DNA of 64,000 bases. Origin: Alphaproteobacteria bacterium. Its GTDB lineage: Bacteria > Pseudomonadota > Alphaproteobacteria > CAAHEQ01 > UBA3637. The stretch is from NCBI GenBank assembly GCA_017412085.1, contig JAFPYS010000019.1, positions 90,155 to 154,154 on the forward strand, written 5' to 3'. Below the pieces are notes generated by a model, which was given only the letters and a program-made list of their open reading frames with translations, was not told the DNA's origin and did not search any database. The position numbers and the translations under genes are program-made. Shown one piece after another: positions 1 through 64,000 of this stretch (positions within the stretch are counted from its first letter, which is position 1; each line of letters begins with the position of its first letter).

Positions 1-193
1 CAGCGCACAAGAACAAAACAATCCATAACAATCGCTTAGATTCCTTTTCCTCGGGCGCGGGTGTTGCACGAAATTGGCTTAAATATTGTGGCAAATTTAA
101 ATCAGAATCAGTCGAAGGAGATGCCTCAGACATCTTCTGTTGACGTTCGGCCAAACTTTCGGAAAATGCTTTAATTTTTTCGAACTCGTCCAT
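1..193 (-). CDS. hypothetical protein, N-terminal part only; the gene continues beyond the window start
   Basis: Minus-strand reading frame open from the window edge to an ATG at 191-193 (MDEFEKIKAFSESLAERQQKMSEA...). An AGGAAGG RBS sits 9 nt upstream. No family recognised. Confidence 0.3.
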   Translation of the reverse strand, partial: MDEFEKIKAFSESLAERQQKMSEASPSTDSDLNLPQYLSQFRATPAPEEKESKRLLWIVLFLCA

Positions 194-272
194 ACTCATC
201 CCTTCCTTGTTCTCCATTGTACCGATTTTTTTTTGTTTCGCAAGTATTTTGTTCATTTTTTATAAAAAAAGT

Positions 273-301
273 CTTGACGATTTTGTTTTTTTGCGCTATT
301 C
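273..301 (+). promoter_or_regulatory. sigma70-like promoter for tRNA-Leu (TTGACG-17-TATTCT)
   Basis: TTGACG at 273-278, a 17-nt spacer, then TATTCT about 20 nt before the tRNA 5' end. Confidence 0.5.
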
Positions 302-321
302 TATGTCGGCTATCAGAGGAA

Positions 322-408
322 GCGGATATGGCGGAACTGGTAGACGCAACGGACTTAAAATCCGTTGGAGGCAACTCCGTGCCAGTTCGATTCTGGCTAT
401 CCGCACCA
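322..408 (+). tRNA. tRNA-Leu (anticodon TAA), CCA encoded
   Basis: Cloverleaf GCGGATA...TATCCGCACCA with anticodon loop CTTAAAA and a long variable arm (class II). Length 87 nt. Confidence 0.9.
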
Positions 409-413
409 ATTTA

Positions 414-445
414 AAAAGGCCAGCATTTGCTGACCTTTTTTCTTT
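414..445 (+). terminator. rho-independent terminator after tRNA-Leu
   Basis: Hairpin GGCCAGCA-TTT-GCTGACC followed by a T-run at 436-441. Confidence 0.6.
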
Positions 446-466
446 TGAGAAAAATTGGTTATAATT

Positions 467-1324
467 TTACCCTCTAGATTTGGTTTGCTTGGGAGGCATA
501 AATTTAACAATCGTCCGGTTTAATTTATAGCCAACTCCTTGATAGCAACGATTTGAGGATGGGTAATCATAATCCGTATAAAGCATTGCAGTTTTCCCTT
601 CTGCGAATACTTTTAAAGTCAAATAATTAACCATCATTTTGGCATAAGCCTTGCCACGCTCATCTACCGCAGTATACACACGCCCCACACGCGGGTATTT
701 CCCATTCATAGTAAGGTTTGCGGTTGCAACAGCATTTTCATTTTTGTCTCGCCATACTAAGTATAACGGATTGGATACAAATTTTTGGGCTAATTTGACA
801 TAGTCATCACACATTTGGGCGTGAGGTTCTTCTTTTGTTTCCACATCAAAATTTACCATCATCTGAGCAACCTTTTGTACTTCTTCTGGCTTTGCCTGAT
901 CAGCATGACCGTTATATTGAATGTCATTTAATTTTGAGCATGACCAAGCCCCAAGTGTTTGAAGCCTTTCTCTATCGTCTTCTGTTTGTTGACCTTTTAA
1001 TTCAGGAATGATTTGATTTTTCACCAAATAATCATAGAAATCTTTTTTCGCCATAATTGCAAATGGCTCATTTGCATGAAACTCCTCTTTGATGAAATCA
1101 TAAAGCACACCATATTCTTGAAAATCATCAGAAGTCCAAACAATAATTGCATGGTTGGGATCAGAATTAACAATAGCGCAATCTTTACCATCGGAAAAAA
1201 TTTTCGGTGTTTTATACTTTTCTGTATTGTTTAAGATAGAAAACATAATGCTGTAGGCGATTTCATCTTTTAAAACCGCCTCAGATTTAAATATAGTATC
1301 GTCCCTTTTGACTTCTTTAAACAT
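467..1324 (-). CDS. hypothetical protein, possibly with a C-terminal GNAT-like acyltransferase fold
   Basis: 285-aa ORF. The C-terminal segment VYTAVDERGKAYAKMMVNYL resembles a GNAT acetyl-CoA binding loop. No strong family call. Confidence 0.45.
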   Translation of the reverse strand: MFKEVKRDDTIFKSEAVLKDEIAYSIMFSILNNTEKYKTPKIFSDGKDCAIVNSDPNHAIIVWTSDDFQEYGVLYDFIKEEFHANEPFAIMAKKDFYDYLVKNQIIPELKGQQTEDDRERLQTLGAWSCSKLNDIQYNGHADQAKPEEVQKVAQMMVNFDVETKEEPHAQMCDDYVKLAQKFVSNPLYLVWRDKNENAVATANLTMNGKYPRVGRVYTAVDERGKAYAKMMVNYLTLKVFAEGKTAMLYTDYDYPSSNRCYQGVGYKLNRTIVKFMPPKQTKSRG

Positions 1325-1359
1325 TTTATGTTCTCCTTTTTTTACTGCTTCTTCTTGGC

Positions 1360-3048
1360 TTACACCCGGATCAAATGGATATCCATCAATGGTTTCTTGC
1401 CATATTTTTCATTTAAGAATTGTCGGATTGTATGACGCATTGTATCCTTGATCAAGTTGTCATCATCCAAGCGAGAACGATCTACCTCATCCATCGCATG
1501 TGTAATACGCTCCAATAATTCCCCTTGATCAGCACTATCCGATGCCAACAAACCAAAGGTGGATAATTGTGGTTCTCCCAAAACTTTACCATCTTTATTA
1601 ATAACCAAAGTCAATACAGCGCTGCCATCGTCCATCATTTTACGACGTTTTTTAATAACTTCGGCATTTAATGGAACAATTTGTTTGCCATCGACGGCTA
1701 AAATACCCGCTGGTACCTCCCCTAAAATTTCTGGGGATTCACCACTTAGGACAATCGCTTCCCCGTCTTCCAGGCAATAGACATATGGGACGCCACATTT
1801 TTTAGCAACATTGCTGTGATACACAAGTTCTAGAGCTTCTCCGTGTACAGGCAACGAAATTTTAGGCTTTAACATTTCATACATTTTCTTCAAATCATCA
1901 CCAGCATAATGTCCGGAAACATGGACCAAGGCTTCTCTATCTGTAATAATTTTAATGCCTTTGCTGGCCAAACGTTTTTGTAGTAATGCTATTGCTTTTT
2001 CGTTGCCGGGAATAACTCGGGATGAAAAAATCACGACGTCATCCGCCCCAAAATAAACAGTATTTTTATTTGGTGTTGTTGCACATAGGTTATTTAAAGC
2101 TGAATATGGCTCACCTTGCGAGCCTGTGCAGATAAACAATACGGAACCACGGGGACGTTCTAAGGCTTCTTCTTCGGATAAGAACTCTGGAACATCTTTA
2201 AAGTATCCAGTTGCCCGAGCGGCGGCATCAATGCGCCACAAACTGCGCCCCAACAAGCAAACATCCCGTCCATTTTCTTTGGCGGCCTCATAAATGCTTT
2301 CCATACGTGCCACATTGCTGGCAAAACATCCAACGGCGATATGTACATTCGGATATTCCCCCACCAATTTAATAAGGGTTGTGCGGACATCAGCTTCTGT
2401 CCCCTTTTGTGTTTCACCGGAGGCATTTGTGGAATCACTGACCAAAGCCAACACACCTTCTTTACCCAAGGCTTCCAAAGTCTTAAAATCAGGTTCTTGA
2501 TCCAGAATTGGATCCTTGTCCAAACGCCAATCGCCAGTATGGACAACAAGTCCTTCCTTTGTACGAATGGCCAAAGCATTGGGTTCCGGCAATGAGTGGT
2601 TCATGCGAATAAATTCCACCTCAAATGGATTCAAATCAATCACATCACCCTGTTTTACGACATGAGTGTCTGCCCGTCCCAAAAGCCCCATTTCATCCAA
2701 CTTTGTTTCCACTAACTCATTGGCAAACGCTGTGCAATAGATGGGGCATTGTAAATCATGCCACAAATATCCAACGGCACCAATATGATCTTCGTGGGCG
2801 TGGGTAATAACCAAGCCAACGATATCGGCTTTACGTTCTGCCAAAAACTGCGGATTTGGTAATAAGCAATCTACACCTGGCAAATTTTCACCAGGGAACC
2901 CTATTCCACAATCAACGACCAACCATTTCCCATGATATCCATAGGCAAAAAAGTTCATTCCAATACCTGTTGCGCCACCCAATGGCACAAACACCAATTG
3001 ATCTTCTGGAATGATAATTTTATTTTCATTATTTTCGTTATTTTCCAT
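1360..3048 (-). CDS. rnj: ribonuclease J (metallo-beta-lactamase / beta-CASP family)
   Basis: 562 aa with the HAHEDH zinc motif (VITHAHEDHIGAVGYL) and beta-CASP architecture. Size and order are typical of alphaproteobacterial RNase J. Confidence 0.85.
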   Translation of the reverse strand: MENNENNENKIIIPEDQLVFVPLGGATGIGMNFFAYGYHGKWLVVDCGIGFPGENLPGVDCLLPNPQFLAERKADIVGLVITHAHEDHIGAVGYLWHDLQCPIYCTAFANELVETKLDEMGLLGRADTHVVKQGDVIDLNPFEVEFIRMNHSLPEPNALAIRTKEGLVVHTGDWRLDKDPILDQEPDFKTLEALGKEGVLALVSDSTNASGETQKGTEADVRTTLIKLVGEYPNVHIAVGCFASNVARMESIYEAAKENGRDVCLLGRSLWRIDAAARATGYFKDVPEFLSEEEALERPRGSVLFICTGSQGEPYSALNNLCATTPNKNTVYFGADDVVIFSSRVIPGNEKAIALLQKRLASKGIKIITDREALVHVSGHYAGDDLKKMYEMLKPKISLPVHGEALELVYHSNVAKKCGVPYVYCLEDGEAIVLSGESPEILGEVPAGILAVDGKQIVPLNAEVIKKRRKMMDDGSAVLTLVINKDGKVLGEPQLSTFGLLASDSADQGELLERITHAMDEVDRSRLDDDNLIKDTMRHTIRQFLNEKYGKKPLMDIHLIRV

Positions 3049-3078
3049 ATAATTATTCTTTCTTATTAAAGTTAAACA

Positions 3079-3744
3079 TTAAATCAAAAAAACATCTCCG
3101 GCGGTGATTGAACGCACCTTTTTTCCTGTTTTTAATAAAAGCGCTCCCTCATCCGAGATGCCGTGAAATGTGCCAATCAATTCTTCGGTTGGCAAATGCA
3201 CAGAGATCGTCTCTCCAACACCAGTAGCAAGATCCAACCAACGGGCCCGAATCTTATTAAATCCTTTTTTTTCAAAAACGGCAAATAAGGCCTCATATTG
3301 GATCATCAATCGTTTGACCAAGCCAATAGGACTTAAACGTCCGCCCAAGTTGGCTGTTGGATAAAGCATGTTTTTATCTGGATTATTTACCAAATTAACA
3401 CCAATACCTACGATAATTTTATCGCCAGCATTTTCCAACAAAATACCCGCGACCTTTTTACCTTCTAAAAGAACATCATTGGGCCACTTCAAACGGACAT
3501 TAAACTCCGGCAGACTTTCGGCCAAAGCAAGCCCGGTTAAAAATGATAAATATTGGTCACGCATAGGATTAGACTCAAATACAAAAGAAACATATAAATT
3601 TCCACGTGGACTTTGCCAAATCCGGCCATATCGCCCACGTCCACCTGTTTGAGTTTCAGCCATAACAATCGTTCCGGCGGGGTATTCCCTAGCCGTTGTA
3701 TTGGTGCTGACCAATGAATTAAATTGCTTGATTTCCCATTTCAT
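3079..3744 (-). CDS. birA: biotin--[acetyl-CoA-carboxylase] ligase, group I (no HTH domain)
   Basis: 221 aa with the GRGRYGRIWQSP biotin-ligase signature (compare GRGRRGRxWxSP). Confidence 0.85.
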   Translation of the reverse strand: MKWEIKQFNSLVSTNTTAREYPAGTIVMAETQTGGRGRYGRIWQSPRGNLYVSFVFESNPMRDQYLSFLTGLALAESLPEFNVRLKWPNDVLLEGKKVAGILLENAGDKIIVGIGVNLVNNPDKNMLYPTANLGGRLSPIGLVKRLMIQYEALFAVFEKKGFNKIRARWLDLATGVGETISVHLPTEELIGTFHGISDEGALLLKTGKKVRSITAGDVFLI

Positions 3745-3836
3745 TTGTCCTAATATATCACAAAAGTAAAAAAAAAGCTATTCTTTTTTATAAAAATGTG
3801 TAAAATGGAATTGAAGGACAACAGAAAGGATCTAAA

Positions 3837-4229
3837 ATGTCACCCGCAGAATTAATGGAAAATTTCCAAATGCTTATGAATTGGGAAGATAAATACCGCT
3901 ATTTGATTGAGTTAGGTGAAAAGTTACGTGACTTTCCTGAGACAGATAAAACGGACGCTAATAAGGTAGAAGGGTGTCAGGCGCAGGTGTGGATTACACA
4001 CCGTGTGGAAGGAGACAAGCATTACTTTAATGCGACCAGTGATTCTCACATCGTGCGTGGTTTACAGGCTGTTTTGCTGACGTTTGTTAATGGGTTGACT
4101 TCTCAAGAGATCCAAAAACTGGATATGTTGGCCATCTTTAAGCGCATGGGATTGGAAGAACATCTATCTCCTTCCCGTCGGAACGGCTTTTTGGCTATGA
4201 CCAACCGAATTTTTTCACTAACTTTTTAA
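3837..4229 (+). CDS. sufE: SufE-like cysteine desulfuration sulfur acceptor
   Basis: 130 aa with the conserved EGCQAQVW active-site Cys motif (compare GCQSQVW in SufE/CsdE). Confidence 0.8.
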   Translation: MSPAELMENFQMLMNWEDKYRYLIELGEKLRDFPETDKTDANKVEGCQAQVWITHRVEGDKHYFNATSDSHIVRGLQAVLLTFVNGLTSQEIQKLDMLAIFKRMGLEEHLSPSRRNGFLAMTNRIFSLTF

Positions 4230-4265
4230 GCCCAAGGAATGCAAAATCTTTCTTTTTGATGTAAA

Positions 4266-5054
4266 TCAAGGGCATATTTTGTAATAATTTCCCCAATTTG
4301 GGTGATCGCAAAAATTAGCATGAAATTTCATTTCTTTTAATGTCTTTTCATCTAAAATACCACCAGTAAAATATACTCCGCCAGTGGCCTTTATTGCTAA
4401 AGCGTAATTCATTAAAACGCGTGCAAATTCATTATAAAAAAGCTGGTAAGTTTTACGTGCCATGCGATCTTTTTTTAAACATTTTTCAGCAATTTTAACA
4501 GCAGAAATCGGTGCCTTCCTGTGTGTTAGTTTTTGATATAATTTTTTGAAACCATTACCAGATATCTTTTCTTCAATGGCATGATTATCTGGCAAGACGT
4601 TTTGCCCATATTCCGATGGACACACAACGCCATTCACGATATAACAAGCGCCCAATCCTGTTCCCACATTCATCAAGATCTTTGGAGCTTTATTTGCTTT
4701 TTTGTTATTCAAGGGAACAAGATCTTTTGAAGTCAATGACGATATGGCGGAACCTTGAACTTGTAAATCATTCATTAAGACAACCTGTTTTAGGTTCAAC
4801 TTCGTTTTTAACTTTTTTGCATTTAGTTTCCACGATCTGTTTGTCCATGATACTTCCTCGTTAAATACTGGCCCTGGAACACCTGCTAAGATGAATTTTG
4901 CATCCGGGGCATAGCCGTGTAAAAACGACCCAAACAATAAATATGGATCCTTAAAATCACCGCAGGCAAATTGGTAAATAGCAGATAACCGGCCTTTTTT
5001 AATAAAAGCCAATCGGGCATTGCTTGCTCCCAAGTCGGCCACAATAACGGTCAT
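4266..5054 (-). CDS. glucokinase-family sugar kinase (Glk-like), short form
   Basis: Motifs DLGASNARLAF (compare DVGGTNARLAL), MNDLQVQGSAI, GTGLGACYIV and TGGIL align to E. coli Glk. Start set at the ATG with an AGGAGG RBS at 5054; the upstream extension in the ORF track is ignored. Confidence 0.65.
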   Translation of the reverse strand: MTVIVADLGASNARLAFIKKGRLSAIYQFACGDFKDPYLLFGSFLHGYAPDAKFILAGVPGPVFNEEVSWTNRSWKLNAKKLKTKLNLKQVVLMNDLQVQGSAISSLTSKDLVPLNNKKANKAPKILMNVGTGLGACYIVNGVVCPSEYGQNVLPDNHAIEEKISGNGFKKLYQKLTHRKAPISAVKIAEKCLKKDRMARKTYQLFYNEFARVLMNYALAIKATGGVYFTGGILDEKTLKEMKFHANFCDHPNWGNYYKICP

Positions 5055-5263
5055 ACGAATAATCCTCCTAGAACACAAATAACATTATGATAAACACATC
5101 CTAAGTGCGCCCACAACCTTCCCCCAAAAGAAGCGTTCTTTCCATTTTCTACACATACTAATAATTCATCTGTGCAGTGTACCGTAAAACTTGGTGTTAA
5201 AAACAACGCAGTCAAAAAAACAAAAATCGCGATAACAACTAAATAAATAATCCACTTTTTCAT
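5051..5263 (-). CDS. small hypothetical membrane protein (70 aa, one TM helix)
   Basis: Its ATG overlaps the ptsP stop as ATGA, and its stop overlaps the glk-like start; this translational coupling supports a real gene. Hydrophobic helix IIYLVVIAIFVFLTALFL. Confidence 0.4.
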   Translation of the reverse strand: MKKWIIYLVVIAIFVFLTALFLTPSFTVHCTDELLVCVENGKNASFGGRLWAHLGCVYHNVICVLGGLFV

Positions 5264-7464
5264 GATATTTCTCCCAAATGGACATGATGGTCCCGCAGAT
5301 ATGAAGATAAGGCATTACGCAGGGAAGATTGCTTGCTGTTCAATTGGGACATGAGATAGTCACGGTATTTGTCTAAATTTAAGCTCCGAATGGCCGTTTT
5401 TACGGCTACAACAGATTCTGGACTCATAGATAACGTTCTGATACCCAATGCCAATAATGTTAATGCTTCTAATGGACGAGAAGCCATCTCACCACAAACA
5501 GAACATTTTACATGATAAGCATCGCATTGTTCTACAATCAGATTTAATGCTCTTAAAAAAGCAGGGCACAATGAATCGTAACGATTGTTAATTTGCGTAT
5601 TCGTCCTGTCCGCAGCGAACATAAATTGGGCCAGGTCGTTTGTCCCAATGGAAATAAAATCCACTAACGGCAACAAGTTATCCAGTTGGAAAATCAAGGC
5701 TGGCACTTCCAACATTGTGCCCACAATGATTTCTTTAGGCGTTTTTTGTTTGCGCAATATTGCATTTTTTAACTCAATTTCCAACGTCTTCTTGCTTTCA
5801 ATGAATTCTTCAACGGTTGTGATCATTGGGAACATAACCCTTAATGTACTGCCTGCTGTTGCTCGCAAAAGAGCCCGCAATTGATTTCTAAGGAGTGCGC
5901 GCCGGTCTAATGTCATGCGGATCGACCTCCACCCCATGGCTGGATTTTCTTCACCTTGTTGTTCAAAATATGGCAACACCTTATCAGAACCAATATCTAG
6001 TGTCCTGAAAATAACTGGTTTATTTTTGGCCTGAACTAAAACACGCTTGTACGCTTCGGTTTGTGTCCGAATGTCTGGTAAAGACTTTGCAGTCATGAAC
6101 AATAACTCTGTTCTATATAAACCGATACCATCGCAAGGGGGTAAATGATCCACTGCCCCAGACAGCCCCATGTTTAACATAAGCGATACATCCACTCCGT
6201 CTTTTGTTTGTGCGGGTTTGTCTTTATTTTTGGCCTGTAAACGAGCCATGCTTCTTAAGGCTTGTTGATAACTTTTTAACGTATCCAAAGTTTCATCCGA
6301 TGGGCGCAAATAAATCTTACCTTGCACAGCATCCATAGCAACTGGCGCCCCCTCTTCCAATTGGCGCACGGCTTCTTTGACCGCTCCAATCAAGGGAATT
6401 CTGTAAGCGCGAGCCACAATAACAACATGCGTTGTTTGCGAACCATCTTCCAAAACAATACCTTTAATGTGTTTTAAGTCATAATCCAATAACTCTGCTG
6501 CGCCCAAATTGTCGGCCACCAATATTTTATTGCCAATCAGCTTTTTTTTACCACTCTTAGGGATCAGGGCTTGCATTAATCTGGCAGTCAAATCTTGAAA
6601 ATCGCGTGCGCGTTCCCGTAAATATGGATCGGCGACAGCTCTCATCTTTTCCAATGTTTCATCGCCAACTTTCTGCAAAGCCGCCTGTGCGGTAAGTCCG
6701 GTCTTTATTGCAGATTCAACTTTGTTTTTCCATTCGACATCGCTTAAAAACATCAGATAGGTTTCAAACAATTCCTTTTCTTCTGCTGGCGTTGAAGGAT
6801 GAGTCAATCGACGTTGTATTAAACGTTTAACCTTCGAAAACGAAGTGTTTAGACGTTTGATTTCGCGATCCGGATGAATTGTAAGGATTGGGCCGTTAAT
6901 TTCCAACCGTCGGTGTAACAACACCTCGCCCAGCGCAAAACCTTGTATCATTCCTGTTCCCTCTAATGTCCTGGAGACAGAAAGAGACACCAAATTCTTT
7001 GTTGTTTTGCTGCTTGTTAATTCAGCCAAACACTCGGCCAATATCATGGCTACATTTTGAACCGCTTCTACGATTTCGGTGCTAAATGATTCCTTGCGCC
7101 GCGATAATAGGCCAAGCACCGCCAATACTTGATTTCCGCGTACCATAGGAACAACCAAAATGGTCTTGTTGACGCCTTTGGATGAAATAACGGCCTTGCG
7201 ATCCAAAGCGACCCGCCCAACGATTTCTTCCCCAAGTCGAACAAATGTTGGCAATTGGACGGGGCGACCAATTGCAAGGAAGTTTTCCAAAATATCGCCA
7301 GGACGCATAACGTATAAAACAGCCGATGGCATCTTAAGTTGTTCACACAATAACGTGAGAACAGTATTTAACCTTTTGGGGCCAGACATCTCTTTTGCCA
7401 TTACATCACGTAAGGCACTCATCATCGCCGTTACAGAAATAGTTGATCCCTTTGTCGGTGACAT
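5260..7464 (-). CDS. ptsP: phosphoenolpyruvate--protein phosphotransferase EI-Ntr (N-terminal GAF domain plus PEP-utilising enzyme domains)
   Basis: 734 aa. N-terminal GAF-like region, then PEP-utilising enzyme motifs (GGRTSHAAI-like segment LEDGSQTTHVVIVARAYRIP, plus the C-terminal TIM-barrel region). Confidence 0.85.
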   Translation of the reverse strand: MSPTKGSTISVTAMMSALRDVMAKEMSGPKRLNTVLTLLCEQLKMPSAVLYVMRPGDILENFLAIGRPVQLPTFVRLGEEIVGRVALDRKAVISSKGVNKTILVVPMVRGNQVLAVLGLLSRRKESFSTEIVEAVQNVAMILAECLAELTSSKTTKNLVSLSVSRTLEGTGMIQGFALGEVLLHRRLEINGPILTIHPDREIKRLNTSFSKVKRLIQRRLTHPSTPAEEKELFETYLMFLSDVEWKNKVESAIKTGLTAQAALQKVGDETLEKMRAVADPYLRERARDFQDLTARLMQALIPKSGKKKLIGNKILVADNLGAAELLDYDLKHIKGIVLEDGSQTTHVVIVARAYRIPLIGAVKEAVRQLEEGAPVAMDAVQGKIYLRPSDETLDTLKSYQQALRSMARLQAKNKDKPAQTKDGVDVSLMLNMGLSGAVDHLPPCDGIGLYRTELLFMTAKSLPDIRTQTEAYKRVLVQAKNKPVIFRTLDIGSDKVLPYFEQQGEENPAMGWRSIRMTLDRRALLRNQLRALLRATAGSTLRVMFPMITTVEEFIESKKTLEIELKNAILRKQKTPKEIIVGTMLEVPALIFQLDNLLPLVDFISIGTNDLAQFMFAADRTNTQINNRYDSLCPAFLRALNLIVEQCDAYHVKCSVCGEMASRPLEALTLLALGIRTLSMSPESVVAVKTAIRSLNLDKYRDYLMSQLNSKQSSLRNALSSYLRDHHVHLGEIS

Positions 7465-7542
7465 CCCCCTCTCCTTTTATTTTATTTTAGCAGAATCAAA
7501 TTTCAATCGTCAAGATTTTTTTGATAAAAACATAAAAAAGAC

Positions 7543-7570
7543 TTGCAAAAAGTTTTTTTTCGTGTATAAT
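7543..7570 (+). promoter_or_regulatory. sigma70-like promoter for tRNA-Glu (TTGCAA-16-TATAAT)
   Basis: TTGCAA at 7543-7548, a 16-nt spacer, TATAAT at 7565-7570, about 22 nt upstream of the tRNA. Confidence 0.55.
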
Positions 7571-7592
7571 ACCCTATGTTCTTATTCTAAAG

Positions 7593-7668
7593 GACCCCAT
7601 CGTCTAGAGGCCTAGGACATCGCCCTTTCACGGCGGTAACACCAGTTCAAATCTGGTTGGGGTCGCCA
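7593..7668 (+). tRNA. tRNA-Glu (anticodon TTC), CCA encoded
   Basis: GACCCCA acceptor pairing with TGGGGTC, anticodon loop CTTTCAC, T-loop TTCAAAT. Closely parallels E. coli tRNA-Glu. Confidence 0.9.
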
Positions 7669-7697
7669 TTTAAACGCCTTTGCTGGGCGTTTTTTTA
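7669..7697. terminator. bidirectional rho-independent terminator (tRNA-Glu on the plus strand, ABC transporter on the minus strand)
   Basis: Hairpin AACGCC-TTTGCT-GGCGTT flanked by an A-run upstream and a T-run downstream. Confidence 0.6.
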
Positions 7698-9473
7698 TTT
7701 CAATTGTGTTTTATAAAGGGATGCATACACGGAATCCGGATTGGCCAACAATTGGTCATGTGTTCCCATTTCCTTAATTTCCCCGTGATCGATCACAACA
7801 ATATTATCGGCATTTTTAACGGTGGACAAACGGTGGGCAATGATAAACACAGTCCGGTCTTTCATTAAGTTATAAATGGCCTGTTGCACAATCTCTTCTG
7901 ATTTATTATCCAAAGCGGATGTAGCCTCATCCAATATCACAATCGGTGCATTTTTCAAGAATGCCCGCGCAATGGCCACACGTTGCTTTTGTCCGCCGGA
8001 CAACTTTGTGCCGCGCTCCCCAATTTCAGAGTCTAAACCATTAGGTAGAGATTCAATAAATTCATCCAAACAGGCGTTATGGACTGCTTTTTTGACTTCT
8101 TCCGCTGTTGCATCTGCTTTGCCCAATAAAATGTTCTCTCTAATTGTACCAGCAAACAAAATATTATCTTGGAATACAATAGCAATATGATTGCGTAAAT
8201 CATCTAAATCAAGCTCTTTAACATTGATCCCGTCAATTTGGACAGATCCTTGCGTCACGTCATAAAAACGCGGTAAAAGTGTTACCAAAGTAGACTTACC
8301 ACCACCAGAATTCCCGACCAACGCAATTGTCTTGCCTTTATGAATTTCTAGATTAATGTCTTTCAAGACTGGGCGCCCCTTTTCATACTCAAACCATACA
8401 TGATCAAACACAATCTTATTGATTCCTTTAATATATCTTGGATGTTCACAGTTATGAATGGAAGGAATCGCCTCCAAACTGTCAAACACGCGGTCCATTG
8501 CCAAAAGCGACATCTGAAGCTTTGAATAGTTGCTTCCAATAGACTTGATTGGATGATAAAGCATCAACAAAGCTGTGATGAAGGACACAAATCCTCCAGG
8601 TGTTAACTTGTTGGATGTAATCAGATAGCTGCCCAACCAGATTACCCCTGCAATACCAATAGACACAATAAAGTGCATCATGGGCGTTAACATACCCGTC
8701 TTTTTGGTCATATTCATCCCTAATTTAAAGACTGAACGTAATGTTTCATTAAATTTATCACTGGCATATTTATAAAGATTGAAGGATGTAACAACTTTAT
8801 TACCCATAAACGCCTCGTTATAATGGGTCATAACGCGGGCTCCGGAAAATACTGTTTTATCCATGATGGACTTAATTTTACGCCGCAATCCAGCCAATGG
8901 TAAGAAAGCACCAAACATGACAATAATAGCAATAATGGACAATTGCCATGAGTTCCAAATTAAGACAAACACCAAAGAAATAGACGAAAATAAGCGAGTT
9001 GTAAATAGTTTTAGATTAGAAAGCAATCCACTACATGCAGTATCTGCATCATGGTTAAAACGTTGGATAACATTACCAGATGTGTTTTTATCAAAGAATT
9101 TTGCATCATTATGGATAAGTTTTTGGAACAAATCCTTCTTTAAATCCATTGTAATCTTTTGACCAACCCATGTATTTAAATATGTGGCAGCATAGTTTAA
9201 CAGACTTTGGGCAACGCTAAAGACAATGATAAGAGCTGGAATTAAAGAGGTTGCCTGCACACTCTTTTCAATCATCACCGTATCCATATAGGGTTTCAAT
9301 ACCCAAGCAATTGCTGCATCCATTGCACCCAACGGCAATGTTACTAATATCGCCAATATTGCCCGAAAGAGATATGGTTTAACATATGGATAAATCTTTC
9401 GATAATTGCGCACAAGATTTGTTTCTGTTAATTTTAATGGTAGTTTCATCCACGACCCTTCTCTTAAAGACAT
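7695..9473 (-). CDS. ABC transporter permease/ATPase fusion, MsbA-like lipid or glycolipid exporter
   Basis: 592 aa with six predicted TM helices, then Walker A GNSGGGKST, ABC signature LSGGQKQR and Walker B ILDEATSALD. Confidence 0.85.
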   Translation of the reverse strand: MSLREGSWMKLPLKLTETNLVRNYRKIYPYVKPYLFRAILAILVTLPLGAMDAAIAWVLKPYMDTVMIEKSVQATSLIPALIIVFSVAQSLLNYAATYLNTWVGQKITMDLKKDLFQKLIHNDAKFFDKNTSGNVIQRFNHDADTACSGLLSNLKLFTTRLFSSISLVFVLIWNSWQLSIIAIIVMFGAFLPLAGLRRKIKSIMDKTVFSGARVMTHYNEAFMGNKVVTSFNLYKYASDKFNETLRSVFKLGMNMTKKTGMLTPMMHFIVSIGIAGVIWLGSYLITSNKLTPGGFVSFITALLMLYHPIKSIGSNYSKLQMSLLAMDRVFDSLEAIPSIHNCEHPRYIKGINKIVFDHVWFEYEKGRPVLKDINLEIHKGKTIALVGNSGGGKSTLVTLLPRFYDVTQGSVQIDGINVKELDLDDLRNHIAIVFQDNILFAGTIRENILLGKADATAEEVKKAVHNACLDEFIESLPNGLDSEIGERGTKLSGGQKQRVAIARAFLKNAPIVILDEATSALDNKSEEIVQQAIYNLMKDRTVFIIAHRLSTVKNADNIVVIDHGEIKEMGTHDQLLANPDSVYASLYKTQLK

Positions 9474-9522
9474 GCTATTTTATCATGATTTCTATCCAAT
9501 TGCAAGTGCAAATGCAAAAAAT

Positions 9523-10677
9523 TTATGTCTTATGGCTATTATTCTTTTTTTTATGATGGATCCAAATGGGAATTCCAAAGAGATATATTTTTTTAATAGT
9601 TCGACGTATATTCCTTTTGATTTTAATGATGGGAATACCAAGGATATAGAGTTTCTTTTTGCGATTACTTTTTATAAATTCATAAAGACGCCAAACAAAA
9701 CGGGGACGTTTTTCCAAATGTTCTATTTTTTGCAATAACAGCATATTTTGTACATTAAGTTTAGCTAGTATTTGATATAAATTGTTTAACTTATCAGTTT
9801 TTTTCTGTAAGTCCCCAACAGATTGTTTAATTTTTTCGAACTCATTTTCTTGCCCTGTCAGACAATTTTGAACTTGCTTATCAAATTTTGTAAAAATAGT
9901 CTTCAGAACAATTCCCAAATCTTCTGGTAAAACATATTTTAACCATAGCTCTGTTAATGGATAAAATACATTATCTAATGGTTTGTGTCCGGCGTAATGA
10001 ATTAAATTTTTATTACGGCTCTCGCTTAATTCAGCATAGTCCTTCCACTCATAAACATTGAAATAGTTCCACCGATAATCAGCATAAATGACATTATCTT
10101 GGCAGACTGCATTAAATATATCCTGTTCAGCATATTTTGTGCTTGGATTTTTTAAACGATGTTCATTCAATTTTACCAATAACTTATCTTGGCGTATTTT
10201 TTTCAAGTTTAATAACATAATACCACAATTAAAATAAAGATTTGGGTTTGTTTTTTTGGTTTCAATATCTTCTTTTTCCACCACTAAATCCGGAACAATT
10301 GCCGCATAATGATTCCCTAGAGTAATATTGTAAAAATCAGCTATATCATCAGTTGCAATTATATCACCATCAAGATATAAAACTTTATCCTCTTTCAATA
10401 AATCAGCAATTATAAATTTAAAATAAACGGCAGAAGTTATATAGGGATGCTTAAAATTCATATCTTTGTAGATGTTTTTTTGTCGCAAGATTATAATTTC
10501 AACATTTTTACTTAAAAATTGTGAAAATTGAGCCACAGAAGTGTCAGATAAATCCACAGCAATAATATAAATCCTTAGTTTTTCTTTTTGGGTTTTGACA
10601 AGAGAATTTATAGCAGTCTTTGTTAACAAGACATAATTTTCATCACAAATAAAACAGATGTTCATTTTATGATCCAT
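9523..10677 (-). CDS. family 8 glycosyltransferase (LPS alpha-galactosyl/glucosyltransferase-like) with a C-terminal coiled-coil and duplicated LGIPI-KIK tail
   Basis: Its N-terminal half carries the GT8 hallmarks ICFICDENY and YLDGDIIATDD (DxD). The last 45 aa read LYILGIPIIKIKRN...IYLFGIPIWIHHKK. Confidence 0.75.
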   Translation of the reverse strand: MDHKMNICFICDENYVLLTKTAINSLVKTQKEKLRIYIIAVDLSDTSVAQFSQFLSKNVEIIILRQKNIYKDMNFKHPYITSAVYFKFIIADLLKEDKVLYLDGDIIATDDIADFYNITLGNHYAAIVPDLVVEKEDIETKKTNPNLYFNCGIMLLNLKKIRQDKLLVKLNEHRLKNPSTKYAEQDIFNAVCQDNVIYADYRWNYFNVYEWKDYAELSESRNKNLIHYAGHKPLDNVFYPLTELWLKYVLPEDLGIVLKTIFTKFDKQVQNCLTGQENEFEKIKQSVGDLQKKTDKLNNLYQILAKLNVQNMLLLQKIEHLEKRPRFVWRLYEFIKSNRKKKLYILGIPIIKIKRNIRRTIKKIYLFGIPIWIHHKKKNNSHKT

Positions 10678-10692
10678 TATCTTTACTCCAAA

Positions 10693-12855
10693 TTAACGAC
10701 AAATCTTTTTTAGTACAGGAATTCCTAAAAAATAGTACCGAATTTTGGTGTGTGATGAATTTGTTTTTATCTTTAAGATAGGAATTCCCAAAACTTTTAT
10801 TTTTGCTTTGTTTTGCTTTCTCTTATAACTGAACAATGGAATCAATCCAAACAGATAGCTTTTCATTTTATTCATCTCCTTCTTTGTTGTTAATAATGTT
10901 TGATGATTTAGATGGTGCTCCAATAATGATGTAAAATATTGTGCAATCCATTCTTGTTTTTCAAGTTTTGCTCCCAACTGAATTGCTTTGTTTAAAGGCA
11001 TTTTTAAGAATGAATAATGAACTAAATTCTGAGCATCCAACGCTGTTAACTGGTGGTATTGACCGTAATTTTGAAAGAGTGCTGTTATCACATCTGCTTT
11101 GACTGCAGCTGTATTCGACGATATCCCTCCCAGTCTATAACAAATAATAAATGGCTCAATCATTGTAATTCGTTTAGCGGCCTGTAACATCTTATACATA
11201 AAGGCTGTGTCAGAAGATACCTTATAATCTAAATCATAAAGTCCTAATTCTTTCATCACATCAGTTTTAATTAAAAATGTTTGATGACAAGCATGCTGAC
11301 CGAAGATCAATGAACGAGTTTGATAACAACTCCACAAACTTTTCACATCCATTGTTTTCTCATCAATAGATTTTGCACTTGCACAACACGCATCTGCATC
11401 TTGTTCTTCAGCCTTTTTCACCAACCATTCTAATCCCCGATCATCACAATAAAAATCATCTGAGTTCAAAACAACCACATATTTCCCCTTGGCCTTTAAA
11501 ATGCCTTTATTAATGGCGTCATACAGCCCCCTATCTGGTTCAGAATAATACGTAATCCACCCCTTTTCTTTATATTCTTTTAAGACATCTAATGTGCCAT
11601 CTTTTGAACCACCATCTATCACAATATGTTCAATATTCTTATACGTTTGATTATGAGCGCTAGTAATACTTTGAATAAAGGTTTTTTCGCGATTTTGTTT
11701 AATTAAATTAAATGTGGGTGTAATAATTGTAACGAGTGGTTTCTGATTTTTACGTTTTTCAACCTCTTCCATTTTATTTAAAATAACATCAACTGTTTTT
11801 TCCCAAGAAAACAGTTTGGAACGTTTCAGACCATTCTGGGCCATTTCATCACGATATTTTTTATCAAAATAATATTTTTCATAGGCTTTTACGTGTTGTT
11901 CGTCACTATCCCAATCGATCATTTGTCCCGCATCACCAACAACTTCCGGTAAACTAGTGTTATTAGATGTAATGACAGGACAACCACAGGCCATAGCCTC
12001 CAAGGGAGGCATACCAAATCCTTCATATTGCGAGGTATAAACAAACCATTCAGCATTGCTGTATAGGACTTCCAAATCTTCATCGTCCACATAACCAGCC
12101 CGAATAATTTTATCTTTATATTTCGAAAAATTTGGAATTTGTTCAGCCCATTTTTCAGCATCTTGCATTACATCTTTACCTGCGATAACATAGACCATAT
12201 TATCAATTTTATTTTGGTCAATAAACTCAAGAAATGTTTTAATACACCGCAGCAAATTTTTTCTGGGATCTAAAGAAGAACAAGAAAAAATAAATTTTTT
12301 ATTCAATGGAATATGATATTTATCTAATATCTTTTTTAATAAGTTTTTATCTTTATTCGGTTTATATGAAAAATTTGCTGCATTTGGAGCAACTATCATA
12401 TTTTTTTCATCGATCTGTGGCCAATACTTTAAAAAATCACGCTTTGTATAACGAGAAACAACAAAATAAAAATCATCCTCTCTGAACGAATTGACTAATT
12501 CACCAAACCAACTATTTGCTCTTCCAAAATAACGGGGCAATAAAAATGGGATGCAATCATGTAAAATAGTGTACCGAGAAATGTGAGGATACTGACGAAT
12601 AAAATCGGGTATTTTATAACTCGGTGATAAAAAAACATCTATTTTTGAAAAATCTCTCCCTTTATAAAAAATGTGATCTTCAGGAAAAGATTTGGTAAGC
12701 ATAGAAAGATCTTTTAGATGAGCTTGTTCTTCAAGATATAGATACAAATTAACGTTCCTTTTTCGAAATTCATTAAATATATTTTGTAAAACGAAAAAAA
12801 TTCCGGAACGACTTCCTAACTTTCCCAACAAACGGACATCCAAGCAAATATTCAT
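10693..12855 (-). CDS. bifunctional glycosyltransferase with N-terminal GT4 (group 1) and C-terminal GT2 domains
   Basis: GT4 motif [33 protein letters not shown], then GT2 motif VTIITPTFN...[11 protein letters not shown]. The C-terminal tail has three LGIPI-type repeats. Its ATG overlaps the stop of the upstream gene (ATGA). Confidence 0.8.
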
Positions 12856-15128
12856 TTTTTATTCCTTTTCCCTAAATTATTAATTAAATATTTTTCCAAT
12901 CGTTCACAAAAACTGGATTTATAATAGAAGAATAAATTTTGCTGTTCCTTCTCCTTAGCAGATAATTGAAAATGATTCTTTGCGTAATAATCTAGAGTTT
13001 TTATGAGGTGTTCTTTATTTTTAATAATATTGGGTAATAAATTCTCTTTGCCTAAATATGGATCAACGACATCCAAAACATGTCCATATTTTTGACAATC
13101 TTCTGCATCGTTAAGCGAATAAAAAAGAACAGGCTTTTCTTGGAAAAAGAATTCAAAACACATTGATGAATAATCCGTTATTAACAAAGATGCTATTTGT
13201 TTTATTTTGAAAATATCATCTTCACCAACTAAATCAATATTCATTTTCTGTAAAACGGGAGACAAAAGATCTGCAACAGAATGATGAAGGGCTATTTTAA
13301 TTTTGATATTATGAACATTCTTCTTAATACAATCCAAAATATCACATATATTCCTTACATATTGACTATCTTTAAGATTTTGAATTTGGGAAAGATAACG
13401 TCTTGTTGTAAAGAAAATAAGAATAAACTTTTCTGATTGCTCCAGTGCAGAATTATGAATACCATCCCAACGCATCAAACCATTTTTGATAATATCTTGA
13501 GTTTTAAAATTCCCTCGTTTAATAAATAATTGTTTTTCCATATCATTAGAAACCAAAACTTTATCAAAGATGTTTTTACCATAAACGTTGGGCATAATGA
13601 AATCCGGTTTAAAAAAAGTAACACCATGTTGCATAAAAATAGAGGTCATATGAGATGTATTTTTAACAATATTATGAAACCCAAAAGGAATAGCTGTAAT
13701 AGCTTGGAAACTATCAAAAACATATCTTAATCTAGGTACTAAAAACAAAAAACACAATTTTAAACGCCATGTTGGAGTAGTCCCAGAATTCCAAAAGATA
13801 ACATGTTTACCATATTTTCGAGCTAATTCTTGACGATATGGTGACTGCGAGTTCAATATGTAATAAGGAACTAATTTCCATTTTTTTTGATCATATAGAT
13901 ATTTAAAAAAAGTAAAATTATCTTGAATGTTGGCATTTGCTTCAAAAATGTTATCCATCAGCAATACAACATTGCGTTTAAACGGAATGCGATTAACGTT
14001 TTTCAAAATCTTTTCAAAAAAGTTAGATTTTTTTCTATTGGGATTATTTAATTTTATTTTTAACAATAAAAGACATCCTAATAAATATATTTTTATTTTA
14101 CCTGGCTTTTCCCTGATTTTAATAATTGGCAAAAAATTAAATAATTTATAGGTGGTTACATCGGAAATTTTTTCAAAATGGGATTGAATACTTTTTTGAT
14201 TAACAATTGCTTTTTCCTCTATCCAATCCAGTATTTTGGTTCTTTCTTTGGACCATTTGGCATAACCAGTTTGGATATATTTTATTGCATTTTCCTGAAT
14301 TTTTCTGATATTCCCCAATTGAATTGGTTGTGGATTTTGGGGATCATACAAATAGCCATTTACACCGTTTGTAATATATTCATTCATTGTTGGATTATTT
14401 GGAGCAATCACACATCTCCCCATAGCCATTGCTTCCAAAAAGCTCATTCCAATCCCTTCGTATAATCTGGGGGCAATATAAATTGCTGATTTCTGTTGTA
14501 TTTGCAACATTTCTTCTTTTGTATTAAACCATTCAGAATAAGTTATCTTCCATTTTGAATCTGGTGAGGGATCCATAAAAGTATGAGCTGGGTCTAAAGC
14601 CTTATGAATATGTAAGCGAGTGATTGAATTTCCCATCAAAAGCTTCTCAATAAGAAGTACGTTTATTGGGGTAATTCTTTGCCAGAAAAAAACAGATTTT
14701 GTATCCCCCATATTACCTATTTTTTGAGAGGGTTCTGGAAAATATTGGATATAGTGTGAAGAAAAACCGAGTTTACTCAATTCTTCATGCAATGTACGGC
14801 TGAAATTAATAATTTGAGTAAAACGATATTCGTACCAAATAGGATTATTCCGACTGGGAATACCATCATACATCGGGAAAAAAACACTTTTTTTAAAGGA
14901 AATAAGTTTTTTTAGTTTCTCTAAAGAAGGCATGATTTGCAACAAGACCAATATATCATATTGTTTTCCTTTCAATGGAGCAAAATGGGAATTTATCTCA
15001 TCCTTATATGGATCAAATGAAAACACATCTACAGTATATTTTTTTTCTAATACAGATAATAAAAATAAATTTGATTTGGTTTTATTGTGATAGGCGTGGC
15101 CAATATACAGTAGCTTTTTCTTTTTCAT
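12852..15128 (-). CDS. GT4 glycosyltransferase fused to a TagF-like CDP-glycerol glycerophosphotransferase domain
   Basis: GT4 motif YEGIGMSFLEAMAMGRCVIAPNNPTMNEYITNG in the N-terminal third. The C-terminal region carries the TagB/TagF hallmark ITDYSSMCFEFFFQEKPVLFY. An internal linker has LPIIKIREK...IYLLGCLLLLKIK motifs. Confidence 0.7.
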   Translation of the reverse strand: MKKKKLLYIGHAYHNKTKSNLFLLSVLEKKYTVDVFSFDPYKDEINSHFAPLKGKQYDILVLLQIMPSLEKLKKLISFKKSVFFPMYDGIPSRNNPIWYEYRFTQIINFSRTLHEELSKLGFSSHYIQYFPEPSQKIGNMGDTKSVFFWQRITPINVLLIEKLLMGNSITRLHIHKALDPAHTFMDPSPDSKWKITYSEWFNTKEEMLQIQQKSAIYIAPRLYEGIGMSFLEAMAMGRCVIAPNNPTMNEYITNGVNGYLYDPQNPQPIQLGNIRKIQENAIKYIQTGYAKWSKERTKILDWIEEKAIVNQKSIQSHFEKISDVTTYKLFNFLPIIKIREKPGKIKIYLLGCLLLLKIKLNNPNRKKSNFFEKILKNVNRIPFKRNVVLLMDNIFEANANIQDNFTFFKYLYDQKKWKLVPYYILNSQSPYRQELARKYGKHVIFWNSGTTPTWRLKLCFLFLVPRLRYVFDSFQAITAIPFGFHNIVKNTSHMTSIFMQHGVTFFKPDFIMPNVYGKNIFDKVLVSNDMEKQLFIKRGNFKTQDIIKNGLMRWDGIHNSALEQSEKFILIFFTTRRYLSQIQNLKDSQYVRNICDILDCIKKNVHNIKIKIALHHSVADLLSPVLQKMNIDLVGEDDIFKIKQIASLLITDYSSMCFEFFFQEKPVLFYSLNDAEDCQKYGHVLDVVDPYLGKENLLPNIIKNKEHLIKTLDYYAKNHFQLSAKEKEQQNLFFYYKSSFCERLEKYLINNLGKRNKK

Positions 15129-15138
15129 TTTTACTCTT

Positions 15139-16317
15139 TTACTTTAAATCGAAAATTTGTTGTGTGGTTTTATCCCAGGTGAATTGTTGCGCGCGCTGGA
15201 GACCTTTTAGCGATAATTCCTGGCGTTTTGAAGGATTACTATATAAATCCCCCATGACATGGGCCATCTTTTTTGCATCTGTTTCTGGCACATATAGTGC
15301 GACATCGCCCCCTACTTCCGGTAAGGAAGAATTGTGGCATGTGATAACAGGCGTACCGCATTGCATCGCCTCTAAGACAGGCAACCCAAAGCCTTCGTAT
15401 AAACTGGGATAAAGAAAAGCAGTTGCTTCAGAATAAAGTGCTGGCATGTCTGAATCAGCAACAAAACCCGTGCAGATAATCTTATTTGCGTATTCAGGAT
15501 AGTTTTGAATTTTTTCTTGTAATTTTTCATAATGACGACCTTTAGGGCCTGCAAAAACCAACGAAATATCCTTTGCTTCTATCTGATTTAAGAATTTTAC
15601 AAATGAATTTAAAATGTGTATAAAATTTTTTCTAGGATTGTGGTCTGAAACCGCCAAAAAATACTTTTGCGTCGGGATATGATATTTTTCTTTAATAGCA
15701 TTTGATTTTGAAGGTTTAAATTTAGAATCAGCTGCTAAATATACCACTTTCGTATTTTTATTGATATAATCGGGTCGAAATTTAAAAAAATCAATCTTTG
15801 TTGCATCAGAAACACAGATAACTTCATCAGCTTTCACTTGTTTAATCCAGGAACGATACTTCTTTACAAAACCAGGAGAACAGGTTTCTGGCATAATCAA
15901 GGGAATTAAATCATGAATAAACATTCTTGTTTTAATCTGGCTTTTATAAATAATTGGAGAAATGGGAGAAAATAAACTAAGGTATTCATCATATTGCCTT
16001 AATTGCTTCATATATTCATGAAAGTATTTTTGAGTCAAAAAATAACAATATGCTTTTTTATAAAGATTATATTTTTGTGTTGTCTTTTTTAGGTACGGCA
16101 TTCTGACAATATTAGGAACCAAATATCCAAGTCCTTTGTCTTCTAAATATTTTACTGGATCGACACCTTTTTTTGTCGTAACAATCGGGTAAACTTCATA
16201 CTCTTTTTGTTTGGAAATACGCTTCAAAACTTCCAAAGAAACACGACAAATCCCCGTCTCTCGCCCCGCACTCATTAATAACTGCTCAATATCATAAAGA
16301 AGCTTGATTTTTTTCAT
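15139..16317 (-). CDS. GT4 (group 1) glycosyltransferase
   Basis: Motif YPSLYEGFGLPVLEAMQCGTPVITCHNSSLPEVGGD. Start set at the ATG at 16317, which overlaps the stop of the cytidylyltransferase gene as ATGA. Confidence 0.8.
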   Translation of the reverse strand: MKKIKLLYDIEQLLMSAGRETGICRVSLEVLKRISKQKEYEVYPIVTTKKGVDPVKYLEDKGLGYLVPNIVRMPYLKKTTQKYNLYKKAYCYFLTQKYFHEYMKQLRQYDEYLSLFSPISPIIYKSQIKTRMFIHDLIPLIMPETCSPGFVKKYRSWIKQVKADEVICVSDATKIDFFKFRPDYINKNTKVVYLAADSKFKPSKSNAIKEKYHIPTQKYFLAVSDHNPRKNFIHILNSFVKFLNQIEAKDISLVFAGPKGRHYEKLQEKIQNYPEYANKIICTGFVADSDMPALYSEATAFLYPSLYEGFGLPVLEAMQCGTPVITCHNSSLPEVGGDVALYVPETDAKKMAHVMGDLYSNPSKRQELSLKGLQRAQQFTWDKTTQQIFDLK

Positions 16318-16748
16318 TGCTGATTCCATTTCTTTAAAATCCAACTAGATGAATTTGCCTTATGAGAACCGCCAATACCAAAGACTTTTTCAACATGACA
16401 TTCTTGACATACATCATCTTCGCGAATGTTCTCTTTTCCTCGATCTCCCCCATTCGCGAATACCAATACATCATGGGGATACATTTGTCGCACTTTACGA
16501 ATTCCATCACTGGCCGAGTTATCTGAATCATCAAAACCTAACGCACAAATAACTCCTTTTAAATTTTCGCAAATTGTTTTTCGTGTATTGAAGTTTTGAA
16601 AAGCTTTTCCCTTCTTACGGATTAACCATTCATCGGAATTAACCAAAACAACTACACCATCACTTGCCTCCGCCGAGGCCTTTATCATTTCAATATGCCC
16701 CTCATGAATGGGATCAAATCCTCCGCTGACAATATAATATTTTGCCAT
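16314..16748 (-). CDS. cytidylyltransferase-fold nucleotidyltransferase (TagD-like or HldE domain II-like)
   Basis: 144 aa with the (H/T)xGH motif SGGFDPIHEGH, and NSDEW...KGK and LVFANGGD segments that align to HldE domain II (FDILHAGH, NSD...KG, LVKGGDY). Confidence 0.7.
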   Translation of the reverse strand: MAKYYIVSGGFDPIHEGHIEMIKASAEASDGVVVLVNSDEWLIRKKGKAFQNFNTRKTICENLKGVICALGFDDSDNSASDGIRKVRQMYPHDVLVFANGGDRGKENIREDDVCQECHVEKVFGIGGSHKANSSSWILKKWNQQ

Positions 16749-16978
16749 TTGTTTTCCCTTTATAGATTCAAATCAAAACACATTATGTTGTGTTTTCTTG
16801 GAGAAGATTAAAACATACATTTTATACTAAGTCAAGAAAAAAATATAATATGAATATAATTTTATGTATTTTAATATGAAATTTCAAAATTATTAAAAAA
16901 TTTCAATGTATTAAAAATATTACCATTCAATTATTCAAAAGAGACTAGGTATAAAAAAGCATACAGTAGTATGTAAAA
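16749..16978 (-). promoter_or_regulatory. AT-rich (~85%) intergenic region, likely the promoter/leader of the glycosyltransferase operon
   Basis: 230 bp with no ORF and multiple TATAAT-like hexamers, immediately upstream of the first gene of a run of five overlapping or tightly spaced genes. Confidence 0.35.
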
Positions 16979-17230
16979 TTATTGACGTAATGCTTGGTCA
17001 ATTGCCTTAGATAATTGATCCGCGCAAGATGTGCCCTTCCCCGCGCAATCGTTGCCACGCAGAACATCTGCCACTTGTTTAGCATCTTTGCCTTCGATTA
17101 GTTTGCCAATCGCCAGTAAATTACCAGGACATCCACCTAAAAAACGAACATTATGTAACTTTCCATCTTCTATATCAAAATGGATTTCTTTAGAACAAAC
17201 CAATTGTGTACGATATACATAATGTGTCAT
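16979..17230 (-). CDS. TSCPD-domain small four-Cys protein
   Basis: 83 aa with GGCPGNL and GKGTSCADQL motifs that match the TSCPD signature. Lies 8 nt downstream of the helicase gene. Confidence 0.55.
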   Translation of the reverse strand: MTHYVYRTQLVCSKEIHFDIEDGKLHNVRFLGGCPGNLLAIGKLIEGKDAKQVADVLRGNDCAGKGTSCADQLSKAIDQALRQ

Positions 17231-17238
17231 ATTGCCTC

Positions 17239-19974
17239 CTATACAAATTTATCCAGCACACTTGACCAACGACTTACCTTGTCGGCATAGGTTGTTTGAA
17301 TGCTGGAATAAGCTTTTGCCCTTGATTTTAACATTAACACCCGACCTTCTACGTTGCGTGTGTAAATCACTTTACAATAACCAATATGTTTTTGCCAGTT
17401 ATTTTTAAAAATATTCGCCATTTCTTTGTTTTCAGATAAAATCTCTGGTAAAGCATGATAATCTTTTTGTTGCCACCATTTAACATTTGTATTTTGGCGC
17501 ACCAACAAGTACCTAGGATTATCAATCGGATCCAAGAATTGTTTCATGGCATTAATAAAGACATGATTATCTTTTTGATTTAGGCCGATCGCACTCACTG
17601 TATAATGAACACCTGGAATCTTTTTAACCTTTAGCAACGCTGCTTTTGGGGACGTGTTAATGGCATCTATCTCATATAAACTTTCTAACATCACAAGACC
17701 GATTTGTTCCAACATTTTTTCAGGACGTCCCGCCCTTAGAACTTTCCAAGTCGGAATCAACATAGCCACTATAAATACAGCGATAATTAATCCATATACC
17801 CACAAAGGCGCCATATTATCGTAAGCGATCTTACAGGCTTGATAAGCAAGGAATCCATAAGCGATAAGCATCGTGAAATAAGCATCCACAAAAGGTAATG
17901 TCTTTACTTTATTATTTGTGTCCAGTTCTTGTTTAACAGACCCGATGCCGACTTTTGATTCCTTTACAATTCCTTTTTCCCAAGCTGTTTTTGTTTCCTC
18001 GCGTGTATAAGCAAGTGCTTTTTCATTCAATTCGTCCAATTTCTTTTCTTTTAATTTAGTTGATTTTGTTCCCCATAGACAACGATCCATCCCATTCGTA
18101 ATATCATAAGGCGGCAATAAGCTTGGCGCTTCATAACCAGCAAAGCGACGACTTAAAGATTCAAAATCGCCACCGATATCGCCCTCTTCTCCCTTCCAAT
18201 TATCCACAATATTAAACACTTTGATGTTTGCCAGGTGCCAAATATGCGAAATCTTATCCGGATGATTTTTATCGACACGGATGGCGCGTCCCCGCATTTG
18301 GTTTGAAAGCATATAAGATGCCACGGCACTAGACAACACCAACGAGTTAATACTTGGAGCATCCCAACCTTCGCCCAACAAAGCCTGTGTCCCAACCATA
18401 ATCGTCAAATGACCACCATTAAACAAGTCTGTAATTAAATCCACAATCTTGGATTTTGCCTTTTCCTTTGGCTTAACCGTCACATAATCTGGATAATATT
18501 TAAAGGATGAAAAAGTTACATCGGACTTGTTCAAATTGGCTTTTTCCATTAAATCGACCAAAGGTTTTTCCGCATTTTTTGGAAGTAAGATAATTTGTCC
18601 GGTTAAAATACCAATACTGGCTTTTGGCAAATGAAGTGCCTCCAAGTGTCTGAAAATCGGTACCACACCCAAAGCATCTACCTTAGTCTCAAAGGCATCA
18701 TGCTTAATCAAATCGGCCAAAATTACCATCCGCAAGTCAGCTCCTAACAGGCTATGCTCACGTTTTACAATTTCCTCAATGGCGTCTAATTTCCCGAGAC
18801 TGCGAGCCAATGTTTGTGCAACCGAAGCATTATTTTGAATTTGCACAGATTTGTTTTCAATCAAGTTTGCCTTGGCCGCTTTTTGATGCAGAGAGTTAAT
18901 TTGATCGGCCAATTCGGGATACTTTTCCCCGTGTTTAAAAATTAAACCATTTAACACACGTTCGATCTCTGGTAATGTCAAGCGAGGCAACTCTTCGCCA
19001 GTTGCCTGAAAAATTTCCAAAAATGGCTTGGCAATTTCTTTCTTTTGAGTTTTTAAATAGCTTGACAAAGCAAGATAAAATTCTGGATCATCAAACAATT
19101 CCACCAAAAAAGGATCTGGATTATTCCAAAAAGAAAGCTGTTGAACAGCCGCGCCAAATTCTTCGTTTTTTAAAAAATCATCTACAAACGCTTTTGCCGC
19201 TTGTTCATGCTGAGCCAAAGCTTGTTTTTCTTCTTCGCGCAAATGAGCAAAGTAAATCAAGTCTTGATGTGGACATAAATCCCCAGCCTGCACCAACTCA
19301 GGGATGCTGATTTCGGCATCAACGGGACCACATAAAGCTTCATACCGATCCCATTCGTGCCGATCCACATCATAGGGAGGCGTTGCCGTTAAAGCCACAG
19401 TTTTTTTAAGGCTCATGTGCTCCATCAAATATTCCAAAGCCTTCCACCATTCTTTGCGCAGGTGATGGGCTTCATCCAAACACAGCACTTCGATCTTGGC
19501 TTTCTTTAAAATCTCGACCAACTTTAACGCTTTTTCTTCGTTTAAGCGTGACAATTTTTGAGCGCGCTTTTCCGCCTGCTCTTCCAAGGCGGACACTTCC
19601 TCGTCCGTTAAATCTTCTTTGACATCCTTTTCCACTTGACCGCTTAAGCCCGCCAACAATCCTTGATAGGTTGAAAGGGTGATTGTTTTGGGCGCCAAGA
19701 TATTTGTGGAAATCATGTCATCCGCAATCTTTTTGTTGGTCAAAAAGGCCTGTTTTAAACGGGATGCCCATTGATGTTTAATCGTGATTGTCGGCGTTAA
19801 AATCAAACAAGGTTTTGCAATACGGCGCAAAACCTCCAATCCCAAGATGGTTTTGCCGGCGCCAGGGGCCGCCACAATGTGTAATTTTTCGTCTTCAATG
19901 TGATTGTCCAAATCGTCCAAAATCGCCTGTTGATAGGATCGCCATTTGCCTTGAAATTGTAAATCTTTAAACAT
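17239..19974 (-). CDS. SF2 DEAD/DEAH-box helicase-family protein with a C-terminal membrane-associated extension
   Basis: 911 aa. Motif I AAPGAGKT, motif II LDEAHH, motif III TATP, motif VI QMRGRAIR. The C-terminal 300 aa contain two predicted TM helices (FTMLIAYGFLAYQACKIAY and LWVYGLIIAVFIVAMLIPTW). Confidence 0.8.
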   Translation of the reverse strand: MFKDLQFQGKWRSYQQAILDDLDNHIEDEKLHIVAAPGAGKTILGLEVLRRIAKPCLILTPTITIKHQWASRLKQAFLTNKKIADDMISTNILAPKTITLSTYQGLLAGLSGQVEKDVKEDLTDEEVSALEEQAEKRAQKLSRLNEEKALKLVEILKKAKIEVLCLDEAHHLRKEWWKALEYLMEHMSLKKTVALTATPPYDVDRHEWDRYEALCGPVDAEISIPELVQAGDLCPHQDLIYFAHLREEEKQALAQHEQAAKAFVDDFLKNEEFGAAVQQLSFWNNPDPFLVELFDDPEFYLALSSYLKTQKKEIAKPFLEIFQATGEELPRLTLPEIERVLNGLIFKHGEKYPELADQINSLHQKAAKANLIENKSVQIQNNASVAQTLARSLGKLDAIEEIVKREHSLLGADLRMVILADLIKHDAFETKVDALGVVPIFRHLEALHLPKASIGILTGQIILLPKNAEKPLVDLMEKANLNKSDVTFSSFKYYPDYVTVKPKEKAKSKIVDLITDLFNGGHLTIMVGTQALLGEGWDAPSINSLVLSSAVASYMLSNQMRGRAIRVDKNHPDKISHIWHLANIKVFNIVDNWKGEEGDIGGDFESLSRRFAGYEAPSLLPPYDITNGMDRCLWGTKSTKLKEKKLDELNEKALAYTREETKTAWEKGIVKESKVGIGSVKQELDTNNKVKTLPFVDAYFTMLIAYGFLAYQACKIAYDNMAPLWVYGLIIAVFIVAMLIPTWKVLRAGRPEKMLEQIGLVMLESLYEIDAINTSPKAALLKVKKIPGVHYTVSAIGLNQKDNHVFINAMKQFLDPIDNPRYLLVRQNTNVKWWQQKDYHALPEILSENKEMANIFKNNWQKHIGYCKVIYTRNVEGRVLMLKSRAKAYSSIQTTYADKVSRWSSVLDKFV

Positions 19975-19991
19975 CTCTCCCCCTGATATAT

Positions 19992-20984
19992 TTATCGTTC
20001 TTTTGGTGCGTATTTAGCCAAAGTCACCGCCACAGGACTTTCAAATGGTTTGGCCAGTTGTTTTTGTTGTTCCAACTTTTCCATTTCTTTTTTGTGCTTT
20101 TGTAATCTCTCAAAGGTCATCAAACCAGACAGGGCGGCACAAAACCCCAAAAAACCACGCTCCATTATAGGCAGATTTGGTGCAAATAGGGCAGTTGGTA
20201 TAGCCATAGCAGCACCAGATGCCCGTACAGCTAGACCGGCCACATACGATTTTCTGTCGGCGTCTTTCAACTTTTCATGTTCAGCATTAAACCATTGTGC
20301 CACACCAGCCGCGGTTTCTTGAATGCCATGTTTTTTCACGCTATCCATCAAGGTCAATGGATCCGCCATGGCCAGACCAACCAGTGCTGGCATTTTATCA
20401 AAACGCTCTGACGGCAATTGTTCATATAGCTCTGCAAATACCCTGCGATATTTCATGTATTGCTCGTCTGTTAAAAACGACACCTTTTCTTCCCGATTTT
20501 TCTTAATCATTTTGGCAAAGAAATTGTATTCTTTTTTGCTGTCTAAACCATTATTCAAAGAATCAAAGAAATCATCAAATTTTAATGCATACTTCCATCT
20601 ATGCAAAGAATAAAGTGTTTCACAAAAATCGGCATATTTATCTAAATTAACATGACCTTCTGTATCAACTTCACCATCTCTTGCATCAAACATTTTCAAG
20701 ATTTTTTCAGGGCAAACATATTTTACTCCACGACGTAATATTGCTATTCCCAATTCCGGAACAGGAACACCACACACTTTTCCAAAACCATGATCTGGCC
20801 GAACCAACAAAAATCGTTCGCGCAATTCTTTTCTGGCCGCCTTAGCACCCTCGGTCAAATCCCACGCAGAAAATTCGTGTTCCTCCACCTTTAGAAAGGC
20901 ATTAATTTCTTCCTCCCGCAGCTTGATCTGATGGCGGATCCAATCTTTTTCATCATTGAAATTTGTGTGTTTGTGCGATTCCAT
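19992..20984 (-). CDS. hypothetical protein (paralog of the next gene) with a C-terminal bilobed hydrophobic segment
   Basis: 330 aa. About 45% identical over the C-terminal 200 aa to the 313-aa neighbour (FDKMPxALGLAMAD, SVKKxG, GVAxWFxAE). Hydrophobic hairpin AGLAVRASGAAMAIPTALFAPNLPIMERGFLGFCAALSGLM. Confidence 0.65.
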   Translation of the reverse strand: MESHKHTNFNDEKDWIRHQIKLREEEINAFLKVEEHEFSAWDLTEGAKAARKELRERFLLVRPDHGFGKVCGVPVPELGIAILRRGVKYVCPEKILKMFDARDGEVDTEGHVNLDKYADFCETLYSLHRWKYALKFDDFFDSLNNGLDSKKEYNFFAKMIKKNREEKVSFLTDEQYMKYRRVFAELYEQLPSERFDKMPALVGLAMADPLTLMDSVKKHGIQETAAGVAQWFNAEHEKLKDADRKSYVAGLAVRASGAAMAIPTALFAPNLPIMERGFLGFCAALSGLMTFERLQKHKKEMEKLEQQKQLAKPFESPVAVTLAKYAPKER

Positions 20985-20996
20985 TTCAGCACCTTC

Positions 20997-21938
20997 TTAT
21001 CTTGATGGGCTGTATTTATCAAAAATCGCGGCCACCTTGCCCAGGTTGCTTTCACCCTTCTCTTGTTTGTTTTCATCGTGTTTTTTCAGCTGATAAAGGG
21101 CCAACCAACCAGATACCGCCGCCACAGCGCCCAAAAGACCACGACCAACCATCGGCATATTCGGTGTAAAGACGGCCGTTGGCAACGCCACGGAAGCGCC
21201 CGTGATGCCCGCAACAAGGCCCACTTTTCTGCGGACTTCTTTTTTGTGTTTCGCACGTTCAGCATCAAACCATTCTGCAACACCTCTTGCTGTTTTTTCA
21301 GGACCATATTTTTTCACGCTGTTGATCAAAATGGCCGAATCTGCCATAGCCAAACCCAATGCCTGAGGCATTTTATCAAAGCGTGGTCTTCCATCAAACA
21401 AATCGGAGGGCAATTGATCATAAACGTCCACAAACACCTTGCGATAGTTTTCGCGTTCATCTTCGGATAAAAAAGATATTTTTTCGTTTTGATTTTTACC
21501 AATCAATTTAAGAAAGTATGCCATCTCAAAAGACTTCAAACCACCCCAAAAATTCCCAGTGTCTATATACGCTTTCCAAAATTCGTATTCGTGTAGCGCG
21601 GCAGTATAAATAAAATATTTTTTATACAAACGTGGATTGACCTGAATTCCATATCCTGGTTCGTCATGGAACATCTTCATCATTACTTTGGGGCTAATGT
21701 GATTCAACCCTTGACACATCCTGGCCAACCCTAATTCATCAGAACCGGTATGTAACATTGGATGCACCCCAATACCATTTTTGTCCCAAGTGTCAATCAA
21801 CATGTCACGTAAATCTTTCTTGTTGGAGTCGGCCTCCATAGATGCATCCCATGCGGAAAGATCCTCCGCTTCATCATCCTCTTCCGGACGAAATGTTTTT
21901 TCTAACGCTTTTACTGTTCTGAGAGCGTCTTCGGCCAT
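20997..21938 (-). CDS. hypothetical protein (tandem paralog) with a C-terminal bilobed hydrophobic segment
   Basis: 313 aa. Shares blocks with the 330-aa neighbour. Hydrophobic hairpin VGLVAGITGASVALPTAVFTPNMPMVGRGLLGAVAAVSGWLALY. Confidence 0.65.
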   Translation of the reverse strand: MAEDALRTVKALEKTFRPEEDDEAEDLSAWDASMEADSNKKDLRDMLIDTWDKNGIGVHPMLHTGSDELGLARMCQGLNHISPKVMMKMFHDEPGYGIQVNPRLYKKYFIYTAALHEYEFWKAYIDTGNFWGGLKSFEMAYFLKLIGKNQNEKISFLSEDERENYRKVFVDVYDQLPSDLFDGRPRFDKMPQALGLAMADSAILINSVKKYGPEKTARGVAEWFDAERAKHKKEVRRKVGLVAGITGASVALPTAVFTPNMPMVGRGLLGAVAAVSGWLALYQLKKHDENKQEKGESNLGKVAAIFDKYSPSR

Positions 21939-22000
21939 TGCACGAGGAAACTCACCTTTTGCTTATCATTCAATGACATGCTTCTCATTGTATCTACTCC

Positions 22001-22543
22001 TTAAAAATAACGTTTCAACATAGCTTCTAATGCTTTACCATGACGGGCTTCATCACGCGCCATTTCATGCACAGAATCATGAATTGCATCCAAATTCAAT
22101 TCCTTGGCCTTCTTGGCAATAGCGGTCTTTCCATGGCAAGCACCATTTTCACCAGCCAACATTTTTTCCAAATTGGCTTTGGTGTCAGCGGATACTAATT
22201 CACCCAACATTTCCGCAAAACGGGCAGCATGTTCAGCTTCCTCATGTGCGATTTTATCCAGCGCCATAGCGATTTCCGGATAACCTTCACGCAAGGCCTG
22301 ACGGGACATGGCCAAGTACATGCCGACTTCAGAACATTCACCATTAAAATTGTTGCGTAATCCTTCCACAATTTCAGCATCCACACCTTTGGCAATACCA
22401 ATAGCATGTTCAGCGGCCCATGTCATTTCTTCTTCCTTATATGGGACAACCTTATCACCAGTTACCTTACACACAGGGCATTGTGGTGTCTCACCATCAG
22501 CCACATCAAAAACTTGTCCACAAACTAAACATTTATATTTCAT
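22001..22543 (-). CDS. reverse rubrerythrin (N-terminal rubredoxin-like Cys4 domain plus a di-iron ferritin-like domain)
   Basis: CLVCGQ...CPVC, then EEAEHAARF and DEARHGKAL (ExxH di-iron ligands). Start set at MKYKC, which has a GGAG RBS; the upstream ORF extension is ignored. Confidence 0.75.
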
Positions 22544-22559
22544 ATTTTTCTCCTTTAAA

Positions 22560-23375
22560 TTATTTACGACGAATACGCAGGTGCCACCAGAAAATACCCC
22601 CATGCATACTTTTTTCTGTTTTGGATACACGATCGCTTGCTGGCACAAATAAATGCACCGGTTTTGATCCATCTCTTCCCAATTTCGTAGCTAATTTATC
22701 CTGGCTTCCATCTCCACCACGGGTCAAATTCATTGGATCTTCAATTTTTAACTCGGATGCTATCTCTTGTGGAGTATGTTCACGTAATACCTTATTCAAT
22801 TCAGCGGGATGAATTGTCTGTAACAAAAAGTCGGCATATCTTGCCTCGCCGCCCTTGTGAGGGACAGTATTTTGAATGGCTTCATAAACGCGATAATAAT
22901 CGTTGAAATATTGAACACGCTCTTCATAATCCATTTCATTGGCAATATTCTCAACCTTTTCCACCTGTTCTTTGGCCAAAGTACGACGACTTGTTTGTGG
23001 TCCATGAATTTCGCCTTCATCCATAAAATCATCAAGTTGTTTAGATTTTGCCAAATACGTAAAAAGTTCTGTCATTTTGGGGGTTAATAAAATCTTATTG
23101 GGATTCTTCGGTGGATAATGAGCAAACACATCCTTTGCCCACAGAATCGCCTCTTTGTACGAAGCACCATTGCGCAGTATATAAACAACTGTAGCATACT
23201 GATGCGCTACAGAATCGGCGGGAAATTTATCATCACAACGCGCATATTGAACCTCCGATTCCCATGGCATTTGAATTATCCATGTCGGACTATAAAAATA
23301 GGCAACCATTTTGAAAACGCGCTCAAGATAATAACGGGCTTGATTGGCCTGAACCTTCAAATTCATCGGATTCAT
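22560..23375 (-). CDS. hypothetical protein (271 aa)
   Basis: Long ORF with coding-like composition and no recognisable motifs. Confidence 0.55.
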
Positions 23376-23442
23376 AAAAACTCCTTTACCATATTACCCT
23401 CAACCGGGAAAGAGCATAGCAAATTCTACGCTAAAAGTCAAG

Positions 23443-23961
23443 TTATTTTTGGTGCGTGACAATGTGTTCTGGATAGGGTTTCATGTCCTTTAATTTTTCC
23501 GCGAAAAATTGGGGATAAGCTTCATAATCACTCAGCTTATCTATTGGCAACCAACACATGCGTTCTTCCAAGGTGTTATTCAATGTTTTACTATGGCTGT
23601 CCAATTGTTGTGTTCCGCGCGATTTCATCAAGAAAAAGAACGTAATTTCATGGCATGCCAAACCGCTTAACATTCCATCATTGCGCTTGAAAAAGTTTTC
23701 CCATACGTACGCCAACCGGTCAATTTCGTAATGAATACCTGTTTCCTCATAAACCTCACGCAAGACGGCTTCTTCCATTGTTTCGCCCAAATTAACACCG
23801 CCTCCGATGGAATAGTAATAGCCTTCGGAATCATTGGTGGCAAACAAAACACATCCGTCCTCAATAATAATCGCCGCCGCGCGCAAACGAAAACGCCGCT
23901 TGTCCTCGGTTTCAAAACAAACATCATTATTCATCATTTGGATCGAGTTAGATAACTTCAT
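23443..23961 (-). CDS. NUDIX hydrolase
   Basis: Nudix box GGGVNLGETMEEAVLREVYEETGI (Gx5Ex7REUxEExGU). Confidence 0.8.
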   Translation of the reverse strand: MKLSNSIQMMNNDVCFETEDKRRFRLRAAAIIIEDGCVLFATNDSEGYYYSIGGGVNLGETMEEAVLREVYEETGIHYEIDRLAYVWENFFKRNDGMLSGLACHEITFFFLMKSRGTQQLDSHSKTLNNTLEERMCWLPIDKLSDYEAYPQFFAEKLKDMKPYPEHIVTHQK

Positions 23962-23970
23962 TTTTCCTCC

Positions 23971-24525
23971 TTATTTTATTTGTTTGACAGGTTTGGCCGG
24001 CACGCCATAAGCCAAAGTATTTTCGGGGATGTCTTTGGTCACAAGACTGCCCGCACCAATGACTGAATTTTTACCAATTTTGACACCACCTAAAATTGTC
24101 ACATTTGCTCCAATCCAAACATTGTCACCCACTTCTATCGGTTCAGCGGTCTGCCAACCTTCTGCACGCTCTTCAGAATCCAGTGGATGTGCTGCTGTAT
24201 AAAAACCAACATATGGCCCAACAATAACACCATTCCCTATTTTTACTAATGCGCCATCACCGATCGAAAGATGGTGGTTAAAATAGCAATTATCACCAAT
24301 TTCGGTGGCTTGACCATAATCGACATTCATAGGCAGTTCAAACCATGTATTTTTCCCCAACTTACGAAATAATTTGGGTAATAATTCTTGATGCAAATGC
24401 ATGGTATCTTTGGGACCACATGAATTGATTTCTTTTAACAAAAATGCAGCGCCAATTTTGACCCCTTGCAACTCATCTTCATACCCCTTAAAACGCACCC
24501 CTTTTTCAATTGGTAATTTCGTCAT
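23971..24525 (-). CDS. sugar O-acetyltransferase (maltose/galactoside acetyltransferase family, hexapeptide repeats)
   Basis: Left-handed beta-helix hexapeptide repeats (IGDNVWIGANVTILGGVKIGKNSVIGAGSLV) and a LacA/Maa-like N-terminal region. Start set at MTKLPIEK, which has an AGGAGG RBS. Confidence 0.75.
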   Translation of the reverse strand: MTKLPIEKGVRFKGYEDELQGVKIGAAFLLKEINSCGPKDTMHLHQELLPKLFRKLGKNTWFELPMNVDYGQATEIGDNCYFNHHLSIGDGALVKIGNGVIVGPYVGFYTAAHPLDSEERAEGWQTAEPIEVGDNVWIGANVTILGGVKIGKNSVIGAGSLVTKDIPENTLAYGVPAKPVKQIK

Positions 24526-24533
24526 TTTTCCTC

Positions 24534-25892
24534 CTATGCCATAACAAAAAGTAATACTAAAACTATTGGTGATAACCATTTAATAACAAAAGAAAAATAT
24601 TGTTTAAATATTTTGTTTTTTATACCCAAGTTATCGCTGATTTGTGGCCAAATTTTCCACCCCATAAACACACAATAAACCAGCACCATTAACCCCATCG
24701 TATATGTACCTGTCAGGTGGTCAGCAAAATCAAACAAATTCTTCCCTAAAATCGTCCAATCCAGGTGCCCTGTAAACGATGCTAAGACAATCATGCTTAA
24801 AATCAAATTGATACCAGCGGCACACAAACACGCCTTCCACCGCGACATATGTTTACGTTCAATCAGCAAATTAATAGCGGGCTCATAAATCGAAATTAGT
24901 GATGTCAATGCAGCCACAAACAACAACAAAAAGAAAACAAACATAAACACTTTACCACCCACCATTTGGTTAAAGACAAATGGCAACGTGACAAAACTTA
25001 ATGTCGGGCCTTGATTGGATTCCAAACCAAAAGCGAACACAGCAGGCACAACAATCATGGAAGCTAAAACCGCCACCAATGTATCCAAAACAACAACCCA
25101 TAATGCAGATTTTTTAATATCTGTTTCAGGATTTAAATACGATCCATAGATAAAGCACACGCCCAACCCCAACGACAAAGAGTATATCGCCTGCCCCAAA
25201 GCCAACAAGGCTGTGTGTGCCAATTTATGCAAATTAAAACCTGTGCTTGTGATTCCCAAATCCGCCCAATTAGGCTTGATTAAATATAACAATCCTTTTT
25301 CCGAGCCCGGCACCATAAACATCCATACAACCATAAAAATCAGCAGTACAAACAAAAACGGCATCAGGTAAAGAGAGGCCTTTTCTATTCCCCCTTTAAC
25401 GCCGTGCGTCAAAATCACAAAGGCCGACACAATACATAAAGCACCCCAAAACAATTGCATACCAAACGATGAAGTTAAGGCACCGAATAAATTTTTATCT
25501 ATGACTACGGGAGCAATTCCTACCAGATTTTTACCTGATGCAACAACATAAGATAAAGTCCAACCAATGACAACCACATAAACAGCGGCCACAAAAAAGA
25601 TATTGAATAATGTTAAAGATCCACCAACTCTTCCCCACCAACGAGATACATGGCCATCTGTTACTTTTTCAAATCCATGTACAAAATTCGTTTCGGCGAT
25701 GCGACCAAAAGTAATCTTTGCGGTCAGTAAAAAATACCCTAACAACGCAACACACAATAAATACACCAACAAGAACGCTCCCCCGCCATTTTGAGCAATC
25801 AAATACGGGAAACGCCAAATATTACCCAACCCCACAGCTGAACCAGCTGTCGCTAAAATAAAACCTAACTTTGATCCCCAATGTGAACGCAT
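24534..25892 (-). CDS. sodium-dependent transporter, neurotransmitter:sodium symporter (NSS/SNF) family
   Basis: N-terminal signature GSAVGLGNIWRFPYL. 452 aa with about 11-12 TM helices. Confidence 0.9.
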   Translation of the reverse strand: MRSHWGSKLGFILATAGSAVGLGNIWRFPYLIAQNGGGAFLLVYLLCVALLGYFLLTAKITFGRIAETNFVHGFEKVTDGHVSRWWGRVGGSLTLFNIFFVAAVYVVVIGWTLSYVVASGKNLVGIAPVVIDKNLFGALTSSFGMQLFWGALCIVSAFVILTHGVKGGIEKASLYLMPFLFVLLIFMVVWMFMVPGSEKGLLYLIKPNWADLGITSTGFNLHKLAHTALLALGQAIYSLSLGLGVCFIYGSYLNPETDIKKSALWVVVLDTLVAVLASMIVVPAVFAFGLESNQGPTLSFVTLPFVFNQMVGGKVFMFVFFLLLFVAALTSLISIYEPAINLLIERKHMSRWKACLCAAGINLILSMIVLASFTGHLDWTILGKNLFDFADHLTGTYTMGLMVLVYCVFMGWKIWPQISDNLGIKNKIFKQYFSFVIKWLSPIVLVLLFVMA

Positions 25893-25944
25893 ACAGCTTC
25901 CCTTGTTAATTTCTTATATCATATTATGTTTTTATCAAAAGGGC

Positions 25945-25975
25945 AACAAAAAAATCCCTCAGTTACTTGAGGGAT
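25945..25975 (-). terminator. rho-independent terminator after the 25993..26703 gene
   Basis: Hairpin ATCCCTCA-GTTACT-TGAGGGAT followed by T7 on the minus strand. Confidence 0.55.
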
Positions 25976-25992
25976 TTTCTTTGGCTTTAATC

Positions 25993-26703
25993 TTATTCCT
26001 TACCATAAGGTTTACGATACAGCGCAAGTTTCGCTTCAACTGTATCCAACACATCCCGTTGTTGAGATGGCGTTAACCGATCCAATTCGGAAAAGATAGC
26101 CATTTTTTTCATTTTTAATGTATCTTGTTTCTGTACTTCTGGTTTCTGATCTTTCTTCGCTTCCTCAACTTTTACATTTAATATGTCGGAACGATCTTGA
26201 GGACGAACGATACAAAGTCCGTCATCCGCAAAAGTAAAGAAAGCATGGCGTGAATCTTCTTCTCTTAAACCTGGATTACTTAAGCCAATCATTAATGGAT
26301 GTTTCGAATCATATGGATCATAAAACATGCAAACCCCAGCACCATCGGGATAAGAATGATAGATTTTGGGATATGTGTAATCATCAACAATTCGGGCTAA
26401 ATAATGCAATCCTGGTTGCAAATATCTCACGATACCCAATCTTAATTGTTCAGACAAATCCAATCCTTCGTCCAACAAATGATAATTCATTGCTTCGCCC
26501 ATAGGACCTTTAAAGAAATCCATACTCATCTTTTTAACACCATTATAAGCAACATCAATTTTCTTGAGTTTACCATGATCAAGGGTTAATTCAAAAGCTG
26601 TGGATTCTTCTTTGGGATTTACTTTAGACTTATATTTATCCGACAGGGTGATCTTAAATTGCTTATCACCAATTTTTTCTTTTGTTAAATAGAGTGGACG
26701 CAT
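25993..26703 (-). CDS. hypothetical protein (236 aa)
   Basis: ORF with an AGGAG RBS before MRPLYLTKEK. No family recognised. Confidence 0.55.
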   Translation of the reverse strand: MRPLYLTKEKIGDKQFKITLSDKYKSKVNPKEESTAFELTLDHGKLKKIDVAYNGVKKMSMDFFKGPMGEAMNYHLLDEGLDLSEQLRLGIVRYLQPGLHYLARIVDDYTYPKIYHSYPDGAGVCMFYDPYDSKHPLMIGLSNPGLREEDSRHAFFTFADDGLCIVRPQDRSDILNVKVEEAKKDQKPEVQKQDTLKMKKMAIFSELDRLTPSQQRDVLDTVEAKLALYRKPYGKE

Positions 26704-26778
26704 ATTAAAAACTCCTAGATATATGTTTCCCTCAACCATCGATCAGCATAGCAAAAAATGAAGAACTTGTCAAGTTAT

Positions 26779-27294
26779 TTATTTGTGCCGTAGCTGACGT
26801 ATACGCTGGATTAAAACAGGAATTAATCCGCGTTCGATTACTTCAGCCCTTTGATCATTAAAGCAATACTCAATACGATCTTTGACACGCCTTTTAGAAG
26901 ATAATTCAAAGCCAAAACGTTGCAGCAATGGTTTAAATTGAGGAAAATTTTTATGTGAAACTGTTAACAACGGCTTAGGTCCCAGCGCTTTCAAACAGGA
27001 CTTCATTAACTCCGTTCCAACACCTCGTCCTCGCCAATCTGATCGCACAAACAATGTGCAAATTTTTTTCTCATTTGGCGTATCTTTCAGCAAAGCACAC
27101 CCAACAACTTTCCCCTTTTCTTCTTTAGCAACTATATAACCACGTTCACCTTTTTTTAAACCCGGAACAAAGACTCTTTTGAACCAGTCTGCATAGTTAT
27201 CGTACACCTCTCCCACCGGCTGTGTCATTGTAAACAGCGTACGATAAAGGCCCTTATGTTCCTCGTGATAACCAAAATAACTTTTTATTTGCAT
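26779..27294 (-). CDS. GNAT family N-acetyltransferase
   Basis: 171 aa with the acetyl-CoA binding motif VRSDWRGRGVGTELM (R/Q-x-x-G-x-G/A). Confidence 0.8.
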   Translation of the reverse strand: MQIKSYFGYHEEHKGLYRTLFTMTQPVGEVYDNYADWFKRVFVPGLKKGERGYIVAKEEKGKVVGCALLKDTPNEKKICTLFVRSDWRGRGVGTELMKSCLKALGPKPLLTVSHKNFPQFKPLLQRFGFELSSKRRVKDRIEYCFNDQRAEVIERGLIPVLIQRIRQLRHK

Positions 27295-27356
27295 TTCTTA
27301 CTGGTTCCTTTATAATGCATTATAACAGCTTTATTTGTCTATTGCAAGGAGAAAAT

Positions 27357-27686
27357 ATGCACTATATGAAAGTTCAAACAAAATACTATAATTTACTAAA
27401 AGATGGCGTAAAAACAATTGAGTTACGTCTTTATGATGAAAAACGCCAACAGATTCAAGTGGGAGACGCCATTCAATTTTCCGACCTATCAAACCCAGAT
27501 GATACTTTCGTCACAAGGGTAACGGCTCTACATCGTGCCACTGATTTTACATCTTTATGTGCTTTAATTCATCCACAACAAGCTGGATTTAATTCTCCAG
27601 AAGATCTTGTAAATACAATGCAACAATTCTATTCGTCAGAAAAGCAACAACAATACGGCGTTGTTGGAATTGAAATTCACAACTAA
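27357..27686 (+). CDS. ASCH-domain protein
   Basis: 109 aa. KTIELRLYDEKRQQIQVGD is typical of the ASCH/PUA-like beta-barrel. AAGGAG RBS before the ATG at 27357. Confidence 0.65.
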   Translation: MHYMKVQTKYYNLLKDGVKTIELRLYDEKRQQIQVGDAIQFSDLSNPDDTFVTRVTALHRATDFTSLCALIHPQQAGFNSPEDLVNTMQQFYSSEKQQQYGVVGIEIHN

Positions 27687-27716
27687 AAAACCCTTCACAA
27701 GAAGGGCTTATTTCAA
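27685..27716. terminator. bidirectional terminator (ASCH gene on the plus strand, tRNA-Asp on the minus strand)
   Basis: Hairpin CCCTTC-ACAA-GAAGGG with A6 upstream and TTATTT downstream. Confidence 0.55.
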
Positions 27717-27720
27717 TAAA

Positions 27721-27797
27721 TGGCGGGATTGAAGGGGCTCGAACCCTCGACCTTCTGCGTGACAGGCAGACGCTCTAACCAGCTGAGCTACAACCCC
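27721..27797 (-). tRNA. tRNA-Asp (anticodon GTC), CCA encoded
   Basis: The reverse complement reads GGGGTTGTAGCTCAGCTGGTTAGAGCGTCTGCCTGTCACGCAGAAGGTCGAGGGTTCGAGCCCCTTCAATCCCGCCA, with anticodon loop CTGTCAC. Confidence 0.9.
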
Positions 27798-27818
27798 GCA
27801 ATCACGAGAACGGATTTT

Positions 27819-27847
27819 ATATTACAGTATTTCAAAATAAAATGCAA
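27819..27847 (-). promoter_or_regulatory. sigma70-like promoter for tRNA-Asp (TTGCAT-17-TAATAT)
   Basis: On the minus strand, TTGCAT (27842-27847), a 17-nt spacer, then TAATAT (27819-27824), about 21 nt before the tRNA 5' end. Confidence 0.5.
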
Positions 27848-27898
27848 GCACTTTTTTAATTTTTTTAAAAATAGATGCTACAGAGTTTATAAGTGGGG

Positions 27899-28696
27899 TT
27901 ACCTAACAATTACTCGGTCGCCCGGCTTAGGATTACCAAACATTTCTGCCGCTGATCCCCCTCGCAAACAAATTTCCGCACAATGATTTCCGTTCCAACC
28001 AGAAGAACCTGGCGCCATAATTAAGCTGCCATCTGGAACTGAAAAGATTCCCGTCCCCGTAGATAAGCTCATTGGAATACCGTTAATTTCCGCAATTCGC
28101 GCTGTTCCCATCAAATGTACATTGGTCTTGATATTGCCATAGCCATCAATAGAACAAATAATATTTTCAGGCACCGGCGGTACAAGCAACACCTCCTCAC
28201 CCAACAATTCCCATGATTGCAAAGGTTGACCAGCATGTTTTGCCAAAGAAGCCACACATGGCGGAAAAACATCCCGCGATCTAAATTGAGAGCCATCCGT
28301 GGCACATTTAACTTTGTAAACTTTTGCCCCTAAAAATGAGAAGGAGTAGCCACTATACGCCCCAATCACACGCACACCATTAGGTAATTCCGCAACCGCT
28401 AAAAACTCACCTGCATTATTCATTCTGGCAGACAATTCATCCTTTCGCGGCGCTGTATTGTGGTATACGATATGAGATGCACCCAACTTAGAATTATGGG
28501 CTAACTGAGCCACAACAAAGCCAGTTTCTATTGTATTAAAAGGATTCACACACATATTTTTTACAAAAGGAAAACCCAAATTGCGCATGTCAAATTCTTC
28601 TATTAAACGGCGATCCACCTCTGAAAAGGCCAAATCATCTATTCCCGTTTTGGCCCCATAATCTGCGATAAAATCTATATAAAAAGTCATGTGCAC
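27899..28696 (-). CDS. SAM hydroxide adenosyltransferase / SAM-dependent halogenase-like family (DUF62) protein
   Basis: 265 aa. GSQFRSRDVFPPCVASLA resembles the TFHGRDIFAPVAA core of the fluorinase/SalL/DUF62 family. The N-terminal DFIADYG also fits. Confidence 0.5.
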   Translation of the reverse strand: MHMTFYIDFIADYGAKTGIDDLAFSEVDRRLIEEFDMRNLGFPFVKNMCVNPFNTIETGFVVAQLAHNSKLGASHIVYHNTAPRKDELSARMNNAGEFLAVAELPNGVRVIGAYSGYSFSFLGAKVYKVKCATDGSQFRSRDVFPPCVASLAKHAGQPLQSWELLGEEVLLVPPVPENIICSIDGYGNIKTNVHLMGTARIAEINGIPMSLSTGTGIFSVPDGSLIMAPGSSGWNGNHCAEICLRGGSAAEMFGNPKPGDRVIVR

Positions 28697-28743
28697 TCCT
28701 TTTGTTTGGTCGGCATTATAATTAAAAAGAAAACTTTTGTCAA

Positions 28744-28771
28744 TAAAAAAAGCCCCGTCCGAATGGGCGGG
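28744..28771 (-). terminator. rho-independent terminator downstream of aspS
   Basis: Hairpin CCCGTCC-GAAT-GGGCGGG followed by T8 on the minus strand (A-run at 28744-28751). Confidence 0.55.
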
Positions 28772-28787
28772 ACTCTTTTTTTCAGTT

Positions 28788-30554
28788 TTAGCGCAATTTG
28801 ATATGCACTTCGCGTAGCTGAGTCTCCGTTACCGGTGACGGTGCATGCATCAACAAATCCTGTGCTTGTTGGTTGAACGGGAATGCAATCACTTCGCGAA
28901 TGAATTCTTCGTTTTCCAACATCATCACAATGCGGTCAAAACCAAACGCTGCACCACCATGTGGCGGAGCACCATACTTGAAGGCATTCAACATGCCGCC
29001 AAACTTGGCTTCTACCACTTCGGGGCCGTAACCAGCAATTTCAAACGCTTTATACATAACGTCTGGTCTATGGTTACGGATCGCACCTGACAACATTTCC
29101 AAACCATTACCCACCATATCAAACTGATAGGCCTTGATGGTTAAAGGATCATTAGTTGTCAATGCTTCCAACTCACCCTGAGGCATAGAGAATGGGTTAT
29201 GGCTAAACATCGGTTTGCCCGTTTCAGGATCCTGTTCATAGAATGGGAAATCCACCACCCAACAGAATCGATATGCGTTCTTTTCAAACAAATCCAACTC
29301 GTGACCAAGTAAGTTGCGCACTTTACCAGCAAACAAGGCTGCTTTATCGCCCTTACCGCAGATAAAGAACACGCTGTCGCCCTGCTCTAATTCAGTTAAT
29401 TCAAACAGTTTGGCCAAACGGGCATCATCCAACTTTTTGGCAATTGGGCCTTTGTTACCATCGGCCGCGCGGACAATATATCCCAAACCGCCCATTTCAT
29501 TTTCAACGGCAAAGGCGTTCAGTTTATCAAACCAACTGCGTGGACGATCTTCGGTCTTTGGCGCTTTAATTGCACGCACAAAGCCACCTTCGGCAACAGC
29601 ATTTGCAAAGATTCCGAATTCAGATCCCGCGAATACTTCCGACACATCCACAATCTTAAGTGGGTTACGCAAATCCGGCTTATCTGTACCGTACGTTTTC
29701 ATCGCTTCATCAAACGGAATACGCGGGAACGGAGCCACCGAAGAAGCTGCTTCTGGTGCAAATTCTTTAAAGATAGCACTAATCAGCTTCTCCCCAACTT
29801 CCATGATTTCATCCTGCGTCACAAACGACATTTCCCAGTCAATCTGATAAAATTCACCAGGCGAACGATCAGCACGAGAATCCTCGTCTCTGAAGCATGG
29901 CGCCAATTGGAAATAGCGGTCAAATCCCGCCACCATCAACAGCTGTTTAAATTGCTGTGGGGATTGTGGCAAGGCATAAAATTCGCCTTTGTGCACTCGA
30001 CTTGGCACCAAATAGTCACGCGCACCTTCCGGACTGGAGGATGTTAAAATTGGTGTTTGAAATTCTGTAAATCCCATTTCCCACATCTTATCGCGCACAA
30101 ATTTGTTCAAACGGTTACGCATTAAAATGTTCGCATGTGGTTTTGTCCGGCGCAAATCCAAAAAGCGATAAGTCAACCGTTGCTCTTCGCTTAAATCCGC
30201 TGAATCCGCGGTAATTAAAAACGGTAACACCTGGGCTTCCCCCAGCACATCCACCTTTTCCACACCAACTTCGATTTCGCCGGTTGACATTTTGGGATTG
30301 ACGGTTTCGGGTGTTCTTGTTAACACTTTACCTTCAATACGAACGACAGATTCCGGACGCGCTTTTTCCAAAGTGCCAAAGCACGGACTGGAAGTGTCCA
30401 CCACGCACTGCGTCACACCATCATTATCGCGCAAATCCACAAACAACAGGTTTCCATGGTCACGTTTGGTTTGAATCCAACCAGCCAAGACAACTGTTTC
30501 GCCGGCATTGCTTGCGCGCAATTGGCCGCAGAGTTTTGTTCTATAATTTTGCAT
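28788..30554 (-). CDS. aspS: aspartate--tRNA ligase
   Basis: 588 aa. N-terminal OB anticodon-binding domain, class II motifs (FRDE, GxGxGxDR-like [15 protein letters not shown], GGxxxGxGxDR-like [12 protein letters not shown]). Its cognate tRNA-Asp is encoded about 1 kb away. Confidence 0.95.
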
Positions 30555-30559
30555 TTTTT

Positions 30560-30730
30560 ATCCTTTTCTTTTTGTTAAGTGCAAGGGCGGATTTCGTCCG
30601 CTGTGCCACCTTGCTTCAGGGTCACATGAACCCCCTTAAACACGCTGTAACGGGCGCTCCCGAAGGGTTCTACTGAGCCGTCAGGCCGTTCTTCCCTTAT
30701 GCTCCCCTGTGTCATCAGGATCAAAGCCTC
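30560..30730. ncRNA. GC-rich (~58%) structured intergenic segment; candidate small RNA or 5' leader (unclassified)
   Basis: A local GC island in an AT-rich intergenic region with several hairpins (GCGGA-TTTCG-TCCGC, CCC-GAA-GGG, GAACCCC...GGGTTC long-range pairing) and no convincing ORF. It does not match SRP, tmRNA or RNase P hallmarks by eye. Confidence 0.25.
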
Positions 30731-30821
30731 TCTATTATATAATATAAAAAAACGAATTGCAATAAAAAAATACTTGCGAAATAAAAATCAGTATGTTATA
30801 AAGGAAGAAAAGTGAGGGAAG

Positions 30822-32222
30822 ATGCAACCAAAACAACACCCAGGTCATCCTGAACCGGTTTCAGGATCTTATCATAATAAAGAAATTCTGAAACGCGCTG
30901 TGCTTGTTCAGAATGACAGATGCACAGATTCTGGCCGCAGCATGGTGGAAATGCTGGGCATGTTGGCAATTATGGGATTGTTGGGCATTGCAGCGATTTA
31001 TGGCATCCAAATGGCCATGAACAAGACGAAAGCAAATCAAATTATAAAAGATGGACGTTTAGCACATACTTCGTTAATTACAGATCCTATGGCATCGGAG
31101 TCTCCATGGCAAGACGCTGGCTTTACCCCTCTTTCCGATAAAACAATTCAAAAATGTATAAATGCCAACCAGCAACCTCTTGTGAAAGTGCAAGATGTCC
31201 AACCTTCTGTCTGTAAAGAGTTATTACAATACACGGGAATGGGAGAAGTTAAATTTTATAATGCTGTTGCGGGAAACACCTGTTCGGCTAGCGCAAACGA
31301 ACTAACCACCTGTGGTGATCAAAACCAAGATATTGTCATTTTATTTGACGCCAATGGGATGTCTGACGAATCGGGAGACGATACTGGATGCCGAACCGCT
31401 GCCGACTGCGATAACGGGTGGTGTAATAACGGCGAATGTGTGCCCTGCCCGGATTATCAACAGCCCAACGAACAAGGCGATGGCTGTACCGCAAATTGTA
31501 AGCAAGAAACACAAGATCGTTGTGGGATTGGCGAAGGAGACGACGCCATTGATTGGTGTTGTGACAAAGAATTACAGTGTGGTTCAGAACCCGGCACTTG
31601 TTCCGATGGAACATGCAGTTGGGAATTTCATCAGTTCGCGCCCAAAGCGACATGTCAATGGACTTTTGAACAAAAAGCCCCTCATAGCGATTGCACGGTT
31701 ACCTTGACCTATAATGCCGGCGGCACAGAGGTCACGGATGTCACCACAACCGGTTGTGCAGATTCTGGTGAATATTGTTATGTGGCTTATACAGATGCTG
31801 ATTGCGATGCCACAAATCATGCGGTTCAAAATGGTTCCACCGGCACATTACATGGTGTGTGCAACGCCATGACAACGGTAAATACAACCTGTGTGCCAGA
31901 ACTTACTTACACATCGTCAGGTTGCGATACCGCCGGACAATATTGTTATTTGTACTACACAGACCAAGGGTGCAGCACCCCCGCCGGTAATAGTGCAACA
32001 ACGCTTTATGGTGTGTGCCAAGGCATGACAACGGTCAATACAACCTGCGTTCCAGAAATCACCATGGAAGAAAAAACTTATTGCCAATCTGGTGAATATT
32101 GTTATCTGAAATGGGCGACAAATACAGCTTGCACCGAGCTTACGAACGGCGCCAGCGATGTCCTGTATGGCACATGCATCGCCCAAAACGCCGCCTCAGG
32201 CAGCTGCCCGTATAATCATTAA
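30822..32222 (+). CDS. type IV pilin-like (prepilin N-terminal cleavage/methylation motif) secreted protein with three Cys-rich tandem repeats
   Basis: G|RSMVEMLGMLAIMGLLGIAAIYG follows the class III signal pattern (Gly-1, Glu+5, hydrophobic helix). The C-terminal half has three ~55-aa repeats ending in MTTVNTTCVPE and containing GEYCY...LYGVC. Confidence 0.65.
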   Translation: MQPKQHPGHPEPVSGSYHNKEILKRAVLVQNDRCTDSGRSMVEMLGMLAIMGLLGIAAIYGIQMAMNKTKANQIIKDGRLAHTSLITDPMASESPWQDAGFTPLSDKTIQKCINANQQPLVKVQDVQPSVCKELLQYTGMGEVKFYNAVAGNTCSASANELTTCGDQNQDIVILFDANGMSDESGDDTGCRTAADCDNGWCNNGECVPCPDYQQPNEQGDGCTANCKQETQDRCGIGEGDDAIDWCCDKELQCGSEPGTCSDGTCSWEFHQFAPKATCQWTFEQKAPHSDCTVTLTYNAGGTEVTDVTTTGCADSGEYCYVAYTDADCDATNHAVQNGSTGTLHGVCNAMTTVNTTCVPELTYTSSGCDTAGQYCYLYYTDQGCSTPAGNSATTLYGVCQGMTTVNTTCVPEITMEEKTYCQSGEYCYLKWATNTACTELTNGASDVLYGTCIAQNAASGSCPYNH

Positions 32223-32228
32223 GTTAAT

Positions 32229-32657
32229 TTAGTCATGGTTATCAACGCAAATCGCTCTTGCTGTGGCGCTTCGATTTGACCACCAAATACTACAACCAAG
32301 ATCACATCTTCCACCAACTTGAAGTGCCTGAGTGCCATTTTCATTTGCATCCGCCAACCAAATACCCGTAATAGCAGAATAACTGCTGATATTACCACAA
32401 CGAGCTGAATTATTAACAAATGACATACTTCCGCCAGTGCATACGTCTTCATATCTTGCTAAACGCATACCATTGGCGTTACACCATGCAAAAGCGCTCC
32501 ACCAATTCATAAATGAAGCTGAAGATGCAGATGACATACATAAACGTTGTGTTGTATTTACTTTTCCCATATATTCCGTTCCACCGGTACATGTGGCGTG
32601 GGCAAGCGAAGAACAAAGCAAACAAGCCCCCGCAAACAACAATACAGATTTTTTCAT
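32229..32657 (-). CDS. small secreted C-type-lectin-like (CTLD-like) protein, paralog A
   Basis: Signal peptide MKKSVLLFAGACLLCSSLAHA, then ATCTGGTEY, then MNWWSAFAWCNANGMRLA (WxxAxxxCxxxGxxLA of the CTLD) and 6-8 Cys. AGGAGGG RBS. Confidence 0.65.
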   Translation of the reverse strand: MKKSVLLFAGACLLCSSLAHATCTGGTEYMGKVNTTQRLCMSSASSASFMNWWSAFAWCNANGMRLARYEDVCTGGSMSFVNNSARCGNISSYSAITGIWLADANENGTQALQVGGRCDLGCSIWWSNRSATARAICVDNHD

Positions 32658-32702
32658 GAAATCCCTCCTTTTGCGTTGTTTTGACGAAAGAAAAACATGC
32701 AC

Positions 32703-32720
32703 TTTAAACGACCGTTTAAA
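32703..32720. promoter_or_regulatory. 18-bp perfect palindrome TTTAAACGACCGTTTAAA (candidate operator), copy 1
   Basis: Inverted repeat TTTAAACG-AC-CGTTTAAA about 48 nt upstream of the ATG of paralog A. The same element recurs at 33170 and, degenerate, at 33281. Confidence 0.45.
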
Positions 32721-32743
32721 ATGCATGGGGAAAAATGAAAAAA

Positions 32744-33130
32744 TTATTGACTATTTGGAGCGCAAAGAGCTTTTGAGCCTGTCCACACACGATCGGCAGT
32801 TTTGTAGTATGTGTAACTACCGTTTACCTCAATATATGCACGTAACGTTGTTCCAACGGGATCTGCTAAACCTGCAGGATAAGCTGCATTGGCCAATCTG
32901 TGGTAACAATTCAAACTTTCATCGGACTTCATACGACACATTTCCATCCAAGTTGCTAAATGCATACCATTGGCGTTACACCAAGCATGGGCGGACCAGT
33001 AATTCATTGTCTTATTAGATACACAAAATTTTACATTGTTGTTTGTGTACTCAGTTCCGCCTTCACAAGTTGCATGTATTGGGCTTGAAAAGATTAAAAG
33101 CAAGGACATCAGAATAGAAATTTTTTTCAT
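32744..33130 (-). CDS. small secreted C-type-lectin-like protein, paralog B
   Basis: Signal peptide MKKISILMSLLLIFSSPIHA, then TCEGGTEY, then MNYWSAHAWCNANGMHLA. The C-terminal VWTGS...ALCAPNSQ resembles the CTLD WIGL...C end. AGGAG RBS. Confidence 0.65.
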   Translation of the reverse strand: MKKISILMSLLLIFSSPIHATCEGGTEYTNNNVKFCVSNKTMNYWSAHAWCNANGMHLATWMEMCRMKSDESLNCYHRLANAAYPAGLADPVGTTLRAYIEVNGSYTYYKTADRVWTGSKALCAPNSQ

Positions 33131-33169
33131 TTAAAACTCCTTAGATAAGCATTGATTTTAGGCATTTAC

Positions 33170-33187
33170 TTTAAACGACCGTTTAAA
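33170..33187. promoter_or_regulatory. 18-bp palindrome TTTAAACGACCGTTTAAA, copy 2 (upstream of paralog B)
   Basis: An identical 18-mer lies within a 45-nt block (ACTTTAAACGACCGTTTAAAATGCATGGGGAAAAATGAAAAAA) that is duplicated at 32701-32745. Confidence 0.45.
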
Positions 33188-33338
33188 ATGCATGGGGAAA
33201 AATGAAAAAAATAAAAAAACAGATACTTTTTTTATTGACTTACCTGTTTTTTTATTGTATCAAAGTATTAGGCGACAAAAACGGTCGTTTAAAGTGCATG
33301 TTTTTCTTGCGTCAAAACAACGCAAAAGGAGGGATTTC

Positions 33339-33773
33339 ATGAAAAAATTATTTGTCTTAATTGGACTTACTCTTGCGATGTCATCAACTTCCGCCTATGC
33401 AGGCTGTACTGGTGGAACAACGTTTAACACCACCATAAATTCATTAACCCTTTGCAAATCAACCGCTTCTATGAACTGGTGGAGTGCTTTCGCATGGTGT
33501 AAAGCAAACGGCATGCATCTTGCCACTTTTCAAGATGCTTTTGGCGATGCAACTTTAGCCTACAATAGCAATTGTACACTTAGCATAAATAGCAATATGT
33601 ACAACATGTCTGGCATCAATGGATACCCATGGTTGGCCTTGCCCGGAGATGATAATAGCGGAGAAACGGCTTTTGCGGTTTGCGGAGTGTCAACCGGTGG
33701 TTGGCATCGGGTAAACAAATACTCAAGAACTACAGCCAGGCCTGCTCTTTGTGCGCCGAACACAAATAATTAA
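33339..33773 (+). CDS. small secreted C-type-lectin-like protein, paralog C
   Basis: Signal peptide MKKLFVLIGLTLAMSSTSAYA, then GCTGGTTF, then MNWWSAFAWCKANGMHLA. WLALPGDDNSGETAFAVCG...ALCAPN resembles the CTLD WIGL.D...EDCV...C end. Its 5' leader (33281-33338) is about 95% identical to the paralog A leader. Confidence 0.65.
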   Translation: MKKLFVLIGLTLAMSSTSAYAGCTGGTTFNTTINSLTLCKSTASMNWWSAFAWCKANGMHLATFQDAFGDATLAYNSNCTLSINSNMYNMSGINGYPWLALPGDDNSGETAFAVCGVSTGGWHRVNKYSRTTARPALCAPNTNN

Positions 33774-33809
33774 CATGACATTTCAAAAAAATTATGCTAT
33801 AATAGGGGC

Positions 33810-34790
33810 ATGTTAAAAGAAAAATGTCCTTATTTCGGCAGATGTGGTGGCTGCGTGTGGCAAGACCTCAGCCAACAAGATTATATTGCCAAAAAGGAAA
33901 GTTTCATCCTGCACGCCTTTCGCGATGTCGGCCTTGATGTCCAATTGTCCCCCATGGTCCTGATTCCAACGGGCACCCGCCGGCGCGCCAGTTTTGCTTT
34001 CATGGGACCCCACTTTGGCTATAACGAAATGAAGAGCCACAAGATTGTTGACATCACCGCCTGCCCTTTATTAACGCTGGCCATTAACGCGGCCATCCCT
34101 ATCTTAAAACAAACGATTGCCCAGCTTAAATCATCCGGCGATTGCTTTGTTTTGGACACACCATCGGGCTTGGACATTCACGTTAAAGACAAAAAAGGTA
34201 TGCCCAAATTGGCTGAGTTAGAACTTTTAAGCACATTAAATCAAGAATCCTCCATTGCACGCGTTATTTACAATGACACACCAATTTTTGAAAAAACACC
34301 CCTACCCGCCACAGCGGACAGCTTTGCTCAACCAAGCCAAGAGGGAGAAAATACTCTGATCCGCTTGATGTTGGAAAATGTGGGCGATGCCAAAAAAGCC
34401 GTGGATTTGTTCTGTGGAAAAGGCACATTTACAAAGCCCTTAATTGAAAAAGGCTTAAGCGTTATGGGATATGATAATTCCAACAGTGTCCATGCCCTGG
34501 GGGTTAACGGCAACCAGCGCGATCTTTTTCGAAATCCCTTAATTGCTGACGAATTGAACGGCATTGATTTGGCGGTGTTGGATCCCCCTCGTGCCGGTGC
34601 TTTGGCTCAGGTGCAACAACTGGCGCAGGCAAATATTCCTAATATCATCATGATTTCCTGCAACCCCAAAACGGCGGCACGCGATATGAAGCTGTTAATT
34701 GACGTCGGTTGGCATATACAGAAAATAATTCCTATCGATCAATTTACTTATTCCAACCACATAGAATTGCTGGCAGTTTTAAGAAAATAA
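33810..34790 (+). CDS. 23S rRNA (uracil-5)-methyltransferase, RlmC/RlmD (RumA) family without the TRAM domain
   Basis: N-terminal Fe-S Cys cluster CPYFGRCGGC...C, SAM motif VDLFCGKGTF, catalytic DPPRAG motif, and C-terminal ISCNP nucleophile Cys. Confidence 0.75.
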   Translation: MLKEKCPYFGRCGGCVWQDLSQQDYIAKKESFILHAFRDVGLDVQLSPMVLIPTGTRRRASFAFMGPHFGYNEMKSHKIVDITACPLLTLAINAAIPILKQTIAQLKSSGDCFVLDTPSGLDIHVKDKKGMPKLAELELLSTLNQESSIARVIYNDTPIFEKTPLPATADSFAQPSQEGENTLIRLMLENVGDAKKAVDLFCGKGTFTKPLIEKGLSVMGYDNSNSVHALGVNGNQRDLFRNPLIADELNGIDLAVLDPPRAGALAQVQQLAQANIPNIIMISCNPKTAARDMKLLIDVGWHIQKIIPIDQFTYSNHIELLAVLRK

Positions 34791-34865
34791 ATCTTTTTCA
34801 TTTTTTTGTTGACAATACTATTTTATTAAGTTAAACTAATGGTTGCAATAAACAAGGAGGACTTT

Positions 34866-35348
34866 ATGAGAAAAAAATCCGTTAATGGCACCGTTCGTGG
34901 ACGCTTATCTGATGGCACCCCAAATCCAATTGATTTATACGTTGGCTCGCGCGTGCGTATGCGCCGTACTTTGCTGGGCATGAGCCAAGAAAGGTTGGCT
35001 GCCGAGCTTGGGATTACCTTTCAGCAAGTACAAAAATACGAACGCGGATCAAATCGTATTGGCGCCAGTCGTTTGTGGGACCTAGCACAAGTTTTAGGTG
35101 TTAATGTGGATTTCTTTTATCAGGATATCGACACGCAAACCGTTGACCAAAGTCCCCGCAAAATCTATGCACATCCTGAATTATCAGAAGAAATTTCCGA
35201 ATTTGACATGGATACTTTGTTGCGACGAGATGTGGCAACTCTTTTGCGTGCTTATACAAAAATTAAAGACCCCAAAATTCAGCACAATATTTTAGATGTC
35301 ATTATAGCTTTAGCCAGCACACAAGCAACAGAGGCTGAAAAAAATTAA
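34866..35348 (+). CDS. XRE-family helix-turn-helix transcriptional regulator
   Basis: HTH LLGMSQERLAAELGITFQQVQKYERGSNRIGASRL. AGGAGG RBS before MRKKS. Convergent with sufT, with overlapping stops. Confidence 0.7.
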   Translation: MRKKSVNGTVRGRLSDGTPNPIDLYVGSRVRMRRTLLGMSQERLAAELGITFQQVQKYERGSNRIGASRLWDLAQVLGVNVDFFYQDIDTQTVDQSPRKIYAHPELSEEISEFDMDTLLRRDVATLLRAYTKIKDPKIQHNILDVIIALASTQATEAEKN

Positions 35349-35728
35349 ATTCCCATCATCAGCTTGATTTCTTCGGACAACATGTCTGTTGTCCATGGCG
35401 GATCAAATGTTAAATTTACTGTAACAACACCGACACCAACCACAGATGAAACCGCCTGTGCCGCCATTTGAATCATCTCGTCTCCCATGGGGCAAGTTGG
35501 CGATGTCAACGTCATCAAAACATCCACATCCCCATTTTCTTTTTGATCCACATTATAAACAAGCCCTAAATCAAACACATTCAACATCAATTCTGGATCT
35601 TGCACAGACTTCAACGCGCCGATTATATCTTCATGTGAAGCACGTTTGGCTCCCTTGGGCAAAGGAGTTCCAGCCTTGGCGGTATAGTTTAATTCAATCG
35701 GTGTTGGTGCCTGCAATTCTTCTGTCAT
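35345..35728 (-). CDS. sufT: SufT-like Fe-S cluster assembly protein (DUF59/MIP18 family)
   Basis: 127 aa with LTSPTCPMGDEM and VTVNLTFDPPWTTDM, typical of DUF59. Last gene of the suf operon. Confidence 0.7.
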   Translation of the reverse strand: MTEELQAPTPIELNYTAKAGTPLPKGAKRASHEDIIGALKSVQDPELMLNVFDLGLVYNVDQKENGDVDVLMTLTSPTCPMGDEMIQMAAQAVSSVVGVGVVTVNLTFDPPWTTDMLSEEIKLMMGI

Positions 35729-36906
35729 TTGAAAAATCCTATTGCTTTTTTAAGCGCCTTTAAAAACTTCTCAATATCTTTTGAATCATTATAAAGCCCC
35801 AATGAAACACGCAAGCTTGCCTTCACACCAAAACGGGCATGCAATGGCATTGCACAATGGTGCCCCACCCGTACACACACATTTTCTTTGGCTAAAATGA
35901 GATTCAAATCATCGGCATGAATTCCCTTAACATTAAAAGCAACCAAACCTGTTTTTAAATCTGGATTGCCCAAAAATTCAACATTCTTAATTTGCTTTAA
36001 TCCTTTAATCAAAGTGGCAAAGACACCATTTTCTTCTTTTTGAATTTTTGCAAAACCTATTTTGTTAACATACTTCAATGCCTCAGCCAAACCAACAGCA
36101 TTGGCAATAGGTGGCGTTCCCGCCTCAAAACGAGCGGGCACGTCGGCAAAAGTCGTTTTCTCAACACGCACCGTGTCCACCATATCGCCGCCGAACTGAT
36201 AAGGTTTCAATTCATTCAATGCCTTGCACTTTCCATACAAAACACCGATTCCATTTGGACCATAAATTTTATGGCCAGAAAATGCCATATAATCGCAATC
36301 TAATGTCTTAACATCCACAGACATGTGAGCAATACTTTGCGCCACATCCAGCATTACTTTTGCACCAACTTTGTGTGCTAATTTCACCACTTTTTCCACA
36401 GGATTTACAACACCCAACACATTAGAAAGCTGAGCCACAGCCACAACTTTTGTGCGCTTAGTCAATTGCTTTTCAAAATCATTTAAATCCCATCGACCAT
36501 CATCCAACACATTAAAAGTTTTAAAAGTCGCACCAGAAAGGATACAGGCCTGTTGCCACGGAACAAAGTTGGCATGGTGTTCCGCAATACACACCAACAC
36601 CTCGTCACCTTTTTTTAATGTTTGGGCATAGCTTGCCGCCACCAAATTAATCGCCTCCGTCGCCCCCTTGGTAAAGACAATTTCCTTTGAATCGGCACGG
36701 ATGAAATCAGCCACCGTTTGGCGTGCCTCTTCATATAGCTTAGTTGCCTTTAATGCTAACTCACACGACCCACGATGGACATTGGCATAATCACTCTGAT
36801 AAAAGGATAGCAACTTATCCAACACCTTCTGCGGTTTTTGTGCAGAAGCAGCAGAATCCAAATACACATAATCTTTTTCAAAAATTTTGAAATCTTTTTT
36901 AAGCAT
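35725..36906 (-). CDS. sufS: cysteine desulfurase SufS (class II aminotransferase V)
   Basis: PLP-Lys motif SGHKIYGPNGIGVLYGK and active-site Cys in HHCAMPL. Start set at the ATG whose ATGCTTAA overlaps the sufD stop. Confidence 0.9.
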   Translation of the reverse strand: MLKKDFKIFEKDYVYLDSAASAQKPQKVLDKLLSFYQSDYANVHRGSCELALKATKLYEEARQTVADFIRADSKEIVFTKGATEAINLVAASYAQTLKKGDEVLVCIAEHHANFVPWQQACILSGATFKTFNVLDDGRWDLNDFEKQLTKRTKVVAVAQLSNVLGVVNPVEKVVKLAHKVGAKVMLDVAQSIAHMSVDVKTLDCDYMAFSGHKIYGPNGIGVLYGKCKALNELKPYQFGGDMVDTVRVEKTTFADVPARFEAGTPPIANAVGLAEALKYVNKIGFAKIQKEENGVFATLIKGLKQIKNVEFLGNPDLKTGLVAFNVKGIHADDLNLILAKENVCVRVGHHCAMPLHARFGVKASLRVSLGLYNDSKDIEKFLKALKKAIGFFK

Positions 36907-37516
36907 TTTCATCCATCCATTTTTGAATTGTATCAGAAAATTCATCTGGCATCAAGTCCCCCAAGAAAGAAGATAACAAAATTTTCCTTGCCTCGTTTTC
37001 GGGGATTCCTCTTGTCTGCAAATAGAACATTTGATTTTGATCCAAAGGCCCCACCGCCGACCCGTGAGAACATATTACATCGTCCGCCCAAATTTCCAAT
37101 TGCGGGGTGGCCTCAATTTTTGCTTTTGGGGATAAAATCAGTCCACGATGATGTTGTCGACCATCACATTTTTGACTGGATTTTGGAATCTCAATAATCC
37201 CTTTAAATGAAACGGCACTTTCATCTGTCACAATGCCCCGAATATACTGTTCAGAGGTTGTTTTTTTATGTTTGTGTAATACTTTAATATTTATGTTTAA
37301 GTTATTGTTTTTATTTGTTAAATATGCACAATTTATTTTGCATTTTGCCGCCTCTCCCTGAAGACTGACCAACACATCCAAATCGTCTGTCATTTGCAAA
37401 AAATCGACCCATAAATTTCCATTTTTACCCACCTCAAAAACCCAAGATTTTTCATCTGGATTTTTGACGACCACCTGGTCCTGTGCGTGAATCAAAAATG
37501 GATTAGAATTTGTCAT
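36899..37516 (-). CDS. sufD: SufD-like Fe-S cluster assembly protein, short form (205 aa)
   Basis: C-terminal HGSAVGPLDQNQMFYLQTRGIPENEARKILLSSF matches the SufB/SufD C-terminal helix motif. Located between sufC and sufS. Confidence 0.65.
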   Translation of the reverse strand: MTNSNPFLIHAQDQVVVKNPDEKSWVFEVGKNGNLWVDFLQMTDDLDVLVSLQGEAAKCKINCAYLTNKNNNLNINIKVLHKHKKTTSEQYIRGIVTDESAVSFKGIIEIPKSSQKCDGRQHHRGLILSPKAKIEATPQLEIWADDVICSHGSAVGPLDQNQMFYLQTRGIPENEARKILLSSFLGDLMPDEFSDTIQKWMDENA

Positions 37517-38246
37517 AACCAGATGCCTCCACTTCCTTCACCAACTCAGCCCCAGCTGTTTTGATAATCACACCATCCCGCATAATGGAAACTTTATCAG
37601 GTTTTACATATTGCAACAAATCATCGTGGTGTGTGATAATCATAAAACTTCGTTTGGCATCACGCATCACGGATACCCCCTGCCCAACAACCTTTAAGGC
37701 ATCCACATCCAAACCAGAATCCATTTCATCCAAAATACAAAAATCAGGTTCCAACATGGCCATTTGGAAAGTTTCCAAACGCTTCTTTTCGCCGCCAGAA
37801 AAACCAACATTAACCGGACGCTTTAACATCTCGTTTGAAATGCCTAAGGCCGTTGCACGTACATTCATATACTTCATAAATGCCACAGCATCCATTGATT
37901 CCTTACCTTCAAATTTGCGCTTAGCATTTAAAGCTGTTTTTAAAAACTGGGCCAACCCAACACCTGGCAATTCAATAGGATGTTGAAACGCCAAAAACAC
38001 ACCAGCATTTGCTCTTTCATCTGGGGTCATTTTAAGTAGATCTTTTCCTTTAAACAAAACCTTGCCTTCTGTCACAACATAAGAGGGATGCCCCGTAATA
38101 ACAGCAGACAGCGTGCTTTTACCACATCCATTTGGCCCCATAATTGCATGCACCTCACCAGCCTCAATTACAAGATTTAAGCCCTTTAAAATCTCTTTAT
38201 TTCCCACTTTGGCATGTAAATTTTTAATTTCTAATAATGCTGCCAT
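37503..38246 (-). CDS. sufC: Fe-S cluster assembly ATPase SufC
   Basis: Walker A GPNGCGKST, signature FSGGEKKR, Walker B ILDEMDSGLD. 247 aa. Confidence 0.95.
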   Translation of the reverse strand: MAALLEIKNLHAKVGNKEILKGLNLVIEAGEVHAIMGPNGCGKSTLSAVITGHPSYVVTEGKVLFKGKDLLKMTPDERANAGVFLAFQHPIELPGVGLAQFLKTALNAKRKFEGKESMDAVAFMKYMNVRATALGISNEMLKRPVNVGFSGGEKKRLETFQMAMLEPDFCILDEMDSGLDVDALKVVGQGVSVMRDAKRSFMIITHHDDLLQYVKPDKVSIMRDGVIIKTAGAELVKEVEASGYDKF

Positions 38247-38255
38247 TTTCCCTCC

Positions 38256-39695
38256 TTATCCCACGGATCCTTCTAATTGAATACCAATTAATTTTTGCGT
38301 CTCTATTGCAAATTCAAGCGGTAATTTTTGCATAATTTCCCGACAAAAACCGTTTACAATCAATCCAACTGCCTCTTCCGCTGAGAGCCCACGTTGCATT
38401 GTATAAAACAATTGTTCCTCACTGATTTTGCTTGTTGTCGCCTCATGTTCAATTGTGGCTGTTTCATTGGCACACTGCATTACGGGAATTGTATGTGCGC
38501 CGCATCTATCCCCAATCAACAAACTATCGCATTTGCTAACATTTTTCGCATTTTCGGCTCCAGGAGACATTTTCACCAAGCCACGATAAGTATTGGAGCT
38601 AAAGCCCGCCGAAATACCTTTTGAAATAATTGTGGACGTTGTATTTTTCCCAAGATGGATCATCTTGGTCCCCGTATCGGCCTGTTGATGGTTATTTGTT
38701 AATGCGACTGAATAAAACTCTCCAACGGCATTATCACCCTTCAAAATACAACTTGGGTATTTCCATGTGATGGCCGATCCAGTTTCAACCTGCGTCCATG
38801 ACAATTTAGCATCGTTCATCACCAAACCACGCTTAGTCACCAAATTATACACGCCACCCTTACCATTTTTGTCACCAGGATACCAGTTTTGAACGGTGGA
38901 ATATTTTACATTAGCTCTATCCTTAACCACAATTTCCACAATTGCCGCGTGCAGTTGATTTTCATCACGCTGTGGCGCTGTGCAGCCTTCAAGATAACTG
39001 ACAGAGGACTCCTCATCTGCAATAATTAAGGTTCGTTCAAATTGTCCCGCCTGGCGTGCATTAATACGGAAATAGCTGGATAATTCCATTGGGCACTGTA
39101 CTCCTTTGGGAACATAGACAAAAGACCCATCCGAAAACACCGCGCTGTTTAGACATGCAAAAAAGTTATCTGTATATGGCACTACCGAACCCAAATATTC
39201 TTTAACCAATTCTGGATACTCATGCACCGCCTCAGAAAACGAACAGAACAAAATGCCGCGCTTTTTCAACTCTTCCTTATATGTCGTCCCGATGGATGTA
39301 CTGTCAAAAATAGCATCCACAGCCACACCAGTTAGCGCTTCCTGTTCTTTTAATGGAATGCCCAATTTCTCATAAGTCTTCAACACCTCCGGATTTACTT
39401 CATCCAAGGATTTTGGCGCTTTTTTATGGGGCGAACTATAATAATAAATATTTTGATAATCAATTGGATCATAATGTCCATGGAACCAATGAGGCTCTGT
39501 CATCGTTTGCCAATGACGAAAAGCCTTTAAACGGAAATCCAACAACCAATCCGGCTCATCCTTCTTTTTAGAAATAAAACGAATGACATCTTCATTTAAA
39601 CCCTTGGGAGCATATTCCGTTTGCACAACAGTCTCAAACCCCTCTTTATAAGGGCTATTCACAACTTCCAACAGATCTGATTGTTCTTTTTTCAT
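38256..39695 (-). CDS. sufB: Fe-S cluster assembly scaffold SufB
   Basis: 479 aa with an N-terminal SufB-specific region and C-terminal [11 protein letters not shown]...; adjacent to sufC. Confidence 0.9.
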
Positions 39696-39799
39696 AGGCT
39701 ATAATATGCCAAATTTTATAAAAAAAGTCAAGAAAAAGCATTTTTTGCTTGCAACAAAAATAAAAACGAAGTAATCTTGCTTTAAAAGGGGTTGGTATC

Positions 39800-40798
39800 A
39801 TGTTAATGACAATTAATTTTTCACTGATCTTATTTTTAATAGTAATTGCCATTTTGTTTGTAATTACTAGCCTGTTTTTGGCCATTAAAATTAACCACAT
39901 GCGCTATAAAATGAGCATATTGTTGGAAGAAAAGGCAAAGGCCATTGAGGAAGCCGATCATTATGCCGCCCTTGCAAAGAATCCTTTGGGCCCTTTGTTT
40001 ACGCAAGATACAGAACCGCTAATTCTTTCTTTTAATGTAAAAGGAAAAATTATCAATGCCAATGATCGATTACTCCATAAATTTGGTTATACAAAAGCAC
40101 AATTAATTGGGAAAAATGCAATTGGCACCATTCTGTTAAAGCCAAATAAAGAAACCGACAGCATGATTTATCGTTTGTTTAAAAACCCAGACTTGTTTAT
40201 TGATGCCGAAACAGAAGCAATAACAAAATCCGGTGAAACACACTGGATTTCATGGACAAACAAGGTTATTTATAACTCAAAAGGCAAACCTATCGCCGCG
40301 GATGCTGTTGGATTTGATATTACAAAAAGAAAGGAAATGGAGGCCGAGTTACAATATTTGTCCTCTATTGATCCTCAAACACATGTCATGAACCGTCCCG
40401 CCTTATTGGAAACTGGTGCTACTGAGTTAAAACGAGCCAAACGCTATGGCCGTGCATTATCCGTTGTTATTTTTAAATTCTTTAATAAAAACGCCCATAG
40501 ATCCTTAACAGATGAAGAATTGCGCGCAGCAGCACAGTTAGCACGCACTGTCGTTCGTTCTGTTGATTATTTAGGCCGTATCGGAGATGTTGAATTTGCA
40601 TTAATCTTACCCGAAACGACTGCCCAAAATGTACCTTTCTTAATTCAGCGTTTATCCCAACACATGGATGAGTACAACAAAAAAACACACAATGACATTG
40701 CACTTACCTATGCTGCTGTTTCCTTTAAAAAGAAATCTGATACTATAGATAGTTTAATCAGTCAAGCGTGGCGCAAAGTAAGCGTTAAAAAGAAATGA
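39800..40798 (+). CDS. membrane-anchored PAS domain protein with a degenerate GGDEF domain (likely non-catalytic c-di-GMP signalling protein)
   Basis: N-terminal TM helix, PAS-like IINANDRLLHKFGYTKAQLIGKNAIG, and C-terminal GGDEF-like fold with RIGDVEF in place of RxGGDEF. Confidence 0.7.
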   Translation: MLMTINFSLILFLIVIAILFVITSLFLAIKINHMRYKMSILLEEKAKAIEEADHYAALAKNPLGPLFTQDTEPLILSFNVKGKIINANDRLLHKFGYTKAQLIGKNAIGTILLKPNKETDSMIYRLFKNPDLFIDAETEAITKSGETHWISWTNKVIYNSKGKPIAADAVGFDITKRKEMEAELQYLSSIDPQTHVMNRPALLETGATELKRAKRYGRALSVVIFKFFNKNAHRSLTDEELRAAAQLARTVVRSVDYLGRIGDVEFALILPETTAQNVPFLIQRLSQHMDEYNKKTHNDIALTYAAVSFKKKSDTIDSLISQAWRKVSVKKK

Positions 40799-40807
40799 GG
40801 TTATTTC

Positions 40808-41674
40808 ATGATTACGTTAAGCAATGACAAGCTGAAAATTCAAATTAATCCCGATTTAGGAGCCGCCTTACATCAATTAACATATCATGATATAGATATC
40901 CTTAGACCAACACCCAACACAACTCAAACTCCACAGGATCAGTCTTTATTTCTGATGCTTCCTTATTGCAGCTATATCAAAGGGGGACGCTTCAACTATT
41001 TTGGCATCAGTCGTCTTGTTTCAACATCTGATTCCCAGGTGCAAGATCCTATACACGGAGATGGATGGAAAGCAAAATGGGGCATTGAGGCCCAAACAAA
41101 CAACAACGCGACCTTGTTTTACAAACACACAAAAGATAACGGATTCCCATTTGATTATACAGCAAAAGTAACTTACACACTTGAAGATAATCAATTAAAA
41201 ATCACCCTTTCCGTACATAATCCTTCAGGATTACCAATGCCTTGTGGTATGGGGGTTCATCCATATTTTATGCATCCACAAACGGCTCAAATCTCTTTTA
41301 CATCCTCTCACATATGGCATCACAAGAACGATCCTATTTTTGATCGCCCATACCCCACTCCAAAAGAATGGGACTTTGCAAAGGAGCGCATGCTATCGGA
41401 AGATTTTGATACTGCTTTTGGGGGATGGGATGGTCATGCGTCCATTACTTATCCCGATCAGAAAGTAAAGGTCTCCATTGATGGTGAAGATATTTTCCAT
41501 CACATAGTTTTATATTCTCCAAAAGGGGCAGATTTCTTCTGTTTGGAACCAGTCAGCAATACCCCTGACGCTTTCAACCTGGCAGCCTACGGAGTCATTG
41601 GTACCGGCATTCAAAGTATCGGTGGCGGCCAAACCCTCACGAAAACAATCTGTTTTACCTGCGATACGGTGTAA
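40808..41674 (+). CDS. aldose 1-epimerase (galactose mutarotase-like) family protein
   Basis: 288 aa with the PIHGDGW motif and a beta-sandwich-type composition (HPYF, Y...P residues) typical of YphB/YeaD-like mutarotases. Confidence 0.55.
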   Translation: MITLSNDKLKIQINPDLGAALHQLTYHDIDILRPTPNTTQTPQDQSLFLMLPYCSYIKGGRFNYFGISRLVSTSDSQVQDPIHGDGWKAKWGIEAQTNNNATLFYKHTKDNGFPFDYTAKVTYTLEDNQLKITLSVHNPSGLPMPCGMGVHPYFMHPQTAQISFTSSHIWHHKNDPIFDRPYPTPKEWDFAKERMLSEDFDTAFGGWDGHASITYPDQKVKVSIDGEDIFHHIVLYSPKGADFFCLEPVSNTPDAFNLAAYGVIGTGIQSIGGGQTLTKTICFTCDTV

Positions 41675-41681
41675 AAAGTTC

Positions 41682-41710
41682 TTGCGTTTTTGAAAGCAAT
41701 TTTGTATAAT
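41682..41710 (+). promoter_or_regulatory. sigma70-like promoter for tRNA-Glu(CTC) (TTGCGT-17-TATAAT)
   Basis: TTGCGT at 41682-41687, a 17-nt spacer, then TATAAT at 41705-41710, 9 nt before the tRNA. Confidence 0.5.
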
Positions 41711-41719
41711 GTTTCCAAC

Positions 41720-41794
41720 GACCCTATCATCTAACGGTTAGGATACGGCCCTCTCAAGGCCGGTACACGGGTTCAAATCCCGTTAGGGTCGCCA
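41720..41794 (+). tRNA. tRNA-Glu (anticodon CTC), CCA encoded
   Basis: GACCCTA acceptor pairing with TAGGGTC, anticodon stem-loop CGGCC-CTCTCAA-GGCCG, T-arm ACGGG-TTCAAAT-CCCGT. 75 nt. Confidence 0.85.
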
Positions 41795-41799
41795 ATTAA

Positions 41800-41828
41800 A
41801 AGGATGCCCCATTTGTGGGCATTTTTTA
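41800..41828 (+). terminator. rho-independent terminator after tRNA-Glu(CTC)
   Basis: Hairpin ATGCCC-CATTTGT-GGGCAT followed by T6. Confidence 0.6.
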
Positions 41829-41903
41829 ATTGGGAAATTTCTGACAGGAAATGAACACGTCGGGTTCGGCCAAAGGCAACGCCTTAAGGCGGTAAATCCC
41901 GTT

Positions 41904-41923
41904 AGGGTCGCCATTAAGTGCAA
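41904..41923 (+). repeat. 20-nt direct repeat of the tRNA-Glu 3' end (AAATCCCGTTAGGGTCGCCA); tRNA remnant with no 5' half
   Basis: Exact copy of tRNA-Glu(CTC) positions 56-75 lying 110 nt downstream. No complementary acceptor 5' strand upstream. Followed by its own terminator. Confidence 0.55.
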
Positions 41924-41931
41924 AACGCCTT

Positions 41932-41956
41932 TTGTGGGCGTTTTTTCTTTTATTTT
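41932..41956 (+). terminator. rho-independent terminator after the tRNA-fragment repeat (similar to the tRNA-Glu(TTC) terminator)
   Basis: AACGCC-TTTTGT-GGGCGTT followed by T6. Compare AACGCC-TTTGCT-GGGCGTT at 7672. Confidence 0.5.
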
Positions 41957-42021
41957 CAATCACTTGTGATAGTTCGTAACTCTATTTATCAAAATCGGCT
42001 ATTTTTCAGCGTTTCCAAACT

Positions 42022-42456
42022 TTACTTACCAATAGTATTACTTAGACGCGGCGTTCTGTTATGAACAAGTGCGTGTTTCTTTTGGCATTGCTCCGCAAAA
42101 GTTTTAACATACGGTGCTAGTTTGCCCGGTCCTACAGCTTCATATTTTGCTGGGTCGTATTGCAAAGGAAAACCTTTATTTAATAACTCCACTCCAATAT
42201 CAACCATTTTCAGATGAGCATTCTGGCTGGCCGTCAAAAGTCGGCTTGTTTTTTTATACAAGTAACTTTCGTCAAATAATTCTTGAGCCAACCAATAACT
42301 GCTTGCCAAAAATTGCCCAGCAACAATATCCCCACCCTCTTCCTTTTTATATTGGAAATCTGGCTTACTTACAATCCCGCGAACCGAATCCAATCGAGCA
42401 TTCAACGGACCCAATTCATTGATTAAATCACAAATTTCAAAGTACTTTTCTCGCAT
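42022..42456 (-). CDS. hypothetical protein (144 aa)
   Basis: ORF with coding-like composition. No family recognised. Confidence 0.5.
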   Translation of the reverse strand: MREKYFEICDLINELGPLNARLDSVRGIVSKPDFQYKKEEGGDIVAGQFLASSYWLAQELFDESYLYKKTSRLLTASQNAHLKMVDIGVELLNKGFPLQYDPAKYEAVGPGKLAPYVKTFAEQCQKKHALVHNRTPRLSNTIGK

Positions 42457-42499
42457 GCCTTTACTGTACAGAATATCCAGGCAAAAGTCAAGCTTTATT

Positions 42500-43042
42500 T
42501 TATAACAGCCCTTTTAAAGCCCCTAAAATTGCAGCAAGCACAATAAATGTAATGGGATGCCATTTAAATTTAAAAGTTAAGAACAGATAGAAAAGAAAAA
42601 TTCCCAAAGACAACCCAAAAGTTTCCGGTGTTGATGTGTGCTCAAATATTGTTTTAATCAGCCTTAACACAAAGCCAAAAATCATCATCGCAACTGCTGG
42701 ACGCAAGCCCTGAAAAATTGCTTCAACCCATTCACTTTCTTTAAAACGCTTTAAAAAATGGCACAGAATGATAATTCCCAGCAACATCGGCAAAACCAAA
42801 CCAAGTGTTGCCACCAAACCACCCCACACGCCTGCCGTTTGTAAACCGGTATAGGTTGCCATATTTACCCCTAATGGTCCCGGTGTCGACTCAGAAATAG
42901 CAATCATTTTTACCAAATCAGACGTTGAAAACCAATTTGTCTCTTCGGACAATTGAAATAAAAATGGGACCGTCGCTAACCCGCCACCAATCGCGAAAAG
43001 GCCTATTTTAAAGAAGGAAAAAAATAACGCAATGTAAATCAT
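42500..43042 (-). CDS. chromate transporter (CHR) family protein, short half-size form, subunit 2
   Basis: FFKIGLFAIGGGLATVPFLF signature of the CHR family. 180 aa. Overlaps the upstream half-gene by 4 nt. Confidence 0.7.
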   Translation of the reverse strand: MIYIALFFSFFKIGLFAIGGGLATVPFLFQLSEETNWFSTSDLVKMIAISESTPGPLGVNMATYTGLQTAGVWGGLVATLGLVLPMLLGIIILCHFLKRFKESEWVEAIFQGLRPAVAMMIFGFVLRLIKTIFEHTSTPETFGLSLGIFLFYLFLTFKFKWHPITFIVLAAILGALKGLL

Positions 43043-43572
43043 TTTTTACCTCTCATATAAAAACGCAGAAAGCTGACAAATCCACACAATAATAAAATCT
43101 CCACTGGTGAACAATTAAGCAAAGCCAAAAACAACGCCAATCCCATCAACACCAAACAAAAGCGATCAGTCGCACGATCTTTGACCATCTTAACAATAAT
43201 GGGCAAAATCAAGGCCGGCACCATCAATTGCACACTAGCAAACGCGTTTTGCACAATCGGATCTGTCCAAATTTTACTCAACCCTAAAGCCAACAATGTA
43301 ATCACAATCAAAGACGGTGCGATTATCCCTATCATTGTACAAATAGCGCCCGACCAACCCTTTAATTTATATCCCACAAAGGTTGAAATATTCACAGCAA
43401 TAATACCCGGCGTCATTTGAGATAGAGCGTAATAATTCAAAATTTCTTTTTCTGTTGCCCATCCTCGCTGTTTCATGATTTTCTGAATCAACGGCAACAT
43501 AGCATAGCCGCCCCCAAAGGTAAAGAGGCCTATCTTAAAAAACGATATAAATAAATCCCAATATATTCTCAT
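43039..43572 (-). CDS. chromate transporter (CHR) family protein, short half-size form, subunit 1
   Basis: FFKIGLFTFGGGYAMLPLIQ signature. Start set at MRIYWDLF; the upstream ORF extension is ignored. Confidence 0.65.
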   Translation of the reverse strand: MRIYWDLFISFFKIGLFTFGGGYAMLPLIQKIMKQRGWATEKEILNYYALSQMTPGIIAVNISTFVGYKLKGWSGAICTMIGIIAPSLIVITLLALGLSKIWTDPIVQNAFASVQLMVPALILPIIVKMVKDRATDRFCLVLMGLALFLALLNCSPVEILLLCGFVSFLRFYMRGKK

Positions 43573-43710
43573 AATTTTCCCATAATATGGGGCAAATATA
43601 CAAAAATCATCTTTCTTTGTCAAGCTTAATATAACCCTCTTTACGATTATATGAGTTGACAATCAAACCAGATCTTCCCACTTAAAGCCTGTAGAAAAAA
43701 GGAGGATCCA

Positions 43711-43971
43711 ATGACAAAAAAATGTGAAAGCGCTTTAACAGCAGAAGAAAAGAAAAAATTAAAACAAGAACTACATACCGTATGGCCACAGTTTCCGCTT
43801 GATTTGCGTAAAGTTATCTTTGAGGCCAAAAAACACAAGCTAAATATCATGTATATGATTGAAAATTGGGCAGAAGAAAATCACAATCAAATTTTGGTTG
43901 AACTTTTATCTCGTAAAATCGCCTGCTCCGAGAAAAAGTTAAAAGAAATGGAAAAAGAATTGGAAGCTTAA
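43711..43971 (+). CDS. hypothetical small protein (86 aa)
   Basis: Strong AAGGAGG RBS. Lys/Glu-rich helical composition. Immediately followed by the LuxR-type HTH gene. Confidence 0.5.
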   Translation: MTKKCESALTAEEKKKLKQELHTVWPQFPLDLRKVIFEAKKHKLNIMYMIENWAEENHNQILVELLSRKIACSEKKLKEMEKELEA

Positions 43972-43989
43972 TTGGAAAGGGAAAAGGCA

Positions 43990-44223
43990 ATGAAACCATA
44001 CAACAAAAATAATTATGCACTGGAAAATGGCCTTTTCTTGTCACCTCGACAGGTTGCTGTCTTGGAACAACTGGCACTTGGTCTCAGTAACAAACAAATT
44101 GCTCATGAACTTGGCATTGCAGAACCCACCATCAAAATGCATGTCAGCGCTCTACTTCGCGCGCTTGGCGTTCAAAATCGTGTACAAATACTCATAAAAG
44201 CGAAACAACTGGGCTTTATTTAA
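43990..44223 (+). CDS. LuxR/GerE-type HTH DNA-binding protein (stand-alone HTH domain)
   Basis: LSPRQVAVLEQLALGLSNKQIAHELGIAEPTIKMHVSALLRALGVQNRVQ is a canonical LuxR C-terminal HTH. Confidence 0.65.
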   Translation: MKPYNKNNYALENGLFLSPRQVAVLEQLALGLSNKQIAHELGIAEPTIKMHVSALLRALGVQNRVQILIKAKQLGFI

Positions 44224-44256
44224 AAACTCCCCCTGCTTGGGGGAGCTATTTTATCA
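44224..44256. terminator. bidirectional terminator between the LuxR-type gene and mfd
   Basis: Hairpin CTCCCCC-TGCTT-GGGGGAG, with T-rich flank on the minus side (after mfd) and ATTTTA on the plus side. Confidence 0.55.
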
Positions 44257-44262
44257 TACACT

Positions 44263-47200
44263 TTAAACAACTTCTTTTGCCAGTTCGGCAAATTTCTGTA
44301 TCATATCACGCACGCCTTTTAAACGTGTCTCCACCCGACCCCATGGCCGCATAACAATCAGCTTTTGATCCGGACGCAACTTGACAGTTCCTAATTGCTC
44401 TTGAATATATTTGATAAGTCCTGCGGGGTTTGGGAAGGTGTTGTTAAAGAAGCTGACGGTTGCACCCTTTTCACCAGCGTCAATGCGTTCGATATTCGCT
44501 TGTTTCGCCAAGATCTTTAACTCCAACGTCATAAATAAATTGTCCGTTTCAATGGGATATTGCCCAAAACGATCAATTAATTCCGCACGCATAGATTCAA
44601 TTTCTGCTATCGTTGTTAATTCACTCATGCGATGATATAAATCCATTCTGACATCCAAATCGGCAATATAGGTATCCGGGATTAACACCGGCAACCCAAC
44701 AGAAACTTGAGGTGAAAAATCTTGTTGAACCGGCTCTTTATCTCCCGCCTTTTCGGCGCGTAAAGTTGCCACAGCTTCTGCCAACATTTTCTGATATAAA
44801 GCCACGCCAATTTCACGAATATGTCCAGACTGATCATCTCCAAGCAAGTTCCCCGCTCCACGAATATCCAAATCGTGACTAGCCAGTGCAAAACCAGCCC
44901 CTAAGCTGTCCAGGCGCCCAATAACTTCCAAACGCTTATGTGCATTCTCAGATAACGTTTGTTCCATTGGTGTTGTCAAATAGGCATAAGCCTTAATTTT
45001 ACCACGTCCGACACGGCCCCGCAGTTGATATAGCGCCGCCAAACCAAACATGTCCGCTCGATATACAATTATCGTATTAACGGACAACATATCAAGACCA
45101 GATTCAATGATACTGGTCGCCAACAACACATCAAATTTCTTTTCAGAAAAATCCGTCATAATTTTTTCAAGCTGGCTGGCCGCCATTTGTCCATGTGCCT
45201 GCACCACCTTAATATCTGGCAAAATTGATTTTAAGACCTCAGCCACCTCCGGCATATCCGTAATACGCGGTACCACAAAGAACGTTTGACCGCCCCGGAA
45301 ATGTTCGCGCAAAATCGCTTCTTTAATCACCACAGGATCAAACGGCATCACGTAAGTTTTAACGGCCAAACGATCCACGGGCGGTGTAGCAATAACCGAC
45401 AATTCGCGCACGCCAGACAACGAAAGTTGCAATGTTCTTGGGATTGGCGTTGCAGTTAGGGTCAGCACATGTACCCCCGTTTTTAATTCCTTTAAACGTT
45501 CTTTGTGCGCGACACCGAAATGTTGTTCCTCATCCACAATCACAAGCCCCAGATTTTTAAACTTAATCGTTTTACTTAAAACAGCATGTGTTCCAATTAC
45601 GATATCAAGAGAGCCGTTTTCAAGCTCCTTTTTCACCTTTTTAGCATGCGTCGGTATGACAAGACGTGAAAGGGTGTCAATCCTCACCGGAAATCCTTGA
45701 AAACGTTCTGTAAAGTTTTGCGTATGCTGACGTGCCAATAGTGTGGTGGGAGCAACAACCACCACCTGCTTACCACTCAACACGGCCAAGAAAGCCGCGC
45801 GCATCGCAACCTCTGTTTTTCCAAATCCAACATCCCCACACACAAGGCGATCCATTGGTGTTCCCTTTGCCAAATCTGTTTCAATTTCCTGAATTGTGCG
45901 CAACTGATCATCCGTCTCTGTATAGGGAAAACGCGCACAAAATTCCTGATACAAACCATGAGGAGCCAAGATTCTGTCCACCTTGTTCAAGACACGATGT
46001 GAAGCAATATCTAATAATTTATCCGCCATAGCAAACAAATCTTTTTTCACACGCTCTTTTTTATTAGCAAAAGATTGTGATCCCAAATGATCTAATGCTA
46101 CCTCACCAGAGCCATAGCGCGATAAGATATCTGCATTTTCCACCGGAACGAATAACTTGTCATTACCCGCATACAAAATGCACAAACAATCATGGGCCGC
46201 CCCATCTAATTGCAGTGGCACAAGACCAGCAAACTGTCCTATACCATGCACTTGATGCACAACCAAATCACCCACAGAAAGTGTGGATACATCTTGAATA
46301 AAATTCTCGGCTCGCTTCTTCTTAATAGGACGTTGAATACGTTCACCAAACATATCCGCTTCGGTGATCACAATGAAATCATCCGTCTGGAAACCAGATT
46401 CAAATGGAGCAACAAACAAACTTGGCGCGTGTTTTAAAGCGTGATCCCACGTTTCCACTTCCGATAAAAACAGATTCTTTTCCTTAAGTTGGGCCAAAAT
46501 ACGCTGTCCAGATCCACCCATTGCGGCTGTCACAATAACTTTTTTACCACAAGATCGAATGAAATCGGCAACCGCTTCAAAGATATCTTGATCATTCTTC
46601 ACGCGTATATCCACAAAGTCTCGCCCGGCACGCGCGCCTTGATCCTTCGCCCCAACATCTTGGAACGGAGTTAACATATAAGCATCACTTGAAGATACAA
46701 GTTTATCACTTTGATTTTTATCAATAAAAAATAATTCTTTTGGAATTGGATAATACTTGGATTTGTTTAAATTTTTATCTTTTAAAGCTTGTAATCTAGC
46801 ATCATAATAATCCTGAATCTGGGTTTCACGAGCAGCCAAAGATTGGTAAAATTGCGGATCAAAAGTATAAACTGCATCAGGCAAATAATCCTTTAGATGC
46901 ATCATGTTGTCATAAAACAATGGCAAAAAATGCTCCATCCCCTGAAGATAACGTCCTTCGGAAACGGCCTGATAAACAGCATCGTCCCTAACCTCTCCGA
47001 ACAAATTCCGATAACGAGAACGAAATAATTCTTGTGACTCGGGCGTCATTTTAAATAATCGATTTGGCTTAATGGCGAAAGAATCTATTTTAGATAATGT
47101 TCTCTGGCTTATTGGATCAAACGTGCGAATAGAATCAATCTCATCACCGAAAAAATCCAATCGCACTGGCGTTTCCATGCCCGCCGCAAAGATATCCAAA

Positions 47201-47667
47201 AGCCCACCGCGAACCGCATATTCGCCCATCTCCATCACCACATCTGTATTCTGGTACCCATTATCATTTAAAAACTTCAAAACATCATCAAAGGCAATTG
47301 TTGCCCCTAGTTTCAATGATAATGCAGTTCCTTTAAAAAAATCCTTAGGTGGCAACAATTGAGCCCATGCCGCTACTGAAGTCAAAACAATAGTATCTTT
47401 TACGCCGCTTACCAATTCTGTTAACGTATCAATTTGCGTCCCCAGAATTTCGGGAGATGGAGCTGTTCTGTCATACGGCACTGTATCCCATGCCGGAAAC
47501 ACAAGCACCTTTTGTTTTGGCATCAGCGTATGAATTAAGTCGGCCAAAAAATTGAGGCGTTTTTCATTTTGTGCCACATGTACTAATACACCTTTTGACG
47601 GCAATAGTTGTCTCAAAACAAAAGGCTCAAAACCACTTGGCACACCGGAAAGTTTTTTCATATACAT
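44263..47667 (-). CDS. mfd: transcription-repair coupling factor Mfd
   Basis: 1134 aa. UvrB-homology N-terminus, RNAP-interaction domain, SF2 translocase motifs (GDVGFGKTEVA, DEEQHFGV, QLRGRVGR), C-terminal TRG region. Confidence 0.95.
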   Translation of the reverse strand: MYMKKLSGVPSGFEPFVLRQLLPSKGVLVHVAQNEKRLNFLADLIHTLMPKQKVLVFPAWDTVPYDRTAPSPEILGTQIDTLTELVSGVKDTIVLTSVAAWAQLLPPKDFFKGTALSLKLGATIAFDDVLKFLNDNGYQNTDVVMEMGEYAVRGGLLDIFAAGMETPVRLDFFGDEIDSIRTFDPISQRTLSKIDSFAIKPNRLFKMTPESQELFRSRYRNLFGEVRDDAVYQAVSEGRYLQGMEHFLPLFYDNMMHLKDYLPDAVYTFDPQFYQSLAARETQIQDYYDARLQALKDKNLNKSKYYPIPKELFFIDKNQSDKLVSSSDAYMLTPFQDVGAKDQGARAGRDFVDIRVKNDQDIFEAVADFIRSCGKKVIVTAAMGGSGQRILAQLKEKNLFLSEVETWDHALKHAPSLFVAPFESGFQTDDFIVITEADMFGERIQRPIKKKRAENFIQDVSTLSVGDLVVHQVHGIGQFAGLVPLQLDGAAHDCLCILYAGNDKLFVPVENADILSRYGSGEVALDHLGSQSFANKKERVKKDLFAMADKLLDIASHRVLNKVDRILAPHGLYQEFCARFPYTETDDQLRTIQEIETDLAKGTPMDRLVCGDVGFGKTEVAMRAAFLAVLSGKQVVVVAPTTLLARQHTQNFTERFQGFPVRIDTLSRLVIPTHAKKVKKELENGSLDIVIGTHAVLSKTIKFKNLGLVIVDEEQHFGVAHKERLKELKTGVHVLTLTATPIPRTLQLSLSGVRELSVIATPPVDRLAVKTYVMPFDPVVIKEAILREHFRGGQTFFVVPRITDMPEVAEVLKSILPDIKVVQAHGQMAASQLEKIMTDFSEKKFDVLLATSIIESGLDMLSVNTIIVYRADMFGLAALYQLRGRVGRGKIKAYAYLTTPMEQTLSENAHKRLEVIGRLDSLGAGFALASHDLDIRGAGNLLGDDQSGHIREIGVALYQKMLAEAVATLRAEKAGDKEPVQQDFSPQVSVGLPVLIPDTYIADLDVRMDLYHRMSELTTIAEIESMRAELIDRFGQYPIETDNLFMTLELKILAKQANIERIDAGEKGATVSFFNNTFPNPAGLIKYIQEQLGTVKLRPDQKLIVMRPWGRVETRLKGVRDMIQKFAELAKEVV

Positions 47668-47670
47668 TCC

Positions 47671-49038
47671 TTAAAAGAAGGATAACTCTACTGTAAACAG
47701 CTTTTCTGCTTCTTGCACAAAACCACGTTCTACAAACACAAATGCAATATCCCCCGCCTGAACAATAAGTTCTTTATCTGGGCATAAAAATGTCCCTTTC
47801 CTTAAAACGCCACCTAATGTAATTCCCTTAGGAATCTTAATCTTTTCCAACGCATTTTTCGTAATCCGAGCCGTTGGCAAAACTTCAATTTGTAACAATT
47901 CTCCCAAACCTGATTGCAAGAAATAACCATCTTGCACACGTCCTTTACGCAAATGTTGCAAAATTGCAGAAACCATCACGGCGTTTGGATTGATAAAAGA
48001 ATCGATTCCTAATCCAGACACGTAATTCATGTATAATTCATTGCGTATAAGCGCACATGAGCGCGAAATACCATTGCGTTTAGCCAACAAAGAAAGCAAA
48101 ACATTGTTTTCATCTGTATGTGTTGTAGCAACGGCAACATCATAATTTTTGAATTCAATTTCATCTAATAATTTATCATCAAAACCATCCCCTTTAATGA
48201 TTAAGGCATCATTTAAATGCGATGCCAAAAATTCGGATCTTTCTTCTGATTTTTCAATAATCATCACATTTTGCCGGTCAATTGGTGCTTCCAAAAAACT
48301 ACCCAAAGCATACCCAATTTGCCCTCCACCAAAAATCAAAACATTATCAGGCATTGACATTGTATAGCCAAAGATGTCAAGGACACGCTCCAAGTGGCCC
48401 GCAGCAACAAAGAAATAAACATCATCCCCCACCTTAATGGATGCTTCTTTTAAATCTACCAACTGATTTTTATGATTCACAGCCACAATGGTAAAATTCA
48501 CATTGGCAATCAGTTCACGGATTTGACGTATTGTCTTGCCCACCAACGCACAGTTTTTGCGACATTTAAGCCCTACAAATTCAACTTTGTTATCACAAAA
48601 TGAAGTCACATCCATCGCTCCATTAATCGTTAAATCAGCCAAAATACGCTTTGCCGTTTCCTGTTCGGGAGAAACCACAACATCAATCGACAAACTCTTC
48701 AAAAACTCTGCGTTCTTTTTATCCAAGTACTCAGAAGACGCCAATCTTGCAACACGCTTATTAACTTGAAACAATGTTTTTGCTAATACACAACAAATAA
48801 TGTTTACATTGTCATTTCCAGTCACAGCCAATAAAACATCCGCATCCTTTGCGCCCGCACGAGACAACACAGTTGGAGACGTCCCAGATCCAACAATCGT
48901 TTGAATATCCAATTGTTCTGCTAAATGAGACAATGCTTCCTTTTGTGTATCAATCAAAACAACTGCATGGTCTTCTGTTCTCAAATATTTAGCTAAGGCA
49001 ATACCAACCTGACCAGCGCCAACAATAATAACTTTCAT
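47671..49038 (-). CDS. trkA: Trk system potassium uptake protein TrkA (tandem RCK/NAD-binding domains)
   Basis: Two Rossmann GxGxxG repeats (IIVGAGQVG and LIFGGGQIG). Start ATG overlaps the dus stop (ATGA) and has a GGAAGGAG RBS. Confidence 0.85.
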   Translation of the reverse strand: MKVIIVGAGQVGIALAKYLRTEDHAVVLIDTQKEALSHLAEQLDIQTIVGSGTSPTVLSRAGAKDADVLLAVTGNDNVNIICCVLAKTLFQVNKRVARLASSEYLDKKNAEFLKSLSIDVVVSPEQETAKRILADLTINGAMDVTSFCDNKVEFVGLKCRKNCALVGKTIRQIRELIANVNFTIVAVNHKNQLVDLKEASIKVGDDVYFFVAAGHLERVLDIFGYTMSMPDNVLIFGGGQIGYALGSFLEAPIDRQNVMIIEKSEERSEFLASHLNDALIIKGDGFDDKLLDEIEFKNYDVAVATTHTDENNVLLSLLAKRNGISRSCALIRNELYMNYVSGLGIDSFINPNAVMVSAILQHLRKGRVQDGYFLQSGLGELLQIEVLPTARITKNALEKIKIPKGITLGGVLRKGTFLCPDKELIVQAGDIAFVFVERGFVQEAEKLFTVELSFF

Positions 49039-49946
49039 ACCCCTTCTCCTTCCCAAAAATCTCTAACCAGATTTTTTAAGTGTATTTCATTTTCTTCAAG
49101 ATACATTTTTTCACGCCATTTTGCAACCCCCTTTTTATGTGAAGCATACCATGCCAAGTGCTTGCGCGCCACATATAACCCCGCATGCCCATAATACGAT
49201 AATAACATATCCAAGTGCATCAAAGCAATTTCTGGTGTATTAATCTTCAACTTAACCCCATTTTCAATTTCCGTTAAACGCCACGGTTTCCCAAGCAAAG
49301 CGCGTCCAATCATCACTGAGCTTGCACCACTTTGCCCCAATGCCTCTTTGGCCGTTTCATGATCAACGATATCACCGTTCACAATTATAGGACAATTAAG
49401 CTTTAACCTTTTTAAAACACTCCAATCAGCCTTTCCCGCATATCCTTGCGACTTCGTGCGCGCATGCACCTCAATACGATCTGCGCCAGCATCCACCAAT
49501 TGAGGGGCAAAAGTAAAAATATCTTTGCTATTTTCCCATCCAAGTCGTGTTTTAACAGAAACCGGCAAATGCGTATGTGATTTCACCGCCTCAACCAAAC
49601 GACAAGCTAAATCCACATCTTTCAACAACATAGCCCCCGAATGATTTTGTATTAACTTGCGTACAGGGCATCCCATATTAATATCGATTCCCATTACATC
49701 AAAATCCGTTATTATTTCCGCGGCCTTTGCCATTGAATCTGGATTCGCACCGACCAGCTGCACAACAATATTTTTTTCTTTCTTAAAAGTTAGCATCTTC
49801 AATGTCTTGGGATGAGCATGAACCAATGTTTCAACCCCTATCATTTCTGAAAAAAGTGGCTGATCTCCAAACAACCTTAGGATTTGTCGAAATGGATAAT
49901 CAGACACACCGGCCATTGGTGCTGAAAAAACGCTTATTTTGTTCAT
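49035..49946 (-). CDS. tRNA-dihydrouridine synthase (Dus family)
   Basis: FSAPMAGVSDYPFRQI N-terminal motif. TIM-barrel FMN-binding motifs (MGCP, VKTRLGW). Confidence 0.85.
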   Translation of the reverse strand: MNKISVFSAPMAGVSDYPFRQILRLFGDQPLFSEMIGVETLVHAHPKTLKMLTFKKEKNIVVQLVGANPDSMAKAAEIITDFDVMGIDINMGCPVRKLIQNHSGAMLLKDVDLACRLVEAVKSHTHLPVSVKTRLGWENSKDIFTFAPQLVDAGADRIEVHARTKSQGYAGKADWSVLKRLKLNCPIIVNGDIVDHETAKEALGQSGASSVMIGRALLGKPWRLTEIENGVKLKINTPEIALMHLDMLLSYYGHAGLYVARKHLAWYASHKKGVAKWREKMYLEENEIHLKNLVRDFWEGEGV

Positions 49947-51565
49947 CTAAATTCATCGCTTTCCATTTTTTGAACCAAATTCTGATATTCCGGAAAAACT
50001 CGAGAAAAATCCTTTTCTCCGGGAAACATCTGACTTAGCGCCCTATTAAACCATTCCATTGCTTCCTGTCTTTTCCCTTGTGATTCAAGGTAACGAGCAA
50101 CAATCAATTGCGCGGGGGCATAATCATTTTCCGCCGCTTTTAAATAGTATGGGAAAGCGGCATCTTTTCCATCTTGTTTTTCATAAATTCTGGCAAGCGC
50201 CATATTCGCACCAATGTGTCCCTGCCTAGATGCTTGATGATAATATTCCTTTGCTTTATCCATACTTTTCGGGACCATTTTACCCTCTTCCCAAATTTTA
50301 CCTAAATTAAACTGACTACCAGCATCCCCCAACTCAGCATAATGCATTTCCCACATTAAATTATCCTGAAACTCGTCAAAACTCCACGCACTCATAGAAA
50401 AAGATACCCCAAAACACACGATCACAATTTTCAACAAATTCCATGTCTTTTTTGCCCATTCACTGCCAGGGAAGCTGATCATCCATCCTTTGGCAAATTT
50501 CTTTGCCAAATGTTTCTTCTTCTTATATAATTCTAAAATTGCATTTTGAATACGCTTTTCCAAGCCCACCCGTTGAGGCTTTAACACCAGCAATTTAAAA
50601 TAAAGTCCTAACGCCTCTTCATAATCCTCTGTTTGCTCCAACAAAATAGCCAATTTATAAAGACTTGGAAAATGATTAGGATTTTGTTGGATCACATAAC
50701 GTGTGTGTTCCAAAGCCACAGGAAATTGCCCTTGTGCCATCAACACATTACTTAATCCTTCATGCGCTACGACCAAAGTATTGTCCAACGCTAAGGCTTT
50801 TTGATACGATAAAGCCGCCTGCTCCCAATTTTTTTGATGTTCTAATAATAATCCTTGTTGAAGCCACGCATTGGAATTGTATGCATCCAATTCAATCGCT
50901 TTTTGCAACGCCTTCATAGCCTCATCGGGACGTTTAAGCCCCTCCAAGATGCCAGCATAAAGCGTCCAATCACGACTAAAAATCAAATAGTCTTTTAAAG
51001 TTGTTTCTGCTTTTTTCCATGATTTCTGGCTCATATAAAAACGCGCCAAATGATAGGTGGTATTTTCATTAGCTTCTGCCGCATATGCTTGAACCAACAA
51101 CGCCTCTTTTTCCTTCTTTTTCGTCGTTATTGAGGCCAATCCCAAATAAGCAGATGCAATTTTCCCATTCATCTTTAACGCGGTTCGAAGATAATCTTTT
51201 GCTTCTTTAATTTTGCCTTGTGTTAAATAAATTAGCCCCATCTCTGTCCGTACTTTGGGATTATTCATTTGTTTTGAATAAAAAGAAAGGGCTTCCTCCA
51301 AATGTCCCTGAGCACGTAAAACCTCTGCAAAAGCTAGCTGATAATTAGAAATATCTGGATACAACTCTAAAGCTTCATGCAACAAATCCGCAGCAACAGT
51401 CAGTGCTTTTTGACGATAGGCAATAAGTCCCAACAAATACAAAGCATCACCATGCGTCGGAGAAATAGCCATTGCCTCACGACACAATGTCTCTGCAAGG
51501 CGCAAATTTTCTGAATTAAAGGCCTCAAAAGCTCTATCTAATAATTCGTCAATTTTATTCATCAT
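49943..51565 (-). CDS. tetratricopeptide-repeat protein with a central TM segment and C-terminal Sel1-like repeats
   Basis: Multiple TPR-like 34-aa repeats (ALxLxP, AxxxxGxxL patterns). C-terminal GDAGSQFNLGKIWEEG and APAQLIVARYL are Sel1-like. Start placed at the internal MMNK to avoid a 65-nt overlap with rodA. Confidence 0.55.
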   Translation of the reverse strand: MMNKIDELLDRAFEAFNSENLRLAETLCREAMAISPTHGDALYLLGLIAYRQKALTVAADLLHEALELYPDISNYQLAFAEVLRAQGHLEEALSFYSKQMNNPKVRTEMGLIYLTQGKIKEAKDYLRTALKMNGKIASAYLGLASITTKKKEKEALLVQAYAAEANENTTYHLARFYMSQKSWKKAETTLKDYLIFSRDWTLYAGILEGLKRPDEAMKALQKAIELDAYNSNAWLQQGLLLEHQKNWEQAALSYQKALALDNTLVVAHEGLSNVLMAQGQFPVALEHTRYVIQQNPNHFPSLYKLAILLEQTEDYEEALGLYFKLLVLKPQRVGLEKRIQNAILELYKKKKHLAKKFAKGWMISFPGSEWAKKTWNLLKIVIVCFGVSFSMSAWSFDEFQDNLMWEMHYAELGDAGSQFNLGKIWEEGKMVPKSMDKAKEYYHQASRQGHIGANMALARIYEKQDGKDAAFPYYLKAAENDYAPAQLIVARYLESQGKRQEAMEWFNRALSQMFPGEKDFSRVFPEYQNLVQKMESDEFR

Positions 51566-52718
51566 CAATCGACCCCAACCGACCAATAACCATTTCTTTA
51601 TTAATGGCCACGCATTCAATCAACCCAAAACCTATAAATAATGTTAGCATTGCCGTTCCACCATAGCTCATCAGTGGCAATGGCACACCTACAACTGGCA
51701 TTAATCCCATAACCATTCCCATGTTGATAAACACATAAAGCGCAAAATTTACTGTCAACCCTAAGGCTAAAATCTTACCAAAAAAATTCGTACATTTAAG
51801 TGCAATCATCATACCATAAAAAATAATAATCATATATAACGCATACAAAACCAAAGAGCCCAACAAACCAAATTCTTCGGCCAACACCGTAAAAATAAAA
51901 TCTGTTTGTTTTTCTGGAATAAAACTTAGTCGACTTTGGGTCCCCTGCATAAAACCTTTGCCCCAAAAACCACCAGAACCCAATGTAATTTTTGATTGTG
52001 TGATATGATATCCCGCCCCCAATGGATCGCGTTCTGGGTTTAAAAAAGTCAACACACGCTGTTTTTGATAATCGTGTAAATGTGCCCACACTAAAGGAAT
52101 AGCAGCCGTCCCAGCAATTAGTACCAACAAAAACTTCCAAACCTGTACGCCCACCAAGAAAAAAATAGCGGCCGTTTCAAAAACCAACATCATAGCCGTC
52201 CCCAAATCCGGCTGTTTTAGAATTAATAAAACGGGAACTCCCATCATCAACAAAGGAGGTATAACAAATTTCACACGACGAATATCCTCCAAACTGGCCC
52301 CATGAAAATATCGTGCTAACGCCAAAATAAGCGCAATTTTCATACATTCGGAAGGTTGTAAATTGACAACACCCAAATTCAACCACCTTTGGGCGCCCAT
52401 TCCTATATGCCCAAAAACTTCCACCCCCAGCAACATAAGCAAAGTAAGGCCATAAATCCAATATGCATACCGCATAAACAACCTTAAATTAAAAAATGCC
52501 ACAACCATTAAAAAGCATAAACTAACAATAAAACGCACCGTTTGTTTGCTGGCCCACGGCGACCAATTGCCGCCCCCCACAGAGTAAAGGACACCAATGC
52601 CAATAAAAACAACTAAACAAATAAAAAAGAGAAATTGCCAATTAAAACCACTCCACTTTTCTTTGAAGGAGAGATTATAGTTTTTCATATAACAGTTTCT
52701 GTCTTTAAAAAAACTCAT
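51555..52718 (-). CDS. rodA: peptidoglycan glycosyltransferase RodA (SEDS family)
   Basis: 10-TM SEDS protein (PxxxxGxxxxLGxxxLQPSE-like LNLGVVNLQPSECMK), directly downstream of mrdA with ATGA overlap. Confidence 0.85.
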   Translation of the reverse strand: MSFFKDRNCYMKNYNLSFKEKWSGFNWQFLFFICLVVFIGIGVLYSVGGGNWSPWASKQTVRFIVSLCFLMVVAFFNLRLFMRYAYWIYGLTLLMLLGVEVFGHIGMGAQRWLNLGVVNLQPSECMKIALILALARYFHGASLEDIRRVKFVIPPLLMMGVPVLLILKQPDLGTAMMLVFETAAIFFLVGVQVWKFLLVLIAGTAAIPLVWAHLHDYQKQRVLTFLNPERDPLGAGYHITQSKITLGSGGFWGKGFMQGTQSRLSFIPEKQTDFIFTVLAEEFGLLGSLVLYALYMIIIFYGMMIALKCTNFFGKILALGLTVNFALYVFINMGMVMGLMPVVGVPLPLMSYGGTAMLTLFIGFGLIECVAINKEMVIGRLGSIDDE

Positions 52719-54553
52719 TTGCGCGTTACTCCTTCTTTTAGTTTAGCGTCTTCAATATCTAAACGCAAGGCTTCTTTTAAAATCTTAGACGCCACAGGCG
52801 CTGCCGCAGAAGAACCACCGCCACCGTGCTCAACAACCACAATCACAGCATACTTTGGCTTATCTGTTGGCGCATACGCCGCAAATAATGCGTGATCCCG
52901 ACTTTCCCAAACCATATCTTTTTGCTTTTTGATACCTTCTTCACGTTCCTTTAGGGAAATTCGACGAACTTGTGTTGTAGCCGTCTTGCCCGCCATCCGT
53001 TTCCCATCAAGATCAAACCGACTTTTGTAAGCGGTCCCATTCTCATGGTTTACCACATCATACATCCCGGCACGAATCAAACGTAAATGCGCATTATTAA
53101 ACAGCGAGGCAGTCGATGTAACTTTGTCCTGTTTTAAAAAATGCAGATCGATCAAATGGCCATTATTTGCAATAGCCGCGATTGCGCGCACCAACTGCAA
53201 AGGTGTTGTTAACAAAAATCCTTGTCCAATGCTCAGATTCAACGTATCCCCCATACGCCAATCATCTTTTTTCGTCCGCATTTTCCACTCTGGCGTCGGT
53301 AATAACCCATTTTTATCTCCTATCATCTCGGTTACAACATTCTCGCCAAAACCAAGTTTTTGCGCAGTTTCTACAATCTTCTCTACACCGATTTTTTGCG
53401 CCATTTCATAAAAATACACATCGCAAGAATGACGCAAAGCTTCTCGTAAAGTTAAAGATCCATGACCTTCATGTTTCCAACAATGAAACTTTTGATTACC
53501 TAATTGTGTTGCGCCCGAACAATAAACACGTTTATCTGGATCAATCACACCGCTTTCTAATCCAGCCAAACCAACAACCAATTTAAAAATAGAGCCGGGA
53601 GAATAAGCGCCAAATAATGCCTTATTTTGCAATGGTTTCTTTTGATTATTCATCAGTTTATTCCACTTTTTCTGGCTGATAGAAGACAAAAACATATTTG
53701 GGTCAAAAGAAGGAGTTGATACAAAACTTAAAATTTCACCCGTTTGCACATTCACAACAATCGCCGTGCCCGCCTCATTTCCCAATGCTTCCATTGCCAT
53801 CTTTTGTAAACGGATATCTATTGTAAGGTTCAAATCCTCCCCAGCGACAGATTTTCCCTCTTCCATCAACCTAACCGTTCTGCCCATCGCATTAATTTCT
53901 GTTTTTTTAAATCCGGGTTTTCCCCTCAAACGAGATTCCAGACTTTGCTCCAGCCCCGTTCGACCAATTCTATAACCCGCCAAATCAAACCATATACTGT
54001 CCACGTTGGTGTCGCGATCATTCAACAAGGAAACATAGCCCAACACATGCGCCGTTAAATCTTTCTTTGGATATGTACGAATCATCGTTTCTTCAATTTG
54101 AATTCCCGTCAATACAGGAGCATTTAAATGCAACAAAACTACCTGCTCTTTTGTTAGATTATCTTTGATTTGAATGGGCATAAAAGCTCGTTTATACTTT
54201 ATTTCTCTTAAAATTCGTTTTTCTTCATCTTCTTCTAAAGGAATCAGTTTCTTAAAATTATCCAACGTTTTTTGATAATCTTCGGCTTGTTCTTTTATCA
54301 AAACAGCCTGAAAAATCTTGTGATTATCCGCCAAAATAACACCATTTCTATCATAAATCTTACCACGATCTGGCATTGTTAAACGAATGGCCGTTCGATT
54401 CTTCTCGGCCAACACAAAAAAACGTTCTCCTTGCAAAATTTGTAAATAAAACAAACGCCCAATTAAAATCAAACTAATACAAACAAATATTACACTTAGT
54501 ATAATTGTTCGAACAACAATTTCTCGTGCTTTTTCGTATTTCCAAACGCTCAT
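52715..54553 (-). CDS. mrdA: penicillin-binding protein 2 (peptidoglycan D,D-transpeptidase MrdA)
   Basis: N-terminal TM anchor, dimerisation domain, and transpeptidase motifs SxxK (SIFK), SxN (SCD) and KTG (KTGT). Confidence 0.9.
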   Translation of the reverse strand: MSVWKYEKAREIVVRTIILSVIFVCISLILIGRLFYLQILQGERFFVLAEKNRTAIRLTMPDRGKIYDRNGVILADNHKIFQAVLIKEQAEDYQKTLDNFKKLIPLEEDEEKRILREIKYKRAFMPIQIKDNLTKEQVVLLHLNAPVLTGIQIEETMIRTYPKKDLTAHVLGYVSLLNDRDTNVDSIWFDLAGYRIGRTGLEQSLESRLRGKPGFKKTEINAMGRTVRLMEEGKSVAGEDLNLTIDIRLQKMAMEALGNEAGTAIVVNVQTGEILSFVSTPSFDPNMFLSSISQKKWNKLMNNQKKPLQNKALFGAYSPGSIFKLVVGLAGLESGVIDPDKRVYCSGATQLGNQKFHCWKHEGHGSLTLREALRHSCDVYFYEMAQKIGVEKIVETAQKLGFGENVVTEMIGDKNGLLPTPEWKMRTKKDDWRMGDTLNLSIGQGFLLTTPLQLVRAIAAIANNGHLIDLHFLKQDKVTSTASLFNNAHLRLIRAGMYDVVNHENGTAYKSRFDLDGKRMAGKTATTQVRRISLKEREEGIKKQKDMVWESRDHALFAAYAPTDKPKYAVIVVVEHGGGGSSAAAPVASKILKEALRLDIEDAKLKEGVTRK

Positions 54554-55059
54554 GGGACAACCTCCCGAGCTTTCCTATCTAAATGTGCACAAAAACGCAT
54601 CATAAACGGATAAATCAACGTGAGAATCCAAAATTCCACAAATATTGGTTGGAAAGAAACTGGATATTGTGCCAACAAATCCACCAATTCATAATTTAAA
54701 AATTCAATTATTAAGAATAACGAGGCAAAAACAGTCCACAGAGGAATGAATGTCATTTCTAGTAAATATTTTCGTAAGAAATTTGCGATAAAATAGAGTA
54801 AAACGAAACAAAATACTGTTACACCAAACGGACTTTGAACAAATAAATCAGAAATCATACCCAAAATAAAAACCGCCCATGAGCTCAAGCATCTAGGATT
54901 ATAGATAGCAAAATAAAAAATCGGCACGATACACCACTGAACAGCATAGGGATAATATGGCAAAAAATGAAAAGGAACCAGGTGACAAACAATTAACACT
55001 AAACACAGAAAAAATGGCATTAAGCGCCATACCCAAAAGCGTATATTCACTGATCTCAT
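54550..55059 (-). CDS. mreD: rod shape-determining protein MreD
   Basis: 169-aa polytopic membrane protein positioned between mreC and mrdA. Confidence 0.7.
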   Translation of the reverse strand: MRSVNIRFWVWRLMPFFLCLVLIVCHLVPFHFLPYYPYAVQWCIVPIFYFAIYNPRCLSSWAVFILGMISDLFVQSPFGVTVFCFVLLYFIANFLRKYLLEMTFIPLWTVFASLFLIIEFLNYELVDLLAQYPVSFQPIFVEFWILTLIYPFMMRFCAHLDRKAREVVP

Positions 55060-55060
55060 G

Positions 55061-55921
55061 CTATGGCTCCTTACAATCTGTATTCAGCAAAACATCAGAT
55101 AACCCAAAATCCACTAAACGCACAAACTCAAGCCCCTCTCCTAACTCAAACAGATCCACATCAATTTCATTTTCAATCACAGAACGCACCACACCTATAT
55201 TTAATCCAGAAGGATAAACCCCCATATAACCAGAAGTCAAAATTACATCTCCAACCTTTATTTCTGAGACCCTATCTGTAAAAATAATTTTAGGATGATT
55301 GGTGTTATCTCCCGTTAAAATGGCGGGAATACGTTTCTCTCCCACCAAAACAGGCACACGAGACAAATAATCGGTCAGCATCATCAACCGACTGCCATGA
55401 TCTCCCACTTCAATAACTCTTGCAAAAAGCCCCTTATCTGTCATCGCAACAGCGCCATTTCGAACGCCCTCAGTCTTACCAGCCAAAGCAACATATGAAC
55501 GTGAAAACTTATCTCCCGTATCCATAACAAGCCGTGCCGTCACAGATGTAGAATTCGGATGCGAAACATATCCAACCAATTTTTTTATTTCATTTTGCTC
55601 TGATTGCAATTGAAGTGCCAAGGCGCGCCATTCACGCAACGAAGCATTCTCTTGTTCTAATTCTTGATTTCTACGATATAAAAATAACGCGTTAAAAAAA
55701 GTGTCTTTTCCCGCTTTTAACCATCTTGCGGGCGCTGATAACACCATAACAACCGGGACTAATTTATCCGCTATATACCCACGCGCTGCCACTATCGCAG
55801 GATTTTGTGTACGCCAAAGTGTCATTAGAACAATGGCTAACATCAAAAACACCACCGGAATCAAGCGTCTGATCTGGGATCTAATCCTTTTCAGGCGAAA
55901 CTGCTTGTTTTCCATGTGCAC
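55061..55921 (-). CDS. mreC: rod shape-determining protein MreC
   Basis: N-terminal TM, coiled coil (LEQENASLREW...), and two C-terminal beta-barrel domains (GxVxG patterns). Confidence 0.8.
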   Translation of the reverse strand: MHMENKQFRLKRIRSQIRRLIPVVFLMLAIVLMTLWRTQNPAIVAARGYIADKLVPVVMVLSAPARWLKAGKDTFFNALFLYRRNQELEQENASLREWRALALQLQSEQNEIKKLVGYVSHPNSTSVTARLVMDTGDKFSRSYVALAGKTEGVRNGAVAMTDKGLFARVIEVGDHGSRLMMLTDYLSRVPVLVGEKRIPAILTGDNTNHPKIIFTDRVSEIKVGDVILTSGYMGVYPSGLNIGVVRSVIENEIDVDLFELGEGLEFVRLVDFGLSDVLLNTDCKEP

Positions 55922-55936
55922 CCCATTGGGTTAGAA

Positions 55937-57016
<1,080 letters not shown>

Positions 57017-57052
57017 TCATACACCAAACCGTAATAAAATACAAGCACTTTT

Positions 57053-57565
57053 TTAATATTTTATACCTATACATAAAACATCTGGCACTTCATCCGTACA
57101 ATCCGTCTTGCTTTTCTTGCATTTTCCACCTGAATATTCGTATATACCTACAACTTCACCCTTAGCATAATGCTTTTTCTCCTCTTGCACACGCTTCATT
57201 AAAGCCTTGCACACTGACGCATCCAAAGCCTTTCCACCATTAACATTTCCCACAGGAACAGCAACATAACCAAGCGCCGCCTCACGCTTGACACCGGTAT
57301 TGTTATCGCCCACACCGTAGCCATAAGACGTTATAGCAGAAGCTCCACCAGCCTGTTTATCAAAAACACCATAAGTCAATTTACTAGACTTCTTTTCTGC
57401 AACCAATGCACGTTTACGTACCTCATCCAACAAATTGTTTAATCGCACTTGAGATGTCGCATCTCCAAAAAAGGCCATACCACCAACGGTCAAAAGTCCT
57501 ATGAGCGCCAAAACACCAAGCATTTCCAATAGCGTACGCCCACTATTTTTTTCCATTCGTTGCAT
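57053..57565 (-). CDS. type IV pilin-like protein (prepilin-type N-terminal cleavage/methylation domain)
   Basis: MQRMEKNSG|RTLLEMLGVLALIGLLTVGGMAFF, with Gly-1, Arg+1, Glu+5 and a hydrophobic helix. The C-terminal pair of Cys (C...C) is typical of a pilin disulfide loop. Confidence 0.6.
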   Translation of the reverse strand: MQRMEKNSGRTLLEMLGVLALIGLLTVGGMAFFGDATSQVRLNNLLDEVRKRALVAEKKSSKLTYGVFDKQAGGASAITSYGYGVGDNNTGVKREAALGYVAVPVGNVNGGKALDASVCKALMKRVQEEKKHYAKGEVVGIYEYSGGKCKKSKTDCTDEVPDVLCIGIKY

Positions 57566-57623
57566 TATTCACACTCCTTTTATATGATAGAATTGATTTA
57601 ACTATTTTTTATAGGATTTGTCA

Positions 57624-57652
57624 ATAAAAAAAACCCACACAAAATGGTGGGT
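57624..57652 (-). terminator. rho-independent terminator after the 57786..58067 gene
   Basis: Hairpin ACCCAC-CATTTTGT-GTGGGT followed by T8 on the minus strand. Confidence 0.55.
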
Positions 57653-57785
57653 AAAAAAAGTGGAACAGTAAAAAGAAGGGGGAAAATCCAAACTTGTATG
57701 CAAGGTTGAGGAGTATTACACAACAAGCCTCTTTACTGTTCCGGCGATGATTATATCATCTTTTTAATTATTTGTCAAGTATTTT

Positions 57786-58067
57786 TTATCTTTCGCTTGA
57801 CACAAAATGTGTGTTATTGGTCAATGCTGGATTAACCGCTTGTTTTTGTGCAACTGCAGGGGCCTTTTTACTATATTTAGCCAAAGAACGACCCGCCGCA
57901 TACACAGCACATCCGAACCAACCAATACCAGCTGCCGCAATCATTAAACAAGCACCAGCAACAGCAACAACTTGCTTGGTTGTATAAGCACGTCCATCTG
58001 ACATGTAATAAACACCATCACGTTTGACATAAGTCAATTCATCTTCTGTTTTAATTTGTTCTGCCAT
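57786..58067 (-). CDS. hypothetical small membrane protein (93 aa)
   Basis: A single central hydrophobic helix, VVAVAGACLMIAAAGIGWFGCAVYAAG. No family recognised. Confidence 0.4.
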   Translation of the reverse strand: MAEQIKTEDELTYVKRDGVYYMSDGRAYTTKQVVAVAGACLMIAAAGIGWFGCAVYAAGRSLAKYSKKAPAVAQKQAVNPALTNNTHFVSSER

Positions 58068-58152
58068 TTGAAATCTCCTTTCGAACAGGAAATATTATAC
58101 CACAAACCTTTATTTTTGTCAATCTTTTCTGCATTAAGTGAACAAAAAGGGC

Positions 58153-58181
58153 TTGCATTTCATCAAAAAAAAGTGTATAAA
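58153..58181 (+). promoter_or_regulatory. sigma70-like promoter for tRNA-Pro (TTGCAT-17-TATAAA)
   Basis: TTGCAT at 58153-58158, a 17-nt spacer, then TATAAA at 58176-58181, 10 nt before the tRNA. Confidence 0.5.
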
Positions 58182-58191
58182 TATCAACGAT

Positions 58192-58268
58192 CGGAGCGTA
58201 GCGCAGCCTGGTAGCGCACTTGTCTGGGGGGCAAGTGGTCGTGGGTTCAAATCCCGCCGCTCCGACCA
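58192..58268 (+). tRNA. tRNA-Pro (anticodon GGG), CCA encoded
   Basis: CGGAGCG acceptor pairing with CGCTCCG, anticodon stem-loop CTTGT-CTGGGGG-GCAAG, T-loop TTCAAAT. 77 nt. Confidence 0.9.
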
Positions 58269-58274
58269 CTAAAC
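58261..58274 (+). repeat. direct repeat TCCGACCACTAAAC (tRNA-Pro 3' end plus 3' flank), copy 1 of 3
   Basis: Last 8 nt of tRNA-Pro plus 6 nt of trailer. Repeated at 59137-59150 and 59998-60011, each preceded by a degenerate copy of the tRNA T-arm region. Confidence 0.7.
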
Positions 58275-58276
58275 AC

Positions 58277-58306
58277 AAGTCGTCTGAAAAGGCGACTTTT
58301 TCTTTT
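58277..58306 (+). terminator. rho-independent terminator after tRNA-Pro
   Basis: Hairpin AGTCGTC-TGAAAA-GGCGACT followed by a T-run. An identical hairpin recurs at 60014-60040. Confidence 0.55.
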
Positions 58307-58525
58307 ATTTCCAAGGCGTTGTGCGAGTTCGAATGTCCAACTGTCAAAATGGACAATTTCCAGCCATTTACGAACTCTTGAAGCAAAATTTCCTTTGTTT
58401 TCAATGCCCGCCCCTCGGGAGCCTAAACCCACCATCCCAGAAAAAACTGAATTTTTTATTGCATTAAAAATAATAATTTTGTATAATATCTTGCGAGAGA
58501 TTTGAGCAATCAAAAAGGAGTTATC

Positions 58526-59092
58526 ATGAACAAAAAAGTAGTTTTTCTAACTGGAAATCCTCATAAAAAAGAAATTGCAGAAGCGGTTTTTGCATTATAC
58601 GGTTTAGAAGTTGAAGCACACGATATTGATCTTGAAGAAATACAAGAAACAGATATTGAGAAAATCGCTACATGGAGTGCTTTACAGGGGGCAAAACGAT
58701 TAAATATGCCGGTCATAAAAACAGATGTCGGTTTTTCAATAGATGCCTTAAATGGTTTCCCTGGAGCATTCGGAAAGTATGTATTTCCACAGTTGGGGGT
58801 CGAAGGCTTGCTTCGATTGATGGCGGACAAAACAAACAGGCATGCAACTTCTACTGAAGTATTAGCATTTGCTACACCTGATGGCAAAACCAAAACTTGG
58901 ACTAGGGTTCAAGATCTTGAAATATTAACAGAGCCAAAGGGTACAGGATCAGCGATTGATCAAATTATGGTTGTATCAGGAGAACACACCGTCAATTATG
59001 GGAGCATGGCCCATGAAGAAAAAATGGAGTGGTGGCGAAAAGGCCCGAATTACTTCCATGAGTTTGCAAAATGGTTTATCAGTCAAAATTGA
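58526..59092 (+). CDS. Ham1/RdgB-family non-canonical purine NTP pyrophosphatase-like protein
   Basis: KVVFLTGNPHKKEIAEAV (compare KVVLATGNVGKVRELASL), TDVGFSIDALNGFPGAFGKYVF (compare [21 protein letters not shown]), GTGSAIDQIM (compare GTGGFGYDPIF). AGGAG RBS before the ATG at 58526. Confidence 0.6.
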   Translation: MNKKVVFLTGNPHKKEIAEAVFALYGLEVEAHDIDLEEIQETDIEKIATWSALQGAKRLNMPVIKTDVGFSIDALNGFPGAFGKYVFPQLGVEGLLRLMADKTNRHATSTEVLAFATPDGKTKTWTRVQDLEILTEPKGTGSAIDQIMVVSGEHTVNYGSMAHEEKMEWWRKGPNYFHEFAKWFISQN

Positions 59093-59136
59093 TAGTATTT
59101 CGTTTTTTAAAATGGGCTCGTAAATTGCGCATTCAT

Positions 59137-59150
59137 TCCGACCACTAAAC
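59137..59150 (+). repeat. direct repeat TCCGACCACTAAAC, copy 2 (boundary between islet 1 and islet 2)
   Basis: Preceded by AAATGGGCTCGTAAATTGCGCATTCAT (degenerate tRNA-Pro T-arm) and followed by ACAA plus a hairpin, as after the genuine tRNA. Confidence 0.7.
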
Positions 59151-59388
59151 ACAAAGCATCAGAAATGGTGCTTTTTTCTTTTGTTTCCAAGCGCTTATAA
59201 GGGTTCGAATGTTGAAAGCGCAAAATCGGCCATTTTCAGCCATTTACGAACTCTTGAAGCAAGTTTTCCTTTAAAATCAATACTTGTCCTCTGGGAACCT
59301 AAAACACTAATCCCAGAAAATATACTTGCATACATCAAAAATTTATGATATATTTTCCGTCGAAAAAATTGGATAAAAGGAAATAAAC

Positions 59389-59976
59389 ATGGAAAATTTA
59401 GAAAAAGAAAAAATTCGTTCTATATTGGATAGTCCTGTTGTTTTTATTCACAAATCAACAAAAGAAGAAAAAGATTTATATCCAGATAAAAAAGTAGGAT
59501 GGTTTTATACTTTTGGTTTAGAGTCTGGTCAAATTTTTGTTTCTCATTTTCAACCGATGGAAGAGTATTCTGATACATTGGTTTCAACGTTTAAACCATT
59601 TAATGCCTTATTACCAGATTTAAAAGAAATCAATTTTAAAACCCGCTTTATGTTTAACAGGGAAAGAGATATTGAAATGTATACCCAATATCATCCAAGA
59701 GTCAGTGAAAATGAACAAAAAGTATATGATGAAATAATTGCTTCAAAATATAATGGAAATTCATACGAGTTTATCCCTTTATATCAGAAAAGTTGGCCTG
59801 TTCACTTTGAATTGGTCCGTTGTGCCGAATTAAGAAAAGAATTACTACGTCATCAGAAATTATTAAAAAAAGAACTGACTATTCAAAACAAAGAATCTCG
59901 AATTCCAGAAAGATGTTCTACTCATAATCAAACAGAAAAGATGAGTTTGCATTTGAAAGAGCCTCATGTGAAATGA
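59389..59976 (+). CDS. hypothetical protein (195 aa), cargo of islet 2
   Basis: ORF with a GGATAAAAGGAAA RBS-like region. No recognisable family. Confidence 0.5.
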   Translation: MENLEKEKIRSILDSPVVFIHKSTKEEKDLYPDKKVGWFYTFGLESGQIFVSHFQPMEEYSDTLVSTFKPFNALLPDLKEINFKTRFMFNRERDIEMYTQYHPRVSENEQKVYDEIIASKYNGNSYEFIPLYQKSWPVHFELVRCAELRKELLRHQKLLKKELTIQNKESRIPERCSTHNQTEKMSLHLKEPHVK

Positions 59977-59997
59977 GCTCGTGATTTGAGAGTTGAT

Positions 59998-60011
59998 TCC
60001 GACCACTAAAC
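59998..60011 (+). repeat. direct repeat TCCGACCACTAAAC, copy 3 (distal boundary of islet 2)
   Basis: Preceded by AAATGAGCTCGTGATTTGAGAGTTGAT and followed by the same terminator hairpin as copy 1. Confidence 0.7.
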
Positions 60012-60042
60012 TTAGAGTCGTCTGAAAAGGCGACTTTTTATT

Positions 60043-60771
60043 TTAATTTTTCTTATTATATATTGCGGCAACATCGACCAATATTTGCCGTATTTCTTTG
60101 TCCTCCTTTGGCATCTTGGCGATTACCTTTGGCAAATTCTCTTCCATTTTATCAACAGCCCCACGATCAACAGGAACTCTTTCCGGCATAAAATGCCGCA
60201 TAAAAGCCAACAATGCCGCTTTTTCGTCCGACACATCATAGCCTATTTCTTTAAGCAATGTTTTTGTGCGCTTTAAAGATTTTTGTTTAATTTGTTTCTT
60301 CGGCCATAGACCAATACCATATTTTGCCATTTCCTTCCAAGGAAAAGAAAAATTTGGATCCAGTTTGCGTGTCGGAGCAATATCGCTGTGCCCCACAACA
60401 TTTTCAGGCCGAATGTGGTGTTTTTTTATAATTTGTGTTGCCAACTTCACAAAAGCATCTAATTGAGCCTTTGGATATGGTTTTTGTCCAAAACTAGGAG
60501 TGTATAATTCAATACCAATAGAGGTTGCATTTAATCCAGAGTCACCACGCCAACAGCTTTTGCCCGCATGCCACGCTACCTTATTTTCCCCAACAAATTG
60601 GCTAATTTGACCTTTATTGTCGATCATATAATGCGGACCAACACCAAATTTATCCCATAATTTTAAACTTTTAGACACAGAAAAGGCAAAGCAATGCACA
60701 ACTAAATGGCGTATTTTTTTATGTGGATCGCGTTCCGCAAAATGTGGCCAGTTCAATTGTTTTATTTGCAT
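60043..60771 (-). CDS. ampD: AmpD-like N-acetylmuramoyl-L-alanine amidase (amidase_2/PGRP fold)
   Basis: WHAGKSCW, HSDIAPTRKLDP and IGIEL zinc-ligand motifs of 1,6-anhydro-MurNAc-L-Ala amidase. Adjacent to nagZ. Confidence 0.75.
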   Translation of the reverse strand: MQIKQLNWPHFAERDPHKKIRHLVVHCFAFSVSKSLKLWDKFGVGPHYMIDNKGQISQFVGENKVAWHAGKSCWRGDSGLNATSIGIELYTPSFGQKPYPKAQLDAFVKLATQIIKKHHIRPENVVGHSDIAPTRKLDPNFSFPWKEMAKYGIGLWPKKQIKQKSLKRTKTLLKEIGYDVSDEKAALLAFMRHFMPERVPVDRGAVDKMEENLPKVIAKMPKEDKEIRQILVDVAAIYNKKN

Positions 60772-61835
60772 TTTTGCCCCCTCATCTTATGCAACACCTC
60801 TACGGCATCATAATCCGTTGTCAAATTTTGAGTTTTCTCAGCCAATTCAGCATAGCGGCAATACGCTTTCTTCCTGTCAAACTTAGCTGGTTTTTGCACA
60901 ACAATTTCATGAATACGTGCAAAACGTTCCATTGCCTCATCCGTTAAAGGACGTGCCGCCTTAATAACTTCTTTTAATTCGTCTTCAATACCAAAGCAAT
61001 AACACACGGCATCACATCCCGCCTCTAAACTTGTCTTTGTTCGTTCGGCCAATGATCCACCCAACGCCTTCATGTCAATCGCATCGGAAAGCAAAAATCC
61101 GTGAAATCCGATTCGCCCTCTGATAATCTCTTCAATAGCCTTCTTTGACTGGGTAACAGGCTTGTCATCCACTGCAGAAATCACAATATGCGCCGTCATC
61201 CCAGCTGGAGCATCTCGTCCAACCGCGTGAAAAGGATAAAAATCTTTTTCCAATTCCTTTAGGCTTTGCGGCAAAATCGGTAAATTTAAGTGGGGATCAA
61301 CCACGGCTCGCCCATGCCCTGGCAAATGCTTCACACAAGGACAAATCCCACTTGCTTGATAAACATCCAACAAAATCTTACCGCGCGCCGCCACTTTCTT
61401 TTCATTAGTTGAAAAAATACGATTTCCCAAGGCGGGTGTTGTATCCGGATAAGCCACATCCAACACCGGCGCATAGTTCCAATTAACACCCAGTTCACGC
61501 AAATCCGCCGCAATTAACGAGCCATGCAAGCGAGTAATTTCCTCACCCATCTTACCATTTAATGATCCCAATGAATATTGCGACACATAATGGGGCCATT
61601 CTGGCGGGGAAAAACGGCAAACCCGTCCTCCTTCTTGATCCACGGCAATAAGAATATCTTCGCGCCCAATCACCTCTTTTATGGATTTGATTAAAGCTTT
61701 TACTTGTCTTTTATCTTGTACATTTCTTTTAAATAACGTAATTCCCATTGGATTTGCTTTTTCCAACAGGTGTTTTTCCGCATCAGTCAATTCCAAACCA
61801 GACACGGAAAGCATGGCAGCTAATATAGATTTCAT
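60762..61835 (-). CDS. nagZ: beta-N-acetylhexosaminidase NagZ (GH3 family)
   Basis: GITLFKRN, KHLPGHG and D-H catalytic motifs. 357 aa. Overlaps ampD by 10 nt. Confidence 0.85.
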   Translation of the reverse strand: MKSILAAMLSVSGLELTDAEKHLLEKANPMGITLFKRNVQDKRQVKALIKSIKEVIGREDILIAVDQEGGRVCRFSPPEWPHYVSQYSLGSLNGKMGEEITRLHGSLIAADLRELGVNWNYAPVLDVAYPDTTPALGNRIFSTNEKKVAARGKILLDVYQASGICPCVKHLPGHGRAVVDPHLNLPILPQSLKELEKDFYPFHAVGRDAPAGMTAHIVISAVDDKPVTQSKKAIEEIIRGRIGFHGFLLSDAIDMKALGGSLAERTKTSLEAGCDAVCYCFGIEDELKEVIKAARPLTDEAMERFARIHEIVVQKPAKFDRKKAYCRYAELAEKTQNLTTDYDAVEVLHKMRGQKCK

Positions 61836-61947
61836 AAGCTTATCTCCTTTTATTATATTAAGAAGATACTAAAAAAATAATTATAAGTCAAAAAAAATCT
61901 CCGCCAGAACCATAGCTCTAGCGGAGACACAAAAGGTAACTGTTAAA

Positions 61948-62217
61948 TTACACAGCGTCCTTTAAAGCTTTACCGGCTTTGACTTTCACAACCTTGCGGG
62001 CAGCAATCTTAATTGTCTTGCCTGTAGCAGGGTTACGGCCATTACGAGCAGCACGTTTTGCAACTGTAAATGTCACAAAACCTGTCAATTGCACTGTATC
62101 GCCTTTTTTCACGCGTTCTGTCACAACAGCTTGCATAGCGGCCACAACGGCAGCGGCAGCAGCTTTGGACACTTTTGCTTTTTTAGCAACAGCTTCAACG
62201 AATTCTGTTTTATTCAT
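61948..62217 (-). CDS. hupB: DNA-binding protein HU (alphaproteobacterial type)
   Basis: 89 aa. MNKTEFVEAVA...GFVTFTVAKRAARNGRNPATGKTIKIAARKV carries the canonical HU beta-arm RNPxTG motif. Confidence 0.9.
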   Translation of the reverse strand: MNKTEFVEAVAKKAKVSKAAAAAVVAAMQAVVTERVKKGDTVQLTGFVTFTVAKRAARNGRNPATGKTIKIAARKVVKVKAGKALKDAV

Positions 62218-62467
62218 TTTATTTCTCCTTATATCTTGTTAAACAACAGCCACTTTTGTGTCTGTAATGCCATTCTATGCAGATTCAAAAAGCCTTGTCA
62301 ACAAAAAAAATGCATTTTTTCTTAAAAAATCGCACTTTTTTCATTTTTTTTTCAAAAAAAGCCCCTATTTTACTATTTTTTTAAGCATAACGAACCTATT
62401 TTTACCTCAAAATACTCATAAAACGACATATCCGATTCGTTTTTATTCCCATTTAGCCTTTTAAATA

Positions 62468-62496
62468 TTGACATTTTTGCCTTTTTTTGCTACGAT
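62468..62496 (+). promoter_or_regulatory. sigma70-like promoter (TTGACA-17-TACGAT) for the thioesterase-like gene
   Basis: Consensus -35 TTGACA at 62468-62473, a 17-nt spacer, then TACGAT. Confidence 0.45.
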
Positions 62497-62518
62497 TCGT
62501 TTTAACAAAGGAAATGTA

Positions 62519-63259
62519 ATGTCAACTTATTCCCAGATATATAAAGTCACTGGCTATCAGTGCGATCAAGACAGCACTTTAGCGACACCTTTTGTGTTTA
62601 ACTATCTACAAGATTCCCTAGATAATTTCAGTCGAGCGCATGGCGTTGGCTATGATTTTTGCAAGACGCAAAATCTGACATACATTCTTAAAGGATATGA
62701 TGTTCAAATCCATTCATTGCCACATTGGACCGATATCACTCAAATGGATACAGATTTAATTTCTTTTGGTCCAGGCAGCTTGTTTTTCCTTCAAAATCTA
62801 TATGATTCAAACAAAAAGTTGCTTTTTTCATCTGTCAGTCACGTCGTCCTGCTAGATTTATTAAAAAAGCGCCCCGCCCGAATAAAAGATCACTTTCCCT
62901 CTTCTTTATTACAAACAGCAACACAGGCGACTCCCGCGTTCACCAGTTTGAAACCGTTGGATTGCGTCCATACAACCCGCGAACAGGAAATAACCCCTGA
63001 CTACATAGATTTTAATCAGCATGTCAACAATACTCACTATATAACCTTCGCAGAGCGTGCCTTAGATCCCGTATTTTTGAAAAAAGCACGCTTAAAAAGA
63101 ATTCGAGTCGCCTATAAACAAGCCGCTCTATTAGGAGATAAATTGAAAGTGGAAAGCAAAATCGCTCCAGGCTTTACGGATCACCAAATCTCATCCGTCT
63201 CGGATCCGACGAAACAATTCGCCAGAATCCGCTTTTCTTGGCTTCCCAAAGCAAGATAA
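62519..63259 (+). CDS. acyl-ACP thioesterase-family protein
   Basis: Two hotdog halves. C-terminal DFNQHVNNTHYITFAE matches the D-x-N-x-H-VNN-x-x-Y catalytic motif of acyl-ACP thioesterases (PF01643). Confidence 0.55.
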   Translation: MSTYSQIYKVTGYQCDQDSTLATPFVFNYLQDSLDNFSRAHGVGYDFCKTQNLTYILKGYDVQIHSLPHWTDITQMDTDLISFGPGSLFFLQNLYDSNKKLLFSSVSHVVLLDLLKKRPARIKDHFPSSLLQTATQATPAFTSLKPLDCVHTTREQEITPDYIDFNQHVNNTHYITFAERALDPVFLKKARLKRIRVAYKQAALLGDKLKVESKIAPGFTDHQISSVSDPTKQFARIRFSWLPKAR

Positions 63260-63311
63260 TACCTATAAAAAAGCCCCACCATGCGGCAGGGCTTGATTTT
63301 CACGGATTGAA

Positions 63312-64000
63312 TTAGAAGTTATACTTTGCCTTTAACATACCCATGTGACTTTGGAAGTTTTTACGATAAGCGCCACGATAATCGGCGGACAAATCCCAAG
63401 CGCCAACAGTCATGGTCAAGCCAGCGCCACCTTCCACACCAAAGCGGTGTAATTTTTCACCATGGATACGATAATCGCCACCACCCAACACTTGTACATT
63501 CGCGTCCGGGCCATCGCTGACGAAGTCATAGGTCATCGCCAAGTTGGCATGTGGTGTCCATGTGACCTTATCGCCATTAAACGCCTTGGCATAACGCACA
63601 CCGGCCATACCTGTCCACACGTCGTTTTTGTCGGATTTAATGCGTTGCACCCCGTCGCTGTAGGATTCTTGATCCACCAACAAATAGCGCAAGCCGCCTT
63701 CCAAAGCAAATCCGTTATCAAATTCGTAACCGCTGGTCAAACGGGCGGCATAGGAATTGACATCGTATTTGGCTTTCACCTTCACATCCATTGGTTCTTT
63801 TTCTTCTTTATATTTGCCATAGCCATAGCTCATCAACCAATTGGCATACCATGCGCTTGGTTGATATTGTCCATATAAGAACGCATTGTGGCCATCCACA
63901 TCTGTGTCACGACCAAACGAATCGGCCTTTGTGTTGGTATAGGCATAGCCCAAGCCAACGGTCATGGCATCGCTTAACTTGGCGTCCATACCCATCGCAA
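63312..64000 (-). CDS. outer-membrane beta-barrel (autotransporter beta-domain-like) protein, C-terminal part; the gene starts beyond the window
   Basis: Alternating amphipathic beta-strands, a C-terminal aromatic Phe (…LKAKYNF), and Gly/Tyr-rich strands typical of autotransporter translocator domains. The frame is open to the window edge. Confidence 0.5.
   Translation of the reverse strand, partial: AMGMDAKLSDAMTVGLGYAYTNTKADSFGRDTDVDGHNAFLYGQYQPSAWYANWLMSYGYGKYKEEKEPMDVKVKAKYDVNSYAARLTSGYEFDNGFALEGGLRYLLVDQESYSDGVQRIKSDKNDVWTGMAGVRYAKAFNGDKVTWTPHANLAMTYDFVSDGPDANVQVLGGGDYRIHGEKLHRFGVEGGAGLTMTVGAWDLSADYRGAYRKNFQSHMGMLKAKYNF

Follow-up and report, generated by a model that had tools for sequence, protein, structure and literature searches.

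The lambda-type attP, used by tyrosine integrases that target tRNA 3' ends, is a site of about 240 bp in which a short core identical to attB lies between arms that carry repeated arm-type sites and sites for accessory factors. In cis-mobilizable elements (CIMEs), the flanking att repeats derive from a tRNA 3' end; they contain no integrase or transfer genes, they form head-to-tail tandems, as documented for ICESt1-related elements, and they are regarded as decay products of ICEs and IMEs with irregular size (PMC5704250). Tycheposons, in turn, encode their own tyrosine or serine recombinase, often together with replication genes, and span several kb (Hackl et al., bioRxiv 10.1101/2020.12.28.424599). 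As for gene cassettes of the integron type, no integrons, In0 elements or CALINs were reported in 243 genomes of Alphaproteobacteria (Cury et al. 2016, PMC4889954). For the locus described here, the concept that comes closest is that of CIMEs and of tandem accretion at tRNA genes. The locus is an islet at 58192-60771 of the window, by which we mean the whole 64-kb stretch of alphaproteobacterial DNA that was analysed.

Between tRNA-Pro(GGG) and ampD, the islet holds two units of 876 and 861 bp (Table 1). Each is built, in this order, of CTAAAC, an intrinsic terminator, a non-coding module, a non-conserved promoter-like stretch, one gene and a conserved right end. The core, TCCGACCA followed by CTAAAC, starts at 58261, 59137 and 59998, and a hairpin with a T-run terminator follows each copy. 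Direct repeats of the tRNA 3' end therefore stand at both ends of each inserted unit, as they also do in L003-L014; the last 8 nt of the tRNA, TCCGACCA, are the block common to every cassette right end. The right ends of the window units follow the consensus G(G/A)GCTCGT(A/G)A(A/T)T..(C/G)ATTCCGACCA, and the 31-nt right end of cassette 1 is conserved in L003-L013 as well. The 195-aa cargo of cassette 2 gave no match in Pfam, PHROGs or PADLOC, and its sole homologue among 5.8 billion proteins is encoded by the same cassette in L164.

Table 1. Features of the tRNA-Pro(GGG) islet and of related elements, in window coordinates unless another contig is named.
Feature	Coordinates	Strand	Basis or remark
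tRNA-Pro(GGG), proposed attachment target	58192-58268	+	ARAGORN; Rfam tRNA 61.9 bits
Core repeat copy 1 (TCCGACCA + CTAAAC), left boundary of cassette 1	58261-58274	+	Direct repeats, three-way alignment
Intrinsic terminator hairpin and T tract, first element of cassette left arm	58277-58308	+	Terminator scan
Module copy 1	58309-58444	+	Repeat search, conservation blocks, per-column entropy, motif map
M5 motif GAGTTCGAAT, module copy 1	58325-58334		
Small hairpin, module copy 1	58335-58354		
Invariant M3 motif ATTTACGAACTC, module copy 1	58366-58377		Inverted copy of cassette right end
A/T-rich tract with invariant TCCTT and TCAAT, module copy 1	58378-58409		
Inverted repeat GGGA / TCCC, module copy 1	58417-58420 / 58435-58438		
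Putative promoter of cassette 1 (TTGCAT, 17 nt, TGnTATAAT)	58459-58487	+	By eye; not called by consensus scan
Cargo of cassette 1, Ham1/ITPase-like protein, 188 aa	58526-59092	+	Pfam PF01725, E 1.6e-20
Right end of cassette 1	59114-59144	+	R motif GGGCTCGTAAAT 59114-59125, then TGCGCATTCAT, then TCCGACCA 59137-59144 (core copy 2)
CTAAAC and terminator of junction 2, variant hairpin GCATCA/TGGTGC	59145-59184	+	Repeat search, terminator scan, alignment
Module copy 2	59185-59320	+	Repeat search, motif map
M5 motif GGGTTCGAAT, module copy 2	59201-59210		
M3 motif ATTTACGAACTC, module copy 2	59242-59253		
Inverted repeat TGGGA-N14-TCCCA, module copy 2	59292-59315		
Putative promoter of cassette 2 (TTGCAT, 17 nt, TATATT)	59326-59354	+	By eye; conserved with the cassette in L164
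Cargo of cassette 2, 195-aa orphan protein	59389-59976	+	ORF
Right end of cassette 2, distal array end	59975-60011	+	R motif GAGCTCGTGATT 59975-59986; core copy 3 TCCGACCA 59998-60005, CTAAAC 60006-60011
Displaced native terminator of the tRNA	60014-60047	+	Terminator scan
Chromosomal ampD, after the displaced terminator	60043-60771	-	
tRNA-Glu(CTC)	41720-41794		
Related islet at tRNA-Glu(CTC)	41795-42456	+	Junction HMM match, E 5.5e-08
Mini-element with T-loop insert	Window 41833-41922; L003 7648-7764, 3030-3141 (minus); L010 342-512; L031 10933-11112; L006 936-1034		

A preliminary description of this DNA had pointed out a conserved non-coding segment after each copy of the tRNA-3'-end repeat. 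This was borne out by a repeat search of the 64-kb window, which returned an ungapped pair, 58261-58444 and 59137-59320, of 184 nt with 76% identity. The second copy had been placed at 59183-59330 with about 65% identity; the repeat itself stands, but the placement does not. Segment 58303-58450 (148 nt) aligns with 59179-59326 at an offset of 876, without gaps and with 71.6% identity, whereas an offset of 880 is out of register and yields 22%. The best ungapped match of the same segment at an unrelated position in the window reaches 45%, and an exact 26-mer, CAGCCATTTACGAACTCTTGAAGCAA, is common to both copies where 0 are expected by chance. The module repeat is real and far above chance; beyond 58445, identity between the two copies falls to 28%.

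The conserved unit exceeds the flagged module of about 150 nt. It is a junction of about 230 bp that comprises the right end (GRGYTCGTAAAT..CATTCCGACCA), the core shared with the tRNA 3' end, the intrinsic terminator and the module. Outside the window, where the preliminary description had proposed to look for further copies, a 20-mer from the module matched L003, a sheep-rumen alphaproteobacterial MAG, the other two matches being chance matches in coding DNA; a right-end probe added ten further metagenome contigs, L007 being left out as a chance match. A profile search over L003 and these ten contigs gave about 25 junction copies, in arrays of up to 4 (L008). Every junction has the orientation of the tRNA, follows a tRNA-Pro or another cassette and stands between unrelated single genes. 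In L003 (minus strand), cassettes lie behind both tRNA-Pro(TGG) and tRNA-Pro(GGG).

The cassettes are compact and regular, each of 0.7-1.2 kb with a single gene, and their cargo is assorted and unrelated from one cassette to the next: Ham1, a GNAT acetyltransferase, a GT-D glycosyltransferase, a MORN-repeat protein, a kinase-ASCH fusion, lipoproteins, membrane proteins and orphans. Among about 20 cassettes the cargo gene points forward in some 14 and is reversed in 6; in the reversed cases the module is kept, and the stop codon of the cargo abuts it. Scans of PLSDB plasmids, of INPHARED phages and, with four patterns, of viral contigs revealed no phage, plasmid or viral contig with the junction; those of the viral contigs returned 0 or chance matches, plus generic matches to the tRNA-Pro 3' end that lacked it. 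Likewise, when the contexts of ampD orthologues were compared, contigs of the same genome carried the identical two cassettes and no junction was seen in more distant relatives. In the syntenic relative L030 both the tRNA and ampD are present and the junction is absent. The sole gene between tRNA-Pro(GGG) and ampD there (L030 10790-11092) encodes a phage-type Bor lipoprotein (Lambda_Bor); the slot thus houses foreign genes in this relative too, without the junction.

The boundaries of the cassettes are sharp. At distal array ends, similarity stops directly after TTCCGACCA (three times in L003, and in L004 and L010), and across the array ends of L003-L014 it terminates at CCGACCA. The window tRNA reads GCTCCGACCA and its cassettes keep CATTCCGACCA, like the tRNAs of other species, so any exchange in this genome would be confined to TCCGACCA. 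Cassette 2 of the window recurs in L164 with about 95% identity and another right-hand neighbour: behind it, L164 continues with CTAAAC-ACA-terminator-module and another cassette, the window with CTAAAC-TTAG-terminator-ampD, and the homology between the two breaks at the core, right after CTAAAC. Mean module identity is 0.733 within arrays and 0.728 between arrays. The nearest relative of window copy 1 is L009_b (82%) and that of copy 2 is L008_a (81%), as against 72% between the two window copies. The term duplicated, used in the preliminary description, is therefore not appropriate: the copies have separate origins, and they would have arrived separately, each cassette bringing its own module, and not through local duplication.

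The same three-cassette block, 97-100% identical, is present at L009 1-2524 and L014 9-2396, behind tRNA-Pro(GGG) in unrelated chromosomal contexts. Its tRNA-proximal junction (terminator and module) is only about 80% identical between the two contigs, and junctions 2 and 3 are identical. Junction parts, namely terminator type, hairpin type and right-end type, assort as mosaics across the family; together with the diverged first junction, this suggests additional homologous exchange between junctions. A separate observation concerns a non-coding insert of about 125 nt between the cassette core and the next terminator, found in L004 (minus; oriented 244-370 and 1400-1500) and L003 (oriented 7215-7320); the insert closes with GTCGGAATTG, in which the core/acceptor strand recurs in inverted form.

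Within the module, ATTTACGAACT is identical in 20 of 20 copies, and an inverted copy of it ends every cassette. The degenerate form RGYTCGTRAWT occurs four times in 64 kb (0.54 expected), exclusively at cassette ends: twice on the minus strand, once per module (M3), and twice on the plus strand, once per right end. Each cassette is thus bracketed by an inverted pair. M5 (GRGTTCGAAT) is a third, shorter and degenerate copy of the motif, 35 nt upstream of M3, with which it pairs as the outer stem of the preliminary description. The inverted repeat reported there, GAGTTCG...CGAACTC in copy 1 and GGGTTCG...CGAACTC in copy 2, is indeed found in both, but the change between them is from A-U to G.U at the second pair and not from G-C to G-U. 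The M3/M5 motif is similar to the T-stem/loop of tRNAs (GGGTTCAAAT); the right end, taken as a whole, reads as a degenerate T-arm plus acceptor strand. Of the T-loop-like motif noted earlier, GGTTCGAAT, copy 2 has an instance (59202-59210), but copy 1 has AGTTCGAAT instead. Downstream of M3 come the A/T-rich tract with its invariant TCCTT and TCAAT and then TGGGA-N14-TCCCA, for which 0.05 chance matches are expected and in which GGGA and ATCCCA are nearly invariant over the 20-copy alignment; the GGGA-N14-TCCC repeat was correctly recognized in both window copies. Conversely, the two inner hairpins that had been named as counterparts occupy positions that are not homologous between the copies. 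Invariant 11-nt blocks in the 20 copies, with variable spacers between them, indicate site-specific constraint. The invariance of ATTTACGAACT fits sequence-specific recognition and is silent on pairing.

Taken together, the module is most likely not a structured RNA, and instead a conserved non-coding arm of small mobile cassettes. More specifically, at a rough probability of 0.55, we read it as a DNA site and not an RNA gene, the P'-like arm of an attP-like site belonging to integrase-less cassettes whose recombinase would be supplied in trans. The P'-arm reading draws on the junction family of about 25 copies with unrelated cargo and array ends at the core, on the change of context in L164, on the equal identity within and between arrays, and on the invariant ATTTACGAACT with its bracketing inverted pairs. 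It draws further on the negative RNA tests described below and on the position of the module between a covarying terminator and non-conserved promoters, irrespective of the six reversed cargos. The locus thereby has direct repeats of a tRNA 3' end, repeated binding-site-like motifs on the arms and the same unit in different contexts. Of the two interpretations originally put forward, an integrase arm-binding region from attP is consequently the one that fits. The module is the long arm of the junction that brackets every cassette, with two copies of a 10-12-nt cassette-end motif, a fixed orientation to the tRNA and unrelated cargo.

In the mechanism we propose, the cassette would circularize by joining its right end to its left arm, and the circle junction would hold an 8-12-nt core (CATTCCGACCA, equal to the tRNA-Pro(GGG) 3' end) between the short arm and the module. 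Strand exchange within TCCGACCA would be carried out by a recombinase whose gene lies elsewhere, most likely a tyrosine integrase. Its partner site would be the tRNA or else the right end of a cassette already in place, so that head-to-tail arrays build up. Accessory sites would come from the module, namely the inverted M5 and M3 copies of the T-loop-like motif, the A/T-rich tract and TGGGA-N14-TCCCA.

Several observations count against this scheme. Neither a circular form nor an empty site was seen, and the helper was not found in viral contigs, phages or plasmids. The L009/L014 comparison, with a tRNA-proximal junction at about 80% in a block of 97-100%, speaks against an exchange limited to the core; the spacing of about 11 nt between the R motif and the core exceeds that of classical core-type sites; and the plus-strand folding and G.T bias discussed below also weigh against it. 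Tyrosine recombinases were sought in the 64-kb window with a motif regex and with lambda Int, XerD and Cre as phmmer queries, and no match was obtained. The motif regex, used there as the only method, likewise gave nothing beside the arrays in L003 or L009, and no called ORF within the arrays examined is large enough for an integrase.

The alternative that survives best, doubtful as it is, retains the same function and lets the site act as a folded single strand in the manner of an integron attC. Within the top strand, GCTTATAAGAGTTCGAAT would pair imperfectly with ATT-TA-CGAACTCTTGAAGC to give a hairpin, the TA being extrahelical and the terminal structure variable. The integron-like layout, with arrays of single-gene cassettes of assorted function, agrees with this, as does the S1 hairpin with its 2-nt bulge in 17 of 17 canonical copies. 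Mismatches on the plus strand are biased towards G.T over A.C (12:1 in S1, 20:1 in S2 and 18:1 in the terminator), and the mean fold z is -1.49 on the plus strand and -0.58 on the minus strand; the bias and the better folding of the plus strand hint at a single-stranded top-strand form. However, the S1 and S2 bias stems from about three variable columns, and the stem arms are invariant in sequence and not conserved in structure. In addition, no IntI-like gene was found, the cassettes have their own promoters, and the RYYYAAC/GTTRRRY pair is present in 0 of 20 junctions on either strand. A genuine integron attC was rejected on that last count, the R''/R' core sites RYYYAAC...GTTRRRY having been sought at 40-150 nt from each other. 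Two further types of DNA site were set aside by inspection only: ends of the IS200/IS605 or Tn7 type, the right end having no subterminal hairpin and no TGT..ACA termini, and a dif/Xer site, for which the right-end TGCGCAT resembles a XerC arm, but a XerD-like arm and a dyad are lacking.

A little less probable again is a role as a transcription-control region, in which a regulator of the host or of the element would switch the cassette promoter off or on by binding TGGGA-N14-TCCCA and the A/T tract. The rarity of that inverted repeat by chance and the near-invariance of GGGA and ATCCCA would be in keeping with a regulator site, and in forward cassettes the 3' end of the module lies some 8-40 nt upstream of the -35 element. 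That distance is variable, however, and shows no helical phasing; moreover, the module is kept with the six reversed cargos, where it abuts the 3' end of the gene, and the inverted pair of M3 and right end around each cassette would be left unexplained.

A structured non-coding or cis-regulatory RNA transcribed from the plus strand, the other interpretation of the preliminary description, is improbable. Single-sequence folds of the plus strand reach z -1.9 and -2.7 for the window copies and z < -2 in 11 of 17 canonical copies, and the excess of G.U-type mismatches points to the same strand. Against this, the RNA tests were negative. With Rfam 15, only tRNAs passed the gathering score in the window, and at E <= 10 over 58100-60100 no match covered either module body, edge matches being far below gathering. 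RNAalifold on the 20-copy alignment retained three helices, the terminator, GAGTTC/GAACTC and GGGA/TCCC; the covariation term amounted to just -0.82 kcal/mol, and the terminator accounts for almost all of this. The terminator stem does covary over the 20 copies (GTCGTC/GGCGAC versus GCATCA/TGGTGC), but it lies outside the module, directly upstream. In a pair-count test of covariation, 0 of 500 shuffles reached the score obtained with the terminator included; for the module stems alone, the score was 0.159 against a shuffle mean of 0.159, a value reached by 271 of 500 shuffles. The claim that substitutions preserve structure accordingly fails in the 20-copy alignment. A conserved promoter upstream of the module is also absent, the stretch between terminator and module reading TTATAAG or TTGTGCG depending on the copy, and the cassettes have non-conserved promoters of their own behind it, with the module present whichever way the cargo points.

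Per-column entropy showed no conserved ORF, without codon periodicity and with no frame open in all copies. A small ORF or micropeptide was rejected in particular: a minus-strand frame (..ASRVRKWL..) is alike in the window copies and has stops in most others, with a periodicity of 0.66/0.73/0.68. An IS110-style bridge RNA was also rejected: a permuted core can be read into the S4 loop (CTAAAAC-CACCA), but CACCA varies freely among cassettes at one shared target, and no transcription unit is present. Finally, it is very improbable that the module is inert repeated DNA, left behind by decayed islands at a tRNA hotspot and homogenized by gene conversion between neighbours. The mosaic junction parts and the differing first junction of L009 and L014 would be compatible with this, but copies from one array resemble each other no more than do copies from different genomes, the opposite of local homogenization; the invariant 11-nt blocks amid variable spacers bespeak site-specific constraint; and the cassettes are uniformly compact single-gene units and not decay products of a large island.

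Other elements near tRNA genes were encountered in the course of the analysis. In the islet at tRNA-Glu(CTC), two terminators flank a copy (41862-41913) of the T-arm/acceptor 3' strand of the tRNA, whose T loop is interrupted by 26 additional nt; they are followed by half a module, the 5' one (41949-42021), and by a 144-aa gene on the minus strand (42022-42456). It is partly decayed and belongs to the same family as the tRNA-Pro cassettes. The homologue of the 144-aa gene is cassette-borne in L012 and an ordinary gene of an aroK-corC operon in the relatives L155-L163, which suggests that cassettes capture chromosomal genes.

A recurrent non-coding mini-element of about 110-190 nt adjoins tRNA genes in this and other genomes; it combines a terminator and a spacer with a copy of the 3' part of the local tRNA. 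Its T loop (GGTTCG/AAAT) is split at the stroke by a conserved hairpin-rich insert, TTCGGCCGAAGC..GGCAACGCCGNNGGCGG..GCCGAAT. The mini-element is present in cassette-free relatives as well, and once inside a module, at TTCG/AAT of M5; a search of Rfam with the T-loop-insert element gave no match. Upstream of the tRNA, on the minus strand of the window at 57625-57777, lies a candidate small RNA gene with a long imperfect hairpin. Over the 83 nt at 57661-57743 it matches L030 with 100% identity, against only 54% between the AmpD proteins of the two genomes; TTGACA-17-TATAAT precedes it, and the terminator that follows shows compensatory changes between the two genomes. This candidate, too, matched no Rfam family.

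Should the cassettes be mobile, they would constitute a compact and regular format for gene shuffling, in which promoter, gene and terminator travel with a 230-bp site. Their hosts belong to uncultured lineages of Alphaproteobacteria from rumen and gut, a class reported to be free of integrons (PMC4889954). The invariant ATTTACGAACT together with the right end TCGTAAATTGCGCATYCATTCCGACCA offers a signature for mining cassette pools, and a recombinase that reads a T-loop-like motif poses a defined problem. For annotation, the locus is a caution that, in a comparison of just two copies, conserved inverted repeats adjacent to tRNA genes can pass for covarying RNA stems. We also entertain, as a possibility we would bet against, that behind the visible arrays stands a dedicated cassette-capture system, functionally analogous to integrons, in a clade of host-associated Alphaproteobacteria. 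Such a system would be anchored at tRNA-Pro and tRNA-Glu, would use a T-loop-mimicking site of about 230 bp, perhaps as a top-strand hairpin, with a putative recombinase, and would be able to capture chromosomal genes.

Compared with the systems described so far, the cassettes resemble CIMEs in being att-flanked and tandem; they hold one cargo gene only, and any mobility would need a recombinase in trans. They differ in being uniform single-gene units of about 0.8 kb, in having a strongly conserved site of about 230 bp and their own promoter and terminator, and in recurring across genomes. No ICE or IME remnant, pseudo-integrase, relaxase or parent ICE was seen in any array, and the regular cassette format would tend to argue against ICE/IME decay. 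Tycheposons share the integration at tRNA genes, the succession of elements parted only by a partial tRNA copy and the flexible niche-gene cargo, whereas the cassettes here have neither recombinase nor replication genes. As in integrons, and CALINs in particular, the cassettes are compact and mostly single-gene, carry an imperfect-palindrome site and have no adjacent integrase. In contrast to integron cassettes, which are promoterless, in one orientation and expressed from Pc, they have -35 and -10 elements of their own and hold cargo in either orientation (6 of about 20 reversed); their site is without RYYYAAC/GTTRRRY and is conserved in sequence rather than in structure, and it is a tRNA 3' end, not an attI next to intI, that anchors the array. 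The likeness to a lambda-type attP lies in a junction of about 230 bp, an 8-12-nt block equal to the tRNA 3' end, repeated 10-12-nt motifs on opposed arms and an A/T tract, but no integrase or excisionase is linked to the cassettes, and the repeated motif is T-loop-like, its copies being putative binding sites. The best reading of the cassettes is thus as a variation on known att-flanked elements, with an integron-like layout.
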